Positions 1 to 64,000 of a DNA stretch of 64,000 nucleotides are shown piece after piece. The stretch's first letter is position 1, and every line of letters starts with the position of its first letter. The notes under the pieces were generated by a model, which saw nothing but the letters and a program-made list of their open reading frames with translations, was not told the origin of the DNA and ran no database searches. The stretch is from Minisyncoccota bacterium (GTDB taxonomy: Bacteria; Patescibacteriota; Minisyncoccia; Phycocordibacterales; UBA9973). The stretch is from positions 10,703 to 74,702 of the forward strand of contig JBAYHW010000004.1 in the NCBI GenBank assembly GCA_041665925.1, given 5' to 3'. Both the position numbers and the translations under genes were made by a program.

Positions 1-134
1 CACTCATTGCATTCACTTGTAAGTTCCATCATATCTTCCGGGCAAGGATCTGTGGCATTCCGCAGCCTGTAGATGTACGCGAAGCTAACGCCAATTATTA
101 TTATCGCAACGACAATAATCCATTTTTTCTTCAT
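1..134 (-). CDS. small membrane protein, 3-prime partial (runs off window start); MKKKWIIVVAIIIIGVSFAYIY...
   Basis: Manual translation of minus strand; N-terminal TM helix; ATG at 132-134 (rc) preceded by shared 17-mer leader motif. Confidence 0.3.
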   Translation of the reverse strand, partial: MKKKWIIVVAIIIIGVSFAYIYRLRNATDPCPEDMMELTSECNE

Positions 135-170
135 TTTTAAATACTAGCAAAAATATGTTAAAATAGCACT

Positions 171-245
171 ACTTGTCCCGTACTAAATTTTTGATTACGT
201 GGTACAATGATAAATATTATTATATAAAATTTTAGTACCGGGATG
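171..245 (+). repeat. start-codon-embedded inverted-repeat element, subfamily A (ATG = exonuclease start 243)
   Basis: ACTTGTCCCGTACTAAATTTT ... AAAATTTTAGTACCGGGATG. Confidence 0.7.
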
Positions 246-956
246 CCAAAACTAATATTTTTTGATACAGAGACCACAGGCAACACTGAAGAAGACTTTT
301 TAGTCCAGATTGCTTATAAAACTGGCGATGAATCTTTTTCCGAACTTTATAAACCAGAAATAAAAATTCCTCCGGAAGCTTCCGCGGTGCATCACATCAC
401 GAATAAGATGGTAGAAAATAAACCCACCTTTAAAGAAAGCACTGATCAACCAATTATTAAAAAACTTTTTGAAGATAAAGATTCAGTCGTCGTCGCTCAC
501 AATGCCCCCTTTGACCTGATGGTCATAAAAAAGGAAGATATCATACCGAAAAATTTCATTTGTACTCTGCGCGTAGCCCGCGAGCTAGACCCCGAAGGAA
601 AAATTGAACGCTACAATTTACAATATTTACGTTACTTACTAGACCTAGACGTGGAAGCTACAGCGCACGATGCCCTCGGTGACGTTTTAGTATTAGAAAA
701 ACTTTTTGATAGATTGAAAAATAAACTTACTGAAAGTGGTTTAAGTGAAGACGAAGCTATTGCGAAAATGATAGAAATTTCTTCGCATCCATCAATCTTT
801 CGTACCTTCAGCTTCGGCAAGCATAACGGTAAAAAGATAGAGGAAGTACTCACCACCGACCGCGGATACCTGGAGTGGCTACTTGCCCAGAAGCTCGAAA
901 GTGGCCAGCTAGAAGAAGATTGGATTTACACTCTAAAGCATCATTTGGAGAAATAG
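243..956 (+). CDS. DnaQ-like DEDDh 3-prime-5-prime exonuclease with small C-terminal domain
   Basis: Exo motifs FFDTETTG, HNAPFD, HDALGD in ORF translation. Confidence 0.8.
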   Translation: MPKLIFFDTETTGNTEEDFLVQIAYKTGDESFSELYKPEIKIPPEASAVHHITNKMVENKPTFKESTDQPIIKKLFEDKDSVVVAHNAPFDLMVIKKEDIIPKNFICTLRVARELDPEGKIERYNLQYLRYLLDLDVEATAHDALGDVLVLEKLFDRLKNKLTESGLSEDEAIAKMIEISSHPSIFRTFSFGKHNGKKIEEVLTTDRGYLEWLLAQKLESGQLEEDWIYTLKHHLEK

Positions 957-1027
957 CTATTTCGTGTTATAATAAAAGTAGTTTCGCACAAAATTCATTG
1001 CGCATAAGCGCTGGAGGGACAAAAATA

Positions 1028-1231
1028 ATGCTTCATAAAGGCATCGTGCTCATTTTTGGAGAAGAAGGTTCCCTGCGGGGAACGTTCATCTCCGAGAGGA
1101 GTAACATACCGGCCCCCATCCCTGATTTCCCCCCCACATATCTTGAAGCGGTGGAGTGGATCAGGGAAAGAGCGGCCGATAAAGGTCACAAGGTTCGAGC
1201 GGCCCGCTCGTCCGCGTACCTCATCGAGTAG
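1028..1231 (+). CDS. small SD-led protein (67 aa) inside GC-rich island 1, unknown function
   Basis: GGAGGG at 1013-1018, 9 nt before ATG 1028; GC-rich codon usage; followed by terminator. Confidence 0.4.
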   Translation: MLHKGIVLIFGEEGSLRGTFISERSNIPAPIPDFPPTYLEAVEWIRERAADKGHKVRAARSSAYLIE

Positions 1232-1244
1232 AAGCATCGTCACG

Positions 1245-1287
1245 GTCGTCGGGAGAGCGTCAGCTCACCGGCGACTCTTCTTTTTTT
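1245..1287 (+). terminator. rho-independent terminator (8-bp GC stem incl. one G-U, then TCTTCTTTTTTT)
   Basis: gtcgtcgg/ccggcgac stem, 15-nt loop, T-run. Confidence 0.6.
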
Positions 1288-1311
1288 ACTTAAAGTGATA
1301 GAATATAAAAT

Positions 1312-2301
1312 ATGGAAAATGCTTTAGGAATAATAATTGGATTAATTGTCGGGGGGATTTTTGTTTATTTTGTTTTGAATAAAAAGAAAGAAGAAACTAA
1401 AACCGAAGACAGCCCGGCGCTTCTTATGCTTCAGCAACAGATGGCAGAGCTCACTCGTGAAGTAAATAAAAATTTAGTAGAAGTCGCTCGAGAACAAACG
1501 AAAACAAATGAAGCTACTAGGCAATTCGTAACCATCGCCGAAAAGCTCGGAGACTTGGAAAAAACTTTAAAACATCAGAAGCAGCGCGGAAACTGGGGCG
1601 AAGCATCACTCGAGCTTATTCTTTCAAACACCTTAGCACCCGGGCAGTTTAAAATGCAGTATGAATTTAAAAATAAAGAAGTGGTAGACGCTGTGATTAT
1701 TACTAAAGAAGGAATTATCCCGATTGATGCGAAATTTTCTTTAGACAATTACGACCGCGTGGTGCACGCGATAGATGACAGACAAAGAGAAGAACTAGAG
1801 AAAGAATTTAAAAATGATTTGAAAAAGCGCATTGATGAAACTTCGAAATACGTCCGCCCCGAAGAAGGCACACTCCCCTTCGCCTTTATGTATATTCCCG
1901 CAGAAGCTATTTATTATGATCTCCTAGTAAACGAAGTCGGGTCAATTAAAGTAAATACTAGAAACCTCATAGACTACGCCTACAACGAGAAAAAGGTTAT
2001 CGTGATTTCTCCGACGACATTCATGGCTTATTTACAATCCGTTCTTTATGGATTCAAGGCTTTTAAAATTGAAGAATCTGCGAAAGAGATAATAAAAAAA
2101 GTGAGTGACTTAACAAAACATTTAAAATCATACGAGGAATATCACAACAAGCTTGGGAATGCCATAGGCACTGTCGTCAATCATTACCAAGCTTCTGGTA
2201 GAGAATATAAAAAAATTGATAAAGATGTTTTAAGAATTACTGGCACGTCGCCAGACATAAATCTTTTGGAAATAGAAAAACCAAAAGTTGATGTAGATTA
2301 A
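1312..2301 (+). CDS. rmuC: DNA recombination protein RmuC family
   Basis: N-terminal TM, coiled coil, RmuC-like C-terminal region in translation. Confidence 0.8.
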   Translation: MENALGIIIGLIVGGIFVYFVLNKKKEETKTEDSPALLMLQQQMAELTREVNKNLVEVAREQTKTNEATRQFVTIAEKLGDLEKTLKHQKQRGNWGEASLELILSNTLAPGQFKMQYEFKNKEVVDAVIITKEGIIPIDAKFSLDNYDRVVHAIDDRQREELEKEFKNDLKKRIDETSKYVRPEEGTLPFAFMYIPAEAIYYDLLVNEVGSIKVNTRNLIDYAYNEKKVIVISPTTFMAYLQSVLYGFKAFKIEESAKEIIKKVSDLTKHLKSYEEYHNKLGNAIGTVVNHYQASGREYKKIDKDVLRITGTSPDINLLEIEKPKVDVD

Positions 2302-2340
2302 AAAAAGTCAGGGCAGGGACGCTTCGGCGTTCCTGCCCTT
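2301..2340 (-). terminator. rho-independent terminator with UUCG tetraloop (also follows rmuC on + strand)
   Basis: agggcagg...cctgccct stem extended by gacgc/gcgtt, loop ttcg; A-run 2301-2306 = T-run on minus strand. Confidence 0.7.
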
Positions 2341-2352
2341 TGCTGTCTCGCT

Positions 2353-2544
2353 CTAGGCAGACAGCTTGATGGCATCCTCGGCGGCTTTCTTGGCCGCGAT
2401 GAGTGCCTCGTTCTTTTCTCTTTCCTTCGCGAACCAATCAGGTGCCGGTTCGCGTCGGTCAAGAACTCCGAGGACAATCATCCCAAAAAACGCCGAGAGC
2501 CAAATGGCGTTTTCGAGAAAGAGTCTCCCGATCACCGTCAACAT
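2353..2544 (-). CDS. small SD-led membrane protein (63 aa) in GC-rich island 2
   Basis: SD AGGAGA 5 nt upstream of ATG (rc); one TM helix; GC-rich. Confidence 0.5.
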   Translation of the reverse strand: MLTVIGRLFLENAIWLSAFFGMIVLGVLDRREPAPDWFAKEREKNEALIAAKKAAEDAIKLSA

Positions 2545-2629
2545 ATGACTCTCCTGTGAATTCCCCCGTTCGAATTGAGCGGGTTACGTTCCTTAAAGGT
2601 ATACAACTCGTATAAAATTCGTCAAGTAA

Positions 2630-2680
2630 AAAAGTGTATAAAAATGTAAAGGGACAGTAACGACGAATCGTTACTGTCCC
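2630..2680 (-). terminator. rho-independent terminator (13-bp stem gggacagtaacga/tcgttactgtccc, loop cgaa, T-rich tail on minus strand)
   Basis: Perfect inverted repeat 2651-2680 followed on minus strand by tttacattttt. Confidence 0.7.
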
Positions 2681-2748
2681 TGTTGAGCATAATTGCTCGA
2701 TACTTTCACTCACCTTCTCCCGGGTGAGCTCCGGTGGACACTAGTTCG

Positions 2749-3411
2749 TCACGCGACGAAATAGTGATGACGACCGCACCCGTGGCAGAACGCCCAGTAC
2801 CTCGTACCAGCGGCCGGAGCCGGCGGGGCGGGAGGCGCGGGCGGAACGGGTCGGCGACCTCGGCGAGCCTCGTGGCTGTCCAACAGCCTGTCGATCATTC
2901 CCGCGAGCAGTGCGAGCGCGAGGCCGAGAGCGAGGAGTCCGAGAACGAGACCAAGGAGGCCCATACCGAGCCATCCCCAGAACCCCAACCCGGACCAGAA
3001 ACCCTGTGTCGCCGGCGGGCAGGCCGGAGGACATGTGACGCACGGCGACGGGCACTGCGGGCAGGCGGGACACGGAACGACGGTCGGCTTCGGAGCAGGC
3101 GGTACGGGGAACGCCACGAGGCGATTCCCACAGGCCGCCTTGTAGCGGATGACGCCGTCGGCATCGACGAGGACGAGATCCCCGGCGACGACCGTGACGA
3201 GCTCGAAGATTCCGCGGGTCCGGTTGAACCCGAGGAAGTCGGTGGACTCGGTCAGGCGGATGGGACGAAGCCCCATATCCGCCATCTGCGCCGTCGTGAG
3301 CGGGCCGACGGTGACGGGGTACTTGTCGAGCTCGGCTCCGGTCGGGACGGGACTCGCCAGCGACACGCTGGCAAAAACGAAAACAGCGATGACGATGAGC
3401 AAATTACGCAT
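2749..3411 (-). CDS. secreted, membrane-anchored Pro/Cys-rich protein (signal peptide, ~85-aa domain, PxP and CPxCP repeats, C-terminal TM)
   Basis: SD AAGGAGGG at 3421-3428 (rc), ATG at 3411; signal peptide MRNLLIVIAVFVFASVSLA; very GC-rich codons. Confidence 0.6.
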   Translation of the reverse strand: MRNLLIVIAVFVFASVSLASPVPTGAELDKYPVTVGPLTTAQMADMGLRPIRLTESTDFLGFNRTRGIFELVTVVAGDLVLVDADGVIRYKAACGNRLVAFPVPPAPKPTVVPCPACPQCPSPCVTCPPACPPATQGFWSGLGFWGWLGMGLLGLVLGLLALGLALALLAGMIDRLLDSHEARRGRRPVPPAPPAPPAPAAGTRYWAFCHGCGRHHYFVA

Positions 3412-3555
3412 TTTTTTGGCCCTCCTTTGAGCCAATCAGGTGTGACCTATCCGGCCACAATCCCTTCTACCACATATTATAGCATAATAAATACCTACTT
3501 GTCAAGCACACATAGAACCCTTGCTTGTCAAATAGAAGCTTGATATAATGTAAAT

Positions 3556-4059
3556 ATGGACAAAGATGAGATAGACAAATTATTGTTCAGGAGAAAGGAT
3601 GAAGACATCAATAAAAAAGATGCATATATTGATTATTGCCTAGAACAATACCGTATCTACCTCCACGTCTTCAACTCCACGAGTGACCGCAGTCAAAAAG
3701 CCAACGAATTCTTCCTCGGGCTAAACGCCGCCATCATAGGTATCCTCGGATACGTAGAAACGAAAGTCTTACCTCATGGAAATATAATTTTTGGGTTAAT
3801 CCCCTTCATCGGCATCAGCATCAGTTATTCTTGGTATAGAATAATTAATTCTTACAGTCAGCTCAACCGCGCGAAATTTAAAGTCATCCACACCCTAGAA
3901 GAAAAGCTACCGATAGCTTTATTTGAAACAGAGTGGAGTCTTCTCGGCAAAGGCTTAGATCCGAAAAAATATGTTCACTTCTCAAAAATTGAAAGAAACA
4001 TCCCTATGACTTTCATAGTGCTTTATGTTGTGATTTTAGTGGCGACGTTGATGAGTTAA
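3556..4059 (+). CDS. hypothetical 2-TM membrane protein (167 aa)
   Basis: ORF with AT-rich host-like composition; two predicted TM helices; promoter-like TTGTCA/TATAAT upstream. Confidence 0.5.
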   Translation: MDKDEIDKLLFRRKDEDINKKDAYIDYCLEQYRIYLHVFNSTSDRSQKANEFFLGLNAAIIGILGYVETKVLPHGNIIFGLIPFIGISISYSWYRIINSYSQLNRAKFKVIHTLEEKLPIALFETEWSLLGKGLDPKKYVHFSKIERNIPMTFIVLYVVILVATLMS

Positions 4060-4062
4060 ATG

Positions 4063-4098
4063 AAAAAACAGTAGCGGCCTCCAGGTGCTACTGTTTTT
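4063..4098. terminator. bidirectional rho-independent terminator between convergent genes
   Basis: aacagtagc...gctactgtt stem flanked by A-run and T-run. Confidence 0.65.
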
Positions 4099-4387
4099 GA
4101 TCGGCATCATGCCGTACCGGTTTGCCGAGGATTCGGCACGTATAATTATACTGCGCCTTTTCTAGTCGCTCGGCCTCCTCGCTCCAGTAATCGTGACGCT
4201 CTTTGAACTCCGCATTGAGTTCATAGAAATGAGCCACTGTCTGGCACTCGAGGATTCGGACGGCGAACGCCGCCAAGCGCCACCGGCGCCATGCGAGAAT
4301 CACTCTCCTGCGAAACCGCATGACGAGCAGGACTCCCGCAAGCTTCCAGGCGATGGCAGCCAGCAAAAGTGTTGTCCTCAGTGTCAT
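4088..4387 (-). CDS. small SD-led membrane protein (99 aa, TM then Arg/Trp-rich segment) in GC-rich island 6
   Basis: SD AAGGAGG 6 nt upstream of ATG (rc of 4385-4387); GC-rich. Confidence 0.5.
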   Translation of the reverse strand: MTLRTTLLLAAIAWKLAGVLLVMRFRRRVILAWRRWRLAAFAVRILECQTVAHFYELNAEFKERHDYWSEEAERLEKAQYNYTCRILGKPVRHDADQKQ

Positions 4388-4460
4388 GTGAACCTCCTTT
4401 TCAAAAATAATATAGCATAGAGTAAAATAAAATGTTATATTCTTTTCTGAAGGTATTTTC

Positions 4461-4532
4461 GGCTCTATCGTCTAACGGTTAGGACATATCCTTCTCAAGG
4501 ATAGAATCGCGGTTCGATTCCGCGTAGAGTCA
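4461..4532 (+). tRNA. tRNA-Glu(CTC)
   Basis: Cloverleaf by hand: acceptor GGCTCTA/TAGAGTC (G2-U71), anticodon loop TTCTCAA, T-loop TTCGATT. Confidence 0.85.
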
Positions 4533-4539
4533 CACGACC

Positions 4540-4570
4540 AAAAAGCACTAGAATATTCTAGTGCTTTTTG
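4540..4570 (+). terminator. rho-independent terminator directly after tRNA-Glu
   Basis: agcactagaat/attctagtgct perfect stem then TTTTT. Confidence 0.75.
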
Positions 4571-4624
4571 CTGTCGCTAGTGATCTCCTGACGGAGAGAA
4601 TCGAAAGCCGGAAGCCGGCGGGCT

Positions 4625-4668
4625 GAGGCGGGGTCGCGAGATTTTTCAGAAGAAAAATACTTGTGACC
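4625..4668 (+). repeat. 44-nt tRNA-3-prime-flank repeat, copy A (inverted copy at 30728..30771)
   Basis: gaggcggggtcgcgagatttttcagaagaaaaatacttgtgacc; 43/44 identical to reverse complement of 30728..30771. Confidence 0.8.
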
Positions 4669-4684
4669 GAAAGCGTACTCGCGT

Positions 4685-4701
4685 TTCCGCGTAGAGTCAC
4701 A
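4685..4701 (+). repeat. direct repeat of the 3-prime end of tRNA-Glu(CTC) (ttccgcgtagagtcaca), att-like
   Basis: 17/17 identical to 4518..4534. Confidence 0.7.
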
Positions 4702-4709
4702 AAACAAAT

Positions 4710-5645
4710 CTAAATCTTCTGCCAAGTGTCTCGGTATAGCAAAACTGGAGTCTTGCCGTTTTGGTTTTTTCGGAATTGCCACATTGCAGATTGAGAAAAT
4801 AATAAATCTCTTAGCATGCTTGTTGTCGCTTTTGGGTATTTTATTAGTTTTTTGAATAAGGCTAACCACACTTTGGGACTCGTTAAAATTTTCCTTTTCA
4901 TTTCTACCAACCAATATTCATATGTGAAATGATAATCTTCTGTGCCGTCTTCTCTACTGACAAGCTTGAAATAGTTCCCTGCATTTTTCTCCAACTGGTC
5001 CCCGTATGGATACCAGCCCCCGAAGTCTTCTAAAAGAAATCTCGCGAAATGATAATTACTAGAACCATAAAGAAAATTTTTAGAACCCTTTATAATTTCT
5101 TTCGGATCGATAAAACTATTAAAATGCGATACAGTAGTGACCACATGTCCCCCAGGTTTTAATAATCTATAAAAAATTTCAAACATTTCCTTGTAAATCG
5201 TGTCTTGCTTACCGTCTATCACATCCTGCACTTGGACGAAATGCTCAATGGAACCATTGGCAATGATGCCATCAAAACTATTATCCCAATCATGTGGAAT
5301 ATTTTTATAATTCATTAGATAAGCAACAAGCCCATCTTGTGTACACCTACTCACCTGCTCTTTAGAAATTGTTACCCCCACGGCGTCTGCCCCGCGTTCT
5401 TTAATAGCTCCCAAGATCCTGCCGTTTCCACAACCTACGTCTAAAATACGACTCCCGACTTTGCAGTGGACTTGATCTAATAAATATTCTGCTTGATTTC
5501 TCTGAGCTATCTCGTGCGATAAAGACTTATCGCCAAAATATTTACCATCAGTGAAGTCCTTTACCCCACCTGCTATCGCCGCGTCTAAAATGTCGTAACA
5601 CCTTATGACCGTTTCTGACGTATTTGTTAAAAATTTTGAAGTCAT
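4710..5645 (-). CDS. class I SAM-dependent methyltransferase (cyclopropane-fatty-acid-synthase-like)
   Basis: Motif ILDVGCGNG and downstream MTase motifs. Confidence 0.7.
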   Translation of the reverse strand: MTSKFLTNTSETVIRCYDILDAAIAGGVKDFTDGKYFGDKSLSHEIAQRNQAEYLLDQVHCKVGSRILDVGCGNGRILGAIKERGADAVGVTISKEQVSRCTQDGLVAYLMNYKNIPHDWDNSFDGIIANGSIEHFVQVQDVIDGKQDTIYKEMFEIFYRLLKPGGHVVTTVSHFNSFIDPKEIIKGSKNFLYGSSNYHFARFLLEDFGGWYPYGDQLEKNAGNYFKLVSREDGTEDYHFTYEYWLVEMKRKILTSPKVWLALFKKLIKYPKATTSMLRDLLFSQSAMWQFRKNQNGKTPVLLYRDTWQKI

Positions 5646-5650
5646 AAATT

Positions 5651-6847
5651 TTATATCATGGAGTCCATAGGCACGTCCTCTGGAAGCTCAAGCTGAGTTA
5701 AATTTTTTCTCTTACGATACAAAACCCAAAAAGCCAAGAGTAAACAAAGTGCACTAAAAAGAAAAGGCATTGATTTATTGGCGTCAAACATTATTCCCGA
5801 AAGAAAAGGACTAATGGTCATACTGAGCGAAGTTATTGAAGCTAAAATCCCCAAGACTTCACCTCTTTCGTGTACTGGAGTCTGCCCAACAACCTGACTC
5901 GTCATCACAACTCTGAGAATGGATTGCCCGAAGGTCGTCAGCACCAAGGCTAAAGCAAAGATAAGAAAAGTTTTAGTATTTAAAAATAAAAACCCAACAA
6001 CAAAGACAATTAGCATAAGTAGCTCTAGAGTGGGCTCTTTAAAATATTTAAGCCAAATATGCTTCATGGCTAAACCTTGATTTATAGCGATGATAACTCC
6101 GATGGCTGCAAACACAAACCCCACAATCAATTCATTGAAGTAAAAAACGTCTCGCATATATAGAGAAAAGATTGATTGAAAGCTAGCAATAGCTAAACCG
6201 AATAAAAACCATGCTAGATAATTCCCCCGAAGGGCGTAACTCTTTACTGCACGCAATAAAGGAATAAAGGGGTTAATGGTAATAGCTCTCGTGCTTAAAT
6301 TTTTATGCGTTTCCGGTAAAATAAAATAAGCTAAGACACCATTGGTTAAGGCAAGCGCCCCAACAAACCAAAACGGCACAGAATGCCCGAAGTGACCCAA
6401 GACTCCCCCAAGGGAAGGTCCGACAATAAAGCCTATTCCAAACACAGCTCCAATAACACCCAAGTTTACTGTTCTTTCCTTATCATCTTTCGCTAAGTCC
6501 GACAGGTAACTCTGAGCAATAGGAAAATTCCCTGCCATAACTCCATCTATTATTCGCCCAATAAAAAGAAATAATATATTTGGCGCGCCTGCGAATACAA
6601 ACCATCCTATGGCGGTGCTAAAAATACTCATGATAAGCACTGGCCGACGTCCAATGCGATCCGAAAGCGCTCCTAGCACAGGTGCACTAAAAAAAGAACA
6701 TAAGGCATACACAGCGAAAAGAGATGTAATCAATAGGGCTGACTTACTGAAACCAGAAACATAAAAAGGAAGAATAGGGATAACTACCCCGAGCCCGATA
6801 ACATCAATAAAAACTGTAAGTAAAATTGTAATTTTCGTTTTGGACAT
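5651..6847 (-). CDS. MFS transporter (drug:H+ antiporter-like)
   Basis: 12-TM profile; MFS signature GRRPVL-like loop in translation. Confidence 0.8.
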   Translation of the reverse strand: MSKTKITILLTVFIDVIGLGVVIPILPFYVSGFSKSALLITSLFAVYALCSFFSAPVLGALSDRIGRRPVLIMSIFSTAIGWFVFAGAPNILFLFIGRIIDGVMAGNFPIAQSYLSDLAKDDKERTVNLGVIGAVFGIGFIVGPSLGGVLGHFGHSVPFWFVGALALTNGVLAYFILPETHKNLSTRAITINPFIPLLRAVKSYALRGNYLAWFLFGLAIASFQSIFSLYMRDVFYFNELIVGFVFAAIGVIIAINQGLAMKHIWLKYFKEPTLELLMLIVFVVGFLFLNTKTFLIFALALVLTTFGQSILRVVMTSQVVGQTPVHERGEVLGILASITSLSMTISPFLSGIMFDANKSMPFLFSALCLLLAFWVLYRKRKNLTQLELPEDVPMDSMI

Positions 6848-6893
6848 AAAAATACATTATATATATATTAACATTATCACACAGAAATAAATA

Positions 6894-7577
6894 ATGGTGT
6901 GCTATAATTTTCAAGTGAAGATAATTTTAAAACTTCTGCGAATTATCCTAGGGATTTTCCTAATTCCCTTCTGCATAGGTTCTGTTATTGCTCTCTACTA
7001 CATTCTTCTAAGTACCGGCTCTGCTCATATGATCTGGTCCTCAATGCTCGCTGGAGTGGCGACGTGGCTACTTATTTATTTCTTCTTACCAGAACCGAAA
7101 TGGCTGTACGTCTTAGGGCATGAGCTCACTCACGCTCTGTGGTCTTGGGGCTTTGGTGGTAAATTAAAAAAAATTAAAGTAAATAGTGATGGTGGGCACG
7201 TACTCATAACCAAGGCGAATTTTCTGACGTCTCTTGCCCCATATTTTTTCCCTTTGTACGTAGTCCTTATCGTGATTATTTTTGTAATCGGCAACTATTT
7301 CTGGAATTGGAATCCGTATATCTTATGGTTTTATTTTTTAATAGGAATGATGTATGCTTTTCATATAACCCTTACTGTTAGCACATTAAAAATAAAACAG
7401 CCAGATATTGTGCAAGAAGGTTACATTTTTTCTGCTGTAGTTATTTTCCTCGGGAATGTGCTAATTCTTCTCGTGGGCATACCGCTCTTAACAAATAAAA
7501 TGGAGGTCTCTATGGCGATAAATTTGTGGCTAAGTTATTCGGCGCAAATATATAATTATTTAAGTAACTTTATTTAA
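6894..7577 (+). CDS. integral membrane protein with HExxH motif (putative zincin-like metallopeptidase)
   Basis: GHELTHALW motif between TM helices. Confidence 0.4.
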   Translation: MVCYNFQVKIILKLLRIILGIFLIPFCIGSVIALYYILLSTGSAHMIWSSMLAGVATWLLIYFFLPEPKWLYVLGHELTHALWSWGFGGKLKKIKVNSDGGHVLITKANFLTSLAPYFFPLYVVLIVIIFVIGNYFWNWNPYILWFYFLIGMMYAFHITLTVSTLKIKQPDIVQEGYIFSAVVIFLGNVLILLVGIPLLTNKMEVSMAINLWLSYSAQIYNYLSNFI

Positions 7578-7587
7578 ATATATTTTT

Positions 7588-7983
7588 ATGGAAAAAATTA
7601 AAAATAGTAAAGCTTTAGAGTTGAGTAATTTATTTTTCTTTATACCCTTAATTGTATCGTTAAGATACAATCTGTATTGGTATGCATTTGTGTTATTTTT
7701 AGTGTTTGTTATTTCTTTTAAGTTTCACTTCTCGGAAGAATTTGAGGACTTATATTATCTAGATGTTCTATTTTCTGTTTTCTTGATGTTTTTTAATGTG
7801 ATTTTACTTTTTATGGGTCATTGGACACTACCTTATAGTGCCTTCGCGGTTATCTGCGCCATAATTGCCATATCTTTTTATTTCCAAAGACTCGAAAACG
7901 ACTATGGCTTCAACCATAGTATGTGGCATATTTTTTCTGCAGGAGTTTGCACTTTTTGTCTATTAACTTTTATACTTAGTTAA
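7588..7983 (+). CDS. small polytopic membrane protein (hemolysin-III/ceramidase-like His motifs?)
   Basis: Hydrophobic ORF, H..WH motif near C-terminus. Confidence 0.3.
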   Translation: MEKIKNSKALELSNLFFFIPLIVSLRYNLYWYAFVLFLVFVISFKFHFSEEFEDLYYLDVLFSVFLMFFNVILLFMGHWTLPYSAFAVICAIIAISFYFQRLENDYGFNHSMWHIFSAGVCTFCLLTFILS

Positions 7984-7985
7984 AA

Positions 7986-9302
7986 TTATTTCTTCTCAAG
8001 CCATTCTTTATCTTGTCTTACCAAGAGCTTGGATTTATTTTCTTGATCTAGAAGTATAGCTTCTACTATCCGCTCCATGCGCATCCCTTGTGAACCTTTC
8101 ACCAAAACTACATCTCCTTTTTTTACAAAAGTTTTTATAAAATTCCCGGCTTCTCTGGAATCTAAAAACTCCAAGACTTTGTCTTCTTTCACCCCGGCAC
8201 CAACTTTTCTCGGATAAGCTTCTAGAGCCCCTGCTTTTATGTTCTTCGCCCGTAGGCCGACGACCATAAGCACATCAGTATTTTCTTGAGCAATTTTACC
8301 AATGTTCTTATGAGCTTCAATAGTGTGCTTCCCAAGCTCAAGCATGTCCCCTAAGATTGCAATTTTCCTTCCAGTACTTTTTATTTCTTTTAATGTCTTC
8401 AGTGCCGTCTCACAAGCAAATGGAGAAGAATTGTAGGTATCGTCAATAATTAGAGTCTGATTAATCCCCTTTAAGAGTCGCATCCGCCCCGGAGGAACGT
8501 CGTAATTTTTTAGTGCTTCTGTGGCTCCTAGGGTGTTGAATTTTAACCCTACAGATAAGGCAAGCGCAGCAAGAGATGCATATATATGATTGCGACCAAA
8601 AACTCCTTCAATAACTACTGGGAAACTCTTCCCTTCGTTGTCTACCCTGAAAATTACGCCTTCGGGTTCCCCCTGATTGTTGTAAGAAATACTATCTCCC
8701 GAACCCACGACGTCGGCCCCTTCGTGAAAACCATAAGTCACGGTGATATTTTTACTTTTTTCTTTCATTTGAAGTACAGCTTCGTCATCAGCGTTTAAAA
8801 CCAAAAGACCGTCTTTTTTCAGAGTTTTTATGAGTTGAGATTTTTCCTCAATGAGGTGTTTACGCGAATCAAAAAATTCAATATGGGCTGGAGTCTCCCC
8901 GATAGCTGTCATTATCACAGCATCTGTTTTAATCCAGGAAGCAGTCTTTTCCATATCTCCAGGTTTGCCTACTCCAACTTCGAGTATCAACCATTTAGGA
9001 TATTTGTGTGGCCAAATGATAAGCCACAAGCCTTCAAGCGTATTCTCTAACCAAGAGATAGGGTTGCTCCAGCCGTTCGGTACTCCGAGAACAGTAAGTG
9101 GTAAACCTATTTCACTGTTGAAACTTTTATCACTTTTACGAACATAAGAAATTTTTGACAGTACGGCATAGACTGCATCTTTCGTGGAAGTCTTGCCTAC
9201 AGAGCCAGTGATGGCTATAACCTTGGGCTTATATTTCCAAAGTACCAGCCGAGCTTCTATCCTTAAAATATACGTTATAATTTTTTTAAAAATTTGTTTC
9301 AT
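7986..9302 (-). CDS. murF: UDP-N-acetylmuramoyl-tripeptide--D-alanyl-D-alanine ligase
   Basis: Mur ligase P-loop GSVGKTST, position in dcw cluster. Confidence 0.85.
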   Translation of the reverse strand: MKQIFKKIITYILRIEARLVLWKYKPKVIAITGSVGKTSTKDAVYAVLSKISYVRKSDKSFNSEIGLPLTVLGVPNGWSNPISWLENTLEGLWLIIWPHKYPKWLILEVGVGKPGDMEKTASWIKTDAVIMTAIGETPAHIEFFDSRKHLIEEKSQLIKTLKKDGLLVLNADDEAVLQMKEKSKNITVTYGFHEGADVVGSGDSISYNNQGEPEGVIFRVDNEGKSFPVVIEGVFGRNHIYASLAALALSVGLKFNTLGATEALKNYDVPPGRMRLLKGINQTLIIDDTYNSSPFACETALKTLKEIKSTGRKIAILGDMLELGKHTIEAHKNIGKIAQENTDVLMVVGLRAKNIKAGALEAYPRKVGAGVKEDKVLEFLDSREAGNFIKTFVKKGDVVLVKGSQGMRMERIVEAILLDQENKSKLLVRQDKEWLEKK

Positions 9303-9306
9303 TTGT

Positions 9307-11022
9307 CTATCGATCTGGGGGAACGTCGTAGTAATTTAATAAAAACTTGGTAATATCTAAAAACGGCACAGTCCACGTAGTCGCTGCATACTGAACTTCT
9401 TTCGGGTTAATTGCGTACAGAAAAATTATAAATTTTGGGTCATACGCTGGGAAATATCCGACAAAAGAATGCGTATGCTTGTCTTCATAATAACCTCCAG
9501 AAGTATTGTCTGCAACTTGCGCTGTTCCTGTTTTTACGGCGACACTAAAATGTTCCAAGCCTACCTTTAATCCTTTATCCATGACCGTCACTAGCATTCT
9601 GCTTATTTCCTGTGCAGTGACTTTAGAAATTTTCGTTGGGATAGTGGGATATGTCATTTTCTTGGATGTGCCGTTGTTATATTTTATTTCTTTCACTACA
9701 TGCGGCACGACTAAATTCCCTCCATTCCCAAGAGACGCCAGGGCCCGCACAAGCTCTATGGGGGTAAGCGCGATACCCTGCCCGAAAGCAGCGTTAGCAT
9801 ATTCTATTTCGCGGGGGCTAGTGAGAATGTTAGAGACGAGCCCGCTTGTTTCATTTGGTAAATCAATTCCTGTTTTATCTTTAATACCAAAAGCGAGGAG
9901 ATAATTTCTTAAATTTATTTTCCCGAGTTTACCTTCAACGAAAACCATCCCTGTGTTCAAAGATTGATTGAGTACGTCTTGCATTGTTGTCCCAGGTCCA
10001 CGTGCCTTCTTGTCAAAGTTAAATATTTCCTTCTTTTCAACTATTACCGAACCTTTATCGTTATACTGCGTAGATGCCGTTAGAACTCCTTCGTTTAGAG
10101 CAGCAGCCATCACGAGAGGTTTCACCACAGATCCAAATTCTAGAACATTTTCTACTAAAGGATTAGTAAAAACAGAAATTTGTTTTACGTCTGAAAAAGT
10201 ATTCGGATCAAAATCCGGCTTTGCCCCTAGTGCATAAATCGATCCATCCATGGGGTTCATAATTATCCCTCCGATAGCGTCCACATTATATTTATTTTTT
10301 ACTTCGGTTAGCTTTTTTTCTAAAAAATTTTGCACCTGAGGCTCAATGGTGGTAACCAAGTCTCCCTCGGGCTCCGCATCCTCAAACAAACTTTTATTAA
10401 TGTTAGAGAAAACTTCCGCGAAGAAGTTCACATATGGATTATCAGTGTTGCGGGCTAAAGTAGAATCATACTGACGCTCGAGACCGTATCTTCCTCCGAG
10501 TTCATCCCCTTTGTACCCTACAAATCCTAAAGCGTGAGAAGCCATATTTTCCCCGGGGTAAAAACGCCATTTTTCTTTAAAAATATTTACGCCGGGAAGT
10601 TTTAATGCAGAGATGGCATCAGCTTCTGTTTTAGAAATACGATTAGCTATTTCTTCGTAAGGATCATTAACCTTACTCGCCCGAGCTATGAAATTATCGT
10701 GATCAATGGAAATAATTTTTGATAATTTTTCGTAAGTATTCTCTGGATCCCCCAACTTAGCGGTATTCAGAGCTATCTTCAGTCCAGAAGTCTGCGTAGC
10801 AGCAGAAACGAGTTGCCCGTCTTTGCGTTCAAAATATATTGTGCCTCGTTCGTATATGTTTGAAGTCGGAGTAGCATACTGTCTGTCTGCTGTCTCTCCA
10901 TATATTCGTCCATTTACAACTTGCACGTAAAAAAGCTTGGTTACAAGTATCACTGCAAACAAGACCACACAAAAGAGGATGATTCTGGAGCGAATCTTAA
11001 AACTAGATTTCATTGTTGGCAA
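9307..11022 (-). CDS. ftsI: penicillin-binding protein / FtsI transpeptidase
   Basis: SVVK, SLN, KTG motifs; dcw context. Confidence 0.85.
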   Translation of the reverse strand: MPTMKSSFKIRSRIILFCVVLFAVILVTKLFYVQVVNGRIYGETADRQYATPTSNIYERGTIYFERKDGQLVSAATQTSGLKIALNTAKLGDPENTYEKLSKIISIDHDNFIARASKVNDPYEEIANRISKTEADAISALKLPGVNIFKEKWRFYPGENMASHALGFVGYKGDELGGRYGLERQYDSTLARNTDNPYVNFFAEVFSNINKSLFEDAEPEGDLVTTIEPQVQNFLEKKLTEVKNKYNVDAIGGIIMNPMDGSIYALGAKPDFDPNTFSDVKQISVFTNPLVENVLEFGSVVKPLVMAAALNEGVLTASTQYNDKGSVIVEKKEIFNFDKKARGPGTTMQDVLNQSLNTGMVFVEGKLGKINLRNYLLAFGIKDKTGIDLPNETSGLVSNILTSPREIEYANAAFGQGIALTPIELVRALASLGNGGNLVVPHVVKEIKYNNGTSKKMTYPTIPTKISKVTAQEISRMLVTVMDKGLKVGLEHFSVAVKTGTAQVADNTSGGYYEDKHTHSFVGYFPAYDPKFIIFLYAINPKEVQYAATTWTVPFLDITKFLLNYYDVPPDR

Positions 11023-11359
11023 GTTTTATGCTTCCAAGTGGTCTACGTGTTGCGAAGACTGCTTCCTTTTCCTGGAACCCCATCTCGGACGACATAGCCA
11101 TGTCAATACTATTTGAAATAGATAAGTAAGAAAGCTCTAGCTCACTTACTTCGTTGGATAAAACCAGAGCTTCTTTTTCTAGAGACTTCCTTTCTACAAT
11201 GTTGAAAACCATATTCCCCAAAATGAGTGCATACAAGAGTGCCAGCCCCGAGAAAATCACTAGCATTCCATTTAAAGTAAGCTTCCCAACGGCAATATTG
11301 TTGTTCATAATATTTACGTTCTGGATTCTTGTCTTTAGTTGTAATGTCATTTCACTCAT
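11003..11359 (-). CDS. ftsL: cell division protein FtsL-like (TM + coiled coil)
   Basis: Size, topology and position between rsmH and ftsI. Confidence 0.55.
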   Translation of the reverse strand: MSEMTLQLKTRIQNVNIMNNNIAVGKLTLNGMLVIFSGLALLYALILGNMVFNIVERKSLEKEALVLSNEVSELELSYLSISNSIDMAMSSEMGFQEKEAVFATRRPLGSIKLANNEI

Positions 11360-11363
11360 ATTT

Positions 11364-12302
11364 TTATTTTGTTTTTTCTAAAATTCGTAACTTTGCACTT
11401 CTGGCTCTGGGGTTATTTTTTAATTCTTCAGATCCCGCTATTATTGGCTTTTTATTTATCAGTTTTGCTTGGCCTTCTTTTTCTAATTCTTTAAAAAATC
11501 TTTTTACTATTCTGTCTTCTAAACTATGAAAAGAAATGACTGACATCCTCCCATTCACCCTAAGTGCATTAAACCCTTTCCTCAAACCAGTCTCTAAGCT
11601 TCGAAGTTCATCATTGACTGCTATCCGTAAAGCTTGAAACGTTCGTGTGGCGCAGTGCACCCTCTCTCTCTTATATGCCCCACCCACTGCACCTTCTATT
11701 ATCTTTACTAAATCGAACGTGGTCTTAATTTCTGCTTTTTTTCTGTGTTCCACGATAGCTTTAGCAATTCTTCGGCTTAGCTTCTCTTCGCCATAACCAT
11801 AGATAATGTCGGCTATGCTTTGCTCTTCCCAAGTATTTACAATCTCCCCCGCTGTAATATCTTCCGGAAGAGGATTTTCCTTCATGGTCATTAAGAGTGG
11901 TTCATCGATCAAAAAAGAAAATCCTCGCCCAGAACTCCCCAACTGATCCGAACTTAAACCTAGATCGAATACAATCGCATCTACTTCTTGGGTACAATTC
12001 TTTTGCAACACTTCGTCTATATCTCGAAAGTTCGCATTGATGAAAGAAATATCACAATTCAAGATGCTAAACTTATCTCCGACTCGTTCAAAAACGTTTC
12101 TGTCTTGATCAAGGGCAATAATTTTCACTTTGGGAAATCTTTTACAAATTTCCGCCGAGTGCCCTCCACCACCGAAGGTGCAATCAAGTACAAACGAGCC
12201 TGGACCTAAGTTCAAACCATCTATTGTTTCTTTTAAAAGAACTGTCTTGTGTATGCTTTCCATAATTGTTGTTTTTGCAAACACAATTTTAGGGGATTTC
12301 AA
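11364..12302 (-). CDS. rsmH: 16S rRNA m4C1402 methyltransferase RsmH (MraW)
   Basis: VLDCTFGGGGHS motif. Confidence 0.9.
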   Translation of the reverse strand: MKSPKIVFAKTTIMESIHKTVLLKETIDGLNLGPGSFVLDCTFGGGGHSAEICKRFPKVKIIALDQDRNVFERVGDKFSILNCDISFINANFRDIDEVLQKNCTQEVDAIVFDLGLSSDQLGSSGRGFSFLIDEPLLMTMKENPLPEDITAGEIVNTWEEQSIADIIYGYGEEKLSRRIAKAIVEHRKKAEIKTTFDLVKIIEGAVGGAYKRERVHCATRTFQALRIAVNDELRSLETGLRKGFNALRVNGRMSVISFHSLEDRIVKRFFKELEKEGQAKLINKKPIIAGSEELKNNPRARSAKLRILEKTK

Positions 12303-12369
12303 GGCTATAGGCCAAGAACGTTATTTGGATTTTATATAAATCCGTCCCCTAAAATTATGTTTTCAAAAA

Positions 12370-12810
12370 TCATTTACCTTCAGCGAGCTTCTCTGCTAAT
12401 TGCTCGGCTTGCCTCTCCACGGCGACCAGATTCTCTGCCCAAGCCTTATCATTCCAAATCTCTACTCTATCCTTGACTCCGATTATGGCTGCAGTATCTT
12501 TTAATCCAATTCTGTCTTTCAGGAAATCGGGAATTAATATTCTGCCTATAGAATCGAACTCCACTTCTACTGCTCGGCCAAACATATATCTGTTGAAACT
12601 TCTTTGATCCGCTTTTAAGAAAGATAAATCTGTTTCAGAATCAGAAAGTTTCTTACTTACTTTCGCCCATTCTGTATTTGTAAAAATGAACAAACATTTT
12701 CCGAGTCCTGGAGTAATAATAATTTTCTTGCCTAATTCTTTTCGGAATTTTACCGGCATTGATACTCTATTCTTCGCATCTATTGTGTGTATGTATTCGC
12801 CGATTAGCAT
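12370..12810 (-). CDS. mraZ: transcriptional regulator MraZ
   Basis: Duplicated MraZ fold with DxxxR motifs; first gene of dcw cluster. Confidence 0.85.
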   Translation of the reverse strand: MLIGEYIHTIDAKNRVSMPVKFRKELGKKIIITPGLGKCLFIFTNTEWAKVSKKLSDSETDLSFLKADQRSFNRYMFGRAVEVEFDSIGRILIPDFLKDRIGLKDTAAIIGVKDRVEIWNDKAWAENLVAVERQAEQLAEKLAEGK

Positions 12811-12906
12811 TTTAATTAAAATTACTTAAAAATAACTTTTGCACAGATTTCCCACTTTTTCCCACTTGATTAACATTATAAACCACTATGCAAAATAACA
12901 CCAAGC

Positions 12907-12915
12907 TCCGCCTGT
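12907..12915 (-). promoter_or_regulatory. perfect DnaA-box consensus (TGTGGATAA = rc TTATCCACA)
   Basis: Exact 9-mer; second exact copy at 21952..21960 with identical 13-mer context. Confidence 0.4.
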
Positions 12916-13029
12916 GGATAACTCCGACGCTAGGCAAGGCCTAGGTCGGAGCCCGACTTCCCTTGAACGTCGGGCTTAATGGTCGACAAAACATAGGTAT
13001 TGTGGTTATATGAGTGCAAGGAGAAAGGA

Positions 13030-13176
13030 ATGTTCGAAGTTGACTGGTGGCTCTGGTTGCAGATTTTGGCTGGCTGCGTAGCAGTCGGCTTGACCTACCT
13101 CATGCTCCTTGGGGCATGGGTTGACCATCACAAAAAACGAAAGGAGGAGAATCACAAAAATACCCCGTCGGCCTAG
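13030..13176 (+). CDS. small SD-led membrane peptide (48 aa) in GC-rich island 3
   Basis: AGGAG 8 nt upstream of ATG 13030; single TM helix; not in ORF track (<60 aa). Confidence 0.4.
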   Translation: MFEVDWWLWLQILAGCVAVGLTYLMLLGAWVDHHKKRKEENHKNTPSA

Positions 13177-13230
13177 CCACGGAGTATCGCTATTTGTGGA
13201 GAAGTTTTTAAAAGATGTTATAATTTAAAT

Positions 13231-13548
13231 ATGGGAGAACCTTCAATGGAAAAAGGAAATTTAAAAAAGTTAGTTGGAATATCTGAATCTACTAGATTGA
13301 GACTGGCAAAATGGATGGGGTTAGGACCAGATACTCCTTTGGGTAACATAGTCAAAAAAGCCAGAGAAGAATGGGCAATGTTTTTTCCAGAAATTCCTGC
13401 ATCCTTCGGAGTAAAACCAAAAGGTACGGATGTTGAAGTTTTAAACGCTTTAGCCTTATTTGACGGAGACAGAACCTTAGAAGGAGAAACGGAAGAAATG
13501 AAAAGAATTCGCGAAGAACTCGCTGCTGAGAATATCTTAGAAAAATAA
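13231..13548 (+). CDS. hypothetical protein (105 aa)
   Basis: ORF with host-like AT-rich composition, terminated by strong terminator. Confidence 0.5.
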   Translation: MGEPSMEKGNLKKLVGISESTRLRLAKWMGLGPDTPLGNIVKKAREEWAMFFPEIPASFGVKPKGTDVEVLNALALFDGDRTLEGETEEMKRIREELAAENILEK

Positions 13549-13580
13549 AAAATCCCGAGATAATACTCGGGATTTTTTAT
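13546..13580. terminator. bidirectional rho-independent terminator
   Basis: atcccgag/ctcgggat stem, A-run before and T-run after, between convergent genes. Confidence 0.75.
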
Positions 13581-13589
13581 TTTATTTTT

Positions 13590-15050
13590 TTATTCTTGTT
13601 TGGGTCTCATTAGTGGGAAAAGTTGCGTCTCGCGAAGTGGTTTATCAGCTAGAATAGCGAAGAGTCTTTCACCGAAACCGAACCCGCACGTCGGAGGCAT
13701 TCCGTACTCGAGCATCTCCACGAATTCATCATCTTGCATCATTGCTTCGGTGTCTCCCTTTTCTATGAGTTTCTGTTGAGTTTCAAATCTATCTTTCTGG
13801 TCTATGGGGTCATTTAATTCTGAGTACCCATTCCCTACTTCACTCCCAGCAATTATCGGGCTGAAACGTTCGGTAGTCGTAGCATCAGCACGATTTAACT
13901 TCGCAAGTGGCGCTACTAAGACTGGATGATGCACTAAAAATGCTGGTCCAGAAATTTGTTTGCGGCAATATTTCCAGAGAGTATCGGTGAGGCGTTCTTT
14001 GTTGTCGCCATCGTATTTCACTCCGAGTTCGTCCAACTTCTTCTTCATATCTTTTTCACTCGCATTTAAAACATCTATACCAGTGAGTTCTTTTATTTTA
14101 GAAACGTAGTCAATTTTCTCCCATTCATCCGCTAGGTCAAAAGTGTGTTCGTGGTAAGTAAATTTTGTCGTGCCGAAAACTTCTTTAGCAATTTTTATAT
14201 ACATTTCACGCACTAACTCCATACCGTTTTCATAATTGGCATAACCCCAATAAAATTCCATATTGGTAAATTCTTGGGCATGTTCCGGACTCGTGCCTTC
14301 GTTTCTGTATGCCCTTCCAATTTCAAAAGTTTTAGGAAATCCCGCGGCCATGAGCCTCTTCTGCCAGAGCTCACCTATAGATATGCGCATAAATACATCT
14401 AGATCATAATCATTATGATGGGTCTTAAATGGTGTGGCTTCGGCACCACCTGTCGTCGTCTCTAAAGTCGGAGTCTCCACTTCAAGGAAACCTTTTTCCT
14501 TCATGAAGTCCCGAGTGACATCCCAAAATTTGGATTTCTTAATTACCAAATCTCGCAGTTCCGGATTCATTAAAATATCCAAATATCGCTTGCGGTAGCG
14601 CTCTTCTACATCCACAAGTCCGTGCCACTTCTCTGGGAGTGGACGTAAGCTCTTTGAGAGCATTCGCCAGTCCTTGGCCTCTAGAGTTTTCTCCCCACGA
14701 GCTGTCGTGAAAAATGTACCGAAAAGTTCTACGAAATCTCCAATGTCTACAACCTCACCCCAAAAATTTAATTTATCTTCGCCAATCACATCTTTCTTTA
14801 GAAGTCCTTGAAATGTCGCCGTCCCGTCAAAAATCGTTATAAAAATAATAGCTCCCTGTCCGCGAATAGACATTATTCTACCCGAGACCCATTTACTATC
14901 TTTGTTTTTTTCTAAACTATCGAAATTCTCTATGGCTTCTTTTAAAGATAGCTCTCTTTTAGACTCGGCCGGATAAGGATCAATACCCTTTTCTTTTAGA
15001 AGGTTTAATTTTTTAATTCTTAGTCCCCGGATTTCATCAATTGAAGACAT
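13590..15050 (-). CDS. lysS: lysyl-tRNA synthetase (class II)
   Basis: Class II motifs, FLEVETP, anticodon-binding N-domain. Confidence 0.9.
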   Translation of the reverse strand: MSSIDEIRGLRIKKLNLLKEKGIDPYPAESKRELSLKEAIENFDSLEKNKDSKWVSGRIMSIRGQGAIIFITIFDGTATFQGLLKKDVIGEDKLNFWGEVVDIGDFVELFGTFFTTARGEKTLEAKDWRMLSKSLRPLPEKWHGLVDVEERYRKRYLDILMNPELRDLVIKKSKFWDVTRDFMKEKGFLEVETPTLETTTGGAEATPFKTHHNDYDLDVFMRISIGELWQKRLMAAGFPKTFEIGRAYRNEGTSPEHAQEFTNMEFYWGYANYENGMELVREMYIKIAKEVFGTTKFTYHEHTFDLADEWEKIDYVSKIKELTGIDVLNASEKDMKKKLDELGVKYDGDNKERLTDTLWKYCRKQISGPAFLVHHPVLVAPLAKLNRADATTTERFSPIIAGSEVGNGYSELNDPIDQKDRFETQQKLIEKGDTEAMMQDDEFVEMLEYGMPPTCGFGFGERLFAILADKPLRETQLFPLMRPKQE

Positions 15051-15068
15051 ATTTAATTCGAAGAGATT

Positions 15069-15536
15069 TTAAGATACGCTGATGATTTTATAATTGACTA
15101 CCCCGTTTGGAGTTTTGAAGGAAACACTGTCTCCTTTCTTTTTTCCAAACAACGCAACTCCTACTGGAGAATGGTTAGAAATTTTTCCAAGTGTCATATC
15201 TGCCTCTTCACTTCCTACTATAACATATTTTTTTTCTTCTTGAGTGCCTTCCTTTTGCACAACTACCTTGGAGCCTATTTCAATTATATCTCCACCGCCG
15301 CCTTTAACAGTCTGTGCATCTTGCAGTATCTTTTCAATTTTCAGAATGCGTGCTTCTAGCTTACCCTGCTCTTCACGGGTTTGATGATATTCGGCGTTCT
15401 CTGATAAGTCTCCCAGGGACTTGGCATACTCTAAATTGGCCAAAATTTCTTTTCTTTTTGGGCCTTTTAAGTCAACAAGCTCGGCTTCTAGAGCTCGTCT
15501 TTTTTCTATTGTTATATAATCTCCAGCTTGGTTCAT
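15069..15536 (-). CDS. greA: transcription elongation factor GreA
   Basis: N-terminal coiled coil plus FKBP-like C-domain. Confidence 0.85.
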   Translation of the reverse strand: MNQAGDYITIEKRRALEAELVDLKGPKRKEILANLEYAKSLGDLSENAEYHQTREEQGKLEARILKIEKILQDAQTVKGGGGDIIEIGSKVVVQKEGTQEEKKYVIVGSEEADMTLGKISNHSPVGVALFGKKKGDSVSFKTPNGVVNYKIISVS

Positions 15537-15672
15537 CCTATTTATTTAATATTGTAATTAAAAACGATTAAATCCCGCTAACGGGATTCATAGATAGCTT
15601 ATATTAAACTTTTTTAATAAAAAGTCAATGACTCCTTGCTAAAAATCTTTTTTATGATAACCTTAGGTTCAT

Positions 15673-15906
15673 ATGGCTAAAACAGTAATCGAAGTGAAGA
15701 AAAACCCAAATGAAAATAATTCAAGTATTTTGCGTCGTTTTTCACGCAGAATCCAAGAGTCCGGCATTATCCGCAAGGTTAAGGGTGCCCGCTATAATGT
15801 TCGTAAGGAGTCTAAGCTTAAATTAAAAAAGAGTGCTTTGAAGAGAATGGGGCGCAGGAAAGAGATAGAGAAACTCAAGAAACTAGGAAAAATGGTGACC
15901 AAGTAA
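15673..15906 (+). CDS. rpsU: ribosomal protein S21
   Basis: Basic 77-aa protein with S21-like RRF.RR and KRMGRRKE motifs. Confidence 0.7.
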   Translation: MAKTVIEVKKNPNENNSSILRRFSRRIQESGIIRKVKGARYNVRKESKLKLKKSALKRMGRRKEIEKLKKLGKMVTK

Positions 15907-15909
15907 TAA

Positions 15910-16248
15910 ATGGACCGTAAGTTTTCTAAAATCAAAAATGACATTTTAGGGAAAGACTATTCCCTATCTATCGCCTTCGTAAGTGAGAAAAAATCTAGAG
16001 AATTAAATAAGAAATATAGGAAAAAAGACAGGGCTACAAATGTTTTGTCTTTTGCATTACGTAAAAATGAAGGAGAACTGGTCTTATGTAAAGCTGTGAT
16101 AAAAAAAGAAGCAAGAGATTTTGGAAAAACTTTTGCTCAATTCTTGGGATTTTTAGTTATCCACGGAATGCTACACCTAAAAGGCTACGATCATGGAAAA
16201 AAAATGGAACGATTAGAAGAAAAATACTTGTCCCGTACTAAATTTTAA
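15910..16248 (+). CDS. ybeY: rRNA maturation endoribonuclease YbeY
   Basis: H-x3-H-x5-H motif HGMLHLKGYDH. Confidence 0.85.
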   Translation: MDRKFSKIKNDILGKDYSLSIAFVSEKKSRELNKKYRKKDRATNVLSFALRKNEGELVLCKAVIKKEARDFGKTFAQFLGFLVIHGMLHLKGYDHGKKMERLEEKYLSRTKF

Positions 16249-16299
16249 AATAAGTGATATAATATTGATATTAGAATTTAAAATTTTAGTATCGGGATG
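16226..16299 (+). repeat. start-codon-embedded inverted-repeat element, subfamily A (arms ACTTGTCCCGTACTAAATTTT / AAAATTTTAGTATCGGGATG; ATG = ftsA start)
   Basis: Left arm identical 21-mer to 171..191; right arm contains ATG 16297. Confidence 0.7.
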
Positions 16300-17460
16300 A
16301 TCAGAAATATTTCTATCGGAATAGACGTAGGCTCACAAACGACACGAGTCGTGGTGGGAGAGTTTCTAAAAGGAGAAAAAAATCCTAAAATAATTGGCGC
16401 GGGAGAAACGCCGACTTTAGGAATGCGACATGGCTATGTTACAAATTCAGATCTCGCTGCTACTTCTATCAAAACTGCAGTCGAACAAGCGGAGAAATCT
16501 TCGGGAATAAAAATAAAGAAAGCCTTCATATCCATTTCGAGCACTTCCTTGCGCGGAGAAATGAGTGGCGGAGAAACTATTGTTTCTAAAGCTGATGGCG
16601 AAGTTACGAGCTTGGATATAAATAAAGCTCTCCAGGATTGTGAAGATAATTTAAACATAGGCAACAAAAAAGTTATCCATGTATACCCGGTGTCTTTCCG
16701 CCTGGATGGGAAGGAGGTGGAGGGACGCATGGAAGGTATGCGAGGCACGAAAATTGAGGCCAAGGCCCTTTTTATCACGTATTCTATAGTTCATTTAGAA
16801 GACCTGCTTGGAGCCATAGCTGAGGCTGGAGTAGAGACCCTAGACGTCATAGCCTCCCCTGTAGCGATAAGCAACATTGCCCTTACTGAAAAACAAAAAA
16901 TTGTAGGAGTCGCTCTAGTAGACATCGGCGCAGAGAAGACGACGTTGTCTGTCTTTGAAGATGGAAAATTAATTTCTATGAATACTTATTCTATCGGTGG
17001 CACAGAAGTTACGAACGATATCGCTCTCGGATTTAAAATTACTCTGGATAAAGCAGACGCTCTCAAACTGGGAAATGCTACCGAAGAATTTTCAAAGAAA
17101 AAACTTGATGAAATCATTGAGGCACGTCTGTGTGATATTTTCGAATCAATAGAAAATAGTTTAAAGAAAATGAAACGCTCAGAACTCTTACCGGCTGGAG
17201 TTGTCTTCGTCGGAGGAGGATCAAGTACGCCAGGACTTATAGAATTATCTAAATCAGAGCTTAAACTCCCTTCAAGTATCGGGATGACAGATATTTTCGG
17301 CACCTCTAAGACTAAGCTCCGCGACCCATCTTGGTTTAATGTTCTTGGACTACTAACTTCCGGTAAGGACAATGGAGGGCAGTCTGATAGCTCCCTAAAT
17401 AACCTTTTTAAAGATCTTAAAAATACAATAAAATCAAGCATAAAACAGTTAATGCCGTAA
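16297..17460 (+). CDS. ftsA: cell division protein FtsA
   Basis: Actin-like ATPase motifs, followed by ftsZ. Confidence 0.85.
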   Translation: MIRNISIGIDVGSQTTRVVVGEFLKGEKNPKIIGAGETPTLGMRHGYVTNSDLAATSIKTAVEQAEKSSGIKIKKAFISISSTSLRGEMSGGETIVSKADGEVTSLDINKALQDCEDNLNIGNKKVIHVYPVSFRLDGKEVEGRMEGMRGTKIEAKALFITYSIVHLEDLLGAIAEAGVETLDVIASPVAISNIALTEKQKIVGVALVDIGAEKTTLSVFEDGKLISMNTYSIGGTEVTNDIALGFKITLDKADALKLGNATEEFSKKKLDEIIEARLCDIFESIENSLKKMKRSELLPAGVVFVGGGSSTPGLIELSKSELKLPSSIGMTDIFGTSKTKLRDPSWFNVLGLLTSGKDNGGQSDSSLNNLFKDLKNTIKSSIKQLMP

Positions 17461-17584
17461 GCATTGGGGGTAAAAAATTTATTAGCATTTTATAAATTTT
17501 TCCACGAAAAAAGTGGAAATTTGCTTTTTTCCATCCTAGTGCTAGTATGATTTCATATAAGTTAAATCTTTAATAAACAAAATT

Positions 17585-18763
17585 ATGCCAAAAGTAAACC
17601 AAGAAATAGAGAGTTTTGCCCGCATTATGGTCATCGGAATTGGAGGTTCTGGAAAGAACGCAGTCAACCACATGATAAACTCTAAGGTCAAAGGCGTCTC
17701 ATTCATTTGCATGAATACAGACACTCAAGACTTGCATCATTCTTTGGCTGATAAAAAAATTCACATTGGTAAAAACTTAACTAAAGGACTCGGCGCTGGC
17801 ATGGATCCTGAAATTGGAAAGAAGGCCGCCGAAGAAACAAAATCTGAAATTCAAGACGTCATCAAGGGAGCAGATATGATTTTCCTTGCCTGCGGAATGG
17901 GCGGAGGCACAGGCACTGGTGCTGCGCCTATCGTCGCTCGTGCAGCGAAAGAGCAAGGCATACTTACTGTCGCTGTCACCACTAAACCATTTTTCTTTGA
18001 AGGAAATCAGAGAATGAAAATTGCTGAAAAAGGAATAGAGGAATTAGCGAAAGAGGTAGATGCGATAATTATAATTCCAAACGACAAACTGCTCCAATTG
18101 GCTGACAAAAACACGAATTTCAAGGATGCCTTTGTAAAGTGCGATGATGTTTTAAGACAAGCCGTAGAAGGTATTTCTGACCTTATAACCACCCCTGGAG
18201 TCATAAACGTAGACTTTGCCGACATTAAAGCCATCATGTCCAATGCTGGAAGCGCTCTCATGGGTATAGGTGCTGGTTCAGGTGAGAAACGCGCAGAAAA
18301 AGCAGCTCTCGCCGCTATTAATTCCCCTCTTCTTGAAGTTTCAATTCATGGAGCTAAGGGTGTTCTCTTTGCTATTTCTGGAGGTGAAGATTTGACGATT
18401 AATGAAATCCAAGAAGCAGCAAAAATAATTACCGAATCAATAGACAAAGACGCCAAGGTTATCTTCGGAACTATTCGTGATGAAAAATTAAAGAAAGGAG
18501 AAATCAAGGTCACCGTCATCGCCACATCCTTCCCTGCTGATATGCCTCGTAAAAGTCTTTTTAGTGGAGCACAAACTGGCACACTTCTAAAAGATGAAGC
18601 TCCAGCAGTTGTAAAAAAAGAAATCCATAACAGCCTCCAGAACGGCAACATCAACAACAATGAATTCATCAAGAAGATGGACAAGAAAGAAGAGATAATC
18701 ATAGATGATGATGGCGATGATTGGAGTGCCGTCCCAGCCTTCCTCCGACGTAACAAAAAATAA
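17585..18763 (+). CDS. ftsZ: cell division GTPase FtsZ
   Basis: Tubulin signature GGGTGTG. Confidence 0.95.
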   Translation: MPKVNQEIESFARIMVIGIGGSGKNAVNHMINSKVKGVSFICMNTDTQDLHHSLADKKIHIGKNLTKGLGAGMDPEIGKKAAEETKSEIQDVIKGADMIFLACGMGGGTGTGAAPIVARAAKEQGILTVAVTTKPFFFEGNQRMKIAEKGIEELAKEVDAIIIIPNDKLLQLADKNTNFKDAFVKCDDVLRQAVEGISDLITTPGVINVDFADIKAIMSNAGSALMGIGAGSGEKRAEKAALAAINSPLLEVSIHGAKGVLFAISGGEDLTINEIQEAAKIITESIDKDAKVIFGTIRDEKLKKGEIKVTVIATSFPADMPRKSLFSGAQTGTLLKDEAPAVVKKEIHNSLQNGNINNNEFIKKMDKKEEIIIDDDGDDWSAVPAFLRRNKK

Positions 18764-18905
18764 AATAAATACTTTTTTAAACTAGATTTTGAAGGGGTTT
18801 TGAGTGTGACGACACGAAAACTTCAGGCTTTTTTAAGCTTCAAAAAATCCGTACCGGAAAAATCTAAGTTTGGAAAAGTTCAAAAATAATATATAATACT
18901 AACAT

Positions 18906-19832
18906 ATGACTTATGACCTTATAATAATAGGTGGTGGACCTGCCGGCACAGCTGCGGCTGTTTATGCTGCACGTAAACGATTAAAGACACTCTTCATTAC
19001 TGCTGAATGGGGCGGACAGTCTGTAGTCTCTGAACAAATTTATAACTGGATTGGCACAACTTCCCTCTCTGGAAACGAACTCGCAGAAAATTTTAAAAAG
19101 CACGTAGTGGCAAACGTTGGTGATAGCCTAGAAGTGAAAGAAGGACAAAAGATAAATTCTGTTTATAAGAATGGAAAAGATTTTTCTGTAAAGACTGAAT
19201 CAGGCGAAGAATTTTCAGCAAAAACAATTTTAGTTGCTAGTGGTAGTGGCCGCCGAAAAATTACTGCAAAAAATGCAGATGTGTTCGAAAACAAAGGCCT
19301 CACCTACTGCGCGTCCTGTGATGGACCGCTTTTTGCAGTCATGGATGTGGCTGTAATCGGTGGTGGCAATGCGGGTTTTGAAACAGCCGCTCAGCTACTT
19401 GCGTATTGTAAATCTGTTACCCTATTAAACAGAGCCGAATCTTTTAAAGCCGATGCGGTAACCGTGGAAAAAGTCATGCAAAATCCGAAGATGAAGGCTA
19501 TAGCTAATGCTGAAATTCTAGAAATCAAAGGTGACAAATTCGTAAGTGGATTAGTTTATAAAGATATCGTATCTGGTAAAGAAAGTGACCTTGCTGTAGC
19601 TGGTATTTTCGTAGAAATAGGCCAAATTCCGAACACTACTTTTTTGAAAGATGTCGTCCCGCTTGATGAAATAGGTAGGGTAAAAATTGACGCCTGGAAT
19701 CAAAAAACAGAAGTCCCTGGAATCTGGGCTGCGGGAGATTGTACTAATGTCCTCTATCATCAAAACAACATCGCCGCTGGCGATGCTGTTAGAGCTCTCG
19801 AAGATATCTATCTTTGGTTAAACACACAGTAA
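18906..19832 (+). CDS. trxB: thioredoxin-disulfide reductase-like flavoprotein
   Basis: FAD GxGxxG, redox-active CASCDG. Confidence 0.8.
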   Translation: MTYDLIIIGGGPAGTAAAVYAARKRLKTLFITAEWGGQSVVSEQIYNWIGTTSLSGNELAENFKKHVVANVGDSLEVKEGQKINSVYKNGKDFSVKTESGEEFSAKTILVASGSGRRKITAKNADVFENKGLTYCASCDGPLFAVMDVAVIGGGNAGFETAAQLLAYCKSVTLLNRAESFKADAVTVEKVMQNPKMKAIANAEILEIKGDKFVSGLVYKDIVSGKESDLAVAGIFVEIGQIPNTTFLKDVVPLDEIGRVKIDAWNQKTEVPGIWAAGDCTNVLYHQNNIAAGDAVRALEDIYLWLNTQ

Positions 19833-20061
19833 CTATGCTACGCAATCACATCCAGCACACTTCTCTCCTTCGTGCTTGGCATGGTCACACTTTGAACATT
19901 TTTCTTCGTCCATGTTGGTTTTATTAAAAAATAATAATTATTTAAAAGATACGTGCGACAAACGTATCTACCAGTATAAAGACGTTGCAAGTTAGAAACC
20001 AATACAAGACAAAATTCGCTTGGTGTGTTTTTGTAAATTATGTTAAAATTGGAGCAATTAT

Positions 20062-21030
20062 ATGTATGAATCAATCTTAAATTTTAACAAGCAGTTCGAG
20101 TACAACCCAGAAATTGTTAACCAAGAAAAACTGATTAAAAAGTCTGGTTTCGTCGTTGTCGGCATGGGTGGGTCTGCGTTGGCTGCGAAGTTATTGAGAA
20201 TATGTAAACCAGAACTAGACATCACTATTCACCAAGATTACGGCCTACCGAAAATTCCAAAAGAAATATTAAAAAGTAAATTAATTATTTTAAGTTCTTA
20301 TTCTGGAAGTACCGAAGAAATAATTGATGCATTTCATAAAGCTAAAGAAGAAAATTTAGATATGGCTGTAATGGCTACTGGCGGTAAATTGTTAGCTTTA
20401 GCCATAGAAAACAAAATCTCATATGTACAGTTACCTGATGCTGGAGTACAGCCCCGTATGGCTTTAGGTTTATTTATGAAAGCAATTTTAAAGTTAATGG
20501 GAGAGGAGGCTGAAGTAGAAAGCTTAGGTACTCTCGCCACAACCCTCAACCCTACAGAATACGAAGAATACGGAAAGAAGTTATCAGTAAAAATCAAAAA
20601 TCATGTTCCAGTTATTTATGTTTCAAGTAGTAATTTATTTCTAGCAAACATTTGGAAGATTAAACTAAATGAAACTGGTAAAATACCTGCTTTTTATAAT
20701 GTTTTCCCAGAGTTAAACCATAACGAAATGACGGGCTTTGACGTCGCAGATGCTACGAAAGAATTAAGTAGCAAGTTTTATTTCTTGATTCTTAAAGACG
20801 GAGAAGACAATCCAAGAATTTTAAAAAGAATGGCGACATTAGAGAAATTATACAAAGATCGTAATCTAAAAATTGAAATAATAGAAATGGAAGGAAAAGA
20901 TAAGTGGTATAAAATTTTCTCTTCCCTGCTCTTGGCGGATTTTACCTCATACTATACGGCACTAGGATATGGCCTAGAACCCGAGCAAGTGCCCATGGTT
21001 GAAGAATTCAAGAAACTTATTTTAGAATAG
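20062..21030 (+). CDS. bifunctional phosphoglucose/phosphomannose isomerase (archaeal-type SIS)
   Basis: VVVGMGGSALAAKLL N-terminal SIS motif, size ~320 aa. Confidence 0.7.
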   Translation: MYESILNFNKQFEYNPEIVNQEKLIKKSGFVVVGMGGSALAAKLLRICKPELDITIHQDYGLPKIPKEILKSKLIILSSYSGSTEEIIDAFHKAKEENLDMAVMATGGKLLALAIENKISYVQLPDAGVQPRMALGLFMKAILKLMGEEAEVESLGTLATTLNPTEYEEYGKKLSVKIKNHVPVIYVSSSNLFLANIWKIKLNETGKIPAFYNVFPELNHNEMTGFDVADATKELSSKFYFLILKDGEDNPRILKRMATLEKLYKDRNLKIEIIEMEGKDKWYKIFSSLLLADFTSYYTALGYGLEPEQVPMVEEFKKLILE

Positions 21031-21039
21031 AAAAACCTG

Positions 21040-21126
21040 CGGAGGCGGTGAGATTTGAACTCACGATCGAGTTGCCCCGATGCCGGTTTTCGAAACCGGT
21101 GCCTTCAACCACTCAGCCACGCCTCC
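21040..21126 (-). tRNA. tRNA-Ser(CGA)
   Basis: Hand-folded cloverleaf with long variable arm; anticodon loop TTCGAAA. Confidence 0.8.
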
Positions 21127-21142
21127 TCGCGACTGAAACTGG

Positions 21143-21214
21143 TGACCCTACAGGGAATCGAACCCTGATTGACGGATTGAAAACCCGCTGTCCTAACCGT
21201 TAGACGATAGGGCC
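21143..21214 (-). tRNA. tRNA-Glu(TTC); CCA encoded at 21140..21142
   Basis: D-arm identical to tRNA-Glu(CTC); anticodon loop TTTTCAA; G2-U71. Confidence 0.8.
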
Positions 21215-21236
21215 TAAACAAAGCTATAATAGCAAT

Positions 21237-21461
21237 TTAAATACTATTTTGCAAAATAAAAACCTCTTCAATATTTTTTTGCTGTAAAGCTTTGGTTATT
21301 TTATAAGCCAAAAGAAGGGACGGATTATAACGATTTTGTTCAAGCGAAATAATAGTCTGCCTAGTCACTCCGACAGCTTGCGCCAGTTGCTCCTGGGTAA
21401 TAGAGAGTTTATTCCTAAAGTAAGAAATCCGTGTTTCCATAATATTAATTTTTTTTATCAA
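21237..21461 (-). CDS. XRE-family HTH transcriptional regulator (YozG-like)
   Basis: [33 protein letters not shown] motif. Confidence 0.8.
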
Positions 21462-21873
21462 GATAAAAATTTGATACAGCTTTTACTACGAGCCCCACAA
21501 CTACAGCAATCAAAATTACAGGATCTATTTTCGAAATATCTTGAGTCATCACTCCTGTTGCAGTCTGATAAGCAGCCCCGACTATAAGAACAGCCAAGAT
21601 AACCCATAGGGCATTTCTCTCGGCAATAGCCTCGTGAATTCTATCTCTCTCATCTTTCGGCAAATGAATCATAATATCAATAAAGTCACAACTCACTATT
21701 AATGCCCAAATCACAATAAGCACGATACGTGTTTGGCTTATGGGTGGGAAACTCGTAAGCAAAACAAGTGGTAATATTGAGATCGCGACATATATCCACC
21801 CCTGCCAGGTAACTGGGGTAAAGCCCCAACCTGTATATTTCCTTCTCCTAAACCATTCGTGTTTTCCTATCAT
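21445..21873 (-). CDS. membrane protein (DUF2178-like partner of small XRE regulators)
   Basis: 4 TM helices; overlaps downstream HTH gene as in yozG-type pairs. Confidence 0.5.
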
Positions 21874-21900
21874 ATATTTTTTATATTAACTACTAATGTA

Positions 21901-21926
21901 ATATATTCTATACGTATAAAATATAT
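21901..21926. promoter_or_regulatory. 26-bp near-perfect palindrome (ATATATTCTATAC|GTATAAAATATAT) upstream of the XRE operon: candidate operator
   Basis: Seen directly; 1 mismatch between half-sites; central TATACGTATA perfect. Confidence 0.4.
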
Positions 21927-21951
21927 TACACAAGTAGGGCTGTGGATAACT

Positions 21952-21960
21952 CAAATAAGC
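21952..21960 (-). promoter_or_regulatory. perfect DnaA-box consensus
   Basis: TGTGGATAA; context ctgtggataactc shared with 12906..12918. Confidence 0.4.
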
Positions 21961-22107
21961 AAATAAAAACCCCGTAGAAACTACGAGGCCGCTTTGAAGC
22001 TGGTGGCGGTATAAACACGCCGATGTAAAACAAATTTTAAAAAGAACTAATGTTCGCCTTCCCCCGCCCTAGGCACTAGCGGCGGGGGTGTCGCTGGAGA
22101 GGTTTAC

Positions 22108-22482
22108 TCACTCTCCGACATGTTCACCGAGCTGGGGCATGTCCCCGTGAGGGCGAACCGTTGCAACCGGTGAAGGGACTTTCCGCTCCTCCGGCGAAGG
22201 CGCGGTGGCAGACGCCGAGACGGACACGGTGGATGACGGCTGTCGAACGGGTGCCGATCCCATGTCCCGCTGGAGCCGAACCGAGACGAGCACACCGTGC
22301 TCGTCGGACTCCATGTCCTCGTGCCAAAAACGCACGAAGTCGCCCCTCTTCCCCGCAGCGACGAAGTACGTACCCCTCTCCAAACTTCTGGTAAGGTTCC
22401 CGGTGATCGTAGACCCCTCCTCTTTGATCACGGTTACCTTTTTCCCTTCTTTGATGAGTGCGTCCAACAACTTGGTATGCAT
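22108..22482 (-). CDS. SD-led small protein with Sm-like/barrel N-domain and low-complexity Ser/Pro/Ala tail, GC-rich island 4
   Basis: SD AAGGAGG 8 nt before ATG (rc 22480-22482); GC-rich. Confidence 0.45.
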   Translation of the reverse strand: MHTKLLDALIKEGKKVTVIKEEGSTITGNLTRSLERGTYFVAAGKRGDFVRFWHEDMESDEHGVLVSVRLQRDMGSAPVRQPSSTVSVSASATAPSPEERKVPSPVATVRPHGDMPQLGEHVGE

Positions 22483-22583
22483 TTCGCATGCCTCCTTAGG
22501 TCATCTTTTTAACATAAAAAACGCTATATGGCAAATGCTGTTTTGGGAGTATAATAAACTCATTATTATTTATTTAAAAATTT

Positions 22584-23024
22584 ATGAAATCATATAAATA
22601 TGTAAAAATGATGTTCTGGTTAGGTCTCGCAGGGGTATTGTTCTCTGGATATCTAAGCAGTGTGAAGTTTTTCACCTCCACTTGTGCCCTTAATGAGCCT
22701 TGCCCTTATTTCCTCGGCTACCCTGCTTGCTATTTTGGCTTTGGAATGTTTCTTATTATTTTCGTCTCGGCCCTACTCGGACTTATGAAGAAAATTTCTG
22801 AAAAAGGAACTGCGCAAATTTTAACTACTATCTCAGCCCTCGGAATACTCTTCGCAGGATATTTCACAATTCCTGAAATTCAGAAACTTTTATCAAATAC
22901 TGAAACAGGATACTCCCTCGGCTTACCTACCTGCGCATATGGGCTTGTCTTCTATCTCTTAATTTTTATTCTCTCACTTTCGTATTTAAGGAAAGGTGAA
23001 CAAAGTATAAATGGATCCCGTTAG
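22584..23024 (+). CDS. polytopic membrane protein with paired Cys (DsbB/VKOR-like thiol-oxidoreductase?)
   Basis: 4 TM helices; C-x5-C loop and second Cys-containing loop. Confidence 0.35.
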   Translation: MKSYKYVKMMFWLGLAGVLFSGYLSSVKFFTSTCALNEPCPYFLGYPACYFGFGMFLIIFVSALLGLMKKISEKGTAQILTTISALGILFAGYFTIPEIQKLLSNTETGYSLGLPTCAYGLVFYLLIFILSLSYLRKGEQSINGSR

Positions 23025-23098
23025 AGATAATAAGATACATGTTTCTAACCTTGAGGAAATAATTGTAAAAAAATATGGTAATCTCTAACGGGATGGAT
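23011..23098 (+). repeat. start-codon-embedded inverted-repeat element, subfamily B (ATGGATCCCGTTAGAGAT ... ATCTCTAACGGGATGGAT; ATG = udg start)
   Basis: 16/18 inverted repeat, 52-nt spacer; right arm carries ATG 23094. Confidence 0.7.
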
Positions 23099-23680
23099 AA
23101 AAATGAGAAGCTGAAAAATCTCCATACTAAATGGAAGGAGGAATGCATATGTGAGCTAAAAAAGACGGCGACACAGGCCGTGCTTGGTGTCGGATCAGCT
23201 TCTGCGGAATTAGTGTTTATCGGTGAAGCTCCAGGAAAGAAAGAAGATGAGCTCGGTGAACCCTTTGTCGGAGCTGCCGGCAAATTCTTAAACGAAATGT
23301 TGGCGCAGATAAATCTAAAACGAGAAGATATCTATATTACAAATATAGTAAAGTATCGCCCGCCGAACAACCGCGACCCCCTGCCAGAAGAAAAAGCGTC
23401 CTGCCGAGAATGGCTCTTGGGCGAGCTTAAAATTATTTCTCCGAAATTAATAATCTTCTTAGGACGGCATGCAATGAATAATTTCTTCCCTGAACTCCAG
23501 ATAGGAAACGCTCACGGCAAGCTCCTTATTAAAACTTTTAAAGGCATGAGCACGAGATACTTCTTCCCTCTTTATCACCCGGCAGCGGCCCTCTATGACG
23601 GCTCTATGCGTGAGGTTTTAATGGCTGATTTTAAAAAAATTCCGAAAGTATTAAAAGAAATTGAGAAACGAGAATCTTAA
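23094..23680 (+). CDS. udg: uracil-DNA glycosylase family 4 (alt. start 23075)
   Basis: GEAPGKKEDELGEPFVGAAGKFL and HPAA motifs; N-terminal Cys. Confidence 0.85.
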
Positions 23681-23686
23681 GGTATA

Positions 23687-24445
23687 ATGGCAAACATGGA
23701 AGATAAAGTAAGAATAGTAGTCTTAGCTGCAGGTAAAGGCACCCGAATGAAAAGCGAGCTGCCTAAAGCCCTTGCACTCTTAAACGGCAAACACATGGTC
23801 AAACATTTACTTGAATCCGTCAAAAAAACGGATTTAGATAAAAAGCCTATAATTGTAGTTGGCTATGAGAAAGATTTAGTGATGAAAGAATTAGGGAGCG
23901 ATTATGAGTATGCAATCCAGGGAGAACAGCTAGGCACAGGACATGCAGTCCTGGCTGCAAAGAAAGCTACCAAAAATGCAGAAAATATAATCGTAATCTC
24001 GGGAGACCAACCATTTCTAAAACCAGAAACTATAAAAAAGTTATTCGCTCGTCACCTATCCTCTGATGCAACTATTACTATTTCCACCACAGTCTTGCCT
24101 GACTTTTTAGATTGGAAAAAAGCATTTTTAACTTACGGCCGAATCATCAGAAAAGAAGGGAGAATAATCGATAAAGAGATAAAGGATTGCACGGCAGAAG
24201 AATTGAATATCAAAGAAGTTAATGTGTCTTGCTATGCCTTCAAGTCAAAATGGCTTTGGGATAATTTAAAAAAATTGAATAAAACCCAAAATTCCCAAAA
24301 AGAATACCAACTTACGGATTTATGGCAAATTGCGGGAGAAAATAATGAAAAAATCGAATCTATACAGTTTGACGCCCTGGAGACACTTGGGGTAAATTCT
24401 AAAGAAGAGCTTGAAATATTAGAAAAGTTAATGATAAAATCATAG
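23687..24445 (+). CDS. sugar-1-phosphate nucleotidyltransferase (GlmU N-terminal-domain-like)
   Basis: LAAGKGTRMKSELPKAL motif; no LbH acetyltransferase domain. Confidence 0.7.
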   Translation: MANMEDKVRIVVLAAGKGTRMKSELPKALALLNGKHMVKHLLESVKKTDLDKKPIIVVGYEKDLVMKELGSDYEYAIQGEQLGTGHAVLAAKKATKNAENIIVISGDQPFLKPETIKKLFARHLSSDATITISTTVLPDFLDWKKAFLTYGRIIRKEGRIIDKEIKDCTAEELNIKEVNVSCYAFKSKWLWDNLKKLNKTQNSQKEYQLTDLWQIAGENNEKIESIQFDALETLGVNSKEELEILEKLMIKS

Positions 24446-24448
24446 TCT

Positions 24449-25675
24449 ATGAACAACCCTTATCAAAATGCGATGTCGCAGTTGGATAAAGTCTCTCGGA
24501 TAAAAAATTTTGGAGATGATTTCGTAGAGAAATTAAGACACCCCGATAGAGACATCCGCATTTCAATCCCAGTAAAAATGGATGATGGAAGTTTAAAGAT
24601 TTTTGAAGGCTACCGAGTTGAGTACAACAATGCCCTCGGACCCTACAAAGGCGGAATCAGGTACCATCAAGATACTGAAATAAATGAAGTGAAGGCACTC
24701 GCCTTCTGGATGACTATCAAGTGCGCGGTGGCAAATATCCCCATGGGTGGAGGTAAGGGTGGCATAACAGTTGCCCCGAAAAAATTATCTAAGAAAGAAT
24801 TAGAGGCACTCTCTCGCGGATGGGTGCAGAAACTCGCAAACAACCTCGGACCCAGAAAAGACGTCCCCGCTCCAGATGTAAACACTACTCCTGAGATCAT
24901 GGCTTGGATGGCAGATGAATTTGAAAAAATAACTGGAGACAAGACAAGGGCAACTTTCACAGGCAAGCCCATAGAGCACGGTGGCTCAGAAGGACGCGGA
25001 CCAGCTACAGGGCTCGGAGGATTTTATGTTTTTGATGCTCTCCGTATAAAATTGGGTCTATCAGAAAAATGTAAAGTCGCAATTCAGGGATTTGGTAATG
25101 TGGGCGCCAATGCTGCCCAGATATTCGCCGAACACAGCCACACAGTCATAGCCGTGTCAGACTCAAAGAGCGCCATAGTAAATGATGCTGGCCTGGATCT
25201 AGAGAAAGTAGAAACGTATAAAAAATCCACCGGTACATTGAAAGATTTCCCTGGTGCAAAAAATATAACCAACGAGGAATTACTCGAACTCCCTTGCGAC
25301 GTACTCATCCCTGCTGCTTTTGAAAACGTTATAACAGATGCTAATGCAGATAAAATTCAGGCGAAAGTAGTCATGGAACTTGCTAATGGGCCAATAACAC
25401 CAGAGGCAGATGAAATATTGTTTAAAAAGAATATTTCTGTGATTCCCGATGTTTTAGCAAATTCGGGTGGAGTCACAGTATCATATTTCGAATGGGACCA
25501 AAACCTTAAAGGCGAGCACTGGAGCGAAAAAGAGGTTTTCGAGAAACTAAAACCAATGATGGAGGACGCTGCGAAACAAATATTTGAACGAGCAAAAGAA
25601 AATAAAACACACCTTCGTATGGGGGCATTTATTCTCGCCCTTGAACGTATCAAAGAAAAGACTCCGACGCATTAG
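24449..25675 (+). CDS. gdh: Glu/Leu/Phe/Val dehydrogenase family (glutamate dehydrogenase)
   Basis: IPMGGGKGG catalytic motif, Rossmann GFGNVG. Confidence 0.9.
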   Translation: MNNPYQNAMSQLDKVSRIKNFGDDFVEKLRHPDRDIRISIPVKMDDGSLKIFEGYRVEYNNALGPYKGGIRYHQDTEINEVKALAFWMTIKCAVANIPMGGGKGGITVAPKKLSKKELEALSRGWVQKLANNLGPRKDVPAPDVNTTPEIMAWMADEFEKITGDKTRATFTGKPIEHGGSEGRGPATGLGGFYVFDALRIKLGLSEKCKVAIQGFGNVGANAAQIFAEHSHTVIAVSDSKSAIVNDAGLDLEKVETYKKSTGTLKDFPGAKNITNEELLELPCDVLIPAAFENVITDANADKIQAKVVMELANGPITPEADEILFKKNISVIPDVLANSGGVTVSYFEWDQNLKGEHWSEKEVFEKLKPMMEDAAKQIFERAKENKTHLRMGAFILALERIKEKTPTH

Positions 25676-25713
25676 GTCGGAGAGCCGACTAAAACGTCGG
25701 CTTGCTATAAAAA

Positions 25714-25974
25714 ATGCCTTTCGTATATATTTTAAAAAATGAAAAAGGGTCGTTTTACATTGGAAGCACAGTCAACCTCGAAAGGAGAATAAAACAGCAC
25801 CTGCAAGGTAACACAATAACCACAAAAAGAATGCGTGCTTTTGAGTTAGTTTTCTCTCAAGAGTACAAAGAATTAGTGGACGCAAGAAAAATTGAATATA
25901 AATTGAAAAAATTGAAAAGAAAAGATTATATTGCTAATATAATTAAAGAGGGTTATATAAAAATGACAGCTTAG
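25714..25974 (+). CDS. small stand-alone GIY-YIG nuclease domain protein
   Basis: YILKNEKGSFYIGSTVNLERRIKQH GIY-YIG core. Confidence 0.7.
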   Translation: MPFVYILKNEKGSFYIGSTVNLERRIKQHLQGNTITTKRMRAFELVFSQEYKELVDARKIEYKLKKLKRKDYIANIIKEGYIKMTA

Positions 25975-25977
25975 TTT

Positions 25978-26050
25978 GCGCGGTTAGCTCAGTTGGTAGA
26001 GCGACCCCTTGACGTGGGGTAGGCCACAGGTTCGAATCCTGTATCGCGCA
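25978..26050 (+). tRNA. tRNA-Val(GAC)
   Basis: Hand-folded; anticodon loop TTGACGT; T-loop TTCGAAT. Confidence 0.85.
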
Positions 26051-26051
26051 C

Positions 26052-27230
26052 ATGAGAATTTTAAGCATTGAAACATCCTGTGATGAAACAGGGATAAGTA
26101 TAATGGAAGCCAAGGGAGGCATCACAAATGCTTCTTTTAAGGTGTTGGCTGATAACGTCTCTTCGCAGATTGACGTTCATATTCCATACGGAGGAGTCTA
26201 CCCTGCTCTTGCAAAAAGAGAGCATCTGAAAAATTTACCTTTAGTTCTTGAAAAAACTCTCAAAGACGCGAAATTAAACAAGAAAGTTAAACCAGTGGAC
26301 GCTATAGCTGTGACTTACGGCCCAGGGTTGGAACCAGCACTTTGGACAGGTATAGTCCTAGCTAAAGAACTTGCCAAAAAGTGGCACGTACCCCTTGTAC
26401 CCGTAAACCACATGGAAGGACATCTACTTTCAGTATTCGGTAAAAATAAAGGCAGTTTTAAAATTCCAAAAATAAAAACCCCCATACTTGCGCTTTTAGT
26501 ATCTGGCGGACACACAGAAATAGTGCTGATGAAAAAGTGGATGGATTATAAAATAATTGGACAAACCTTAGATGATGCTGTGGGTGAAGCCTTTGATAAA
26601 GTCGCTCGCATGCTCGGACTTCCCTATCCCGGTGGTCCACAAATCTCAAAATTAGCAGAAATGGAAAGAGTTCAAGTTAAAGGAAAACAATCTTTACAGG
26701 GTGTCTCGCAGGCCGACGGGCCGAGAGGCAGCGCTCCGCGAACACGCGGAGACAGCGACCCTGGAAAAATTCGTTTTCCTTTTGTTCTTCCTCGTCCCAT
26801 GCTTCACTCTAAAAATTTTGATTTCTCGTTTTCTGGATTAAAGACTGCGGTTTTATATTTAATCCGTGACTTAGGCGGTCTAGAGAAAATAAATGCGCAA
26901 ACAAAATCTCAAATAGCGCTTGAATTTGAAAACGCAGCTATTGAGTGTCTGATTTATAAAACACAAAAAGCCATCGAACAATATAAAATACAGACAATAG
27001 TAGTCGGGGGCGGAGTTTCTGCAAATAAACATCTAAAAGACGAAATGACCCGCCTTCGCCAAGGCTTCGGACGGGCAGGAAAAACTCTGAAAATATATTT
27101 TCCTTCTAAGGAGCTTTCTACTGATAATTCCCTAATGATAGGCATCGCTGGGTACTTAAATTATATTAAAAATAAAAGAAAGGTCCCGAACCCTAAGAGG
27201 ATAAAAGCAACTGGCAATTTAAGGCTTTAA
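26052..27230 (+). CDS. tsaD: tRNA t6A37 threonylcarbamoyladenosine biosynthesis protein TsaD (with GC-rich in-frame insert)
   Basis: Kae1/YgjD fold motifs; FDFSFSGLKTAV. Confidence 0.9.
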   Translation: MRILSIETSCDETGISIMEAKGGITNASFKVLADNVSSQIDVHIPYGGVYPALAKREHLKNLPLVLEKTLKDAKLNKKVKPVDAIAVTYGPGLEPALWTGIVLAKELAKKWHVPLVPVNHMEGHLLSVFGKNKGSFKIPKIKTPILALLVSGGHTEIVLMKKWMDYKIIGQTLDDAVGEAFDKVARMLGLPYPGGPQISKLAEMERVQVKGKQSLQGVSQADGPRGSAPRTRGDSDPGKIRFPFVLPRPMLHSKNFDFSFSGLKTAVLYLIRDLGGLEKINAQTKSQIALEFENAAIECLIYKTQKAIEQYKIQTIVVGGGVSANKHLKDEMTRLRQGFGRAGKTLKIYFPSKELSTDNSLMIGIAGYLNYIKNKRKVPNPKRIKATGNLRL

Positions 27231-27314
27231 TTGATCCCGTAGTGAATTTTGCCAACGCGCTTTAGCGCCTTATAAATATTGGCAAAATCTACTACAGGAT
27301 GATATTATTAGGGC

Positions 27315-27395
27315 ATGGATCCCGTTAAAAATAGCCGCGCCAGCGGTCCCACGGACTCGTCAAAAAAGACGAGCGCGATTTCTAATGGGATGGAT
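27315..27395 (+). repeat. start-codon-embedded inverted-repeat element, subfamily B (ATG = valS start)
   Basis: ATGGATCCCGTTAAAAAT ... ATTTCTAATGGGATGGAT, GC-rich hairpin spacer. Confidence 0.65.
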
Positions 27396-29510
27396 GAGAA
27401 GCTAAAGAAACCCTACGACCCTAAAAACACAGAAGAAAGAATATACAAACTCTGGGAAGAGTCTGGTTTTTTTAGCCCGGATAATTTACCAGGAAACAGA
27501 GAAGAGGCCTTTACTATAATTATGCCCCCAGCTAATGCCAACGGCTCCCTGCATGCGGGACACGGCTTGGTCATGACCATTGAGGACATTATGGTACGCT
27601 ATAAGAGAATGCAAGGTTATAGAACTCTTTGGCTTCCTGGACTCGACCATGCCGGCTTTGAGACACAAGTAGTCTATGAAAAAAAATTAGAAAAAGAAGG
27701 CCGCACTAGATTCGGAATGGATAGAGATGTTTTATATAAAGAAATTCTTGACTTTACCTTAACTAATTCTAAAAATATTAAGTCGCAAATAAAACAGCTC
27801 GGAGCATCTTGCGATTGGTCTCGAGAGAAATTTACTCTAGATGACAGTGTGGTTAAAACTGTTTACCAAACATTTAAAAGAATGTATGATGACGATTTAG
27901 TATATCGAGGTAATAGAATAGTGAGCTGGTGTTCCAAACATCAAACTTCTTTTTCTGATTTAGAAATAAAAGACGAGGAACGAGTTGAGCCATATTATTA
28001 TTTAAAATACGGACCATTTATTATATCTACCTCACGTCCCGAAACAAAGTTTGGAGATAAATACGTGACTATGCATCCGGATGACAAAAGGTATGCGGAG
28101 TATAAAAACGGCCAAAAAATAAATCTGGAATGGATAAATGGGCCACTAGAGGCCACAATAATAAAAGATGAGGCCGTAGATATGGAATTCGGAACCGGTG
28201 TCATGACTATAACTCCATGGCATGACGTTGCCGATTTTGGGATAGCAGAAAGACATAATTTGGACAAAGAACAAGTCATAGATGAACACGGAAAGCTTTT
28301 ACCTATCGCGGGAGAATTTGCAGGTATGCATATCAAAAAAGCTCGCCCCCTTATTATAGAAAAATTGCAGGCGAAAGGTCTGGTAAAAAAAATAGACGAA
28401 AATTACAAACACGTTGTGCGCACGTGTTATAAATGTGGAACGATTATTGAACCTCAAATAAAAAATCAATGGTTCGTTAAGATGAAACCCTTAGCAGAAA
28501 AAGCGTTAGAGAAAATAAATAGTGAAGAAATAAAATACATTCCAGAACATTATAAAAAAGTTACCACGTATTGGCTGGAGAATATTATGGATTGGAATAT
28601 TTCTAGACAAATTGTCTGGGGTATTCCTATCCCTGCGAAAATTTGTACTAAATGCGGACACGGAATGGTAGACCTAGAAAATAAAATTTCTAAATGCGAT
28701 AAATGTGGGGGCGTTGTAACTCAAGACTCAGACACTTTCGATACGTGGTTTTCTTCTAGTCAGTGGCCTTACGTAGTGCTTGAATACCCCGAAGACTCAG
28801 ATTTTAAAACATTTTATCCTACTAGTGTGATGGAAACAGCTGGAGATTTGGTTTTCTTTTGGGTTGCTCGGATGATTATGATGGGCTTATATGTGACTGG
28901 GGAAATCCCGTTTGAAACTGTATACATGCATGGAATGGTTCTCGATGCAAAAAGTCAAAAAATGAGTAAAAGTAAGGGTAATGTAATTGACCCACTAACT
29001 TACACTGAGCAGTTTGGCACAGATGCTTTTCGTATGGGAATGATAGTCGGTAATACTCCTGGAACTTCGTTAGCACTTTCCCCTGATAAAATCAGAGGTT
29101 ATAAAAACTTTGCAAATAAAATTTGGAATGCAACCCGCTTCGTCTTAGACAATACAAAAGATTTTGTTATTCCAGAAAATCCAAATGATATTGAGTATGA
29201 TGAAGAAGACAAGCAATCCGATGCGGAGTTAAAAACCCTAGTCACCGAAATTACGAAAGAAATGGATGAGTTTAAATTCTACATAGTCGCCGAAAAACTT
29301 TATCATTATTTCTGGCACACTTTCGCTGATATAATAATAGAACGCTCAAAAAAGAAAAACACTGATTCGACCAAAGCGCTACTTCTTACCCAGCTCACAA
29401 CCTTGCTCAAGGCACTACATCCTTTTATCCCTTTTGTAACAGAAGAAATTTGGTCGATGATACCAAGGAAAGATAATAATCTTTTAATCGTTGAAAAATG
29501 GCCATCTTAA
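27390..29510 (+). CDS. valS: valyl-tRNA synthetase (short form lacking C-terminal coiled coil; ORF track start 27315 lies inside the repeat element)
   Basis: HAGH (HIGH) and KMSKS motifs; ValRS-like RYKRMQGY..DHAG, SDLEI. Confidence 0.85.
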   Translation: MDEKLKKPYDPKNTEERIYKLWEESGFFSPDNLPGNREEAFTIIMPPANANGSLHAGHGLVMTIEDIMVRYKRMQGYRTLWLPGLDHAGFETQVVYEKKLEKEGRTRFGMDRDVLYKEILDFTLTNSKNIKSQIKQLGASCDWSREKFTLDDSVVKTVYQTFKRMYDDDLVYRGNRIVSWCSKHQTSFSDLEIKDEERVEPYYYLKYGPFIISTSRPETKFGDKYVTMHPDDKRYAEYKNGQKINLEWINGPLEATIIKDEAVDMEFGTGVMTITPWHDVADFGIAERHNLDKEQVIDEHGKLLPIAGEFAGMHIKKARPLIIEKLQAKGLVKKIDENYKHVVRTCYKCGTIIEPQIKNQWFVKMKPLAEKALEKINSEEIKYIPEHYKKVTTYWLENIMDWNISRQIVWGIPIPAKICTKCGHGMVDLENKISKCDKCGGVVTQDSDTFDTWFSSSQWPYVVLEYPEDSDFKTFYPTSVMETAGDLVFFWVARMIMMGLYVTGEIPFETVYMHGMVLDAKSQKMSKSKGNVIDPLTYTEQFGTDAFRMGMIVGNTPGTSLALSPDKIRGYKNFANKIWNATRFVLDNTKDFVIPENPNDIEYDEEDKQSDAELKTLVTEITKEMDEFKFYIVAEKLYHYFWHTFADIIIERSKKKNTDSTKALLLTQLTTLLKALHPFIPFVTEEIWSMIPRKDNNLLIVEKWPS

Positions 29511-30196
29511 CTAGTGATCCAAAAATTTTAATGTTGGCTTTCATTGGAGGCATAATCCCATCTTTGTTGTGGTTGTGGTTTTGGTTAAAAGAAGACGAGG
29601 AACACCCAGAGCCAAAGGGACTACTAACTATGGTCTTCATCATGGGGATAATAGCAGTGGTAGTCACTCTTCCTATTCAGAAATTTATCCAAGGTCACAT
29701 CTCTTCAAACACTGGGCAGATTATCCTATGGGCTAGTACCGAAGAAGTACTAAAATATCTCGCAGTGTTAATAATTTTATATAAAACCAACAACGCCAAC
29801 GAGCCGATAGATTGGCCGATCTACATGATTACCGCAGCCCTCGGTTTCGCCGCCCTTGAGAATGCTCTTTTTCTGATTAAACCCTTTTCATTAAGCGAAG
29901 CAACAGTTGCTCTTCTTACTGGACAATTGCGATTTCTTGGATCTACCCTACTTCACACTATTGCGAGTGGAACTATAGGCATAGCCATAGGAATTTCTTT
30001 CTATACCAAAGGATTCAAGAGAAATTTTTCTATATTTATTGGTTTCTTGGTCGCCATTACCTTGCATAGTGCCTTTAATTTTTTTATAATAAGAAATGAA
30101 GGAAGTGACTTTTTGAAAGTGTTTGCATTTTTGTGGGTCGTCACAATTATAGTCATGTTACTTTTCGAAAAAGTAAGAAGAATGAGCGATAATTAA
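29498..30196 (+). CDS. PrsW-family intramembrane protease-like protein
   Basis: EExxK, FxxxH-like motifs in polytopic membrane protein. Confidence 0.45.
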   Translation: MAILTSDPKILMLAFIGGIIPSLLWLWFWLKEDEEHPEPKGLLTMVFIMGIIAVVVTLPIQKFIQGHISSNTGQIILWASTEEVLKYLAVLIILYKTNNANEPIDWPIYMITAALGFAALENALFLIKPFSLSEATVALLTGQLRFLGSTLLHTIASGTIGIAIGISFYTKGFKRNFSIFIGFLVAITLHSAFNFFIIRNEGSDFLKVFAFLWVVTIIVMLLFEKVRRMSDN

Positions 30197-30243
30197 TAAT
30201 AAATCAAGCCCTAGTAAAATCTAGCGCCTAATATCTAAAATTT

Positions 30244-30714
30244 ATGGAAAAGAAAAAAAGAAGTTTTTTTGAAAGGTTGACAGGAAGTGTAGATTTCGAA
30301 GAAGATAATCTTGAGACCAAGAAGGAAGCCGGAACAAAGGGGGATAAAAAAAATGGAAATAATTGGATTGAAGAAGAAAACGAAGAAGCAGAGTTGTCTG
30401 TGGATGTCTACCAGACTCCGACTGACATTATTATCCAGACTATGGTTGCTGGGGTTAAGCCAGAGGATTTAGAATTATCCATCGCTCGAGACATAATCTC
30501 TATCCGGGGTGAACGTGAAGAATCCAGAACAGTAGACGAAGACAATTATTTTACCCAAGAACTTTATTGGGGTAAATTTTCTCGAACTATCTCTCTCCCT
30601 GCCGAAGTAGAACCAGAGGAAGTAGAGGCAACCGAAAGACATGGTCTTCTTACTATAAAAATAAAGAAAGTAGACAAAGAAAAGAAAAATACCGTAAGAG
30701 TGAAGTCAATATAA
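30244..30714 (+). CDS. Hsp20/alpha-crystallin small heat-shock protein
   Basis: Alpha-crystallin domain pattern in C-terminal 100 aa. Confidence 0.85.
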   Translation: MEKKKRSFFERLTGSVDFEEDNLETKKEAGTKGDKKNGNNWIEEENEEAELSVDVYQTPTDIIIQTMVAGVKPEDLELSIARDIISIRGEREESRTVDEDNYFTQELYWGKFSRTISLPAEVEPEEVEATERHGLLTIKIKKVDKEKKNTVRVKSI

Positions 30715-30727
30715 AAAGATTCATTGT

Positions 30728-30771
30728 GGTCACAAGTATTTTTCTGCTGAAAAATCTCGCGACCCCGCCTC
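30728..30771 (-). repeat. 44-nt tRNA-3-prime-flank repeat, copy B
   Basis: Reverse complement matches 4625..4668 with 1 mismatch. Confidence 0.8.
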
Positions 30772-30813
30772 GTCTGCCTACGCAGACTGCGGCTCACAAA
30801 AGCTCCGCTTTTG

Positions 30814-30885
30814 TGCCTAGGGGGTGAATCGCACACCCGACCTGTCCCTCTTCAGGGGAACGCTCTACTACTGAGCTACCTAGGC
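30814..30885 (-). tRNA. tRNA-Phe(GAA), atypical T-loop (TGCGATT)
   Basis: Acceptor GCCTAGG/CCTAGGC perfect, anticodon loop CTGAAGA; T-loop non-canonical so lower confidence. Confidence 0.55.
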
Positions 30886-31115
30886 ATTTTTAACTTTAAA
30901 AACCTTCTTCCTGCTGCCGATTTAAAATATAATTCTCTCTTTCTTGCTTCCTCAAATGTATCATATTCTTCTTTATATACAAGTTGTAAACCAATCATCT
31001 TACTTGTAGTTATTGTGTGCCCAGAAAAATGTTCGGCTAATCTCCTAACAAGATTATTTGTCATTCCTTTATATAATTTACCTTTTTTATCTTTTAAAAC
31101 ATAGGTGATAAACAT
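30876..31115 (-). CDS. small GIY-YIG nuclease domain protein (alt. upstream start 31190)
   Basis: MFITYVLKDKKGKLYKGMTNNLVRRLAEH GIY-YIG core; 3-prime end overlaps tRNA-Phe 5-prime end. Confidence 0.6.
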   Translation of the reverse strand: MFITYVLKDKKGKLYKGMTNNLVRRLAEHFSGHTITTSKMIGLQLVYKEEYDTFEEARKRELYFKSAAGRRFLKLKMPR

Positions 31116-31192
31116 AAAGAAACATTTATTACAAATTAGGGCTGAGCCCCGCCCGTACCGAACGGTACGTTCGGGCGGGTACCTAGGCATTT

Positions 31193-31450
31193 TTAATTTT
31201 GAAAATTCTTGAAAAAAGAGCTAACACTGTCGACATTACTTTTTGCTCCTCCATATACACCAATTATTTGATCCACATACGGCTGAACAAAATAATATGC
31301 TCCAATGGCCGAACCTATGATGAGAGCCCAGTAAACAAAAGTCATTACTCGCCCTAAAAACATTGAACGCCTTATGGCGCGTAACATTTTATTATTATCT
31401 TCCTCAAGGGCTACACTCTTCTCTAAAAGCTCTCTTTCCTCTTGAGACAT
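31193..31450 (-). CDS. small membrane protein (85 aa)
   Basis: ORF with TM helix; preceded by shared 17-mer leader motif 31454..31470. Confidence 0.45.
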   Translation of the reverse strand: MSQEERELLEKSVALEEDNNKMLRAIRRSMFLGRVMTFVYWALIIGSAIGAYYFVQPYVDQIIGVYGGAKSNVDSVSSFFKNFQN

Positions 31451-31473
31451 AGCTAAATACTAGCAAAAATTTG

Positions 31474-31545
31474 TGCCCTCGGCAAGAATCGAACTTACAT
31501 CTATTCCTTAGGACGGAACTGTTCTATCCATTGAACTACGAGGGC
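31474..31545 (-). tRNA. tRNA-Arg(CCT)
   Basis: Hand-folded; anticodon loop GTCCTAA; T-loop TTCGATT. Confidence 0.75.
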
Positions 31546-31559
31546 AATGGACTATCTTA

Positions 31560-31793
31560 TTATAATCCAAGCAATTTAGCTATCTTCGGCTTATCGAACC
31601 CAACAGTGAGATCACCATCTATTATTATAACGGGGACACCCATTTGTCCACTTTTTTCTACCATTTCCCTCCTTTTTTCTAAATCTGTCGCCACGTTGTA
31701 GTCTGTAAAAGCTACATTGTTTTCCTTAAAGAAATCCTTAGCCATATGGCAGAAATGACAAGTCGGTGTTGAGTAAATCGTTACGTTTTTCAT
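31560..31793 (-). CDS. glutaredoxin-like protein (NrdH/YruB-like)
   Basis: CHFC redox motif near N-terminus, 77 aa. Confidence 0.75.
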   Translation of the reverse strand: MKNVTIYSTPTCHFCHMAKDFFKENNVAFTDYNVATDLEKRREMVEKSGQMGVPVIIIDGDLTVGFDKPKIAKLLGL

Positions 31794-31875
31794 AAAAAAT
31801 TCCCGCTTCAGGCGGACGTCCGCCCCAGGCGGAAATTACTTTTAATCTTTTAATTATAGCATACGTGTCAAGTAG

Positions 31876-31946
31876 TGCGGGATGCGAGAATCGAACTCGC
31901 GTCTAATCCTTGGGAAGGACTCATTTTACCACTAAACTAATCCCGC
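31876..31946 (-). tRNA. tRNA-Gly(CCC)
   Basis: Hand-folded; anticodon loop TTCCCAA; T-loop TTCGATT. Confidence 0.75.
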
Positions 31947-31958
31947 TTAAGCGGTATA

Positions 31959-34376
31959 TTAACCGCTTTTTGTGGTATTGCCAAGGGCCATTATTATCTT
32001 AAACACAGTGTCAGGATTTAGAGACATACTTTCAATTCCTTCTTCTACTAGGAACTTTGCAAATTCTGGATAGTCGGATGGAGCTTGTCCGCAAATGCCA
32101 ATGTATTTATTTTTCGCTCGGCATTTATGAATTATCTCTGCCACCATTTTTTTCACTGCAGGATTGTTTTCATTGGCAATATGAGTGACTATTCCAGAAT
32201 CCCTGTCTAATCCGAGTGTCAGCTGTGTCAAATCATTTGATCCGATAGACATACCATCAAATATTTCCAAAAATTCGTCAGCGAGCAAAATATTTGAAGG
32301 AATTTCGCACATTACATATACCCGAAGAGTAGAATCCGTAGCTCTGTCTACGCCATTGGCTTTCATGACTTCAATCACTTGCTTGCCTTCTTCTGGGGTT
32401 CGGCAGAAAGGTATCATAGGAACAACATTGGTGAATCCCATTTCTTCGCGCACTTTTTTCATCGCTTGGCATTCTAGAGCAAACGCATCTTTGAATTTTG
32501 GGTCATAGTATCTGGATGCTCCTCTCCAGCCGAGCATTGGGTTTTCTTCTTTGGGTTCATACAATTCTCCACCCAAAAGCGTCCTATACTCATTCGTTTT
32601 AAAATCAGAGAAGCGAATAATGACATCGTGCGGAGCAAATGTCGCCGCAATTTTAGCAATCCCGAGCGCTAGCTCGTCAACGTAAAATTGTGCTTTGTTT
32701 TTATATAGCGGAGTGAGACGATCAATTTCTTTTAGAACTTTTGTAATGTATGGGGTCTTTTTGCCCTTCTTCAAATTCTCATATTGCAGAAGCGCATTTG
32801 GATGCGCTCGGACAAATGAAGCGATAATGAATTCAAGCCTTCCCAAACCCACGCCCTCTGCCGGCAAATGATGATTGGCAAAGGCATCGTTTGGTGAACC
32901 TATGTTTACCATTATTTTTACAGGCGGTTTGGAAATTTTGTCCAAGTGATGCTCGGTAACCTTAAATGGTAAAATCCCTGCATATACTTGCCCCGTAGAG
33001 GCATCCACAGTCACCTCCTGGCCGTTCTTAAGCGTTTTAGTAGCGTTATTTGACCCTACAATGCATGGAATACCCAACTCGCGAGAAACTATAGCTGCAT
33101 GCGAAGTTCGGCCCCCTTTGTCGGTTATAATGGCGCTCGCTATCTTCATTATCGGCTCCCAGTCTGGATCAGTGATTTCTGTAACCAGAACTTCCCCTTT
33201 TTGAAATTGAGAAATATTTTTTGCATTTTTTAATATGCGCACCTTACCACTGCCCATCTTGGCGCCAACCGAAATTCCATTGACTAAAACTTTTCCCGTT
33301 TTTTCTAAATGATATTCTTTGAGCACGTTTTTATCTTCTACAGAGCGAACTGTCTCTGGGCGCGCTTGAACTATAAAAAGTTCTCCTGTCTTGCCGTCCT
33401 TTGCCCACTCTATGTCCATGGGTTGATAGCGGTTATGCTTCTTGGAAAAATATTTTTCTATTTGCAAACACCAGCTTGCAAGCTTTTTAACCTCATCGTC
33501 TGTCAAAGAATATTTTACTTGCTCGTTTTCTTTGACATTTTCTTTCTTGGTTCCGTCTTTTGCATAAACTAATTTAATACTCTTTTTTCCCAAATGCTTG
33601 CCTATAATAGGATTTTTTATTCCGCCTTCTAGGGTAGGCTTGTAAACTATAAATTCATCTGGAATCACCATTCCTTGAACTATGTATTCTCCGAGCCCGT
33701 ATATACCGTTTATAACTATTACTTTATCAAAACCTGTTTCAGTATCTATGGTGAAAGCCACACCAGAAGAAGAAAGGTCGGACCGCACCATCCTCTGGAT
33801 ACCTACTGAAAGTGCCGCGTCAAAATGCGAGAACCCCTTATCGGCTCGGTAAGATATCGCTCGGTCTGTAAAAAGCGAGGCTATGCATTTTTTAGTAGCG
33901 ATTAAAATGTTTTCAATCCCATGAATATTTAAATAAGTTTCTTGCTGTCCAGCAAATGATGCCCCGGGTAAGTCTTCAGCAGTAGCCGATGAACGCACTG
34001 CCACATCTGTGTTCTTTCCATATTTTTCACATAGTTTACTGTAAGCTAAATCTATTGCTTGGTTAAGATTTTCTGGAAGTTTAGCTTTAAGAATTGCTTC
34101 TCTAACCTTTTTCCCTCTAACTTGAAGATTCTTTATGCTCTTAGTATCTAAATCAGCGAGAATCAGCTTTATCTGATCATCAAGGCCTGTTTCTTTAAAA
34201 AAGTGCCGATATGCATCAGCTGTTAAGGCGAAGCCGTCTGGAACATTTACCCCAAGTGGCACCAGGTTGGAATACATTTCTCCTAATGCAGCATTTTTAC
34301 CTCCAACCGATGGAACATCGTCTATCCCTACTTCACTGTACCACTTAACAAAATTGTCCTTTTTTTCTTCTGCCAT
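31959..34376 (-). CDS. ppsA: phosphoenolpyruvate synthase (pyruvate, water dikinase)
   Basis: N-terminal VGGKNAALGEM ATP-grasp motif, ~800 aa PEP-utilizing enzyme. Confidence 0.85.
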   Translation of the reverse strand: MAEEKKDNFVKWYSEVGIDDVPSVGGKNAALGEMYSNLVPLGVNVPDGFALTADAYRHFFKETGLDDQIKLILADLDTKSIKNLQVRGKKVREAILKAKLPENLNQAIDLAYSKLCEKYGKNTDVAVRSSATAEDLPGASFAGQQETYLNIHGIENILIATKKCIASLFTDRAISYRADKGFSHFDAALSVGIQRMVRSDLSSSGVAFTIDTETGFDKVIVINGIYGLGEYIVQGMVIPDEFIVYKPTLEGGIKNPIIGKHLGKKSIKLVYAKDGTKKENVKENEQVKYSLTDDEVKKLASWCLQIEKYFSKKHNRYQPMDIEWAKDGKTGELFIVQARPETVRSVEDKNVLKEYHLEKTGKVLVNGISVGAKMGSGKVRILKNAKNISQFQKGEVLVTEITDPDWEPIMKIASAIITDKGGRTSHAAIVSRELGIPCIVGSNNATKTLKNGQEVTVDASTGQVYAGILPFKVTEHHLDKISKPPVKIMVNIGSPNDAFANHHLPAEGVGLGRLEFIIASFVRAHPNALLQYENLKKGKKTPYITKVLKEIDRLTPLYKNKAQFYVDELALGIAKIAATFAPHDVIIRFSDFKTNEYRTLLGGELYEPKEENPMLGWRGASRYYDPKFKDAFALECQAMKKVREEMGFTNVVPMIPFCRTPEEGKQVIEVMKANGVDRATDSTLRVYVMCEIPSNILLADEFLEIFDGMSIGSNDLTQLTLGLDRDSGIVTHIANENNPAVKKMVAEIIHKCRAKNKYIGICGQAPSDYPEFAKFLVEEGIESMSLNPDTVFKIIMALGNTTKSG

Positions 34377-34419
34377 AATAACTATTTTTTTTATTAATAA
34401 TAAATTTATTTTGTAATTT

Positions 34420-35634
34420 TTAATGTGTAATCTGAATTAACCTCTTATACTTTACCATCCTTTCTGTTTTTGTGGGAGCTCCAGCTTTTAAACCAAAACA
34501 GCCGAAAGCAAAGGCGAGGTCTGCGATGAAATCATCTTCTGTCTCTCCACTTCTATGGCTTACTATTAATTCAACGTTATTGTCTCTGGCCAGTTTCATC
34601 GTCTGTAGAGTCTCCGTCAGAGTACCTATCTGATTCGGTTTTATTATCATCGCATTGATGCTATTTTTTTCTATAGCTTGCTGTAAAAGAATTTTATTAG
34701 TCACAGTCAAATCATCTCCTACAACTTTTAACGTAGACTGAGCGTCTTTCAACTCTCTAAAGCTTTCAAAGTCTTCCTCCTGGAAAGGATCCTCAATGGA
34801 GAGTAAATTAAATTCTTTCATCAGATCAGCATAAATACCTAAAAGCTCATCCTTGGTGATTTCTTTACCGTCAACTTTATATTTTCCTTTATCGTAAAAA
34901 GAAGAACTAGCTACATCGAGAGCAATCCTAACCTTACCTTCCAATCCATTTTGTTTTATTGCCTCGTGTAAATAAATGATTGGCTGCCTAATGTCGCTAA
35001 TTTTCGGGGCAAAGCCTCCTTCGTCTCCATAAATCGTAGATTCTTCCCCTAAATCTTTCTTAATTTTCTCTTTTAAATAATTATGAATTGCGATCCCGAT
35101 ATTTATGGCTTCTTCTACGTTTTCTGTTTCAGGGACAATGTGATATTCCTGAAAAGCAAGATTGTTCTTCGCGTGTTTACCGCCATTGATTAAATTCATG
35201 TATAAAAAAGGAATACGTCGAGATGGCTTTATTTCTGCTAAATTTTGTAGATATTTAAAAACTTCTTCCTTCTTTACTTTCGCCGCTACCTTTGCGCACG
35301 CTATACTTACTCCAATCATAGAATTTCCGCCTAGGATATCTTTATTGGCTGTGCCATCTAGCTCAATCATAATTCTGTCTATTTCTTCTTGCTTAAAAAT
35401 ATCTTTACCAATTAAAACTGGATCAATAACAGTGTTCACTTTTTCTAAGGCAGTTTTTATGCCTTTCCCATCTTCATCCCGTAATTCATGGGCTTCGTGG
35501 GCACCAGTGGACGCCCCAGAAGGTACCGAAAAGCTGTCGTGGATCTCTCCCACCCACACCGTCACTTTCAAAGTCGGATTGTCGCGCGAATCCTTAATTT
35601 CTTCTGCAAGAATTTTAGAAATGTAATTATTCAT
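34420..35634 (-). CDS. eno: enolase
   Basis: SGASTGAHEAHELRD and C-terminal SHRSGETED motifs. Confidence 0.95.
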   Translation of the reverse strand: MNNYISKILAEEIKDSRDNPTLKVTVWVGEIHDSFSVPSGASTGAHEAHELRDEDGKGIKTALEKVNTVIDPVLIGKDIFKQEEIDRIMIELDGTANKDILGGNSMIGVSIACAKVAAKVKKEEVFKYLQNLAEIKPSRRIPFLYMNLINGGKHAKNNLAFQEYHIVPETENVEEAINIGIAIHNYLKEKIKKDLGEESTIYGDEGGFAPKISDIRQPIIYLHEAIKQNGLEGKVRIALDVASSSFYDKGKYKVDGKEITKDELLGIYADLMKEFNLLSIEDPFQEEDFESFRELKDAQSTLKVVGDDLTVTNKILLQQAIEKNSINAMIIKPNQIGTLTETLQTMKLARDNNVELIVSHRSGETEDDFIADLAFAFGCFGLKAGAPTKTERMVKYKRLIQITH

Positions 35635-35687
35635 ATTTTACTTATATTATACTTCTTATTTTACCATATTTTTGTTAAGATAAGCAC

Positions 35688-36804
35688 AATGGATAAAATA
35701 ATAAGCCTAAGAAATAATGTCACCCGCTTCACCTACCGATGGATTATAAAACCTATCTTTTTCCAAATAGACCCCGAAGTTATACATGATATTATGGTGG
35801 TTTTCTTGAATTTCTTAGGAAAATTCTCAATACTCAGAAAAATTGCTTATTTCTGTTGGGGATATTCAAATCAACAGTTGGAGCAGAAAATATTAGGCAT
35901 AAAATTCAAGAACCCCGTCGGACTAGCTGCTGGTTTTGACAAAAATGCAAAGATAATAAATATTATGCCTTCACTTGGTTTTGGCTTCACTGAGGTAGGC
36001 TCAATAACTGGAGAAAAATGTGAAGGTAATCCTAAACCCAGACTCTGGAGATTGAAAAAATCAAAATCGTTAGCTGTGTATTATGGTTTAAAAAATGATG
36101 GTTGTGAAATCATCTCAAAGAGAATAAAGGAAAATAACCCCCAGATCCCCATGGGTATAAATATTGCGAAAACTAATTCAAAAAATACTGTTGATGTAGA
36201 GAAAGCAATCCTGGATTATTTTAAAGCTTATCAGGCTTTTATAAATATTGGCGACTATGTAACAATCAATATTAGTTGCCCAAATGCTTTTGGTGGCCAG
36301 CCTTTTACAGATACAGCTAAACTAGATGCATTGTTGATGAAAATTTTTTCTACCCCTAAAACAAAACCGATTTTTTTGAAGATCTCCCCAGATTTGAGCG
36401 TGAAAGAAATAGACGATATCGTAAATGTAGTTTCAAAATATGAAATAGATGGCTTTGTGTGCACCAACCTGACAAAGAACCGTGACAACAAAAATATTAT
36501 TGATAAATATATCCCTGAAAAAGGAGGACTGTCCGGGAAAGTGGTAGATAGTATGTCGGATGATTTAATAAGATACATTTATAAAAAAACAAACGGCAAA
36601 TACATAATCATCGGCGTTGGTGGAATATTTACCGCTGAAGATGCTTATAGGAAAATAAAAGCAGGGGCCTCATTACTACAGCTAATAACTGGAATGATAT
36701 ACGAAGGTCCCCAAGCTGTAAGTGCTATTAACCTCGGTCTAGTAAAACTATTAAAAAAAGACGGTTATCAAAATATCTCTGAAGCTATAGGAAAAGAAAA
36801 TTAA
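35688..36804 (+). CDS. pyrD: dihydroorotate dehydrogenase (quinone), class 2 (ORF-track start 35488 overlaps eno and is rejected)
   Basis: LGIKFKNPVGLAAGFDKNA motif; N-terminal membrane-association helix. Confidence 0.9.
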
Positions 36805-36844
36805 AATAAAAAAACAGGTGAGCGTAGAAACTACAGCTCACCTG
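36805..36844 (-). terminator. rho-independent terminator (caggtgagc/gctcacctg, loop gtagaaactaca) followed by second hairpin 36847..36875
   Basis: 9-bp stem preceded by A-run on + strand (= T-run on minus). Confidence 0.7.
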
Positions 36845-36888
36845 TGTGGATGGCGACGCGCCACCCACACAGGTGTTGCGCTCGTCGA

Positions 36889-37068
36889 CTAGGCGTCGTT
36901 GGTCGGGCTCTCCGCGACGCTGCCCGAATCCGGCTTGGTCTCAGTCTCGACAGTGGGCTCCTTCCCACAGTCGAGACAAGTGAGATTCCCGCCATGCGAC
37001 CGCATCCTTACAACGAAACCGTCACATCCGGGTTCGTTGCAGTGCAACCGATTGTCAGTTCCCAACAT
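36889..37068 (-). CDS. SD-led small zinc-ribbon-like protein (59 aa; C-x4-C ... C-x2-C) in GC-rich island 5
   Basis: SD GGGAGG 7 nt upstream of ATG (rc 37066-37068); 4 Cys in ribbon spacing. Confidence 0.5.
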   Translation of the reverse strand: MLGTDNRLHCNEPGCDGFVVRMRSHGGNLTCLDCGKEPTVETETKPDSGSVAESPTNDA

Positions 37069-37142
37069 AAATGGACCTCCCTCTTGTATGCACCGCATTC
37101 GTCATGAATGGATGCGGACTAATCATCCAACACATTACAATA

Positions 37143-38420
37143 TTAAGGCTTTTTCGTCAACAACACCATCAAGTCGGAGACGTTGGCGCCAGTGGGGCCG
37201 GTGATTATCAAATCCCCCGTTTTTGCGAAAAAATTATACGAGTCAAAGTTGTTTAAATATTCTTCAGAGTTTAAATTTAACTTTTGAGCTTTTTCTATCG
37301 TATTTTTATCTACCACAGCCCCCGCCACGTCGCTATTGTCTTGCCCATCAGACGCGAAAGATATAAAAACAGAATTTTCATCAATTATTTTATTATTTAA
37401 AACTTGCAGACTAAGGTGCGTATTTCTACCACCCTTGCCACTTTTATCTTTGACTTCAATTTTCGGCTCGCCAGCAGCTAGGACGAGGGTATTTTCTCCT
37501 TTAGCATTAAAAATTTTTTGAATGGCATCATCACCTTTATCATAAAGTTCGGTAGAAACAATTTTCGTCGCCAAACCCAGCTCCTTCCCTTTTTCGGCCA
37601 TAGCTTGTGCTGCGGTGGTATTTGAAACCAACACAAAATTGTGAACTTTTTCAAAATATTTATCTTCTTTTGGAGTTTCTATTAATTTAAATTCACCAAG
37701 ATTATTTTTAGCAATAATCTTCTCCGCGTCGGCAATAGTCGTCACGTCTTTATAAGTTGGCCCAGAAGCCACGTCCGCAAAATTATCCCCCGGAACATCA
37801 GAAAAAATAAGACCTATGACTGTGGCCGGATATGCTATCTTTGCGAGTCCTCCTCCTTTTAAAAGGGATAGGTGTTTCCTGACTGTATTCATCTCGGTAA
37901 TAGTCTTACCTGAGTTCAGAAATGCATCGTAAAGCTTCACTCCCTGCACACACTCTTCGTCTCCATAACACAAAAGCGCCGAACCACCCCCAGAGACGAG
38001 TGCAATAATTAAGTCGTCTTCGGTTGAATTTTTAGCTATTTCGTATATCTTTTTCCCAGCTTCAACGTTGGCCTCGCTTGGTCTCGGATGAGTCCCAGCA
38101 AAGATTTCGATATTGTCACAAATAACTTTAGAAAGTCCGATGACTACGCCTTCTTTTATTTTATCTCCTAAAATCTTCTCAAGCGCTATAGCTCCTTCAC
38201 AAGAAGATTTACCAAAACCAACAATTTTTATATTTTTATATTTTGACAGAACAAAACTTTCTCCCATAATAGAAAGAACATCATCTTGCAATCTAACAGA
38301 ATTTAAAATAACATTTTCGGTATTTATAGATTTTAGCCCCGCCTCCATTATAGCCAGGGCATCTCTGCGATTCTCGGTCGTTGCGAGATCTTCAAAATTT
38401 TTTATTTGCTTATCTCTCAT
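37143..38420 (-). CDS. glycerate kinase (MOFRL family)
   Basis: MOFRL-family conserved blocks across 425 aa. Confidence 0.75.
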   Translation of the reverse strand: MRDKQIKNFEDLATTENRRDALAIMEAGLKSINTENVILNSVRLQDDVLSIMGESFVLSKYKNIKIVGFGKSSCEGAIALEKILGDKIKEGVVIGLSKVICDNIEIFAGTHPRPSEANVEAGKKIYEIAKNSTEDDLIIALVSGGGSALLCYGDEECVQGVKLYDAFLNSGKTITEMNTVRKHLSLLKGGGLAKIAYPATVIGLIFSDVPGDNFADVASGPTYKDVTTIADAEKIIAKNNLGEFKLIETPKEDKYFEKVHNFVLVSNTTAAQAMAEKGKELGLATKIVSTELYDKGDDAIQKIFNAKGENTLVLAAGEPKIEVKDKSGKGGRNTHLSLQVLNNKIIDENSVFISFASDGQDNSDVAGAVVDKNTIEKAQKLNLNSEEYLNNFDSYNFFAKTGDLIITGPTGANVSDLMVLLTKKP

Positions 38421-38422
38421 AT

Positions 38423-39394
38423 TTATTGAACTAAATTAATAGGAGTGCCGGAAATAAAACTTTTTATATTCTCTATTGTCGTCTCGGCAATCCTAAACTC
38501 TGCTTCTTTGGTATTAAAAGCAGTATGGGGAGTCATAATGACATTCGGCATTTCTAAAAGTGGTATAACGCCTCCTTTTATAAAGCTCTTCTCTTCTTCT
38601 AAGACATCTAGCCCCGCGCCAGCGATGATTCCCTCTTCTAAGGCAAAGGTAAGCGCCCCGGTATCTACCAGCTCACCCCTCGCAGTATTTATCAGATAAG
38701 CACCTTTTTTAAATTGAGAAATATTTTCCTTGTTTATTAAATGATGATTTTCTTTAGTATATGGAGCATGGAGTGTGACTATGTCTGATTGCGATAAAAC
38801 TTCAGGCAATGTTTTATAAGAAAAATTATTTTTTGTAGCAAAGTCTAAATCTGGATGTAAGTCATAGGCTAAGACATTCATGTTGAAACCACGGGCGATT
38901 TGAATTACATTTTTACCAATTTTCCCAGTCCCGACGACTCCTATGGTTTTACTATCCAAATCAAATCCTTGCACAGTTTTAGGTATAGAAAAATCTCCAT
39001 TTTCTTTGATCGCCTGGCCAGCCTCTCGCATCTTTCGTGAAAGAGTCAAAAGTAGAGCAAAGGTAAATTCAGCAACCGTATGAGACCCATAAGCAGGAAC
39101 ATTTGAAACGAAAATATTTTTTGATTTAGCATATTCACAGTCAATGTGATTAAACCCTGTAGTGCGAGTAGCTATAAATTTCAAATTGGGCATGACATCA
39201 ATTGTGTTTTTATTTACCAAAGAAGTTACAAAAACACATAGAATATCGGCATCCTTAGCTAAACTTACTGTCTTTTCATCTAATCTTTCCTCAAAAAACG
39301 AAACTTCTACCCCAGGTAAAACGTTTTCAAAAAATGCTTGTTTGTCTTTTTCTACTTCAAAAAATGCGATTTTCATCCCTTTATTATATATCAC
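38423..39394 (-). CDS. D-isomer-specific 2-hydroxyacid dehydrogenase (hydroxypyruvate/glycerate/lactate DH-like)
   Basis: NAD-binding GVVGTGKIG motif, catalytic R/E/H triad pattern. Confidence 0.85.
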   Translation of the reverse strand: MIYNKGMKIAFFEVEKDKQAFFENVLPGVEVSFFEERLDEKTVSLAKDADILCVFVTSLVNKNTIDVMPNLKFIATRTTGFNHIDCEYAKSKNIFVSNVPAYGSHTVAEFTFALLLTLSRKMREAGQAIKENGDFSIPKTVQGFDLDSKTIGVVGTGKIGKNVIQIARGFNMNVLAYDLHPDLDFATKNNFSYKTLPEVLSQSDIVTLHAPYTKENHHLINKENISQFKKGAYLINTARGELVDTGALTFALEEGIIAGAGLDVLEEEKSFIKGGVIPLLEMPNVIMTPHTAFNTKEAEFRIAETTIENIKSFISGTPINLVQ

Positions 39395-39399
39395 CCTTC

Positions 39400-39774
39400 T
39401 TACTTAAACAAATTTCTAAAAAATGAGAAAAACCCGCCCGAATCTTCTTCTGGTATGACTGCTGGATTTTTATCTTCTACTACCACAATCAAATCTTCTC
39501 CCTCTTTGGCTAAACCGAGATTTTCTCTAAAAAATTTCTCTTTCCCCTCGTCAGTCTGCAGGCTATTGATATCAGATGAAAGCTTTTGTTTTTGTTGCTC
39601 CAGCTGGAAAACTTTGTCTTCGGCGATTTTCTTATTTTTCCCCGTCTCATACATTTTAGTCCAAAAACCTATGACACTCCAAGCAAAAAATAAAATAAAA
39701 ATACCGAAAAGTATCAAAACTGGTTTAGATTCCAGGATATGCCGCCAACCACCTTGTTTTTGAAAATTTCTCAT
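39400..39774 (-). CDS. septum formation initiator FtsB/DivIC-like
   Basis: TM helix followed by coiled coil, 124 aa. Confidence 0.5.
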   Translation of the reverse strand: MRNFQKQGGWRHILESKPVLILFGIFILFFAWSVIGFWTKMYETGKNKKIAEDKVFQLEQQKQKLSSDINSLQTDEGKEKFFRENLGLAKEGEDLIVVVEDKNPAVIPEEDSGGFFSFFRNLFK

Positions 39775-39902
39775 AATGTGCTATTGTAAGTATATGATAT
39801 TCAATAAGAAACATCAAAAAAGAATTCAGGTAGCTTGGGCTGTAGTCAGCATCCTTATCATCGTCAGTATGATATTGCTTTACACTCCATTCTTTAGATA
39901 AA

Positions 39903-41705
39903 TTATTTATCGCTAGTACGCATCATTTTAAGAAAGACATCTTGTGGAATATTAACTCTTCCGCGTTCTTTCATTTTCTTTTTTCCTTTCTTTTGCTTCT
40001 CGCGAAGTTTCATTTTACGAGTGATATCTCCTCCATACATATGCTGGGTGACGTCTTTTTTCATACCAGAAAGAGTCCGAGAAGAAATGATTCTCCCGAG
40101 GGCTTTACCTTGAACTTTTAAAGTAAACATTTGCCTAGGAAGTAAATCCGCCAATCTCTCCACGGCAAGTTGGGCTTCTTCTTCAGCTCGCTTTTTAGAC
40201 ACAACTCTAGAAAAAGCTGGCACAACTTCGTCCGCCACCAGGAGATCGAGTCTAGTCACGTTGGCCTCCCGCATTTCCCCTATCTCATATGAAATAGAAC
40301 CATACCCCGAGGAAGTACTTTTTAACTCGTCAAAGAAATTGCGCATCAATTCTCGAAGTGGCATAAGAACAGATATAGAAGAACGATTTTCACCGAAGTT
40401 GTCCGTCTCACCTATTTCCCCTTCGTGGTCAAACAACAATTGCATAATACTACCCACATATTCTATTGGCGTAATTATTTTCAATTTTACCCATGGTTCA
40501 AAGACCGTTTCAATGTTCCCATCATCAGGGAAAAAATATGGGGAATAAACTTTTTCTCGTTTACCATTATTCATTAAAACTTCATAGGTAATAGATGGTG
40601 TGGTAATAACTAATTTTAAATTAAATTCACGTTTTAGCCTCTCGGTAATAATCTCCAAATGCAACATCCCAAGAAATCCACAACGAAATCCCTTACCTAG
40701 AGATCCCGAAGCTTCTTCTTCATAAGAAAAAGCAGAGTCGGAAAGTTTTAATTTACCTAGAGACAATTTTAATTCCGCAAAATCGTCCGCATCTTCAGGA
40801 AAAACTGAAGCCCAAACCACGGGCATTGGTTGCATGTATCCAGGGAAAGCAGGTAATGGATTTTTAAACATGGTAATCGTGTCTCCGACAGAAGCGATAC
40901 CGGGCTTTTTAATACCGGTAACAATGTACCCCGTATCTCCGGAGGAAAGATTTTCACGGGGAGTCTCTTCGGGAGAAAAAGTCCCGACTTCAAGGGCTGT
41001 AAATTTTTCTCCTGAAACTGCAAACAGTAAGGTATCTCCTTTAGTAACTTTGCCATCTAGCAGTCGCACGAAAACTATTACCCCGCGATGATTGGAATAT
41101 TTAAAATCAAAAACTAAAGCCCGCAAAATATTGTCACCGTGGCTCGTTTCTTTTGGTTCTGGGATGCGTTTTATCACCTCTTTTAAAAGATTAGGTACAC
41201 CTTCACCCGTACGCCCAGACACAAGTAAAATTTCGTCTGGAGAGCAATTTAATAGCTTAATCACCTCTTCTTTAATATCTTCTACTCTAGACAAAGGAGA
41301 GTCTATTTTAGAGAGCACGGGGATGATTTTAAGGCCTCCCTCGCGCGCCAGGGCAAGCGTAGTAAGGGTTTGAGCCTGTACTCCCTGTGTTGAGTCTATA
41401 AGCAAAATAGAGCCTTCTACAGCCTTTAAAGCGCGAGAAACCTCGTAGGAAAAGTCTATGTGCCCTGGAGTATCTATCAGGTTTAAAATGTATTTTTCCC
41501 CTTCAAAATTATACTCCATGCGCACTGGTTGCATTTTAATGGTGATACCTCTTTCTCGTTCCAGGTCCATAGAGTCGAGTACTTGATCCCGCATTTTACG
41601 AGTCTCGATGGTGTGTGTAATTTCGAGCATTCTATCAGCCAAGGTACTCTTCCCGTGGTCAATGTGCGCAATTATAGAAAAATTTCGTATGTGTTTTAGA
41701 TCCAT
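39903..41705 (-). CDS. lepA: elongation factor 4 (LepA); start moved to MDLKHIRNF
   Basis: GTPase G1 AHIDHGKSTL and LepA C-terminal domain. Confidence 0.9.
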   Translation of the reverse strand: MDLKHIRNFSIIAHIDHGKSTLADRMLEITHTIETRKMRDQVLDSMDLERERGITIKMQPVRMEYNFEGEKYILNLIDTPGHIDFSYEVSRALKAVEGSILLIDSTQGVQAQTLTTLALAREGGLKIIPVLSKIDSPLSRVEDIKEEVIKLLNCSPDEILLVSGRTGEGVPNLLKEVIKRIPEPKETSHGDNILRALVFDFKYSNHRGVIVFVRLLDGKVTKGDTLLFAVSGEKFTALEVGTFSPEETPRENLSSGDTGYIVTGIKKPGIASVGDTITMFKNPLPAFPGYMQPMPVVWASVFPEDADDFAELKLSLGKLKLSDSAFSYEEEASGSLGKGFRCGFLGMLHLEIITERLKREFNLKLVITTPSITYEVLMNNGKREKVYSPYFFPDDGNIETVFEPWVKLKIITPIEYVGSIMQLLFDHEGEIGETDNFGENRSSISVLMPLRELMRNFFDELKSTSSGYGSISYEIGEMREANVTRLDLLVADEVVPAFSRVVSKKRAEEEAQLAVERLADLLPRQMFTLKVQGKALGRIISSRTLSGMKKDVTQHMYGGDITRKMKLREKQKKGKKKMKERGRVNIPQDVFLKMMRTSDK

Positions 41706-41709
41706 AAAT

Positions 41710-43470
41710 TTAATCCAAAAATCCGCCAGTTTGATGATTCCAGAGTTCAGCATAAAAACCATTCTTTGCTAAGAGTTCTTTGTGCGTTCCCTCTTCTACT
41801 ATTTTACCTTGGTCAAGTACTATAATCCTATCCATTTTTTGAATAGTAGAAAGTCTGTGAGCAATAACTATTGTAGTTTTACCTTTCATTAATTCATTAA
41901 AGGCATCTTGAATATAAGTTTCACTGATACTATCGAGAGAGCTTGTAGCTTCGTCGAGCATAAGTATCGGAGAATCTTTAAGCATGGCCCGAGCAATAGC
42001 TACTCTTTGCCTTTCTCCTCCAGAAAGCTTGACCCCTCGCTCTCCAACTAAAGTATCATAACCCTTTGGTAATTTTTTAATAAAATCATCCGCGTGTGCT
42101 TTTTTAGAAGCTTCAATTATTTCCGCATCACTTGCATAATTTTTTGAATATCCAATGTTCTCTTTTACCGATCGGTGAAATAATATAGAATCTTGCGGAA
42201 CGTAAGATATAACGTTTCGTAAATCATCTTGTTTTATGTTTACGATATTTTGTCCATCTATTAGTATCTCTCCCTTTGAAGTATTAATAAATCTTAATAC
42301 TAATTTTGTAATTGTAGATTTTCCGGAACCAGAATGGCCAACTAATCCTATTTTTTCTCCCGGCTCAATGGTTAAATTAAAATCTTTAAAAATAACGTTT
42401 TCTTCGATATACCCAAAGGAAACATTTTTAAATTCTATTTTTCCATTTTTTATTCTACATATTTCTGGGTTTTCGATATCCTTTACTTCCACTTCAGTTT
42501 CAAAAATATCTACCATTTCTTTCATGTCAGCAGTGGACTTCATGAACAGAGCCATGTCTTCAGATAGATCCCAGACACGTTCAAAAATAGAAAATACATA
42601 AACATAAGTAAGAACAAAAACTCCTATGGTTATCACCCCCATTCCCCAAAGTTGGATCATGGTGTATAAAATAAAAATTTGAAATCCAACCATCAGCACT
42701 GCCTGGGTTATGGAACGAAGCATGTCAAACTTAGAGGTGTTATAAATGCGATCCCTAAGAAGCTTACTAAATTTTTTAAAATAGTTGAATTCTTTATCGA
42801 AAGCAGAAAATATTTTAATGTTTAAAACATTGGTAATTGAATCAGCTAAGACGCCGGTAATCTTTGAATCAGCTTCTGCTTCTAATAAATCCAACCTCAT
42901 CTTTTTCTTGACAAAAAATAGGGTGATAAAGATGTACAAGGCTGACCAGGCAATCAAATACCCTGCAATAATTTTTGATTCAGAGTAAAGCACGAAAATA
43001 GAACTAGAAATTAATATCAAAATAAACCAGAAACTTCCAATTATAATTTTATTCATTGCTTCGAATGCACGGACAAACCTCTTTATTTTTGCAACCAAAC
43101 TCCCAGAAAAACGATCGGAATAAAATTTATACGAATGGTTCGCAAGTTTTAAGAAAGAAAAATCATAAATATCTTTTGTAACGTTACTAATTGTTTTAAA
43201 ATTTAAAAAGTCTCTGTATCTGTTGACTGTTGCAGATGAAACAAACCCTACTGCCATTGGAATTAAAAACAAAAAAGCTATATATGACCGCTCGGCAATA
43301 GAAATCTGACTCATGCTCAGAACATCAATAATGCTCTTGTATAAGAACGGAATAAGTATTATCGAGAATAATATCCTAAAAGCTACCATCAAAAACATCA
43401 AAAAAATTGGGATTTTGTATGGCCTTATAAGTATTAAGTAGTATTTTAATATACTTCGAGCTGAAAACAT
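41710..43470 (-). CDS. ABC exporter, fused permease-ATPase (MsbA-like)
   Basis: 6-TM domain + Walker A GHSGSGKST, LSGGERQRVAIARA, Walker B ILMLDEATS. Confidence 0.85.
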   Translation of the reverse strand: MFSARSILKYYLILIRPYKIPIFLMFLMVAFRILFSIILIPFLYKSIIDVLSMSQISIAERSYIAFLFLIPMAVGFVSSATVNRYRDFLNFKTISNVTKDIYDFSFLKLANHSYKFYSDRFSGSLVAKIKRFVRAFEAMNKIIIGSFWFILILISSSIFVLYSESKIIAGYLIAWSALYIFITLFFVKKKMRLDLLEAEADSKITGVLADSITNVLNIKIFSAFDKEFNYFKKFSKLLRDRIYNTSKFDMLRSITQAVLMVGFQIFILYTMIQLWGMGVITIGVFVLTYVYVFSIFERVWDLSEDMALFMKSTADMKEMVDIFETEVEVKDIENPEICRIKNGKIEFKNVSFGYIEENVIFKDFNLTIEPGEKIGLVGHSGSGKSTITKLVLRFINTSKGEILIDGQNIVNIKQDDLRNVISYVPQDSILFHRSVKENIGYSKNYASDAEIIEASKKAHADDFIKKLPKGYDTLVGERGVKLSGGERQRVAIARAMLKDSPILMLDEATSSLDSISETYIQDAFNELMKGKTTIVIAHRLSTIQKMDRIIVLDQGKIVEEGTHKELLAKNGFYAELWNHQTGGFLD

Positions 43471-43519
43471 GCAAGTATTCTAGCAGAAAAAACCCTTATT
43501 TCAAAACTCTAAAAAGATT

Positions 43520-45199
43520 TTAAAGCTCTTCTTGAGAAGGTGCGATGACTTTGGCTTTCCAGAATTTAGTCTTGAGAGTAACTATCAATTCACTTAATTC
43601 TTCACTCTTGAGTAAATACAACACCACTATAGCCGCCATAATTCCTAAGATTCCAGAAATAAATCCTTGCAATAACACACCCCAGAAAGTAGTCGTCCCG
43701 AAAACTGGCGAAAGAGCATTCAAGCTTAAATAGCTCACCAACCCCAAGAAAAATGAAGCCCCTAAGCTCTGGAAAAATGTTTTCGTAATAAAAGATTCGT
43801 TCGGCATAAAGTCTTTCTTTACAAACACCCAATGTAAAATAAAGTTAAAAATGGTTCCAATAGAATATGCAAGTGGAAGCATAAGTATCTCCGTCCCTGT
43901 AATATCAGTAACCTTCAAAAGTGACTCTATAAAATATCTAAAGAAAAGCCAATTTTCAAAAAGACGAATAAATACGAAAGATAAAACTATAATCAAAAGA
44001 GAAGATAAGAAGTTCACAATGAGCGGACGCTTGGTGTCACCTATCGCATAATACGAACGAGAAAGAAGAGTAATCATCCCCTGAGCAAGAATCGAAACGG
44101 AAAAAATAGCCAGACACGCAGCGACCAGACGGGTATTGTCCCAGGAAAAACTTCCGGAGCCTAAAATCACACGGACTATCTGTGCTCGAACAACAATGAA
44201 AAGAAAAATTACTGGTAAAGACCAGAAGACGATAGCTCGTGCGGCACTCTTCAAGTGCTGTTTAAATTCATCTTTTTTACCACTGCTGAAAGATTTTGCT
44301 AAAACTGGGAACGCAGCCACGGCATAAGAAATTCCTATAATATTTAATGGGACAGATTGAAGATTGAAAGCAAAATTAAATACTGAGATAGAGCCCTTTT
44401 GTAAATACGAAGCTAAGGCAATTATAGAAATCAGAGCTATGTTGTTAAAAGCCAGGCCCAACGTCCGTGGAAGTGAAGTTAAAGCTATGTTTTTTATATC
44501 CTTAAAATTTATTGAGAACGAAAATCTAGGGGTAAAACCACAACTACTGGAGGCGAAAACTTGTATTCCAAAATGCATCAAAGCTCCAAATACCACCCCT
44601 ATACTCAAACCGTAAATTCCAAAGATTGGATAAAAGACAATGACTCCAGCGATAATACCCAAATTATAAAAAATTGGGCTTAAAGAATAAATAAAAAATT
44701 TACGAAAAAGCTGAGTGACAGTCCCGAAAAGATTTGATAAACCCATTAGAATCGGTGAAAGCAACATTATTCTAGATAATAAAATAACTTGCATCTGGCT
44801 CTCCCCCACAAACCCCGGAGCAATAAAAAACACCAAATGTGGCATAATCAAAAAGGCTATTAAAGAAACAGACACCATCAGAGAAAAGAAAACAGTGAAG
44901 ATGTCGTTCAAATATTTTTTTGCTTCTTCTGTGACTTTATCTCCTTCCATTCTCGCCACCAGAAAAGGAATAATCACCGTGATAGAAGCAAGAGAAGCAA
45001 TACAAATAAAAATCAAATCTGGCACCCGAAAAGCCGCATAGTAAGCATCGAGTGAAGAAGAAGGTCCGATAAAGTGAGCGATAGATCTATCTCGAAAAAG
45101 AGCCAGGATTTGTGAGAGTAAAGTCAGACTACCAAGCAGAAGAGCCGCTTGGTTTACGCTCCCTGTTTCTTTAGTAAAAATTCTCAGAATTTTCTCCAT
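43520..45199 (-). CDS. murJ: lipid II flippase MurJ
   Basis: MurJ/MviN N-terminal conserved RDR, 14-TM profile. Confidence 0.85.
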   Translation of the reverse strand: MEKILRIFTKETGSVNQAALLLGSLTLLSQILALFRDRSIAHFIGPSSSLDAYYAAFRVPDLIFICIASLASITVIIPFLVARMEGDKVTEEAKKYLNDIFTVFFSLMVSVSLIAFLIMPHLVFFIAPGFVGESQMQVILLSRIMLLSPILMGLSNLFGTVTQLFRKFFIYSLSPIFYNLGIIAGVIVFYPIFGIYGLSIGVVFGALMHFGIQVFASSSCGFTPRFSFSINFKDIKNIALTSLPRTLGLAFNNIALISIIALASYLQKGSISVFNFAFNLQSVPLNIIGISYAVAAFPVLAKSFSSGKKDEFKQHLKSAARAIVFWSLPVIFLFIVVRAQIVRVILGSGSFSWDNTRLVAACLAIFSVSILAQGMITLLSRSYYAIGDTKRPLIVNFLSSLLIIVLSFVFIRLFENWLFFRYFIESLLKVTDITGTEILMLPLAYSIGTIFNFILHWVFVKKDFMPNESFITKTFFQSLGASFFLGLVSYLSLNALSPVFGTTTFWGVLLQGFISGILGIMAAIVVLYLLKSEELSELIVTLKTKFWKAKVIAPSQEEL

Positions 45200-45268
45200 C
45201 CCGTTAGAAATTTAACAAATTAATTTTTTGTAATGAAATATGGTTCATAGATTTCTAACGGGGTCCAT
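45194..45268 (-). repeat. start-codon-embedded inverted-repeat element, subfamily B (minus orientation; ATG = murJ start 45197..45199)
   Basis: rc: ATGGACCCCGTTAGAAAT ... ATTTCTAACGGGATGGAG. Confidence 0.7.
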
Positions 45269-45277
45269 TATTTATTT

Positions 45278-47395
45278 TTATTGTTTAGGTTTGTTAGCGT
45301 TTGAGTCAGGCTTAGGTGTGGAAGAAGGTCCTTTTAGAGAATTAACATACTCTGCAATATCTTTATTGTTTTTTGATAAGACTAAAGCTTTTTCGGCTAA
45401 AGACAAGGCTTCACTTGTATCGCCTTCACTCTTAGCTATCTGAGAAAGTATAAGTAAAGCATCAATGTAGTCTGGCTTGAGTTCGAGTGCAGAGTTAGCA
45501 TAATCTTTAGCAATTTTTGTCTTACCATCAGAAAGTGATACCTTAGCCATAGAAAGTTTTATTCCTGGATTTAGTGGATTAAGATTTGATGCAATTTGAT
45601 AAGCTTCTACTGCTTTAGGATATGCGTCTTTTACTCCAAGGGCTCCTGCGGTATTATAAACAGCCCCGAGCAATAAGAAGTTAATATAATTTGAAGGATT
45701 TTGAGCGACAGCAAGTTGAGAACTTCGGACTGCTTGATCGAAACTAGCTTGCAGTTCTGTTTTTTCCTGCTCAGATAATGCTGAACCTTTATTAGCCAGA
45801 GAACCTAATTTAGCAATATATATCTGCGAATAAGTACGTAAATATAAATCATTAGAATATAAAGAAATAGCTTTTCCTATGTTGGCCTCTGCGTCAGGTA
45901 CAGTAGTAGCACTTACTGCTTTCCCAAAATAAGAAATAGATGCAAACCTTTCTATATATTTGAATGAAGTAGCCACGGCTAGAATTATCAAAAGGATAAG
46001 CCCCATAATAGAGAAGAAACTTTTCCTATGATCATTTAAGAATGAAATTAAAATATGTTCATCTTTCCCTGCTGTAGCTAAACCTATGAAAATCCCAGTA
46101 AAAGACAAAGCAAGTAAGAATATAACAGGTCCAGCAGAATAAAAGAATAATGAGATATATAAATAAAGCGACAAAACAAAGAAGGCTATCATCTCAGAGT
46201 TCACACCCTTTTTAATACTAGAAAATATTGATTTCGAGCCCATCACTAAAAACAAAACTAGAAAAACTATCCAGGCTAGAATACCAAGACCTCCGGTAGT
46301 AGCTGTAAGTGTCGACAACAATCCTGAACCTGATTCAAAATAAACATCCCAGAACTCGATACCATTAATCGCTGCTGTATTTATTTCTATAGGTTTATAC
46401 ATAGCCCAAGCTTCACCGAATCTATTTGGCCCCATTCCTAAAATTGGATCTTTAAGTAAAACTCCTTTGGTCGTAGACAGTGTTGCAGAAAAAGAAGGGC
46501 CGATTTCGGTATTAGAAATTTTTAGAAGATTTGAAATAGTACTACCAAGATACATCGGACCTACTTTGGGAATAGGAATTTGCGGATTTAAAAAGAACAA
46601 CAGAGCAACAATAACTATAACAAATGAAACGGTAGGAAAATTCTTTTTCTTATCTTCCTCTGAAGTTTGCTGAAAAGACAATGAAGCTTTATAAACAAAT
46701 ATTATAAGAGCAGATATGCCGAGAAGAATCCAGGTTAAATAAAAGTTTACGGTCGCCACCAGCAAAACAGAAAGTAGGATAAATATTTGTAAAATAATTT
46801 TTACGATTTTTGAAACTGGAAAAAATTCAACAACTAAAAGAAACATTAAACAAGCAAAACCAGAAAATAGCCCGAGCACATTCCACGAACCCAGTAAATT
46901 CGCAGTTTTCCCTGACAATATCCCAAGAGATAAAGTATCGGGCACAAATAAATGCAGAGTTTGAAAAATAAGCAGAACTGCTGAAGAAAGAATGATGCCA
47001 AGCAGGACCATCTTTGCTTGTTTGGAAGTTCTGAAAATCACTGAAGATAAAAACATTAAAATAAAACCAGCAAAAATAAACCAAAAGCTCCGAGGGTCGA
47101 ACATCGTTCCAAACATTGACGCCTGAGAATTAGAAGAAAGTAATGCAGAAAATAAAAAAACTATTACTATCCCAAGTCCTGAAACTAAAATCCATGATTT
47201 GGGTAAAACTATTTTTCCATCAAAAAATCTCGCCATTGCCCAAAAAATAATACCAATAGCCAACCCTAAAACCAAAAGTAAGCCTTTGGAAATTTCTACT
47301 GGAATGTTCGTAAAGGGTAAACAAAACAAAGGAAGTAAAACAACGACTACGGCTAATGTTAAAAATGACAATCTATCAAAAATATTTGAATTCAT
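45278..47395 (-). CDS. O-antigen ligase/polymerase-like membrane protein with C-terminal TPR repeats
   Basis: Many TM helices incl. Wzy_C-like block; TPR-like repeats in last ~200 aa. Confidence 0.6.
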   Translation of the reverse strand: MNSNIFDRLSFLTLAVVVVLLPLFCLPFTNIPVEISKGLLLVLGLAIGIIFWAMARFFDGKIVLPKSWILVSGLGIVIVFLFSALLSSNSQASMFGTMFDPRSFWFIFAGFILMFLSSVIFRTSKQAKMVLLGIILSSAVLLIFQTLHLFVPDTLSLGILSGKTANLLGSWNVLGLFSGFACLMFLLVVEFFPVSKIVKIILQIFILLSVLLVATVNFYLTWILLGISALIIFVYKASLSFQQTSEEDKKKNFPTVSFVIVIVALLFFLNPQIPIPKVGPMYLGSTISNLLKISNTEIGPSFSATLSTTKGVLLKDPILGMGPNRFGEAWAMYKPIEINTAAINGIEFWDVYFESGSGLLSTLTATTGGLGILAWIVFLVLFLVMGSKSIFSSIKKGVNSEMIAFFVLSLYLYISLFFYSAGPVIFLLALSFTGIFIGLATAGKDEHILISFLNDHRKSFFSIMGLILLIILAVATSFKYIERFASISYFGKAVSATTVPDAEANIGKAISLYSNDLYLRTYSQIYIAKLGSLANKGSALSEQEKTELQASFDQAVRSSQLAVAQNPSNYINFLLLGAVYNTAGALGVKDAYPKAVEAYQIASNLNPLNPGIKLSMAKVSLSDGKTKIAKDYANSALELKPDYIDALLILSQIAKSEGDTSEALSLAEKALVLSKNNKDIAEYVNSLKGPSSTPKPDSNANKPKQ

Positions 47396-47443
47396 ATTGG
47401 ATAATTATACTATAAATTAATAAGCAAATACAATTGAAACTTT

Positions 47444-50314
47444 TTATATCACTATGTTGATAAGTCGGTTTTTGACGTATATTACTATTTGTGGAACTTT
47501 CCCTGCCATGTGCCGAATTACTGACTCATCCGCCAATGCCTGATTCTTGATTTTTTCTTCAGTATCCCCCGCTCCTATCATAATCTCAGCCCTGACTTTG
47601 CCATTTATTTGGACTGCAATTTTTATCTCATCATCTTTTATTAGTGTTTCATCCCATTTTGGCCATATGGAAACATTGATAGATTTTTTCCCACCCGTAG
47701 TTAACCACATCTCTTCGGCAATATGTGGAGCAAAGGGAGAAAGTATTTGTAAGAATTTTTTATAATCTTCTTTTTCTACCCTTTCCGCCTTTTCCATTTC
47801 TGTGGCTAAAATCATTAGTGCCGAAATTGCTGTATTGAAATCCATACTTTCGATGTCTTCTGAAACTTTTTTTATAGTCTTGTGTAATAATTTTGGAACA
47901 GAAGAATTCTGAACGGTGTAGGTCCCACCCGTTACTCCGGGAAGGGTTAAGCCGGAAGAATTTTTCTGTTTCAAAATTTTCTCCCCTATTCGCCAAACTT
48001 TTTCAACAAATCTACGGGCACCAATAATGCTTTCTGTAGACCACGCCACAGACTGATTAAAAGGCCCCATGAACATTTCATAAATACGTAAAGTATCCGC
48101 GCCATAAGTTTTTACTATTTCATCTGGATTTATCACATTCCCGAGAGATTTAGACATTTTAACTCCCCCTTCGCCCAAAATCATCCCATGCGAAGTGCGT
48201 TTCTTATAAGGCTCTGGCGTCGGCACTAGTTTTAAATCATACAAAAACTTGTGCCAAAATCTTGAATATAATAAATGCAGAGTCGTGTGCTCGTTGCCAC
48301 CGTTATACCAATCCACCGGCGTCCAGTATTTTAAATTCTTCTTATCGGCAAAAGATTTGCTGTTCCTGGAGTCGGTGTAACGCAAATAATACCAACTAGA
48401 CCCTGCCCAGTTTGGCATGGTGTCTGTCTCTCTTTTTGCCGGCCCTTTACACTTCGGACATTTAGTATTAACCCATTTGGAAATATTGGCTAAAGGAGAT
48501 TCCCCAGAATCTGTTGGCTGATAATTTTTGACTTTCGGTAGTTCAACAGGTAAATCTTTCTCAGACACTGGCACAAGCCCACATTTTTCACAATGGACCA
48601 CTGGTATCGGCTCTCCCCAATATCTCTGCCTAGAAAACACCCAGTCTCGAAGCTTAAATGTAGTTTTTTCTTTCCCGCCCACAAATTTTATTATTTCTTT
48701 CTTGGCTTGCTCAGAATCCATCCCTGAAAATTCACCTGAGTTATGAAGTATTCCTTCGCCAGAATAAGGTTTTTCTTTACCCTGTAGCATCTCTAAATCT
48801 CGAAGAGATCCACCTATGGTCATCTTTTTTTCTAGTTCTTCCATGGTCATCCATTTTAATTCATGTATTTCTTTCTCTTCTTGAGCTAATTCTTTTTGTT
48901 CATCGTCAATAAGCTCAAAATAAAAGTTCGAGAAGTGAGCAAAGCGATTTTCTTTTTTAGGAACATGATAAAACTTGCTATGTGAGCGTGGAAATTCTTT
49001 TATAAATTTAAAATTTTGATACCCCGTTTCTTCTTTTATTTCTCGAATTGCTGCGATTTTTGGGTCCTCTCCTTCTTCAACTCCGCCTGTTACAAAAGTA
49101 AGCCAATCTACTTTTTTCCATTTCAAGGCTAAATATTTATCTTCCGACCAGTGTTTTATTATAGCGTGTATTGCTTCTCTTTCCACAAACGATAAATCTT
49201 CTTTGGGATTGTCTGAAAATACTGGTTCAATGACTTGTATAACCGGCAAATTAAATTTAGTAGCAAATTCAAAATCCCGCTCATCGTGTGCCGGCACAGC
49301 CATTATTGCCCCAGTGCCATAGTGTGGCAATACATAATCCGCAATCCATATTGGAATTTCTTCTTTTGTCGCAGGATTAATTGCCTTTACTCCTTTTAGC
49401 TCTACCCCTGTCTTTGTTTTATCTTCGGCCGTTCGCTCTATCTCAGTTTCCTTTTTTACTTTTTTAATATAATCCTCAACTTCACTCCAATTCGTAATTC
49501 GTGATTTCAAATTCGCAATTAACTGATGCTCAGGAGCCAAGACTAAATACGTCGCTCCGAAAATAGTATCTGGTCGCGTGGTGAAAATTTTAATTTCACC
49601 CATTTCTTTTATTTCAAATTCTATCTCCGCGCCTTCGGACTTCCCTATCCAATTTCGTTGCGCAAGTTTTATTTGCGGTAAATAATCAACGGTATCTAGA
49701 TCTTTATCTAGTCTTTCTGCATATTTGGTAATTGCTAGCATCCATTGTTCTTTCTCTCTTTTTTCTACAGGAGTCCCACATCTTTCGCAATTTCCCCCTA
49801 CCACCTCCTCATTAGCCAAACCTATTTTATCTTTTGGGCACCAATTGATGGCAATACGCGCTTTATAGGCAAGACCTTTTTTAAAAAATTGCAAAAATAT
49901 CCACTGTGTCCATTTGTAATATTTTGGATCGGTGGTGTTCACCTCTCGAGACCAATCGAAAGAAATACCGAGGGATTTTATTTGTCTTTTAAAATTCTCA
50001 CTATTTTTTTTCGTAACTACTCGCGGGTCCTTACCTGTTTTGATTGCAAAGTTTTCTGTAGGTAATCCGAAGGCGTCCCAGCCTATTGGGTATAAAACAT
50101 TGAAACCTTCAAGTCTGCGCTTCCTGGAAATAACATCCATACCAATGTATGGTCTAGGGTGCCCCACATGAAGCCCGTCCCCAGATGGATATGGAAACTC
50201 AATAAGACTGTAGTATTTAGGTTTTTTAGATTTATTCTGAGCGTGATAAATACCTTTTTTCTCCCATTCATTCTGCCACTTTTTTTCCAGCTTCAAATGC
50301 TCATATGCTTTCAT
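47444..50314 (-). CDS. leuS: leucyl-tRNA synthetase carrying an inserted NUDIX hydrolase domain
   Basis: HVGH, KMSKS, TTRPDT and AHDERD editing motifs; NUDIX box GGVEEGEDPKIAAIREIKEETGY at aa ~409-431. Confidence 0.9.
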   Translation of the reverse strand: MKAYEHLKLEKKWQNEWEKKGIYHAQNKSKKPKYYSLIEFPYPSGDGLHVGHPRPYIGMDVISRKRRLEGFNVLYPIGWDAFGLPTENFAIKTGKDPRVVTKKNSENFKRQIKSLGISFDWSREVNTTDPKYYKWTQWIFLQFFKKGLAYKARIAINWCPKDKIGLANEEVVGGNCERCGTPVEKREKEQWMLAITKYAERLDKDLDTVDYLPQIKLAQRNWIGKSEGAEIEFEIKEMGEIKIFTTRPDTIFGATYLVLAPEHQLIANLKSRITNWSEVEDYIKKVKKETEIERTAEDKTKTGVELKGVKAINPATKEEIPIWIADYVLPHYGTGAIMAVPAHDERDFEFATKFNLPVIQVIEPVFSDNPKEDLSFVEREAIHAIIKHWSEDKYLALKWKKVDWLTFVTGGVEEGEDPKIAAIREIKEETGYQNFKFIKEFPRSHSKFYHVPKKENRFAHFSNFYFELIDDEQKELAQEEKEIHELKWMTMEELEKKMTIGGSLRDLEMLQGKEKPYSGEGILHNSGEFSGMDSEQAKKEIIKFVGGKEKTTFKLRDWVFSRQRYWGEPIPVVHCEKCGLVPVSEKDLPVELPKVKNYQPTDSGESPLANISKWVNTKCPKCKGPAKRETDTMPNWAGSSWYYLRYTDSRNSKSFADKKNLKYWTPVDWYNGGNEHTTLHLLYSRFWHKFLYDLKLVPTPEPYKKRTSHGMILGEGGVKMSKSLGNVINPDEIVKTYGADTLRIYEMFMGPFNQSVAWSTESIIGARRFVEKVWRIGEKILKQKNSSGLTLPGVTGGTYTVQNSSVPKLLHKTIKKVSEDIESMDFNTAISALMILATEMEKAERVEKEDYKKFLQILSPFAPHIAEEMWLTTGGKKSINVSIWPKWDETLIKDDEIKIAVQINGKVRAEIMIGAGDTEEKIKNQALADESVIRHMAGKVPQIVIYVKNRLINIVI

Positions 50315-50354
50315 ATGTCCTAATAATACCTAAAATATGAGCTTTTGCAAAATA

Positions 50355-51275
50355 TTATTGATATTTTGGCGGATAAATATTGTTTGGATTTATAGTTTGA
50401 GAGAAACAATAATACCCAGCTCCATGAACCCAAGATACGTACCCCATAGGACGAGCATATGTATTTGGCTTCGTTACTTCTACTTTGTTGTCTTTATTGA
50501 ATTCTGCACAAAGATCGTACGTAAGAGCTCCTGTTTTTTTGTATTCATAAGGCTTTTGTGTCTGTATATCATTTTGATTTACGTAATAATTAATTGTAGT
50601 AAGTTCAGCTAAATCTTTCGGTAAAGTATTTTTCATTGAATAAAAATTCTGAATCGCATCATTTATCGAGGAAAGATCTGCAACTTTCTGTTCATCGTAT
50701 TTCAGCAATTGCTGCGTTCGAGGAGAACCCAGAACAGCAAATCCCCAGACGATAGACCCGACAATGATCACTAGAGCTACGATACGATATATGTTTCTTA
50801 GTTTAGGTGTCAATTTACCTCTCACGTCAGCAAGATAATAAGAAAAGACCCCAGACGCTATGACCAGAAGAACGAAAATCTTCAACAGAAAACTTGTGGT
50901 TAACTCTTGCCCATCAATAAAGTAATAAAGGACAGTGATTAAATCGATGGCGATAGTGAGACCAGCGATAAATAAAGTTATGTATGTAAGCCAGCGATGA
51001 ATACCTGAATTTTGCTTCTCTGGGTTATTAATGTAATCTTTCCCTAAAAGCCACATCAAAAATATGAAAATCGGAAAGAAAATAATGATAATAGCTACCG
51101 GCCAGCTAATAGAAGAACTACCGAAATAATTGTATCCGTTGTTGATTTGCGGATAGGACTTGTTAATTACAGTAAATAACAAATTTACTAAACTTACGAC
51201 AGTGGTATATAAAGCGACTATAGCTCCTAAATTAATAAAGAAATCTTTTGCACTTGTTTTTGGTTGTGTTTCCAT
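50355..51275 (-). CDS. hypothetical polytopic membrane protein (start uncertain; ORF track 51320)
   Basis: Hydrophobic ORF, no recognisable motif. Confidence 0.4.
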   Translation of the reverse strand: METQPKTSAKDFFINLGAIVALYTTVVSLVNLLFTVINKSYPQINNGYNYFGSSSISWPVAIIIIFFPIFIFLMWLLGKDYINNPEKQNSGIHRWLTYITLFIAGLTIAIDLITVLYYFIDGQELTTSFLLKIFVLLVIASGVFSYYLADVRGKLTPKLRNIYRIVALVIIVGSIVWGFAVLGSPRTQQLLKYDEQKVADLSSINDAIQNFYSMKNTLPKDLAELTTINYYVNQNDIQTQKPYEYKKTGALTYDLCAEFNKDNKVEVTKPNTYARPMGYVSWVHGAGYYCFSQTINPNNIYPPKYQ

Positions 51276-51340
51276 ACCACATATTATATCATGTATCATG
51301 TAGACAATAAATATGACCATTCGGTAAATTCAAGGTCATA

Positions 51341-51706
51341 ATGACACACGGAAATATGAGAAAAAAATTCGAGAATTTTTCGAAAAAATTGACCCGTTGG
51401 ATTGGCTCGCCTCAATCCATTTTTGTTCATACTATTTTTTTTGTAGGTATGTTTTGCTTACGATTATTCGGTATATCTTCCTCAGATGTTCTGTTAATTT
51501 TGACCACAGTAGTATCTTTAGAAGCTATTTACCTTTCGATTTTCATCCAAATGACTGTGAACCAGCATGCTGAAGAATTGGAAGAAGTTTCCGAAGACAT
51601 CGAAGAAATTCAAAAAGACGTGGATGAAATTCAAGAAGACGTGGAAGACATTCAAGAAGAAATCACGGATGAAGAAAATTCAGAGGGAGAAAATACTCAA
51701 ATTTAA
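51341..51706 (+). CDS. DUF1003-like small membrane protein with acidic tandem-repeat tail
   Basis: 2 TM helices then EIQ(E/K)DV(D/E) repeats. Confidence 0.45.
   Translation: MTHGNMRKKFENFSKKLTRWIGSPQSIFVHTIFFVGMFCLRLFGISSSDVLLILTTVVSLEAIYLSIFIQMTVNQHAEELEEVSEDIEEIQKDVDEIQEDVEDIQEEITDEENSEGENTQI
51605..51664 (+). repeat. 21-nt tandem repeat (~2.8 copies) inside CDS
   Basis: gaaattcaaaaagacgtggat / gaaattcaagaagacgtggaa / gacattcaagaagaaatc. Confidence 0.8.
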
Positions 51707-52590
51707 TTTGAATTCCAGATAGCTGTATTCGCAAGCGGGATAACCCGCTTTTTTGATTTCTCTAACACGCATAGTTCACCCTGTTCTATCTCTCCTGTGA
51801 CATCTTGCATAATATCCTTCAGGGCATAGCCGAGAGAAAGCGACGAAGAATCTATCGCATAAGAAGTTACTATCACAAAAAGGGGTTTATCGCTTAAAAC
51901 TTTCTTAACGGATTGTAGAAGCCTTGGCAACATTTCTTCTATTTTCCACACTTCGCCCTTAGGCCCTCTGCCGAACTTTGGTGGATCCATAATTACAGCG
52001 TCGTATTTATTCCCTCTTTTTTCTTCACGCTCAAGAAATTTAATTGCATCATCTTCGATAATTCGCATTGGTAAACCTTTCAAGTCTGGATTTAAATTCT
52101 GGTTTTCTTTTGCCCAGTTAAGAGTTTGATTAGAGGCATCTAAATGCGTCACCTCCGCACCTGCCCGTAAGGCAAAAAGACTCGCTACTCCTGTATAACC
52201 AAATAAATTTAAAAATTTCACGGGCATTTTTGCAGATTTTATTTTTTCTTCTATAAAATCCCAGTGGTTCGCCTGCTCAGGGAAAAATCCAAGATGTCGG
52301 AATGGTGTCGGTAAAGCTAAAAATTTAATACCTTTATATCCCATCTCCCATTTTTCTGTAATTGTTTTAGAAAAAGTCCAGCCCTTTTTTGCCCCAGTTT
52401 TAGAGCTCCAAAATTTCCCGTCAGCATCTGCCCACTCTTTTTTAGATAAAGTCTTAGACCAGACAGCATCTTCATGTGGTCGCACAAAAACATACTTACC
52501 AAATCTCTCCAATTTCTCTCCTTCACCTGTATCTAGGAGTTCATAATCAGCCCAATCTTTACTATAGAAAATTTTAATTTGATTTTGCAT
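51703..52590 (-). CDS. class I SAM-dependent RNA methyltransferase (RlmI/YccW-like)
   Basis: GYTG SAM motif, DPPKF catalytic motif. Confidence 0.7.
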   Translation of the reverse strand: MQNQIKIFYSKDWADYELLDTGEGEKLERFGKYVFVRPHEDAVWSKTLSKKEWADADGKFWSSKTGAKKGWTFSKTITEKWEMGYKGIKFLALPTPFRHLGFFPEQANHWDFIEEKIKSAKMPVKFLNLFGYTGVASLFALRAGAEVTHLDASNQTLNWAKENQNLNPDLKGLPMRIIEDDAIKFLEREEKRGNKYDAVIMDPPKFGRGPKGEVWKIEEMLPRLLQSVKKVLSDKPLFVIVTSYAIDSSSLSLGYALKDIMQDVTGEIEQGELCVLEKSKKRVIPLANTAIWNSN

Positions 52591-52608
52591 AATAATTTTT
52601 TACTTTAA

Positions 52609-53352
52609 TCATTCTCTGTCTATATATGCTACCACAGCTTTATGGTCACTGATTCCTTCTATCAATCTTACGTCTTTCGCTAGATATTTAGGTGTGCTAA
52701 AAAGCCCATCCACCATAAAGACAAGCCCTGGAGCACGATGCAATTTAGGGTCAATACTAGAATCATATTCTTGTGGAATATTATCTTTATATTTAGCTGC
52801 GAAAATACCGAAAGTTTCTCCGCCTCGAGGTGCATTTAAATCTCCGACCAACACAAATTCCTTCAATTGCTCATCTAAAATTGCAGTAATCTTGGAGGCG
52901 TCTTCTTTTTGATACGCTGTTGTTTGGCCATCTGGGGTCCACGTAAAATGAGTACTTGCTATTCTGTAAACTTTTCCCGTAGAGTCAGAGATATCAGCCC
53001 ACATAAGAAGAATGTTGGTATTATTCCTTTCTGTCTTTGCCTTCTCTGCCCTCATAAACTTAGGAATGTTTTTGTCGTCTCCTATAATATATTGATATGA
53101 ACCGACTGTCTTGAAATTAGTTAAAATAGCTACGCCTAAAACCTTCCATTCATCTTTGCCAGAATTAGAAATTCTATAGTAACACATGGGTTTAAAAAAG
53201 CTTTTCATAATTAATGCTTTTTCATATATAGGAAGCATATCTTCAAAAACTTCTTGAAGACAAATTACATCAGGCTTTTCTTTTTGAAAAAAAGGGAGTG
53301 TTGTCTCGAGATGTTTATCTCGCTCTATATTTAAAGAAATAAGTTTCAGCAT
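52609..53352 (-). CDS. endonuclease/exonuclease/phosphatase (EEP) family protein
   Basis: N-terminal ISLNIER, internal GDLN, C-terminal SDHKAV motifs. Confidence 0.75.
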   Translation of the reverse strand: MLKLISLNIERDKHLETTLPFFQKEKPDVICLQEVFEDMLPIYEKALIMKSFFKPMCYYRISNSGKDEWKVLGVAILTNFKTVGSYQYIIGDDKNIPKFMRAEKAKTERNNTNILLMWADISDSTGKVYRIASTHFTWTPDGQTTAYQKEDASKITAILDEQLKEFVLVGDLNAPRGGETFGIFAAKYKDNIPQEYDSSIDPKLHRAPGLVFMVDGLFSTPKYLAKDVRLIEGISDHKAVVAYIDRE

Positions 53353-53354
53353 AA

Positions 53355-54173
53355 TTAAATCAAAAATTCAATGACGTCTCCATCTTTAACAATGTATTCT
53401 TTACCTTCGGTGCGAACCCAGCCGTGTTCTTTAGCTTTAACAAAACTTCCTGCTTCTACAAGCTTATCGTAAGCCACGACTTCTGCCCGTATAAATTTCT
53501 GTTGAAAGTCGGTGTGTATGGAACGCCCTGCTTCTGGAGCAGTAGACCCCCGCTTTGTAGTCCAAGCCCTAGTTTCATCTTCACCAGTGGTCAAAAATGT
53601 AATTAAATTCAATAAATCATATCCAGCTTTTATCAGATTATCCAAGCCTGTGCCGAAAACAGGATCAACTTCGATGTATGGGCCAGGTAATTTAGAAACA
53701 AAATCTTTTTTTACATTCTCTGCAGCCTCGGATTTATTTAATACATAAAGTGTCGGTTTTTTAATTCCCGCTTGCTCTAATTCAAAATTTATAACTTCAA
53801 TATCAAACAGTGGATCAACCTTATCATGCACGTGTATGGTGTTGGGGTCTTCGAAGATTCGCACTACTTCGATAATCGCATCTACTTCGCGAATGTGTGA
53901 GAGGAATTTGTTCCCAAGCCCCGCACCCTCACTTGCCCCTTTTACCAGCCCAGCGATATCAACGAACTCCACTACTGCAGGGATAGTTTTCTTGGACTTG
54001 GACATTTTAGATAAGACATCAAGACGCTCATCTGGAACTGGCACAATGCCCACCGAAGGATCTATGGTACAAAAAGGATAATTCTCCGCGGGTACGCCTT
54101 TTTTAGTAAGAGCATTAAAAAGCGTGGACTTCCCCACGTTTGGCAACCCTACAATCCCTATTGATAGTGACAT
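53355..54173 (-). CDS. ychF: ribosome-binding ATPase YchF (short form lacking central helical domain)
   Basis: GLPNVGKSTLFNALT, FVDIAGLVKGAS, TGS C-terminal domain. Confidence 0.8.
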   Translation of the reverse strand: MSLSIGIVGLPNVGKSTLFNALTKKGVPAENYPFCTIDPSVGIVPVPDERLDVLSKMSKSKKTIPAVVEFVDIAGLVKGASEGAGLGNKFLSHIREVDAIIEVVRIFEDPNTIHVHDKVDPLFDIEVINFELEQAGIKKPTLYVLNKSEAAENVKKDFVSKLPGPYIEVDPVFGTGLDNLIKAGYDLLNLITFLTTGEDETRAWTTKRGSTAPEAGRSIHTDFQQKFIRAEVVAYDKLVEAGSFVKAKEHGWVRTEGKEYIVKDGDVIEFLI

Positions 54174-54222
54174 AAAGAAAATATAGCAGAAATATCCACA
54201 AAAAGAAAACTAAATTTTAATA

Positions 54223-55446
54223 TTACTCATACCTTAAGGCATCTATAGGACTGAGGTTCGCAGCTCGTCGCGCAGGATAATAGCCAAAAATAATTCCTGT
54301 TGCGGCAGAAACTCCAAATGCAAGCAGAACGGAAGCCAGAGATACGCTCGTCGCCACAAGACCACTCAGATTTACGACAAACGAGATTAGCCAGCCGAGT
54401 ACAATACCTATGATTCCGCCGACAAGAGTGAGTGCAATAGCTTCGGCTAAAAACTGTGTTGAGATGTCCTTTTTTCGCGCACCGATCGCCTTACGAAGAC
54501 CAATTTCCTTTGTACGTTCAGTGACAGTCGTAAGCATCATATTCATAATACCGATACCTCCTACGAGAAGTGAAATACCGCCAATTGCCGCCAAGAGATA
54601 TGTGAGTGTTGAAGTTATACTAGAAGCTGAAGACAAGATGTCGCTCTGATTAAGAACACTAAAATCCGCCAGAGTCGCCTCTTTAATTTTATGTCGATTT
54701 AAAAGCAAAGTGGTAATATCTGCCTGAACTTGGCTCATCACCGTAGGTGTTGTGGCCTGCACAGCAATTGTCGTCAGATACTGATCCCCTGAAAGATATC
54801 TTTGAGCACTCTTCACTGGTATATAAATTATATCGTCTTGATTCTGAAAACCACTACCTCCTTTCGCTACAGTGACGCCAATTATTTTAAATTGCAAACC
54901 ATTAATACGAATTACCTGCCCAACTGCATTTGACCCTTCTCCAAACAAATCATCGCGAGTTGTTGGGCCAAGCACCGCGACCTTGGCTGCCGAATTATTG
55001 TGTATGCTCGAGATGAAAGATCCTTCAGCTACTTCTACATTACGAATTTGAGGGTAAACCTCAGTAACTCCCGTAACACTGGTGTTGGTATTGGTACCTT
55101 TGGCGGTGATTTGATATCTACTCGAAACCTCGGGGTCCACTGCCTGCACACCTGATATTTGTGCAGAAATTGCCGCAGCATCCTCGTTGGTGAGAGTCTT
55201 CGCACCGCCCCGCCCAGCTGAAGCGGCAAAGCCTTGTGTTCGTTGTGCCCCTGGCGTAATCTGTATGAGATTCGATCCTAGAGCTTCGATTGAAGAAGAG
55301 ATTGTGTTGGAGGCACCTGTACCGATACTCACCATGGCTATGACTGAAGAAATACCAATCACAATCCCTAACATTGTTAATCCAGACCGAACTTTGTTTG
55401 CCGAAAGGGCGGCATATGTTTCATGAATAATATCTTTAAGCTTCAT
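54223..55446 (-). CDS. MacB/FtsX-type ABC permease with large extracytoplasmic domain (start moved to MKLKDII)
   Basis: N-terminal TM, ~250-aa periplasmic domain, C-terminal 3 TM FtsX block. Confidence 0.8.
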   Translation of the reverse strand: MKLKDIIHETYAALSANKVRSGLTMLGIVIGISSVIAMVSIGTGASNTISSSIEALGSNLIQITPGAQRTQGFAASAGRGGAKTLTNEDAAAISAQISGVQAVDPEVSSRYQITAKGTNTNTSVTGVTEVYPQIRNVEVAEGSFISSIHNNSAAKVAVLGPTTRDDLFGEGSNAVGQVIRINGLQFKIIGVTVAKGGSGFQNQDDIIYIPVKSAQRYLSGDQYLTTIAVQATTPTVMSQVQADITTLLLNRHKIKEATLADFSVLNQSDILSSASSITSTLTYLLAAIGGISLLVGGIGIMNMMLTTVTERTKEIGLRKAIGARKKDISTQFLAEAIALTLVGGIIGIVLGWLISFVVNLSGLVATSVSLASVLLAFGVSAATGIIFGYYPARRAANLSPIDALRYE

Positions 55447-56149
55447 AATGTTTGGCATGTCTACGTTCATGCGATTTAGAATCAGAGATAACCACCCCGT
55501 CACGTAAGGTAATGATTCGATCCGCATATTCCGCAACATCGTGTTCATGAGTAATTAAAATAATAGTGCGACCATGTTCTTTATTTAATTTTTGAAAAGT
55601 TCCAAGAACAATTTCGCCAGTCCTGGTGTCGAGGTTTCCGGTAGGCTCATCGGCGAGAATTAGAGATGGATCATTAACAAGTGCTCTGGCAATAGCTACC
55701 CGCTGAATCTGGCCTCCAGATAATTGATTACTTTTGTGGAAAAAATGCGATTCGGTCATCCCCGCAGAGATTAGGGCTTTTCTTGAACGCTCCTCTCGCT
55801 CTTCTTCCTCGACTCCGGCATACACTAAAGGCAACATTACATTGCGCATTACAGTGGTTCGCGGAAGTAAATTGAAAGCTTGGAAAACAAAACCTATGTG
55901 AAGTCTGCGGATGTCTGCCAACTCCTCATCCGTGAGAGTAGAAACATCTTTACCGTCAAGAAAATAAGTTCCAGTTGTGGGTGTATCAAGACATCCTAAT
56001 ATATGCATCATGGTTGATTTTCCAGAACCAGAAGGACCCATAATGGCAACAAATTCTCCATCTTCAATTGTAAATGAAACCCCGTTTAGAGCCTTAAATG
56101 CCGTATCCCCAGACCCGTATGTTTTTGTAATGTTATTGATTTCAATCAT
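55436..56149 (-). CDS. ABC transporter ATP-binding protein (MacB/LolD type)
   Basis: Walker A GPSGSGKST, LSGGQIQRVAIARA, Walker B ILADEPTGNLD. Confidence 0.9.
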   Translation of the reverse strand: MIEINNITKTYGSGDTAFKALNGVSFTIEDGEFVAIMGPSGSGKSTMMHILGCLDTPTTGTYFLDGKDVSTLTDEELADIRRLHIGFVFQAFNLLPRTTVMRNVMLPLVYAGVEEEEREERSRKALISAGMTESHFFHKSNQLSGGQIQRVAIARALVNDPSLILADEPTGNLDTRTGEIVLGTFQKLNKEHGRTIILITHEHDVAEYADRIITLRDGVVISDSKSHERRHAKHYEA

Positions 56150-56155
56150 ATAATG

Positions 56156-57820
56156 CTACTTTGGAACAAAAGCCCTGCTTCCACTGGTTCTACTAGCACT
56201 CCCTCCCAAGAGGCCTGGGGCAGTAGAGGTAGACTTTGTTGTGGTGCCAACTATAGTGCGTGCGATATATTGATCTCCTTCTTTTAGACCTGATAAAATT
56301 TCTATAGACTCATCGTTTGAAAGACCAGTGGTTACCAAAACGGATTCTGGTGAGGAAGCAAGAAGCACTCCACCAATGCTTCTATCTCCCGATGTTTCAG
56401 TTGGTGACACAATTTCAACATAAGTTTTCTCTCCGCGAGTTTTTATTGCACTCAGTGGAACCTTCATCACCCCTTCTCGCATATCCGTAGTAATATCTGC
56501 ATTCACTGTCATGCTTGGTTTTACTCGGTCATCGTCTGTATCAAAACCAATCTTTACTTTATAACTTACTACCCCTTGGCTGACAGTACCAATAAGATCT
56601 ATTTCTAAAACTTCTCCAGTAATTGTCAGTCCTTCAATGGCATCAAATGTGAGCGTCGCCTTTTGTCCAACTTTAATTTTTGCCGCATCAATTTCGTTTA
56701 ATGAAATTTCTGCAATTTTTTGTTTAGTAATTAAAGTAGCTATGGTTGTACCACTTGAAACTGCATCCATCTTGCGAGCTGAAACAGAAGCGATGACTCC
56801 TGTAAAAGGTGCTCGGATAAAGTAATCTGCATATGCCTGCTCTTTTTGTTTAAGTGAAAGCTCTTTCGCTCGCAAGTCCAGGACGTCTGGACCATCTTTA
56901 ATTTCTTGCAAATCTATATCCGCATTCCTTAAAGTCCTTTTACCTTCGACAATATTATTTTTTACCGCTAAGGTGCTAGACACGGTGGAATTTGATGTAG
57001 TGACCAATCCACTTACAGTGGTGTATGCTTCATCAGCTGTGGTAGAATTACCATCTTGATAGTCACGCAAATAAATCACAGCATCCTTAGAATATTTTGC
57101 AGTTTGTGATATTGCATTAGCAACCTGATTGGCTTTGGATATTATTGATTCAATGGTGTCATTATTTGTTTCGTTTGATGTATCTCGGTATTCTTTTGAA
57201 AATGTATTTAATAACTTTTCAGAGTCGTACCACGACTGCTCTGCTCTGTCTATGTATTCCTTCCCTATTTTACTAATACCAGAACCGCTACTACTTAAAT
57301 ACCCACCAAAAAGATCACCTAACCCAGCCATAACGTCGGCCATATCGTTTGATGCAGACGCAAGAGTGGTGCGAGCATCGACATAATAATTATTTAAATT
57401 TGTTTGTGCTTGCTCGAGTGCATCTGTAGCAGCCCGCAATTCATCTTTATCAACTGAGATAAGTTCTTGATAAGAAAGCTTGGCCGTTTCTAGGTCGTAC
57501 GCAGCAGTACTTGCACTTACTTGCCCTATAACAGCACCAGCGCTGACCTGTTGACCCACTTTTGCGTTGAGATATATCAGATCTCCAGACACTTTTGTCT
57601 TTAGGTCAACCTGATTTGAGGTAGATACTTGACCCGCCCCTGAAACTAAAGATATTATATTGCCTTTCTCGACATTCGCTAGAACATAACGTGTCTCCTG
57701 GGCACTACCACCAAACCCCCAAATCACTGCGTATAAAATACCAACCAAAACAATAGCCCCTATGGAGGAAAAAATTTTATTCTTTAAAATCCAAATCTTA
57801 ATTAAATTAATATATTTCAT
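56156..57820 (-). CDS. HlyD/MacA-family periplasmic adaptor (membrane fusion protein), long coiled coil
   Basis: N-terminal TM, lipoyl/barrel segments flanking extended coiled coil. Confidence 0.7.
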   Translation of the reverse strand: MKYINLIKIWILKNKIFSSIGAIVLVGILYAVIWGFGGSAQETRYVLANVEKGNIISLVSGAGQVSTSNQVDLKTKVSGDLIYLNAKVGQQVSAGAVIGQVSASTAAYDLETAKLSYQELISVDKDELRAATDALEQAQTNLNNYYVDARTTLASASNDMADVMAGLGDLFGGYLSSSGSGISKIGKEYIDRAEQSWYDSEKLLNTFSKEYRDTSNETNNDTIESIISKANQVANAISQTAKYSKDAVIYLRDYQDGNSTTADEAYTTVSGLVTTSNSTVSSTLAVKNNIVEGKRTLRNADIDLQEIKDGPDVLDLRAKELSLKQKEQAYADYFIRAPFTGVIASVSARKMDAVSSGTTIATLITKQKIAEISLNEIDAAKIKVGQKATLTFDAIEGLTITGEVLEIDLIGTVSQGVVSYKVKIGFDTDDDRVKPSMTVNADITTDMREGVMKVPLSAIKTRGEKTYVEIVSPTETSGDRSIGGVLLASSPESVLVTTGLSNDESIEILSGLKEGDQYIARTIVGTTTKSTSTAPGLLGGSASRTSGSRAFVPK

Positions 57821-57825
57821 ATTTT

Positions 57826-58314
57826 TTATTGAATAGGAATATTATTTGGCATTGCCTCGGGCGGAAATGGCACAGCACGAATGAGCTTGGCTTCTATCTG
57901 CCCGACATCATTTGGGACACCAAGAACGACTATGTTGTCTCCAATTTTTAAATCAGCCACTTTGACTTCATCTTGAAACCTCCTGACTAAGGTGTCTTCT
58001 TTTATTAAAATTGTTTTTTCTAGATTGTCCGGCCCAGCGACAACGATAAGCGGAAGTTTGATGCTTACAATTTCTCCCACAGCGCCATTACCCCCCGGAG
58101 GACCCCTCCGGTCAGAAAAATCCTTAAAAAAGCCTCCTTCGCGAGGATCAATGAAATTTCTATTAAAATTATCTCCAAATCTTTCCGAAAATCTTGCTTT
58201 GTGTAAGCCAGAAACCTGTCCCAACTTAAAAACTCCAAGAATAATGATAGCCACACCAAGTCCTATAAGAATTCCGCGAACTGTTTTTGAATTGTGTATA
58301 TTTTTTAAATCCAT
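57826..58314 (-). CDS. membrane-anchored extracytoplasmic protein of unknown function
   Basis: N-terminal TM, Gly/Pro-rich linker, ~90-aa beta-rich domain. Confidence 0.4.
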   Translation of the reverse strand: MDLKNIHNSKTVRGILIGLGVAIIILGVFKLGQVSGLHKARFSERFGDNFNRNFIDPREGGFFKDFSDRRGPPGGNGAVGEIVSIKLPLIVVAGPDNLEKTILIKEDTLVRRFQDEVKVADLKIGDNIVVLGVPNDVGQIEAKLIRAVPFPPEAMPNNIPIQ

Positions 58315-58322
58315 AATTATTT

Positions 58323-58703
58323 TTAGTTAGTTTGTAAAAGAAAACGGCGAGTGTTCGAAAGTGCATTCGCCCCTGACCAAACCAAAATTCCTAAAGTCGA
58401 AAGAAAAACAATCACTCCCAAGATAGGTATTGAGTCGACAAGGGACAGAGATAATTCCTTCCAGTATGAAAAAACCACATTGTCTCCTGAAAACATAAGT
58501 GAGATATATTCATAAAATCCAGATTGGTAGAAACTTTCTGCAAGATATTTAAGTGAAAATGCCACCCCAGCCACAGACGCAAAAAGAGTAGTTATAAAAA
58601 AGAAAAAGTATAGTTTCGCTCGGCGATACTCCTCTAGTATAATTCCTGAAATGATATTATTCCTAAGATTCTGGAGACTTTTTGGTGGTTTTACCTTATC
58701 CAT
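58323..58703 (-). CDS. putative membrane anti-sigma factor (no zinc motif), immediately downstream of ECF sigma
   Basis: Position and topology only (cytoplasmic N-term, TM helices). Confidence 0.3.
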   Translation of the reverse strand: MDKVKPPKSLQNLRNNIISGIILEEYRRAKLYFFFFITTLFASVAGVAFSLKYLAESFYQSGFYEYISLMFSGDNVVFSYWKELSLSLVDSIPILGVIVFLSTLGILVWSGANALSNTRRFLLQTN

Positions 58704-58768
58704 GCTAATTAGACGAAAAAAGAATGCATTTTGGTGCATTCTTAACATTTACACTATAAACACGTAAA

Positions 58769-59335
58769 TCAGATTGTTCTAGCCTCGACTGATCTGCGAA
58801 TAGCAATGATAGCTCTGCGATGCTGGCTTTTGATAGTATGCAGAGGTCTTTTTAGTATTTCTCCGATTTCTTTGAAAGTAAGATTGTCTCCATATCTAAG
58901 ATTAATAACATCCCGGTAAAGTGGATCTAATGCTTCTAAGAGATTTGCTACAAAAAAAGTATTCTCTGCTTTCTCAATGAGTTCAAGAGCTGAAGGATTT
59001 TCATCAGCAAGAGTTTCTGTCAGTAGATTTTTTCCAGCTTCATTATCAAAAATTGAAAGAGGTACATCTTTTCTCTTGCGCAACCAATCAATGGCAGTAT
59101 TTCGTGTGATTGCAAAAAGCCATGTCTTAAAACTGCTCCCCCGTTTCCATCCACGAATATTCTTCCATGCTTTTATAAACGATTCCTGCGCAACATCTTC
59201 GGCGGCGCTAGAATCATGTGTTAACTGAAAGGCAAAATTATATGTATCAGAAAGATAACGATCGACAAGAGTCTCGAGAGCATTCTCGTTTCCTTCTAGA
59301 TATTTTGAAATTAATTGTTCATCAGTTTTTTTCAT
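58769..59335 (-). CDS. ECF-type RNA polymerase sigma factor
   Basis: Sigma-70 region 2 (FIKAWKNIRGW...) and region 4 HTH. Confidence 0.85.
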   Translation of the reverse strand: MKKTDEQLISKYLEGNENALETLVDRYLSDTYNFAFQLTHDSSAAEDVAQESFIKAWKNIRGWKRGSSFKTWLFAITRNTAIDWLRKRKDVPLSIFDNEAGKNLLTETLADENPSALELIEKAENTFFVANLLEALDPLYRDVINLRYGDNLTFKEIGEILKRPLHTIKSQHRRAIIAIRRSVEARTI

Positions 59336-59336
59336 T

Positions 59337-60011
59337 TTAGTTTTTATCTATAGACGTAATTTTACCATCGTCTAGATGCACTATGCGCTCAGCAAATTTA
59401 CTATACTCCACCTCATGGGTAACCATTATGATAGTTTGTCCTCCTTTATGCAAGTCACGAAAAATTTCCATAACAATCCGAGAAGATTCATTGTCTAAGT
59501 TTGCCGTCGGCTCGTCGGCAAAAAGAATTTTTGGTTCGTGGGCAATGGCCCGCGCGATACTTACTCTCTGTTGTTCTCCCCCAGAGAGCTTGCTAGGTAA
59601 ATTCCCCAATCTCTTTCCAAGTCCAACTTTAGTGAGTGCGTCGGTAGCTTTTTCGTAAGCATGCTTTTCTGAAAGACCTTTCATCAAAAGTGGCAAGGCG
59701 ACGTTTTCAAGTGCATTCATTTCTGGAAGTAACGCATAGTCTTGAAAAACATATCCGAGTTCTGAAAGCCTGAAGGAGGTTTTCTCATTTACAGTCATCA
59801 AATGAGTATCTTTTTCATCGATTAAAATCTCCCCGCTAGTCGGTTCATCGAGTAGACTCATCTGATAAAGAAATGTGCTTTTCCCAGCTCCGGAACGCCC
59901 CATGATAGCAATGAATTCTCCATTCTGTGCAATAAAATCTATTCCCTTCAGAACTTCTGTAATGCTATCTCCGTCTTTGAATGATTTTCTTAAATTTCTT
60001 ACTTCTATCAT
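59337..60011 (-). CDS. ABC transporter ATP-binding protein (FtsE/LolD type)
   Basis: Walker A GRSGAGKST, LSGGEQQRVSIARA, Walker B LFADEPTANLD. Confidence 0.9.
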   Translation of the reverse strand: MIEVRNLRKSFKDGDSITEVLKGIDFIAQNGEFIAIMGRSGAGKSTFLYQMSLLDEPTSGEILIDEKDTHLMTVNEKTSFRLSELGYVFQDYALLPEMNALENVALPLLMKGLSEKHAYEKATDALTKVGLGKRLGNLPSKLSGGEQQRVSIARAIAHEPKILFADEPTANLDNESSRIVMEIFRDLHKGGQTIIMVTHEVEYSKFAERIVHLDDGKITSIDKN

Positions 60012-60024
60012 AGATTTATTTAAA

Positions 60025-61281
60025 TTAATTTCTTCCTAGAATTGAATCTAATGTATTCTTACGCACAACAAGCCGTGCAGGAATAAATCCAGCAATGATA
60101 GTAGTCACCATGAGTAATCCGACACGTAATAACGTCCCACTGACAGGAGCTACGAGTATGCCGTCGCTAAATGGGAAATCTATCGGGTGTGCGGCGACTG
60201 CTGGCTGAAGAAATGCATACAACACTATTATTCCAATAATCGAACCACACAATGCATAAAAAAATGACTGCATAATATATGATATTTCAATTGCTCTTTC
60301 GTGAATGCCGATGCCTTTCAAGATTCCAATAAATTTTCTTCGCGTAATAGCATTGATAAAAATAACAATAAAAATTGTGATAGAAGCAACCACAAGCCCT
60401 ATTGAAGAAAGCAGGTTTCCAAGCAAAGCAAATGTGTCAATCATATCTTTAATAAATTTCGGTTGGGCATCTTCATATGTTTGAACCTTAGCGACCTTGT
60501 CAACGCCATTTCTTTTAAGAATATCTCGCACAAGTACTGGGTCAGTCCCAGGTTTTAGTTTTATAGATATTTCGTCTACATTGTAATCATTCCTCCCGAT
60601 AATGCTGCGAAGTTGGGAATCAACCATAAATACTCGCATACTGACTTCATCCACTTTGGCTTTTATTATCCCTTTTATGGTAACTTCTCTCTCTACGCCA
60701 TGCACATTAATACGAATTTTCACTCCAGGTTTAATATTATCTAAAGTAGAAAACCCCGGAGAATCAATAGGTAAATATTTTTTTGTCAGATATGCTCCTA
60801 TCATAACCTGATCATAATCTAGTGCAGAAAGATATTCTCCTTCAATTATAAATTTAGAAAGATTGGTAACGTTTTCTTCCGCGACTGGATCTATCCCCGT
60901 GATGGAAGCTGCTGATGTATTCGGTTTTTCCTTTTCATTTGAACGTGTTTTATAGTTTGCTTCTAGGGTTCCTCCTTCTAAATATCGTGCACTCATGGCC
61001 TCTACTTGAGGTAAAGATTTTACGACATTTATAACTTCTGGACTATTTTCAATATATGTTTTATTGTTCAACGTTGAGATAATTACATCACTTGTATAGT
61101 GCGTACGAACAGCGTCAACTGCTCCCTGAATAATTCCAATTAAAACACCTGAAACAACCACAAGATTCAGAAAAGTAAAAAACATTACGAAAACAATAAG
61201 CACAGTCGTCCAAGGATTAGACCTTCTTATCTGTCTCTTCGCCAAGAAGAATCCGATCTGAATATTTAATGAAGAAAACAT
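60025..61281 (-). CDS. FtsX-family ABC permease with extracytoplasmic domain
   Basis: N-terminal TM + periplasmic domain + C-terminal 3-TM FtsX block. Confidence 0.8.
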   Translation of the reverse strand: MFSSLNIQIGFFLAKRQIRRSNPWTTVLIVFVMFFTFLNLVVVSGVLIGIIQGAVDAVRTHYTSDVIISTLNNKTYIENSPEVINVVKSLPQVEAMSARYLEGGTLEANYKTRSNEKEKPNTSAASITGIDPVAEENVTNLSKFIIEGEYLSALDYDQVMIGAYLTKKYLPIDSPGFSTLDNIKPGVKIRINVHGVEREVTIKGIIKAKVDEVSMRVFMVDSQLRSIIGRNDYNVDEISIKLKPGTDPVLVRDILKRNGVDKVAKVQTYEDAQPKFIKDMIDTFALLGNLLSSIGLVVASITIFIVIFINAITRRKFIGILKGIGIHERAIEISYIMQSFFYALCGSIIGIIVLYAFLQPAVAAHPIDFPFSDGILVAPVSGTLLRVGLLMVTTIIAGFIPARLVVRKNTLDSILGRN

Positions 61282-61287
61282 AATTAT

Positions 61288-62808
61288 TTATTCTGTACTA
61301 GGATTAAGAATAACTAGCTCGCCGTCTTCTAGTCCAGACACAACTTCAACTTGACCTAAAGCAGAGACATCTCCTGTTACTACTTCTCTATTTGATACTT
61401 CTTTGTCAGTCTTTACTTGTACGAATTTCTTTCCATCTTTCTCATACACAACCCCACCTGGAACAACTATGACATTGGGTTTATCGAAAATTATTATGGA
61501 CACATTAGCAGTCATACCAGATTTAACGCGTTCATCTTTCTCGTTAAATTGTAGTTTAATTTTATAAGTAGAAACACCATCTCGTATAGTCTCAGCTGGA
61601 TCTATAGACACAACTTTTGCATTAAATAAAACATTTTCTCCATATGCATCTAGGGTTACTCTAGCTTCATGACCTAGTTTAATAAGTGCAATGTTTACTT
61701 CAGGGACAAAACTTTCAATCTGGAAAGTGTCGGCACTCATCATGGTAATAAGCGCTGTGTTGGGTGTGGCAACTTCTCCAACTTTTGCATCAATTTTCGT
61801 AACCACCCCTTCAAAAGGGGCCCGAATATAATAATCCGCTAGGTTCTTGCGAGCATCTTGGAGAGAAATCTCTTTTTGTTTCACTGTAAGTTCATAATCT
61901 TTAACATCCAAATCTGTAGTAGAAAAAGCATCTTTAGAATCATCTATGTTGGTTCCAGCAGAAGATAAGCTGCTCATGTGTCCATTTATAGTATCAGTAT
62001 AATCTGATAAACTATTTTTAGAATCTGCAAAATTTGTAGTGTTATTGGTATCATCTATCATGTAATCAATAAGATTTTTAGTACTCTTTAAAGCATCTGC
62101 AAATACTTTCGTAGTTTCATAAGTTTTATCAATAATTGCTTCTATGTCAGGATTGGACGAACTACGATTAAGTAATCTGAAGCTATCTCGATTTTCTTTA
62201 AATGTTGCATATACTTTGACATAAAATTTTTCTGCGTCTCTTTTATAAAGCAAAGCAGTGTTGCCACTATTTCTTACGGCACTATCAGAAATATTATCTT
62301 CATTAAGTATATCTTCGAGACCGGTCATAATGGTCGCTAAATCTAAAAAAGCATCTTCAACAGCACTAAAACCATCATCGTATGCTTTTTCTAAATCTGC
62401 ATTCAAATTACCTTGAGAACTTTCAAGTTTAAACTTTTCTAAGGCAAGCTCGGCGCTCGCTAAACTAATTTCCGCATCATGCATACTTTTTTCAGCCTCT
62501 TTGGCGTCTATCTTGGCAATCAAATACCCTAATTTCACCACATCTCCAACTTTATAAAATACACGGTCAACAACCCCTTCTTTCTTAAAGGCCATATCTA
62601 CTTCCTCAGAAGCCACCACTTTACCGGAAACGTATACTTGATTTATAAAATCAGAATGAACAACTGTTAATGTATCATTAGTGGTTTTGCCATTCTTAAA
62701 AAGAAATCCGACTCCTGCAATTAAAACAAAAGCTCCCACTGCCATGTAAATATACTTCTTTTGTTTAAGCAAATTTGGTATTTTTAACATATTTTTATAT
62801 TTTATCAC
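61288..62808 (-). CDS. HlyD-family periplasmic adaptor (membrane fusion protein)
   Basis: N-terminal TM, coiled coil, barrel-sandwich segments. Confidence 0.7.
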   Translation of the reverse strand: MIKYKNMLKIPNLLKQKKYIYMAVGAFVLIAGVGFLFKNGKTTNDTLTVVHSDFINQVYVSGKVVASEEVDMAFKKEGVVDRVFYKVGDVVKLGYLIAKIDAKEAEKSMHDAEISLASAELALEKFKLESSQGNLNADLEKAYDDGFSAVEDAFLDLATIMTGLEDILNEDNISDSAVRNSGNTALLYKRDAEKFYVKVYATFKENRDSFRLLNRSSSNPDIEAIIDKTYETTKVFADALKSTKNLIDYMIDDTNNTTNFADSKNSLSDYTDTINGHMSSLSSAGTNIDDSKDAFSTTDLDVKDYELTVKQKEISLQDARKNLADYYIRAPFEGVVTKIDAKVGEVATPNTALITMMSADTFQIESFVPEVNIALIKLGHEARVTLDAYGENVLFNAKVVSIDPAETIRDGVSTYKIKLQFNEKDERVKSGMTANVSIIIFDKPNVIVVPGGVVYEKDGKKFVQVKTDKEVSNREVVTGDVSALGQVEVVSGLEDGELVILNPSTE

Positions 62809-62831
62809 AAAAAAACCTATTTACAAATAAA

Positions 62832-63218
62832 TTAGCTTTGGAAATCTATCTCAAATGGATACATTCCCATACCACAGCTCCCCTCAAGTAGTCCTAATTT
62901 GGGAACCCCTAAATCAATATCTGTGGTTCCGGACATCGCTAAATTTTTACTAACATCCAGGGATGGTATTCTAACAACGGAAGAGCAGTCGAATGTTCCA
63001 CTAGTGGTAAATCTCACAATGGTAGGAATGCCTGCTTTGGCAACACTTTTTCGAGGAGAATACCCACCTTTGGCAGTAAGATCTATAATTTGTTTCCCAT
63101 CCACAATAGAAACATTGTTCACGTTCTCTGCCGGCAAGCGCACAGCATTTCCCCTAGTAAGCATAAAAGCCACTATAATCAATACTGCCGAAATTGTTGT
63201 CGCAACAAATATTTTCAT
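62832..63218 (-). CDS. small secreted protein with two Cys and C-terminal GSCGMGM motif (metal/thiol-binding?)
   Basis: Signal peptide; Cys78 and Cys116 contexts. Confidence 0.4.
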   Translation of the reverse strand: MKIFVATTISAVLIIVAFMLTRGNAVRLPAENVNNVSIVDGKQIIDLTAKGGYSPRKSVAKAGIPTIVRFTTSGTFDCSSVVRIPSLDVSKNLAMSGTTDIDLGVPKLGLLEGSCGMGMYPFEIDFQS

Positions 63219-63233
63219 GTGATTAATTATATA

Positions 63234-63968
63234 CTAAAAATTAAATATCGGTGATATAAGTCCTATGACTACTAGGCTATTAATCAAGTTGAACAAAGCA
63301 AAAATAATTACAATTAATCCTGCCGTTTTGAAGAAAATTCCAGCCTTGGAGCTATTTTGGATACTAAAAGAACTAAAACTAACTAAAGCGAGTGCAGGCA
63401 AGGTCCCTAGGACAAAAGATAGCATGGTCAATCCACCCGTCATAAAACTTCCAGTGGAAAGTGTAAATATTTGCATTGACTGAGTAAAACCACAAGGTAA
63501 AAAGAAAGTGGCAACTCCGATGAGTAAGGGCGTCAGAGTATGATTCAATTTAGAAACTCCTAGGGCATGCTTACTTATAAATTTTGGCATACTGGGTTGC
63601 AATTTTTTCAAAGATGGAAAAACATCAAGTAGATTCAAGCCCAGCACTAACATAATAATCCCAATTAAAAGACTCAAGGCAAATGACATCCCGGTATTTA
63701 GAGTAAACGCTGAACCTAGCGCTCCGATAATTCCACCTAAAACAAAGAAAGAAACTATGCGCCCAACATGAAACATGAGTTGCGGTTTAAATTTATCTCC
63801 TTCTTTAGCAAAAGTAGCAGACATAGAAAGAACCAGGCCTCCGACGACAGCCATACACGTAGAAAGAGAAGCGACAATACCGATGACAAAAGCAGTACCG
63901 TAAGTAACATCCCCAGAACCCACAATATTTATTAATCCAATTTTTTGCAGAACAATAAACAAGACCAA
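63234..63968 (-). CDS. CcdA/DsbD_2-like thiol-disulfide transfer membrane protein (may extend beyond window)
   Basis: Polytopic; two intramembrane Cys (LSTCMAV, FLPCGFT). Confidence 0.4.
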   Translation of the reverse strand: MVLFIVLQKIGLINIVGSGDVTYGTAFVIGIVASLSTCMAVVGGLVLSMSATFAKEGDKFKPQLMFHVGRIVSFFVLGGIIGALGSAFTLNTGMSFALSLLIGIIMLVLGLNLLDVFPSLKKLQPSMPKFISKHALGVSKLNHTLTPLLIGVATFFLPCGFTQSMQIFTLSTGSFMTGGLTMLSFVLGTLPALALVSFSSFSIQNSSKAGIFFKTAGLIVIIFALFNLINSLVVIGLISPIFNF

Positions 63969-64000
63969 AAATACTAAAGCTATAGGAAGCGCAATTTTAA

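Follow-up and report, generated by a model that had tools for sequence, protein, structure and literature searches.

Two gene starts in the window (the whole 64,000-nt stretch of DNA analysed here, 39% G+C) are each preceded by a copy of a ~72-nt hairpin element, here called C-type, which runs ACYTGTCCCGTACTAAATTTT...AAAATTTTAGTAYYGGG and whose final base abuts the ATG of the downstream gene. The explanation that we consider probable is that this is a low-copy, dispersed, MITE-like mobile hairpin of Candidatus Nomurabacteria, which becomes the 5' leader of the gene at which it inserts, acts at the RNA level and sometimes brings a promoter with it. The descriptive part of this explanation (the element, its position, recurrence, orientation, predicted fold and conservation) is held with high confidence, and the mechanism at the RNA level, which is a model, is put forward tentatively, with something just short of an even chance of being right.

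Two copies of the C-type element in the window

An earlier note on this DNA, made from the letters alone, had described an identical 21-mer left arm at positions 171 and 16226, and this left-arm 21-mer, ACTTGTCCCGTACTAAATTTT, does occur exactly twice in the window (171-191 and 16226-16246), where none is expected from shuffled sequences. The right-arm 20-mer AAAATTTTAGTAYCGGGATG is likewise found exactly twice (226-245 and 16280-16299; 0.03 expected), and the similarity of the two ~75-nt units extends from end to end, with covariance model (CM) scores of 97.5 bits for copy 1 and 82.1 bits for copy 2 (Table 1). The right arm had been called the inverse of the left; the two do form an inverted repeat, but only an approximate one, in which CCCGTACTAAATTTT stands against AAAATTTTAGTAYCGGG with two one-base bulges.

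The ATG that ends each right arm had been read as the start codon of an exonuclease gene (243) and of ftsA (16297), a reading with which both Pfam and the starts of orthologues agree: FtsA orthologues begin at the same MIRNIS... start residue in 80 of 80 cases, and exonuclease orthologues share the start residue of the window gene. The left arm of copy 2 was correctly placed in the 3' end of ybeY, of which it encodes the last seven codons and the stop (YLSRTKF, then TAA at 16246-16248). Copy 1 lies between the exonuclease promoter and the exonuclease ATG, and its first A (171) follows the upstream extended -10 box by 6 nt; from this spacing we infer that transcription of the exonuclease gene starts at the A at 171.

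Table 1. Positions in the window of the two C-type copies, the genes and promoter-like boxes beside or within them, and the B-type relatives.
Feature	Position	Strand	Description
Upstream extended -10, TGtTAAAAT	156..164	+	Exonuclease promoter, TTTAAA-17-TAAAAT with TG before
C-type copy 1	171..242	+	ACTTG tail, left arm 175-193, loop, right arm 226-242
Loop extended -10-like box, TGgTACAAT	200..208	+	In copy 1
ExoX/DnaQ-like 3'-5' exonuclease gene	243..956	+	Pfam RNase_T (3e-18) and ExoX-like_C; ATG 243-245
ybeY	15910..16248	+	Last 7 codons and stop from left arm of copy 2
C-type copy 2	16226..16296	+	Left arm 16230-16246, the ybeY 3' end; right arm 16280-16296
Loop extended -10, TGaTATAAT (TGATATAAT)	16255..16263	+	In copy 2; likely ftsA promoter
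ftsA	16297..17460	+	Pfam FtsA/SHS2; ATG 16297-16299 directly abuts copy 2
B-type relative	23011..23092	+	Perfect 14-nt inverted repeat ATCCCGTTAGAGAT/ATCTCTAACGGGAT; before UDG gene ATG at 23093
Two tandem relatives	27231..27390	+	Between tsaD and the true valS start at 27391
B-type relative	45200..45268	-	Before murJ ATG (45199-45197); ATGGA direct repeat flanks

Distribution among relatives and in metagenomes

Absence of further copies and of conservation in relatives, which the earlier note had named as fatal to its idea of an element family, is decisively not what was found: there are many copies, and the element is conserved in relatives. To begin with the relatives, 80 loci were gathered by means of the FtsA protein, so that the set is independent of the element itself, and 79 of these are readable at the ybeY/ftsA junction. 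All come from metagenome-assembled genomes of Candidatus Nomurabacteria/Paceibacterota with FtsA identities of 62-79%. An intact C-type copy is present at this junction in 16 of the 79, a decayed copy in one (L037), and the ftsA sites of the remaining relatives are empty. Further copies lie before rpsU in L014 and before another gene in L035, and the relatives' loci hold 19 C-type copies in all.

A second set was retrieved from metagenomes with an exact 18-mer of the left arm, and conservation of the left arm is therefore present in this set by construction. Among the matches listed, the element occurs in more than 119 metagenome stretches before unrelated genes, and removal of duplicates leaves 116 unique copies. 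An ATG stands directly 3' of the element in 111 of these 116, with an open reading frame of at least 60 aa in 105 of the 111, and all 116 are in the sense orientation with respect to the downstream gene (all among the matches listed). The same matches fall into two length classes, ~70-74 nt and ~101-114 nt, which differ only in the loop. The downstream genes are housekeeping genes unrelated to one another (ftsW, dnaB, rplQ, rpsI, rplM, ddl, serS, clpP, efp, rpsP, secY, pilins and many more).

Copy number is low, at 1-2 per contig of 60-200 kb in the metagenome matches listed, and a covariance model search of 0.7 Mb added few C-type copies. No clusters or doublets of the element were seen, and a viral contig collection held no copy. 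In a search of Rfam, the window gives no match at the gathering score other than tRNAs, and nothing meaningful is found at E<=10 in positions 120-300. No published description of the element was found in the literature on leaderless genes, MITEs and hairpins of CPR/Patescibacteria.

Insertion between position -1 and the start codon

Gene starts in this lineage are poor in Shine-Dalgarno (SD) sequences, with an SD-like 4-mer upstream of only 3 of 60 window genes and TAnnnT 5-8 nt before the start in 17 of the 60. Dozens of orthologues of greA, rpsU, the UDG gene and the exonuclease gene have a -35/-10 promoter whose -10 box is 5-9 nt from the ATG, a spacing that matches the leaderless-transcription signature of 'group C' genomes (PMC6028130). 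Many genes of the lineage are accordingly predicted from sequence to be leaderless, with the arrangement -10 box, ~6 nt, ATG.

Comparison with orthologous empty sites reveals that the C-type element is an insertion between position -1 and the A of the ATG. At the exonuclease gene, the empty site of two relatives (L103 and L145) reads TGyTAAAAT, 6 nt, ATG, and the filled site of the window has the same box and the same 6-nt spacing, then 72 nt, then ATG. At rpsU, the empty window site is ...ggttcat/ATGGCT (slashes mark the junctions) and the filled site of L014 is ...ggctcat/ACCTG...GGG/ATGGCA; at ftsA, ...gaaaaat/ATGATC in empty loci corresponds to ...gaaaaat/ACTTG...GGG/ATGATC in filled ones. 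No target-site duplication was seen at the C-type copies in these three filled/empty comparisons. Among the metagenome matches listed, TAnnnT peaks exactly 6 nt before the first base of the element (29 of 113, against 1-11 at other spacings), so that, where a promoter is present, the element's first A takes the place of the A of the ATG, and the whole element would become a 5' leader. A -10 box at the right distance accompanies only about a quarter of the copies; the others lie behind an upstream gene, close after its stop codon.

The window has 130 intergenic ATGs at which no gene starts, against 62 gene starts, so a bare ATG target would place ~32% (about a third) of copies at true starts, and not the 96% that is observed. 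Either integration recognises start regions, or selection retains only those copies that lie at starts.

The same sites have been occupied repeatedly. Filled ftsA loci are scattered over both the FtsA and the YbeY trees, each beside empty sisters, and the ftsA flank carries no recombination signal, the flanking ftsA sequences of filled loci being no more alike than expected. The simplest reading of these sequences is that the empty ftsA site is ancestral and that there were many separate gains at one nucleotide. That the element entered the ftsA site once, long ago, and was then spread by homologous recombination was considered and rejected, as the adjoining ftsA is no more similar among filled loci, and an apparently shared YbeY 'HGKKME' turned out to be heterogeneous decay of an embedded -10 box. 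At the rpsU start, four genomes carry four different elements: one has a C-type copy, another a stem of the B-type that bears an ACTTG tail, a third a variant whose arms co-vary and the last a fragment in reverse. Several B-type elements are found at the start of greA.

A search of ~2 Mb of loci, from partial genomes, for an autonomous relative gave no two matching ends that lay 0.15-4 kb from each other with a gene between them, only pairs of separate copies or a chance match within a gene, and no transposase was found in these loci. Since there is neither a target-site duplication nor a transposase or autonomous relative among what was found, it is the distribution of the C-type element from which its mobility is read.

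B-type relatives of the element

The earlier note had also proposed that the element shares a core (TCCCGT...CGGGATG) with a second group of hairpins, here B-type, and this is borne out in four other start-codon hairpins of the window (23011-23095, 45268-45197 on the minus strand, 27315-27393 and 27231-27301). The bare hexamer TCCCGT is found 17 times in the window, with 17 expected. The copy before the UDG gene has the 5-nt direct repeat ATGGA on either side and a fold z-score of -4.7. Of the two tandem relatives, the first occupies 27231-27298 and the second, with a G.U wobble (CCCGTTA/TAATGGG), 27315-27390; the valS start had been mis-called in the window because a B-type relative lies there.

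In 11 of 15 copies of the B-type, the five bases before TCCCGT are identical to those with which the gene begins (ATGGA, ATGAA or ATGCA), and at a B-type copy of greA the left copy of the repeat occupies the expected position of the leaderless start. On the sequences, this repeat looks like a 5-bp target duplication, and by a rough hand estimate from start-context frequencies the chance of 11/11 such matches is below 1e-6. C-type copies have a constant ACYTG tail where B-type copies have the repeat. Two other ideas were tried and rejected for these hairpins. Translational bypassing of the T4 gene 60 kind, prompted by the ATGGA...ATGGA repeats, was dropped, since the frames on the two sides come from different genes or from the 5' end of the transcript. 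An integron attC site does not fit, the order GTTAGAG...CTCTAAC being the reverse of R''...R' and the core not matching GTTRRRY.

Predicted fold and conservation of the arms

The C-type element starts with ACYTG-TCCCGTACTAAATTTT and ends with AAAATTTTAGTAYYGGG, and every copy is predicted to fold as a single long imperfect hairpin with four nucleotides (ACYU) free at the 5' end. The predicted closing pairs include the AUG itself, as U.G, G.U and U-A, and are followed by CCC/GGG; at the exonuclease gene, the A and U of the start codon are predicted to pair with UG(U) of the element's tail. From there the consensus stem is predicted to continue through UUGAUUA/UAAUUAA to ~24 bp. Fold z-scores are -2.2 for copy 1 and -4.8 for copy 2, within an overall range of -2.2 to -6.5. 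It speaks against the explanation favoured here that essential genes devoid of SD sequences (ftsA, ribosomal proteins) would be expected to suffer in expression when their AUG is held in a stem. No intrinsic terminator or attenuator is present at either window copy, where the stem is followed by AUG and coding sequence, and a ribozyme or riboswitch was rejected given loops that are unrelated between types and the lack of an Rfam match.

The consensus stem has three G.U pairs and no A.C mismatches, and in 128 of 135 copies the sense RNA forms a more stable fold than the antisense RNA (means -18.9 and -13.8 kcal/mol). Together with the strict orientation, this asymmetry points to the arms mattering at the level of the sense transcript. 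Within the C-type, the arms are almost invariant and leave little room for covariation, with one compensatory pair among 12. Across subfamilies the arm sequence differs and pairing is kept (TTAGAGAT, TTAGAAAT, TACGAAAT, TAGTGAATTTTGCCAA, TATGAAAA), which does not discriminate between a functional RNA stem and a mobile element, as complementarity is equally expected of the terminal inverted repeats of the latter. At ftsA the arms are kept nearly unchanged across species whose FtsA is 65-79% identical to that of the window, while the loop drifts, and such a pattern suggests strong purifying selection on the arms.

It is here that a purely selfish miniature transposable element has to be weighed, whose arms would be terminal inverted repeats for a trans-acting transposase and which would target ATGs, insertions elsewhere being lethal. 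Presence/absence polymorphism and repeated insertion at the same sites are what such an element would produce, and so are the nearly identical copies that share a contig in L099 and in L149, the B-type direct repeats that match the gene's first five nucleotides, and one reversed fragment at the palindromic CAT/ATG of rpsU in L007. Selfishness predicts, however, that about two thirds of copies lie at non-start intergenic ATGs, in both orientations, as opposed to the 96% at true starts, all sense, among the matches listed. It is also at odds with arms that at the ftsA site are nearly unchanged, bulges and wobbles included, where the loop drifts and one copy has decayed; with wobble pairs that favour the sense RNA; and with the lack of a transposase or autonomous element in ~2 Mb of loci and of a C-type target duplication. 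A purely selfish element is thus held to be unlikely.

Probable promoters in the loop

The earlier note had pointed to TATAAT-like boxes between the arms, and an extended -10 is indeed present in both window copies, the one in the ftsA copy being invariant in related ftsA copies: all copies at the ftsA site of relatives retain GTGATATAAT (GTGGTATAAT in two), and adjacent loop positions vary. From this conservation, the box of copy 2 is likely to be the ftsA promoter, and by analogy with the ftsA copies we infer that the box of copy 1 may function as a promoter as well; loop promoters are probably real in both window copies. In relatives without the element at ftsA, a -10-like TAGTACAAT lies inside ybeY and is gone from filled loci. 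Empty loci have a sharply conserved, -10-like CATAGTAGTACAATGGAG inside ybeY, ~20 nt before ftsA, and a ybeY frame that extends 92 nt into ftsA; in filled loci the embedded box has been lost in various ways (GGTAAAAAA, GGCGCAAAG, GGAAAAATG, AGCGCAAAA and others). As the loop carries an extended -10, the C-type element appears to have replaced the ancestral promoter embedded in ybeY. A leaderless start from a -10 box in the right arm was rejected, since TAGTAT/TAGTAC is only 4 nt from the ATG and the consensus TAGTAC does not have the final T.

A convincing loop promoter is absent in most family members, and these lie downstream of a -10 box, so that most of the family would be transcribed. This bears on the earlier suggestion that the arms are DNA half-sites (YCCCGT) of a dimeric regulator which brackets the promoter and represses it or loops the DNA. 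A TCCCGT/ACGGGA core common to all subfamilies, and a good -10 between the arms in both window copies and all ftsA copies, are what would be expected of such sites. The suggestion does not hold up against the position of most copies downstream of a -10 box, the two spacing classes and many loop types, or downstream genes that share no function; TCCCGT alone is not enriched in the window, and the arms of sister subfamilies differ and yet stay complementary. Nor would a DNA operator explain G.U wobbles that are confined to the sense strand (128/135 copies) or a single orientation in 116/116 (among the matches listed). We regard half-sites as very improbable; a protein for which the conserved core is a DNA recognition site, such as a transposase, may nonetheless exist.

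A proposed 5' leader acting at the RNA level

Since most first genes have no SD sequence and many are predicted to be leaderless, insertion of the C-type element would turn a leaderless or directly coupled start into one with a ~72-nt 5' leader. In the mechanism that we propose, transcription would start at the element's first A, as its spacing from the -10 box suggests, and the arms would pair in the RNA as a long, A-U-rich, imperfect stem in which U-G-U of the tail meets A-U-G of the start codon. This stem would leave ~4 unpaired nucleotides at the 5' end and would bring either that end or an upstream stop codon, which at ybeY and at a VKOR gene falls within the left arm, beside the AUG. Translation of the full-length transcript would then require that the stem be opened, by a terminating or a 5'-loaded ribosome, or be cleaved, and the stem would insulate the gene from upstream transcription and translation. 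Being near-terminal, it might also protect the 5' end, and it may be a site for RNase III. Were pairing lost, an essential gene would be left behind a long leader devoid of SD sequences; strong purifying selection on the arms would follow, as the stem must be kept once inserted. A transcript initiated at a loop promoter would not contain the left arm, and its AUG would be free, so that at ftsA the element may both insulate the gene from upstream expression and supply a promoter of its own.

The stem might instead be a processing signal, in which ~20-24 bp are cut, for example by RNase III, such that a short leader or none is regenerated and the insertion is phenotypically silent. The consensus stem of ~24 bp (UGUCCCGUACUAAAUUUUUGAUUA / UAAUUAAAAUUUUAGUACUGGGAUG) amounts to about two helical turns, CPR genomes keep RNase III and RNase J (PMC12641178), RNase III acts on the Correia elements in mRNAs of Neisseria (PMC2649163), and cleavage would explain why the element is tolerated at leaderless essential genes. 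Against this, the stem is A-U-rich with bulges, the loop length and the upper-stem sequence vary between subfamilies, and RNase III cleaves within stems and not exactly at the base beside an AUG; processing seems to us improbable. A vertically inherited, immobile cis-regulatory RNA of a regulon, such as a thermometer or a ligand- or protein-responsive leader, would account for strongly conserved arms and for a start codon held by weak U.G, G.U and U-A pairs, as in RNA thermometers. We find it scarcely credible, in that the loops are unrelated between types and so offer no conserved pocket, the genes are functionally unrelated, occurrence is patchy among sister species with different elements at one site, and there is no Rfam match.

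A bolder version of the mobile-leader explanation is that the element homes to the -1/+1 junction of leaderless or coupled starts, exact to the single nucleotide, and installs a portable 5' leader, which would be looped out, be removed by processing or serve as a new kind of module for SD-independent initiation or insulation. This joint reading is possible, and we think it rather doubtful.

Comparison with known systems

The C-type element is short (~72 or, with the long loop, ~105-110 nt), non-coding and dispersed; its terminal inverted repeats are imperfect (TCCCGTACTAAATTTT and AAAATTTTAGTAYYGGGA, with two bulges) and have the ACYTG tail outside them; and it is polymorphic for presence at the ftsA, rpsU and exonuclease sites. 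These are properties of a MITE. It is called MITE-like, and not a MITE, because a target-site duplication of fixed length is absent and an autonomous partner is not known. Two spacing classes, a position mostly downstream of a -10 box and unrelated genes also set it apart from a palindromic operator.

The closest known system is the Correia element (CREE/NEMIS) of Neisseria, which is likewise small, non-coding, bounded by inverted repeats, dispersed, polymorphic between strains and often 5' of genes (PMC2649163). Where Correia repeats are co-transcribed, they give an mRNA hairpin that is bound or cut by RNase III, and they can supply promoters (PMC2649163). The C-type element does not belong to this family, from which it differs in sequence, size and flanks: CREE measure 104-157 bp, duplicate a TA target, occur in both orientations at variable distance from genes, can disrupt genes and number more than 100 per genome (PMC2649163). 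The C-type element, in contrast, has no sequence similarity to them, is ~72 nt, occurs about once per 50-100 kb and always in sense, touches the ATG with its last base, pairs with the start codon and is found in an SD-poor lineage that is predicted to be leaderless.

The C-type element also resembles REP/BIME, ERIC and RUP/BOX repeats in being a short imperfect palindrome. Those repeats are transcribed, form stem-loops, affect the fate of mRNA and are moved by enzymes acting in trans, and they lie mostly at 3' ends or between genes in no fixed register; REP in particular is a ~20-40-nt palindrome with a GTAG motif that occurs in clusters and is associated with RAYT (Y1) transposases. We know of no such repeat at the -1/+1 position of start codons. 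Transcribed palindromic mobile repeats are thus already known, and it is the start-codon-precise placement that is unusual.

In RNA thermometers (fourU, ROSE) and in the stems that couple genes in MS2 and in operons, the AUG is paired, with weak or wobble pairs at the base. A stop codon within the left arm (ybeY, the VKOR gene) could similarly allow terminating ribosomes to open the C-type stem. Start-codon-sequestering leader hairpins are gene-specific and vertically inherited, whereas the C-type element is a dispersed repeat with the same sequence before dozens of unrelated genes. With mobile promoters and promoter-carrying MITEs it has in common an identical -10-bearing sequence before non-homologous genes and the replacement of an ancestral promoter at ftsA; it differs from them in that a good -10 is confined to some of its copies, the majority lying downstream of a host promoter.

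Significance

CPR/Patescibacteria account for much of the diversity of bacteria, and to our knowledge almost nothing is known of how they initiate transcription and translation. If confirmed, the C-type element would be a natural portable 5' leader together with an insertion mechanism directed to start codons, a handle for the annotation of gene starts, as in the case of valS, and a testable system for ribosome initiation on structured leaders devoid of SD sequences. The homing reading, if true, would connect DNA mobility with the way gene starts are defined in CPR bacteria, a connection not described before. What these loci already display is a dispersed hairpin repeat that has repeatedly landed at the nucleotide before an ATG, is strongly constrained there and, at ftsA, appears to have taken over the role of the promoter.

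Element-like sequences in other arrangements

Sequence resembling the start-codon element (a dispersed hairpin repeat whose last base touches the ATG) was also seen in other arrangements. The greA leader begins ATGAATCCCGTTAGCGGGATTTAATCGTTTTT downstream of a leaderless-type promoter: TCCCG and CGGGA form a short hairpin, a T-rich run comes after it, and the two together are attenuator-like in appearance. This arrangement recurs in four loci of related Candidatus Nomurabacteria (L008, L016, L022 and L054), and has in common with the B-type elements, the sister subfamily, the ATGAATCCCGT with which those elements begin. In another relative (L002), a compact hairpin that opens with CTGTCCCGTAC of the element precedes a T run and looks like a terminator made from the element's core sequence.

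In L007 the rpsU start is a palindromic CAT|ATG, and a 44-nt insert placed there reads ACTTGTCCCGCC...GGGGG|ATG on the strand opposite to rpsU. This insert is the only element-like sequence seen reversed relative to its adjoining gene, and may point to a preference, at the level of DNA, for joining of the right end to ATG.

Features discussed in this section and below (window coordinates unless a locus is named)
Feature	Position	Strand	Description
mraZ-rsmH intergenic inverted repeat	12272-12369		arms 25 nt, 92% complementary; spacer 48 nt
greA leader	15537-15592	-	upstream of greA ATG at 15536
ybeY/ftsA junction, relatives L002-L081	16190-16300 (window equivalent)		
Near-perfect palindrome	21890-21937		24+24 nt; arms CTACTAATGTAATATATTCTATAC/GTATAAAATATATTACACAAGTAG
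Compact hairpin	L002 7022-7060		CCTGTCCCGTACCAAACTTGTTTTGGTTCGGGATTTGCTTTTTTTT; directly 3' of ftsA
Insert in rpsU/greA divergent region	L007 about 9329-9372	opposite to rpsU	44 nt

Other inverted repeats in the window

The inverted repeat between mraZ and rsmH stops 8 nt short of the likely rsmH ATG (12262), and its arms (TTTTAGGGGA/TCCCCTAAAA) are unlike the start-codon element in sequence; it is probably the other subfamily among those into which the earlier note had sorted start-codon inverted repeats. The palindrome lies upstream of a gene pair encoding a DUF2178 protein and an XRE-type HTH protein, and is a candidate operator, since L004 and L028 carry palindromes closely resembling it.

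Translation initiation and start-codon assignment

Among all 60 gene starts of the window, motifs like the Shine-Dalgarno (SD) sequence are nearly absent (3/60), and a -10 box lies at a distance of 5-8 nt from the ATG in many first genes; together, these features lead us to predict largely SD-independent, often leaderless initiation for the lineage. In the element-free relatives among L002-L081, the ybeY frame runs 92 nt into ftsA in a different frame, an Arg/Lys-rich extension of 30 codons, and a conserved TAGTACAAT/TAGTAGAAT box inside ybeY, about 20 nt upstream of the ftsA ATG, is probably an embedded ftsA promoter.

At valS (region 27315-27393), the longest ORF opens at 27315 (MDPVKN...) with an ATG that forms the left flank of an element, while the conserved ValRS N-terminus starts at the ATG at 27391 (MDEKLKKPYDPK). 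The ValRS start in L020 reads VDERLLRPYDPK, behind an element similar to that of the window. Start-codon calling can be misled by such elements, as it is at valS.

Follow-up and report, generated by a model that had tools for sequence, protein, structure and literature searches.

Phage morons, described in lambdoid phages by Hendrix, Juhala and colleagues, are reportedly single genes equipped with a promoter and a factor-independent terminator of their own, and they are said to separate genes that are direct neighbours in relatives and to differ in composition from their flanks. In Bacteroidota, according to what is reported of the work of Jha (2021) and McNutt (2023), rpsU is led by a Shine-Dalgarno (SD) sequence, the anti-SD is occluded and ribosomes without bS21 favour SD mRNAs. 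The flexible islets of Prochlorococcus and SAR11 are variable hot spots between core genes and hold mostly hypothetical or surface-related genes. As regards translation in CPR bacteria, we know of no experimental study. Genomic islands have been reported in Patescibacteria (PMC12455944), and a dichotomy of leaderless and SD-led genes has been described in Actinobacteria, Deinococcus and archaea (PMC3898074, PMC3160421, PMC6028130). In Parcubacteria the anti-SD motif was found in only 48% of 16S genes, and bS21 was reported to be often absent (Tsurumaki et al. 2022, PMC9297842).

In our study, six GC-rich islands with seven small ORFs were analysed in the window, i.e. the whole stretch of 64,000 nucleotides. 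By a modest preference we read them as moron-like accessory cassettes from a flexible gene pool common to Paceibacterota. As the class recurs across relatives, it would form a separate gene class of fast turnover and probably does not stem from a single import event out of a high-GC host. With phage morons the cassettes share a predicted promoter of their own, one ORF and a predicted terminator (I4 is without a clear one), as well as the insertion between genes adjacent in relatives (at exoX-rmuC) and a composition different from the flanks. Unlike morons, they are located in a chromosomal housekeeping context with no phage genes nearby, they are GC-richer than the host and they differ from it in the mode of translation initiation; the island proteins gave no match in PHROG, IMG/VR and phage databases. 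As for Bacteroidota rpsU, the core ignores the SD and a small strong-SD set remains, which implies a separate translational channel, but the SD-led set here consists of accessory, GC-rich and fast-evolving small proteins whereas rpsU is ribosomal and autoregulatory. The leaderless/SD dichotomy is resembled in that the -10 box of leaderless genes lies 6-8 nt before the ATG and a second set has a leader and an SD; the SD-led genes are native in composition there and compositional outliers here. Two of the seven ORFs, I4 (48 aa) and I2a (63 aa), are like type I toxins in having one hydrophobic helix each. Like the flexible islets and the Patescibacteria islands, the cassettes occupy hot spots between core genes, their content varies among close relatives, and it consists mostly of hypothetical and surface-related genes; unlike the islets, they are far smaller (one gene, 250-1100 bp) and have a uniform expression architecture tied to the SD/GC signature. 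Mini-cassettes of this kind are not mentioned in the searched passages of PMC12455944, and literature searches returned no description of a GC-rich, SD-led cassette class.

The islands were called with 120-nt windows at a GC threshold of 0.52, the mean GC of the window being 38.9% (sd 7.3%). All six GC-rich segments noticed in the initial annotation were recovered by this computation. The 55-65% GC given there holds for the core of island 2 only; the islands have 52-59%, and the figure of about 35% for the flanks is slightly low. The promoters listed below were identified by their match to the consensus, which is often met with in AT-rich DNA; the energies given for SD sequences are anti-SD duplex energies.

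Island 1
1041-1300: GC-rich island, 55% GC
946..973, plus strand: promoter-like site, TGGAGA-16-TATAAT with upstream TG (consensus match)
1013..1018, plus strand: SD of I1, GGAGGG, 9 nt before the ATG, -9.8 kcal/mol
1028..1231, plus strand: coding sequence I1, 67 aa, without known family; GC1/2/3 = 0.57/0.46/0.63
1244..1285, plus strand: predicted intrinsic terminator of I1, hairpin and T-run, -22.7 kcal/mol, z -3.9
1296..1304, plus strand: extended -10 (TGaTAGAAT), predicted leaderless promoter at the cassette's 3' side, 7 nt upstream of the rmuC ATG

Island 2
2281-3460: GC-rich island, 59% GC; core 2701-3300, 66-69% GC
2300..2340, minus strand: predicted terminator of I2a, hairpin and U7, back to back with the rmuC end, -24.2 kcal/mol, z -4.3
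2353..2544, minus strand: coding sequence I2a, 63 aa, one hydrophobic helix followed by a charged helix; GC3 0.66
2550..2555, minus strand: SD of I2a, AGGAGA, 5 nt before the ATG, -7.4 kcal/mol
2650..2681, minus strand: predicted intrinsic terminator of I2b, 14-bp stem, -29.7 kcal/mol, z -9.2
2749..3411, minus strand: coding sequence I2b, 220 aa, GC 0.67, GC3 0.78
3412..3469, minus strand: putative 5' leader of I2b, about 58 nt as placed from the -10 box, -22.3 kcal/mol, z -3.7
3420..3427, minus strand: SD of I2b, AAGGAGGG, 8 nt before the ATG, -12.1 kcal/mol
3476..3505, minus strand: predicted promoter of I2b, TTGACA-18-TATAAT with TG, 12/12 matches, in AT-rich DNA

Island 3
4081-4400: GC-rich island, above the 0.52 GC threshold
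4064..4098, minus strand: predicted terminator of I3, hairpin and U6, overlapping the stop codon, z -5.0
4088..4387, minus strand: coding sequence I3, 99 aa, N-terminal TM helix; GC3 0.65
4392..4399, minus strand: SD of I3, AAGGAGGT, -12.3 kcal/mol
4409..4438, minus strand: promoter-like site with TG (consensus match)

Island 4
12901-13180: GC-rich island, 52.5% GC
13019..13024, plus strand: SD of I4, AGGAGA, -8.5 kcal/mol
13030..13176, plus strand: coding sequence I4, TM peptide of 48 aa; GC3 0.67

Island 5
21981-22460: GC-rich island, 59% GC
21960..21992, minus strand: predicted distal terminator of I5, hairpin and U-run, by folding
22061-22088, minus strand: second I5 hairpin, without U-run, by folding
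22108..22482, minus strand: coding sequence I5, 124 aa, soluble, ORFan; GC3 0.71
22491..22498, minus strand: SD of I5, TAAGGAGG, -12.0 kcal/mol

Island 6
36801-37100: GC-rich island, 56% GC
36810..36880, minus strand: predicted terminator region of I6, 17-bp hairpin, second hairpin and U7, -40.7 kcal/mol, z -6.1
36889..37068, minus strand: coding sequence I6, 59 aa, CxxC...CxxC, zinc-ribbon-like; GC3 0.72
37076..37081, minus strand: SD of I6, GGGAGG, -12.1 kcal/mol

Pooled GC1/GC2/GC3 was found to be 0.62/0.48/0.71 in the island ORFs and 0.48/0.35/0.35 in the host genes. The order GC3 > GC1 > GC2 holds in all seven SD-defined frames (chance about 4e-6), and hence the island ORFs are real coding sequences. 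Ala, Arg and Pro are over-represented in their proteins, and Lys, Ile and Asn under-represented, a bias of the kind that goes with high GC; the islands are compositionally foreign in both codon-position GC and amino-acid usage. The neighbours of the islands are exoX, rmuC, the dcw cluster, lysS and pyrD. The gene identities proposed earlier for lysS, greA, ftsZ, trxB and gdh agree with Pfam, which also gives ftsA and mraZ. Contigs from ENA (L001) and Logan (L094, L095) match the window with 100% identity over the island junctions, and the islands are not assembly artefacts. A hairpin with a U-run was predicted after I1, I2a, I2b, I3, I5 and I6 (z -3.6 to -9.2), whereas folding gave no convincing terminator for I4, so the earlier statement of a terminator after each ORF stands for all except the last named. 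Searches of the seven island proteins with Pfam, PHROGs and PADLOC gave nothing above threshold, and IMG/VR scans with I2b, I5 and I3 gave no match. Among ten island-class proteins of relatives, Pfam returned one match, GGDEF. Two of the relatives' proteins had been read by eye as HNH-like, for which Pfam gave no support.

The largest product, I2b, shows in order a signal peptide, a beta-rich ectodomain of about 80 aa, a Cys-Pro stalk, a TM helix and a Pro-rich tail ending in CHGCGRHH; the signal peptide, the CPACPQCPSPCVTCPPACPP stretch, the TM helix and the Cys/His tail described in the initial annotation are all seen. The structure model has pLDDT 94-98 over residues 21-100. I2b would be a surface protein that spans the membrane once, its small beta-rich ectodomain being conserved and its Pro-rich cytoplasmic tail variable, and I2a a small membrane peptide transcribed separately or via read-through. 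Two hairpins were predicted in the I2b leader, the second of which partly pairs the SD. The family comprises 155 clusters, from metagenomes only, and among ten clusters looked up the one named member is a Parcubacteria bacterium. Homologues are present at the same place in relatives L036 and L020, in L002, and at 10 other distinct metagenome loci which have other housekeeping neighbours. In all 14 contexts read the gene is GC-richer than its flanks, and most homologues are SD-led.

The SD contrast between island ORFs and host genes is sharp. All seven island ORFs have their SD 5-9 nt before the ATG, and the anti-SD duplex energy ranges from -7.4 to -12.3 kcal/mol, as compared with a mean of -0.41 kcal/mol for 57 host genes (heuristic gene calls), none of which reaches -6 kcal/mol. 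At random positions the mean is -2.0 kcal/mol and 8.5% are at or below -6. A strong SD is therefore present in 7/7 island ORFs against 0/57 host genes (Fisher p about 1.6e-9). Both earlier observations, a near-consensus SD 5-9 nt before the ATG of island ORFs and its absence from some 14 AT-rich genes then inspected, hold by duplex energy; GC3 and SD usage, of which a uniform distribution had been named as the refuting outcome, were both computed to be non-uniform. Housekeeping genes are without SD even in relatives with 50-56% GC, and operon-internal core genes likewise. Many host genes look leaderless: the -10 box sits 6-8 nt before the ATG. Of 520 genes from AT-rich relatives, 106 show this arrangement. 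The first 60 coding nucleotides fold at -16 to -21 kcal/mol in six of the seven island ORFs versus -6.7 +/- 4.2 in the host. With their leaders and this strong folding, the leaderless or unstructured route would be closed to island mRNAs and recruitment of the 30S by SD:anti-SD pairing would be required; we infer from these features that the SDs are functional and needed. If the anti-SD were absent in this lineage, the SD could not work as proposed; the conserved SDs would be useless to its own ribosomes and would suggest that the genes are expressed somewhere else, such as in the host cell. Neither the window nor any of 82 loci examined with it contained a 16S 3' end, and tblastn with uL1, uL11, uL10 and bS21 found none of these.

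The SD is linked with GC3 in relatives also. In 43 loci of AT-rich relatives, with heuristically called genes, an SD was found at the first ATG in 3% of ORFs with host-like GC3 and in 67% of ORFs with a GC3 excess of at least 0.30. This clade-wide pattern fits a distinct translation-initiation gene class, which had been offered earlier as the alternative, better than import from a donor. ORFs picked by their SD alone have GC3 of about 0.6 irrespective of host GC3 (slope 0.03), though the flat regression is weakened because such ORFs in GC-rich hosts may be host genes with chance motifs.

Turnover is most visible between exoX and rmuC. The gap is 355 bp in the window and is empty (3-4 bp) in L003, L006, L011, L024 and L036, L003 being the closest relative. 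A cassette of 350-490 bp, made up of a predicted promoter, an SD, an ORF of 67-88 aa and a predicted terminator, is present in the window, L004, L007-L009 and L012-L015. The promoter and terminator ends are alike, most of the ORFs are unrelated, and similarity of the ORFs was found only in the pairs L004/L009 and L007/L008; genomes with 79-92% identical RmuC carry ORFs without detectable similarity at this one site. In L005 a terminator and a promoter are left and nothing else of the cassette. The small ORFs were also considered as one fast-evolving family, and a shuffling test spoke against this except for the two pairs. As judged by comparing these loci, closely related genomes differ by gain, loss and replacement of cassettes.

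On our preferred reading as exchanged cassettes, each unit would combine an AT-rich promoter of the sigma-70 type, a strong SD within a 5' leader of some 20-60 nt, a small GC-rich ORF and an intrinsic terminator, and the products would be membrane, secreted or small soluble proteins. The units would lie where operons meet on the chromosome of a Nomurabacteria-like CPR member of the Paceibacterota whose core genes are probably translated from leaderless or SD-less A/U-rich mRNAs. Insertion, replacement and deletion would take place at recurrent hot spots, namely exoX|rmuC and the regions downstream of rmuC and upstream of mraZ, and the sequences would diverge far faster than their neighbours while GC3 stays near 0.6-0.8 at any host GC. 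The promoters are presumably used by the cassettes, exchange presumably follows a recombination route, and the GC-richness would presumably come from a shared GC-richer pool or from selection on island mRNAs. The islands were flanked neither by repeats or target-site duplications nor by common end motifs, and a search for mobility machinery gave nothing, an integrase included; island 3 is adjoined by a 27-nt stretch that repeats the 3' end of tRNA-Glu. More speculatively, and with considerable doubt, two expression systems may coexist: an AT-rich core with leaderless or SD-less mRNAs and a clade-wide, rapidly exchanged, SD-dependent set of small genes which keeps its own GC3 of about 0.6-0.8, being either a gated accessory regulon or an unrecognised CPR-specific GC-rich mobile pool. 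An SD-led class in an otherwise SD-free genome would offer a handle on whether and when CPR ribosomes use SD pairing. The cassettes would mark the flexible, probably surface- or interaction-related part of very small episymbiont genomes and show that this part turns over gene by gene at operon boundaries. Since gene callers trained on AT-rich sequence mis-call the islands, the small-protein content of CPR MAGs is probably under- or mis-annotated, and the GC3/SD signature could serve to catalogue the class in thousands of MAGs.

Another explanation is a vertically inherited Paceibacterota class, in which selection keeps the genes GC-rich and SD-led for structured, stable or gated mRNAs and the patchiness reflects loss and fast divergence; we consider it unlikely. 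Positional orthologues are 28-56% identical where RmuC is 83-98% identical, and in such deeply diverged pairs the SD is kept while the leader has diverged and both copies are high in GC3, as this explanation would predict. It is also consistent with the independence of GC3 from host GC3 in SD-led ORFs, with the pairing of the SD by the I2b leader hairpin, and with a GGDEF gene, syntenic upstream of rmuC, which is host-like in GC-richer hosts and has GC3 0.79 in L078 (host 0.42). The unrelated ORFs at one site, the empty site in L003 and the differing genomic contexts of family members argue against it, however, and in our judgement no selective force is known that would hold GC3 about 0.35 above the genome level.

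A recent import from a high-GC, SD-using non-CPR organism, for instance an actinobacterium or proteobacterium that is host to the episymbiont, with composition and SD un-ameliorated, appears improbable. Such a donor, for example an actinobacterial host, was the origin suggested in the initial annotation. The codon-position GC and amino-acid usage resemble a genome of probably about 60% GC, the islands are patchy among close relatives, and the tRNA-Glu repeat is att-like. Further, I2b shows a sub-threshold match to Pfam DUF6777 (PF20568; 13.1 bits against a gathering threshold of 27), as do 24 of 69 members of its family (best E 3e-6), and DUF6777 is mainly actinobacterial. The ectodomain (...VLVD..G...RYKA.CGNR...) aligns to profile positions 85-110, which may reflect a distant relationship. 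Against a donor, protein searches found no homologue in any high-GC or named non-CPR organism, and in a word-based search of 5.8 billion proteins I3 and I5 matched only themselves (a distant I3 homologue was found in relative L013). The 14 I2b contexts are all CPR-like, with SD-poor housekeeping genes and flanks of 38-53% GC, none being a high-GC genome. No I2b match was obtained in plasmids and phages by tblastn, and the island promoters are AT-rich and host-like. Moreover, the same family at the same site is still GC-rich at an RmuC identity as low as 83%; a single recent un-ameliorated import does not fit, because the diverged orthologues are both GC-rich and SD-led.

That the islands are structured non-coding RNAs, or a chimeric assembly with high-GC reads, and not protein genes is scarcely credible and effectively refuted already: stop codons are scarce in GC-rich DNA, which leaves ORFs open in several frames, and the islands do contain strong hairpins, but the codon-position periodicity lies in the SD-defined frame of every ORF, the I2b family has a conserved domain across its clusters and a confident structure model, Rfam gave tRNAs as its sole matches and no family in the islands even at E <= 0.5, the three assemblies are identical over the junctions, and the cassette architecture recurs in many MAGs of other studies.

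The sequence CTGTGGATAACTC, a 13-mer next to islands 4 and 5, was considered as a cassette part and was instead found to be a conserved host promoter-upstream element. In the ENA annotation, island 2 is called on the wrong strand.

The scan for GC in 120-nt windows has recovered all six GC-rich segments named in the initial annotation, and these show 52-59% GC against 38.9% for the window, in which any other local GC peak corresponds to a tRNA gene or a short intragenic stretch. The window proteins are labelled Candidatus Paceibacterota MAG at NCBI, and among species representatives, MAGs of Nomurabacteria/Paceibacterota come closest, at up to 94% RmuC identity.

Islands from the GC scan and their ORFs, all with a Shine-Dalgarno (SD)-led ATG
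1041-1300, island 1
1028-1231, +, I1, 67 aa
2281-3460, island 2, core 66-69% GC
2353-2544, -, I2a, 63 aa
2749-3411, -, I2b, 220 aa
4081-4400, island 3
4088-4387, -, I3, 99 aa
12901-13180, island 4
13030-13176, +, I4, 48 aa
21981-22460, island 5
22108-22482, -, I5, 124 aa
36801-37100, island 6
36889-37068, -, I6, 59 aa

By codon position, pooled GC3/GC1/GC2 is 0.71/0.62/0.48 in the islands versus 0.35/0.48/0.35 in the host genes (the ordinary AT-rich genes outside them), and the order GC3 > GC1 > GC2 holds in 7/7 SD-defined frames. The island proteins are high in Ala, Arg, Pro, Trp and Cys and low in Lys, Ile and Asn. Rfam returned only tRNAs on the window, even at permissive thresholds. Over the island junctions the window is matched at 100% identity by a MEGAHIT contig from ENA and by two Logan contigs (SRR6484324). 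The islands are real genes and the artefact reading is discarded. As a practical warning, gene callers easily pick the wrong strand of GC-rich islets in AT-rich CPR MAGs: for island 2, ENA (contig L001) gives an antisense 269-aa ORF at 2734-3543 (+) and NCBI the 220-aa protein at 2749-3411 (-).

The initial annotation had also noted strong SD sequences on island ORFs and none on the ~14 host genes it inspected, and this is confirmed. All seven island SDs lie 5-9 nt before the ATG, with duplex energies of -7.4 to -12.3 kcal/mol on a canonical 16S tail, which may not be that of this lineage, whereas the 57 host genes average -0.41 kcal/mol with none at or below -6, and random window positions average -2.0 kcal/mol. 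The window scan of SD-like cores before in-frame starts outside the islands found no ORF-start SD; the core at 10272 is internal to a 568-aa gene. A predicted terminator, a strong hairpin with U-run, follows six of the seven island ORFs, and I4 is the exception. The top promoter matches of island genes lie 20-65 nt upstream by consensus. Host genes were counted over the window and the loci of 42 AT-rich relatives: 106/520 have a TAnAAT -10 hexamer whose end falls exactly 6-8 nt ahead of the ATG, the predicted mark of leaderless mRNAs, while other positions have about 3 each. Because of this count among core genes, operon-first genes in this Paceibacterota clade appear to be expressed mainly as leaderless mRNAs; operon-internal genes there have A/T-rich upstream regions without SD.

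The first 60 coding nt fold at -16 to -21 kcal/mol in 6/7 island ORFs (host genes, -6.7 +/- 4.2). Since these leadered mRNAs fold strongly there and the SD is conserved between orthologues, we infer that the SD of island genes is functional. The main risk to this is the 16S tail of the lineage, the matching anti-SD motif being present in only 48% of Parcubacteria (Tsurumaki et al., PMC9297842). The 39% GC genome keeps the C-wobble tRNAs Glu-CUC (4461-4533, directly adjoining island 3), Ser-CGA (21039-21126), Arg-CCU (31473-31545) and Gly-CCC (31875-31946), which read G-ending codons common in island genes.

The association of GC-richness with SD-led starts is a clade-wide rule. Among 80 rmuC-centred loci from species representatives, 43 are AT-rich with 990 ORFs (heuristic calls), and here the share of ORFs with a strong SD before the first ATG rises with GC3, from 3% where GC3 is host-like to 25-32% where it exceeds the host's by 0.12-0.30 and 67% where the excess is at least 0.30. 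In ORFs selected by strong SD alone (n=65, median 99 aa), GC3 is about 0.6 whatever the host GC3 (slope 0.03), some picks from GC-rich hosts being probably ordinary genes. A gene with a GGDEF domain just upstream of rmuC (L078:9244-9885; homologues at relatives' loci L035, L037, L044, L048, L054 and L055) has SD-like motifs in 7/7 genomes; in GC-richer hosts it has the composition of the host, and the L078 copy has GC3 0.79 versus host 0.42.

These genes turn over at recurring places. The exoX-rmuC gap that harbours island 1 is 3-4 bp in five relatives (L003, the closest, L006, L011, L024 and L036), and in the window and eight other genomes it holds a GC-rich insert of 350-490 bp with a promoter, an SD-led 67-88-aa ORF, a terminator and a new leaderless rmuC promoter. 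In L005 (9917-10000), 84 bp with the terminator hairpin and leaderless rmuC promoter but no ORF looks like a decayed cassette. The insert ends are alignable and the ORFs mostly not; by shuffle test only the L004/L009 (z = 14) and L007/L008 (z = 5.6) ORFs are similar. DNA similarity between window and relatives ends at island borders. Further hot spots are the rmuC-murF stretch and the region upstream of mraZ, where the GC-rich SD-led genes differ per genome. Positional orthologues, where they exist, are 28-56% identical, against 83-98% for RmuC; both copies are GC-rich and keep the SD in a diverged leader. The gene at 3556-4059 (+), between islands 2 and 3, is AT-rich and apparently leaderless and encodes an 8xMP family membrane protein (PF24838, E 1.5e-36); it has a homologue only in L019 among the 80 relatives' loci, so turnover in the region extends to AT-rich accessory genes. 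Beside island 3, the tRNA-Glu(CUC) 3' end is repeated 167 bp downstream (4515-4541 and 4682-4708; 27 nt, 85% identity, 17-nt exact core), a putative att-like scar of integrase-type insertion; the copies are separated by only ~150 bp, with no integrase nearby.

Island 2 holds the one sizeable family.

Predicted signals of I2b
3505-3476, -, promoter, perfect match to TTGACA-18-TATAAT with upstream TG
~58 nt, -, leader, second hairpin predicted to pair partly with the SD
3427-3420, -, SD
2681-2650, -, terminator, 14-bp stem

The I2b protein has a signal peptide, a beta-rich ectodomain of ~80 aa (confidently modelled, pLDDT 94-98), a Cys-Pro stalk, a TM helix and a Pro-rich tail ending in CHGCGRHH, as does the L036 homologue. 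This architecture is conserved in a family of 155 clusters (E <= 1e-3 among 1.84 billion representatives). The model resembled no solved structure found, and sub-threshold similarity to DUF6777 is the sole family signal. Homologues in L036 (same contig as L083) and L020 occupy the same position, convergent with rmuC; those in L002 and ten other distinct metagenome loci neighbour unrelated housekeeping genes, e.g. dprA/topA, uvrB, tsaD/trxB, murF and ftsH. In every context they stand 8-20 GC points above flanks of 38-53% GC, and are usually SD-led. The ten clusters looked up have metagenome members, the lone organism-named one being a Parcubacteria bacterium. I2a, a membrane peptide of 63 aa, has an SD and a terminator of its own and an only weakly predicted promoter. 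The 15-mer TCGTCACGGTCGTCG, common to the island 1 terminator region (1237-1251) and the I2b CDS (3190-3204) in opposite orientation, may point to a common origin or, in GC-rich DNA, have arisen by chance.

The persistent composition could reflect either a GC-richer pool of genes shared and repeatedly exchanged within Paceibacterota, or selection acting on island mRNAs. The lateral-cassette reading stands as far as foreign-looking, cassette-like DNA is concerned, and not in a demonstrable high-GC host origin: an external SD-using donor is unsupported because searches of very large databases found no donor homologues, the I2b family is endemic to CPR-like genomes and GC-richness is kept across deep divergence. 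Housekeeping genes of relatives with 50-56% GC likewise have no SD, so there is no obvious SD-using donor inside the sampled clade. As independent promoter-gene-terminator units of foreign composition between adjacent genes, the cassettes resemble phage morons, but they lie outside any phage and hence outside that category; PHROGs searches with all seven island proteins gave nothing above threshold, and IMG/VR searches with I2b, I3 and I5 and a phage-database search with I2b gave no matches. They are akin to genomic islets or morons, their link to the translation initiation mode is unusual and testable, and the literature searched holds no description of such a GC-rich SD-led class.

Upstream of the I4 promoter, two neighbouring GC-rich hairpins (12925-12985; ccgacgctaggc...gcctaggtcgg and gcccgac...gtcgggc) are common to L009 (19440-19500), missing from other relatives and without Rfam match. 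The exact 13-mer CTGTGGATAACTC, containing the DnaA-box core TGTGGATAA, occurs at 12912-12924 and 21940-21952 and also at L004:18716, L005:18630, L016:19235 and L028:10224. It precedes the leaderless promoters of mraZ and a 142-aa gene (21445-21873) by ~45-60 nt, is conserved upstream of mraZ among relatives, and is probably a host regulatory site (for DnaA or another factor) of the division operon.

Follow-up and report, generated by a model that had tools for sequence, protein, structure and literature searches.

Three gene starts with a shared repeat

Within the 64-kb stretch of DNA analysed here, hereafter the window, the genes udg, valS and murJ each start at the end of a compact repeat of the form ATGGAY-CCCGTTARARAT…ATYTCTAAYGGG-ATGGA, of which the window contains three copies against 0 expected; the exact patterns ATGGAYCCCGTTARARAT and ATYTCTAAYGGGATGGA also give three window matches each, compared with 0.00 expected from 100 shuffles. 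All three sites read as an earlier, preliminary description had claimed, and the architecture they share is real, with two arms placed about a spacer of 39–52 nt. The inverted repeat it reported is present, but the direct repeat that flanks it had been overlooked (left ATGGAY, right ATGGAN), the core of which, TGGA, is a target-site duplication (Table 1). That the ATG of the right arm is the start of the gene is borne out by the N-termini of 120 ValRS orthologues, most of which begin MDEKL or MNEKL, and of 120 MurJ orthologues, which begin MEK or MER. The left arm at udg does contain the stop codon of the ORF upstream, as had been noted, in the form of a TAG at 23022–23024. The similarity described as continuing into the coding sequences of udg and valS (MDKNEKLK versus MDEKLKK), on the other hand, lies outside the element: orthologues that are free of the element share these same N-termini, which rules out an element that extends into the coding sequence (GAGAAGCT…).

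Table 1. Features of the repeat copies in the window, named as they are read under the proposed insertion model
Feature	Position	Strand	Remarks
udg original start codon and left TGGA duplication	23011..23015; ATG 23011-23013, TGGA 23012-23015	+	direct-repeat register
udg element copy, 78 bp	23016..23093	+	left repeat TCCCGTTAGAGAT 23016-23028; right repeat ATCTCTAACGGGA 23081-23093; 52-nt spacer
udg rebuilt start and right TGGA	23093..23097; codon 23093-23095, TGGA 23094-23097	+	A from element, TG from duplication
udg upstream ORF MDPVRDNKIHVSNLEEIIVKKYGNL* from original ATG	23011..23088	+	stop is right-repeat TAA, 4 nt before udg ATG
valS original start codon and left TGGA copy	27315..27319; TGGA 27316-27319	+	L121 empty site as comparison
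valS element copy, 71 bp	27320..27390	+	left repeat TCCCGTTAAAAAT, right repeat ATTTCTAATGGGA; GC-rich 45-nt spacer
valS rebuilt start and right TGGA	27390..27394; codon 27390-27392, TGGA 27391-27394	+	orthologues begin MDEKL or MNEKL
murJ original start codon and left TGGA	45264..45268; codon 45268-45266, TGGA 45267-45264	-	L208 empty site as comparison
murJ element copy, 65 bp	45199..45263	-	left repeat CCCCGTTAGAAAT, right repeat ATTTCTAACGGGA; 39-nt spacer
murJ rebuilt start and right TGGA	45195..45199; codon 45199-45197, TGGA 45198-45195	-	orthologues begin MEK
murJ uORF1 MDPVRNL*	45268-45245	-	overlaps uORF2 by ATGA
murJ uORF2 MNHISLQKINLLNF*	45248-45204	-	stops at right-repeat TAA, 4 nt before murJ ATG
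Candidate decayed fourth copy, 5' of greA-like gene	15531..15591	-	ATGAAT-CCCGTTAGCGGGAT…AATAGG-ATGAAC; inspection only

The ends of the element are 13-bp terminal inverted repeats, YCCCGTTAGARAT and ATYTCTAACGGGR, which are present in all copies, although this conservation is partly an effect of ascertainment as the copies were gathered with an exact-arm pattern. The core between the ends is variable (33–110 nt), and the whole element measures 57–125 bp and has no transposase gene, the ORFs within copies being only short and incidental. Among the copies of one genome the spacers are unrelated, an uncommon pattern for a MITE family that has amplified recently. Pairing of the arms extends over 14 nt with 100% complementarity in the udg copy, over 14 nt in the valS copy, where one pair is G-U and one position is mismatched, and over 12–15 nt in the murJ copy, with predicted RNA folds of -26.2 (z -4.7), -32.3 (z -3.1) and -17.6 kcal/mol (z -2.7), respectively. 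A segment 5' of a greA-like gene is probably a decayed fourth copy, in which the left end and an ATGAA direct repeat are retained and the right arm has been lost. Two related window elements, at 177–242 and 16232–16296, have a conserved internal TGnTAYAAT extended -10.

Target duplication, empty sites and spread

The case for insertion begins with the sequences on either side of the element. Among ~121 listed copies, left positions -5 to -2 match right positions +2 to +5 in 75–86% of copies at each position, relative to a background of ~23%, and 75 of 125 listed copies have a perfect duplication of a 4-mer whose sequence varies by copy and is mostly TNNA; TTAA was seen once among these 75. Next to the core, the left-hand base is Y and the right-hand base R. 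A duplication of 6 bp is ruled out because matches at the two outer positions are found in only 41–44% of copies and can be put down to the Y and R at which the element itself ends and which mimic the target, leaving a duplication of 4 bp. One class of seven loci with the left flank ACYTGT has no duplication.

Empty sites are provided by a syntenic sister genome from the same sample, whose ValRS and MurJ are 87% and 85% identical, respectively, to those encoded in the window. Its valS start (L121) reads gatattattagagcATGAATgaagat, with a single ATGAAT, and its murJ start (L208) reads aacTAAatagtaagaATGGAGaagatt, with a single ATGGAG; the flanks are similar in both cases, and both sites have one copy of the 4-mer in the pattern ATGRAN. 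Five further valS orthologues are without the element, as is the udg orthologue in L121, which begins ATGGACAAG. When the element is removed in silico from the window copy at udg, the locus reads …AGTATAAATGGATAAAAATGAG, and the TAA of the upstream ORF then overlaps the udg ATG. At the valS start of three other loci (L122, L123 and L133), the site is occupied by elements with unrelated spacers or of different subfamilies, and the spacer subfamily of the udg copy ('GATACATGTTT') recurs at two of these, L122 and L123, where the spacers contain TATAAT and an in-frame ATG (MKISNGM…). Filled and empty sites of this kind are potential strain markers in metagenomes.

The copies are clearly not limited to the three loci of the window: the same termini, with 4-bp duplications of their own, were found in at least 119 genome stretches from hosts of 30–63% GC which, by the taxon labels assigned to the metagenome bins, belong to Patescibacteria, Planctomycetota, Omnitrophota and other phyla. 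One of the sources is a single-cell genome (L100). Only 4 stretches of a viral collection matched, and a phage as the vector is disfavoured on this ground.

The sites at which copies lie fall into several classes. In 48 of 123 listed copies, the element is directly followed by the start codon, ATG or GTG, of an ORF that is 80 aa or longer. Where the duplication is TTGA, it lies on a TTGAC -35 box (11 of 11 among the listed copies), and most of the TTGAC copies have a -10-like hexamer 17–18 nt downstream of the right copy. About 20 of 127 listed copies lie in frame within ORFs, for proteins that include FolD, GlyRS, GatB, FtsZ and a Mur ligase, and in FolD and GlyRS, when aligned to solved structures, the in-frame copies break alignments that are otherwise continuous; such inserted segments can mislead structure models. 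The element length is divisible by 3 in 67 of 112 listed copies, and copies of the short class are open on both strands in 26 of 47 cases, compared with 15.2 ± 2.8 in shuffles. With the probable decayed copy counted, all four copies of the window lie at starts, and starts account for only ~23 of ~122 non-coding TG[AG]A sites.

In our assessment, the window sites are, with a probability of roughly 0.8, insertions of a MITE-like non-autonomous transposon at which the start codon has been rebuilt and expression likely proceeds from the left ATG. A small mobile element that supplies a start codon had been one of the two models in the preliminary description; its mobile part is favoured by the terminal inverted repeats, the 4-bp duplication, the empty valS and murJ sites, the different subfamilies at valS and the hundreds of other copies, but the element gives only the first base of the start codon. 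It is from the duplications and the pattern of presence and absence, rather than from a known enzyme, that we infer mobility. An autonomous copy was sought in 1.47 Mb of fetched DNA as arm pairs 400–5000 bp apart with matching 4-mers, and this returned only pairs of separate small copies; 'solo' arms are decayed small copies. Similarly, when 727 ORFs from 123 loci were compared all-against-all, no gene family recurred beside the copies, the comparison yielding only secretion ATPases, glycosyltransferases and ABC proteins, none of them at more than seven loci.

Start-codon rebuilding and translation

On the insertion reading, integration takes place through a 4-bp staggered cut at R-TNNA-Y-like targets, which in the window were A-TGGA-N, right where udg, valS and murJ begin. 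At the left junction the original ATG stays in its native promoter context, and at the right junction the last base of the element (a purine, here A) forms a new ATG with the duplicated TG, leaving the coding sequence unchanged; at other copies, the terminal purine and the duplicated TG produce either ATG or GTG. Several copies have ATGAAC on the left versus GTGAAA on the right, pairs which show that the first base of the new start codon comes from the element. Copies on -35 boxes would be harmless as TTGA is duplicated and TTGAC regenerated, and in-frame copies inside proteins would be harmless through being translated as PVR(N/D)…ISNG. The element thus illustrates how selfish DNA can settle in genomes that have hardly any room to spare, by restoring the signal that it breaks.

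The genome had been described as apparently lacking SD sequences, a view upheld by the count of SD-like pentamers, which occur in 3 of 59 genes. Many of these SD-poor genes have a -10 box just 5' of the ATG, and the host genes, which are mostly without an SD, appear to be leaderless. The scarcity of SD sequences and the closeness of the -10 box to the ATG suggest that transcription and initiation probably still occur at the left ATG, so that this codon would remain the one at which translation begins. At valS, the ribosome would then read through the element in frame, adding 25 residues, whereas at udg and murJ it would terminate at stop codons, of which the final one is the right-repeat TAA lying 4 nt ahead of the new ATG, and would re-initiate at that ATG. 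A promoter in the right arm that would serve a leaderless start at the right ATG was rejected on inspection, since the ATTTCT before the ATG is unlike a -10 box.

A path from the left to the right ATG is kept in all three window copies. The valS copy is open in frame, and the resulting ORF (27315–29510) encodes ValRS with a 25-residue extension, MDPVKNSRASGPTDSSKKTSAISNG, the predicted peptide of the extended protein being MDPVKNSRASGPTDSSKK…; ValRS gene models of 706 aa and 731 aa are both in databases (P0001, P0002). Among all start-site copies, translational continuity is found in 21 of 37, as against 11.0 ± 2.6 when spacers are shuffled (maximum 17 in 300). The other 16 have no obvious path from left to right ATG, and the relay model is thus not general. 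For organisms beyond cultivation, the element provides ready-made cases in which leaderless translation and re-initiation can be studied. Gene calling is affected as well, with elements on start codons and within essential enzymes of uncultivated reduced genomes (Patescibacteria/CPR and others), and starts of the MKISNG… type have been called elsewhere.

A wider reading, tentative and on balance doubtful, is that this is a 'stealth' transposon family fitted to very compact genomes in several phyla, whose ends have evolved to make insertions into essential landmarks survivable and whose integration may be actively directed to promoter landmarks. Its terminal C would, with a duplicated TTGA, restore the TTGAC of a -35 box; in its two arms, one frame contains TAG and TAA stops and another reads PVRN and ISNG, on both strands, an arrangement that would permit stop-restart relays at starts as well as translatable in-frame insertions in either orientation. 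If integration were steered to the -35 hexamer or to the +1 ATG of leaderless genes, this would account for the repeated and independent occupation of the valS start by different subfamilies.

Alternative explanations and known elements

The other model in the preliminary description, a conserved 5' leader hairpin, would make the repeat a cis-regulatory device (an RNA switch, a thermosensor or a protein-binding site) that sequesters the AUG and whose arms are conserved as functional RNA. The stems are indeed stable, more so than those of shuffles, the first two bases of the right AUG fall within the stem base, many copies adjoin start codons, and between the valS-start copies of L122 and L123 the arms have been kept while the spacers diverged. 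As an account of where the repeat came from, however, we consider it quite improbable: the hairpin is missing from the closest valS and murJ orthologues and from five other valS loci, the spacers are unrelated, the downstream genes have no function in common, and the same element is found within ORFs and upstream of -35 boxes, where no leader would be expected. The flanking direct repeats would also be left unexplained. Nor does the element have an Rfam match, even at E-values of up to 1–5; only tRNAs reach the gathering score in the Rfam scan, and the matches at relaxed E-values (an S15 leader outside the elements, 17.6 bits against a cut-off of 39.5, and Staphylococcus-1 over the murJ copy, 16 bits against 87.7, E 3.7) are at chance level, ruling out a known RNA family. 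The hairpin or the upstream ORFs may have a secondary influence on translation. In a variant that we judge unlikely, the copies are derived from a transposon and have been co-opted, persisting at starts because the downstream gene is tuned by an internal promoter, by the hairpin or by the upstream ORFs, through mRNA stability, coupling efficiency or a new promoter. Copies favour starts even when the comparison is confined to non-coding TG[AG]A sites, translational continuity is enriched, and promoter-like sequences are present both in the two related window elements (the extended -10) and in the L122 and L123 spacers (TATAAT with the in-frame ATG). Yet occupancy is patchy among close relatives, in which housekeeping genes fare well without the element, and purifying selection against harmful insertions could also explain an enrichment at starts.

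Imperfect inverted repeats around a variable centre might also suggest the sites of a site-specific recombinase, either folded sites like the attC of integrons or repeats that bound a short segment able to invert in phase variation. The core sites of attC are GTTRRRY and RYYYAAC, which the arm motifs GTTAGAG and CTCTAAC resemble, but here the order of the core-like motifs is reversed, with GTT… coming first on both strands, and the flanking genes are syntenic housekeeping genes rather than cassettes; integron attC was rejected on these two grounds. Segments of 33–60 bp would be very short for inversion, no recombinase or integrase recurs nearby, and flanking duplications that differ by copy point to the staggered cut of a transposase and not to a fixed crossover core, all of which renders a recombinase origin very improbable. 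Chance similarity or an assembly artefact, for which only the small copy number in the window (three) could be cited, is scarcely credible given that 0 matches are expected and that the same element occurs in hundreds of independent assemblies, including the single-cell genome.

A literature search with the exact arm strings and keywords found no description of the element considered here as a MITE-like transposon, and comparison with known repeats reveals partial likenesses. Rickettsia palindromic elements (RPEs) insert in frame in housekeeping protein genes and are translated as peptide segments (PMC10969869, PMC3184786), and the element shares with them the form of a small palindromic repeat, the in-frame location in housekeeping genes and the translation into an extra peptide. 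However, RPEs are ~100–150 bp long and found in Rickettsia only, whereas the element measures 57–125 bp, ends in defined termini of 13 bp, clearly duplicates 4 bp of its target, is present in several phyla and is found at start codons and -35 boxes as further targets, a distinction drawn here from the description of RPEs. The Correia elements (NEMIS) and REP2 repeats of Neisseria are likewise small repeats immediately 5' of genes, and Correia elements have terminal inverted repeats and a target duplication and can supply promoters; they differ in duplicating TA and in being genus-specific. REP2 carries its own ATG, while in the element described here the ATG consists of the host's duplicated TG and one element base, and the host genes are SD-less. 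Mycobacterial interspersed repetitive units (MIRUs) are similar in having tetranucleotide direct repeats at filled sites and in lying between the genes of operons, and their small ORFs overlap neighbouring genes at the ends in a manner compatible with translational coupling (PMC3184786). They are nevertheless tandem arrays with weak inverted repeats and are restricted to mycobacteria. REP/REPIN sequences mobilised by RAYT transposases, which are short GC-rich palindromes having a conserved GTAG, a RAYT gene associated with them and no target duplication, were rejected as candidates, as the element has a 4-bp duplication, no GTAG signature and no recurrent neighbour gene. The translational-bypass byp inserts of yeast mitochondria and the insert of phage T4 gene 60 are short, contain hairpins and are flanked by matching codons, and ribosomes must get past them. 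In contrast to these, no hopping would be needed here, as read-through or stop-restart suffices for the three window copies.

The remaining comparison concerns the enzyme. Members of the IS1380 family produce duplications of 4–5 bp and have 'CC' ends. The element, whose termini are YCCC, resembles piggyBac and IS1380, a superfamily of DDE transposons, in its TNNA-type 4-bp duplication (TTAA for piggyBac) and in the presence of CCC at or next to the termini, but its target is TNNA/YNNR, which is not restricted to TTAA and is almost never TTAA. Although IS1380 serves as the prokaryotic outgroup of piggyBac (PMC10813416), a kinship of the element with either should be taken just as a lead. That one set of 13-bp ends has been kept in several phyla points to a widespread candidate transposase, possibly IS1380/piggyBac-like, and such an enzyme might find use as a tool.

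Occupied and empty sites

The architecture first reported at the udg, valS and murJ starts, with reverse-complementary arms around a variable spacer and the gene's ATG at the right arm, holds at all three loci exactly as given, and the exact 17-18-nt end patterns match three times each in the window against 0.00 expected from shuffles. The udg and murJ arm pairs are also recovered by an inverted-repeat finder. Left implicit was a direct repeat formed by the hexamers on either side of the inverted repeat. A further, probable decayed copy has lost its right arm and keeps a left end that folds into a short local hairpin. Because all these copies, the three and the probable decayed one, are at gene starts, though starts make up only ~23 of the ~122 non-coding TG[AG]A sites in the window, there is a preference for starts beyond mere non-coding location, through targeting or selection.

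Small inverted-repeat features of the window
Feature	Coordinates	Strand	Sequence and context
udg copy	23011-23098	+	ATGGAT-CCCGTTAGAGAT-(52 nt)-ATCTCTAACGGG-ATGGAT
valS copy	27315-27395	+	ATGGAT-CCCGTTAAAAAT-(45 nt)-ATTTCTAATGGG-ATGGAT
murJ copy	45268-45194	-	ATGGAC-CCCGTTAGAAAT-(39 nt)-ATTTCTAACGGG-ATGGAG
Probable decayed copy	15531-15591	-	Before greA-like gene; ATGAAT-CCCGTTAGCGGGATTTAATCG…AATAGG-ATGAAC
Second, different inverted-repeat element	27236-27299	+	Ends CCCGTAGTGAATTTTGCCAA / TTGGCAAAATCTACTACAGGA; just 5' of valS copy
Related element, copy 1	177-242	+	Arms CCCGTACTAAATTTT … AAAATTTTAGTAYCGGG
Related element, copy 2	16232-16296	+	Arms CCCGTACTAAATTTT … AAAATTTTAGTAYCGGG
Unrelated 25-nt inverted repeat	12272-12369		TTTTTGCAAACACAATTTTAGGGGA / TCCCCTAAAATTATGTTTTCAAAAA; 92% complementary, 48-nt spacer

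Comparison of orthologous loci, as the preliminary description had proposed, reveals a presence/absence difference at valS and murJ. The sister genome, a second Paceibacterota from the same sample, shares with the window the gene order udg, NTP-transferase, GDH, tsaD, valS, prsW, hsp20 (identity 87% for ValRS, 85% for MurJ). At valS it reads …gatattattagagcATGAATgaagat… where the window has …gatattattagggcATGGAT-element-ATGGATgagaag…, and at murJ …aacTAAatagtaagaATGGAGaagatt… where the window has …caaTAAaaataaataATGGAC-element-ATGGAGaaaatt…; five more valS orthologues also lack the element. Deleting the udg copy in silico gives …AGTATAAATGGATAAAAATGAG, in which the TAA of the upstream ORF overlaps the udg ATG (ATGGATAA), an operon junction of ordinary type. 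When the element is in place that ORF ends at a TAG within the left arm, in agreement with the overlap originally noted. The similarity of udg and valS beyond the ATG is likewise real; it is not element sequence, however, but native, since element-free orthologues share the window's N-termini (MDEKL… for ValRS, MEKIL… for MurJ, MDK.EKL for UDG).

Three other genomes (loci L122, L123 and L133) carry the element at the identical valS start with cores differing from that of the window: in L122 and L123 the core is of the 'GATACATG' type, found in the window at udg and not at valS, and L133, whose ValRS is 45% identical, has a 125-nt version. With differing cores at one site, the valS start has therefore been occupied repeatedly, or the core exchanged. 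L123 has a further copy directly 5' of hsp20 (6624-6725, ATGGAT-CCCGTTAGAAAT…ATTTCTAAACGGG-ATGGAT), and the window hsp20 (30244) has none, another filled/empty difference.

Anatomy and distribution

The pattern search suggested at the outset, run with one genome per species as CCCGTTARARAT-N30-60-ATYTCTAAYGGG, found the element in at least 119 genome stretches; a viral collection yielded only four. Among the matches listed, roughly two thirds are Patescibacteria bins and ~25 are Planctomycetota (Pirellulales, Phycisphaerae, Sedimentisphaerales), alongside a few Omnitrophota and single Nitrospirota (a 1.7-Mb contig), Elusimicrobia, WOR-3, KSB1, Verrucomicrobiales and proteobacterial bins; one host is a single-cell genome. 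Host-locus GC in these matches ranges from 30 to 63%, and spacer GC tracks it (r = 0.53).

Across the ~125 listed copies, left positions -5 to -2 equal right positions +2 to +5 in 75-86% of copies per position, against ~23% for neighbouring positions and other registers, and the flanking 4-mers are identical in 75 of 125. The duplicated 4-mer is YNNR, mainly TNNA. As a single C or T separates the duplication from CCCG on the left, with G or A as its right partner, the element reads as Y-CCCGTTAGARAT … ATYTCTAACGGG-R, flanked by a 4-bp target duplication, and the target would be approximately R|TNNA|Y. Core lengths fall into groups at 57, 60, 63 and 66 nt and at 75-83 nt, and some copies reach 115-120 nt. 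The spacers are variable yet fall into subfamilies: a GC-rich one (AGCCCGCC…GCGCGGGCG), one with the hairpin GGAAATC-TTTA-GATTTCC, one with a purine-rich 33-mer common in Planctomycetota, and one with a third, internal half-arm A(A/G)CGGGAT. Perfect arms are partly an effect of collection by exact-arm pattern, and decayed copies with mismatched arms were also found. Three other loci (L059 4374-4445, L088 1006-1170, L054 7265-7545) show nested or tandem arrangements, either an additional CCCGTTA half-arm within a copy or a pair of copies back to back, suggesting insertion of elements into each other or recombination.

Start codons, -35 boxes and open frames

Of the 123 listed copies, 48 have directly 3' an ATG or GTG that begins an ORF of 80 codons or more. 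In reconstructed empty sites, A precedes the target in 24/26 of the TGAA class and 9/9 of the TGGA class. Several flank pairs are ATGAAC…GTGAAA, so the new start codon takes its first base from the terminal purine of the element and its TG from the duplication. All 11 TTGA duplications among listed copies are TTGAC, a -35 box, and for most a -10-like hexamer follows 17-18 nt 3' of the right TTGA (for example GTTGACaaatcaaaaattatgctgTATAAT in locus L055). Long ORFs, among them those of FolD, GlyRS, GatB, FtsZ and a Mur ligase, contain some 20 listed copies in frame, which encode (V/I/L)(H/N/D)-PVR(N/D)…ISNG-V. Against solved structures, the FolD alignment is unbroken save for query residues 131-154, and that of GlyRS skips residues 205-229, with the chain 'VEP' aligning on either side, as expected for a duplicated target. 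Length is a multiple of three in 67 of 112 copies, and 26 of 47 short-class copies are stop-free in frame on both strands (15.2 +/- 2.8 in shuffles). In a type IV pilin-like gene elsewhere (L067, ~1337-1400), the 5' end (MITKISKRGFTLIELLVV) includes AAAATTTCTAAGCGGGGTTTTAC, similar to the element's right arm with a GTTTAC flank; the likeness may be fortuitous, or the relic of an old insertion that became part of the coding sequence.

The left, original ATG retains its native promoter context, and the genes are probably still expressed from there. Read from this ATG, valS has no stop in frame and acquires the extension MDPVKNSRASGPTDSSKKTSAISNG; the upstream ORF at udg, MDPVRDNKIHVSNLEEIIVKKYGNL*, terminates at the right-arm TAA, 4 nt 5' of the new ATG; and at murJ a first uORF (MDPVRNL*) overlaps by ATGA a second (MNHISLQKINLLNF*), whose stop is again the right-arm TAA. 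Continuity by a simple rule, either read-through or a restart at most a few nucleotides from the stop, is kept in 21 of 37 start-site copies, more than in any of 300 spacer shuffles (11.0 +/- 2.6, maximum 17), which suggests selection for translational continuity. Because the remaining 16 do not fit the rule, other routes to expression must exist; a candidate, seen in L122 and L123, is an internal -10 box with an in-frame ATG, and valS there is annotated MKISNGM….

Identity of the element and its neighbours

Besides a MITE-like element, the preliminary description had considered a conserved leader hairpin controlling translation in a genome short of SD sequences. The expected hairpin does fold as RNA in all three copies (udg -26.2, valS -32.3, murJ -17.6 kcal/mol; z -4.7, -3.1 and -2.7), and the scarcity is genuine: only 3 of 59 window genes have an SD-like pentamer 4-12 nt 5' of the start codon. 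Close orthologues lack the element, however, and the conserved leader is rejected on that ground. An attC site is also rejected, as GTTAGAG and CTCTAAC stand in the opposite order from the attC core sites and the genes do not form cassettes; the flanking repeats, being variable, speak against a site-specific recombinase with a fixed core. The mobile element is instead supported by its 4-bp duplication, 13-bp ends, filled and empty sites, and spread, and as a kind it is known, a MITE. Its mobiliser did not emerge: no pair of ends encloses a gene in 1.47 Mb of collected loci, and no gene family recurs near copies (727 ORFs, 123 loci). In its 4-bp TNNA duplication and YCCC termini the element recalls the piggyBac/IS1380 superfamily (piggyBac has TTAA duplications and CCC ends, and IS1380 has served as its prokaryotic outgroup; PMC10813416), a resemblance that offers a lead and not membership.

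Individual properties have precedents (PMC3184786, PMC10969869): in-frame insertion in Rickettsia RPEs, promoter- or ATG-bearing repeats in Neisseria Correia and REP2, and 4-nt direct repeats with ORFs overlapping neighbouring genes in MIRUs. No Rfam family matched the element, and the literature searched yielded no description of its combination of one 13-bp end set common to several phyla, a 4-bp duplication and terminal bases that together rebuild start codons and -35 boxes, arms with built-in stop codons and open frames, and repeated occupation of one start codon.

The host, a Paceibacterota/Nomurabacteria-like member of the Patescibacteria from a metagenome assembly (GC 39%), has a -10-like TAnnWT hexamer ending 4-10 nt 5' of the ATG in 24/59 window genes, at about twice the density elsewhere upstream. 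With SD sequences rare, many of these genes look leaderless, which suggests widespread leaderless mRNAs. One example is valS, where TGATATTAT-N6-ATG, an extended -10, recurs in the orthologues examined. At the 'TG' of this -10 the second, different element is inserted, with TGAT as a direct repeat on either side (27232-35, 27300-03); it is absent from the sister locus (L121), which has a single TGAT, and its RNA folds at -28.5 kcal/mol (z -6.1). The two copies of the related element have a long-ORF ATG directly 3' (243, 16297), ACTTGT 5' and a conserved internal TGnTAYAAT extended -10, with no target duplication visible at either; an ACYTGT left flank without duplication also occurs in seven main-family copies (L017, L018, L024, L036, L071, L084, L105). 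The unrelated 25-nt inverted repeat ends 8 nt 5' of an ATG at 12263 (- strand) and, lying at a gene start, may represent a further family of small elements.
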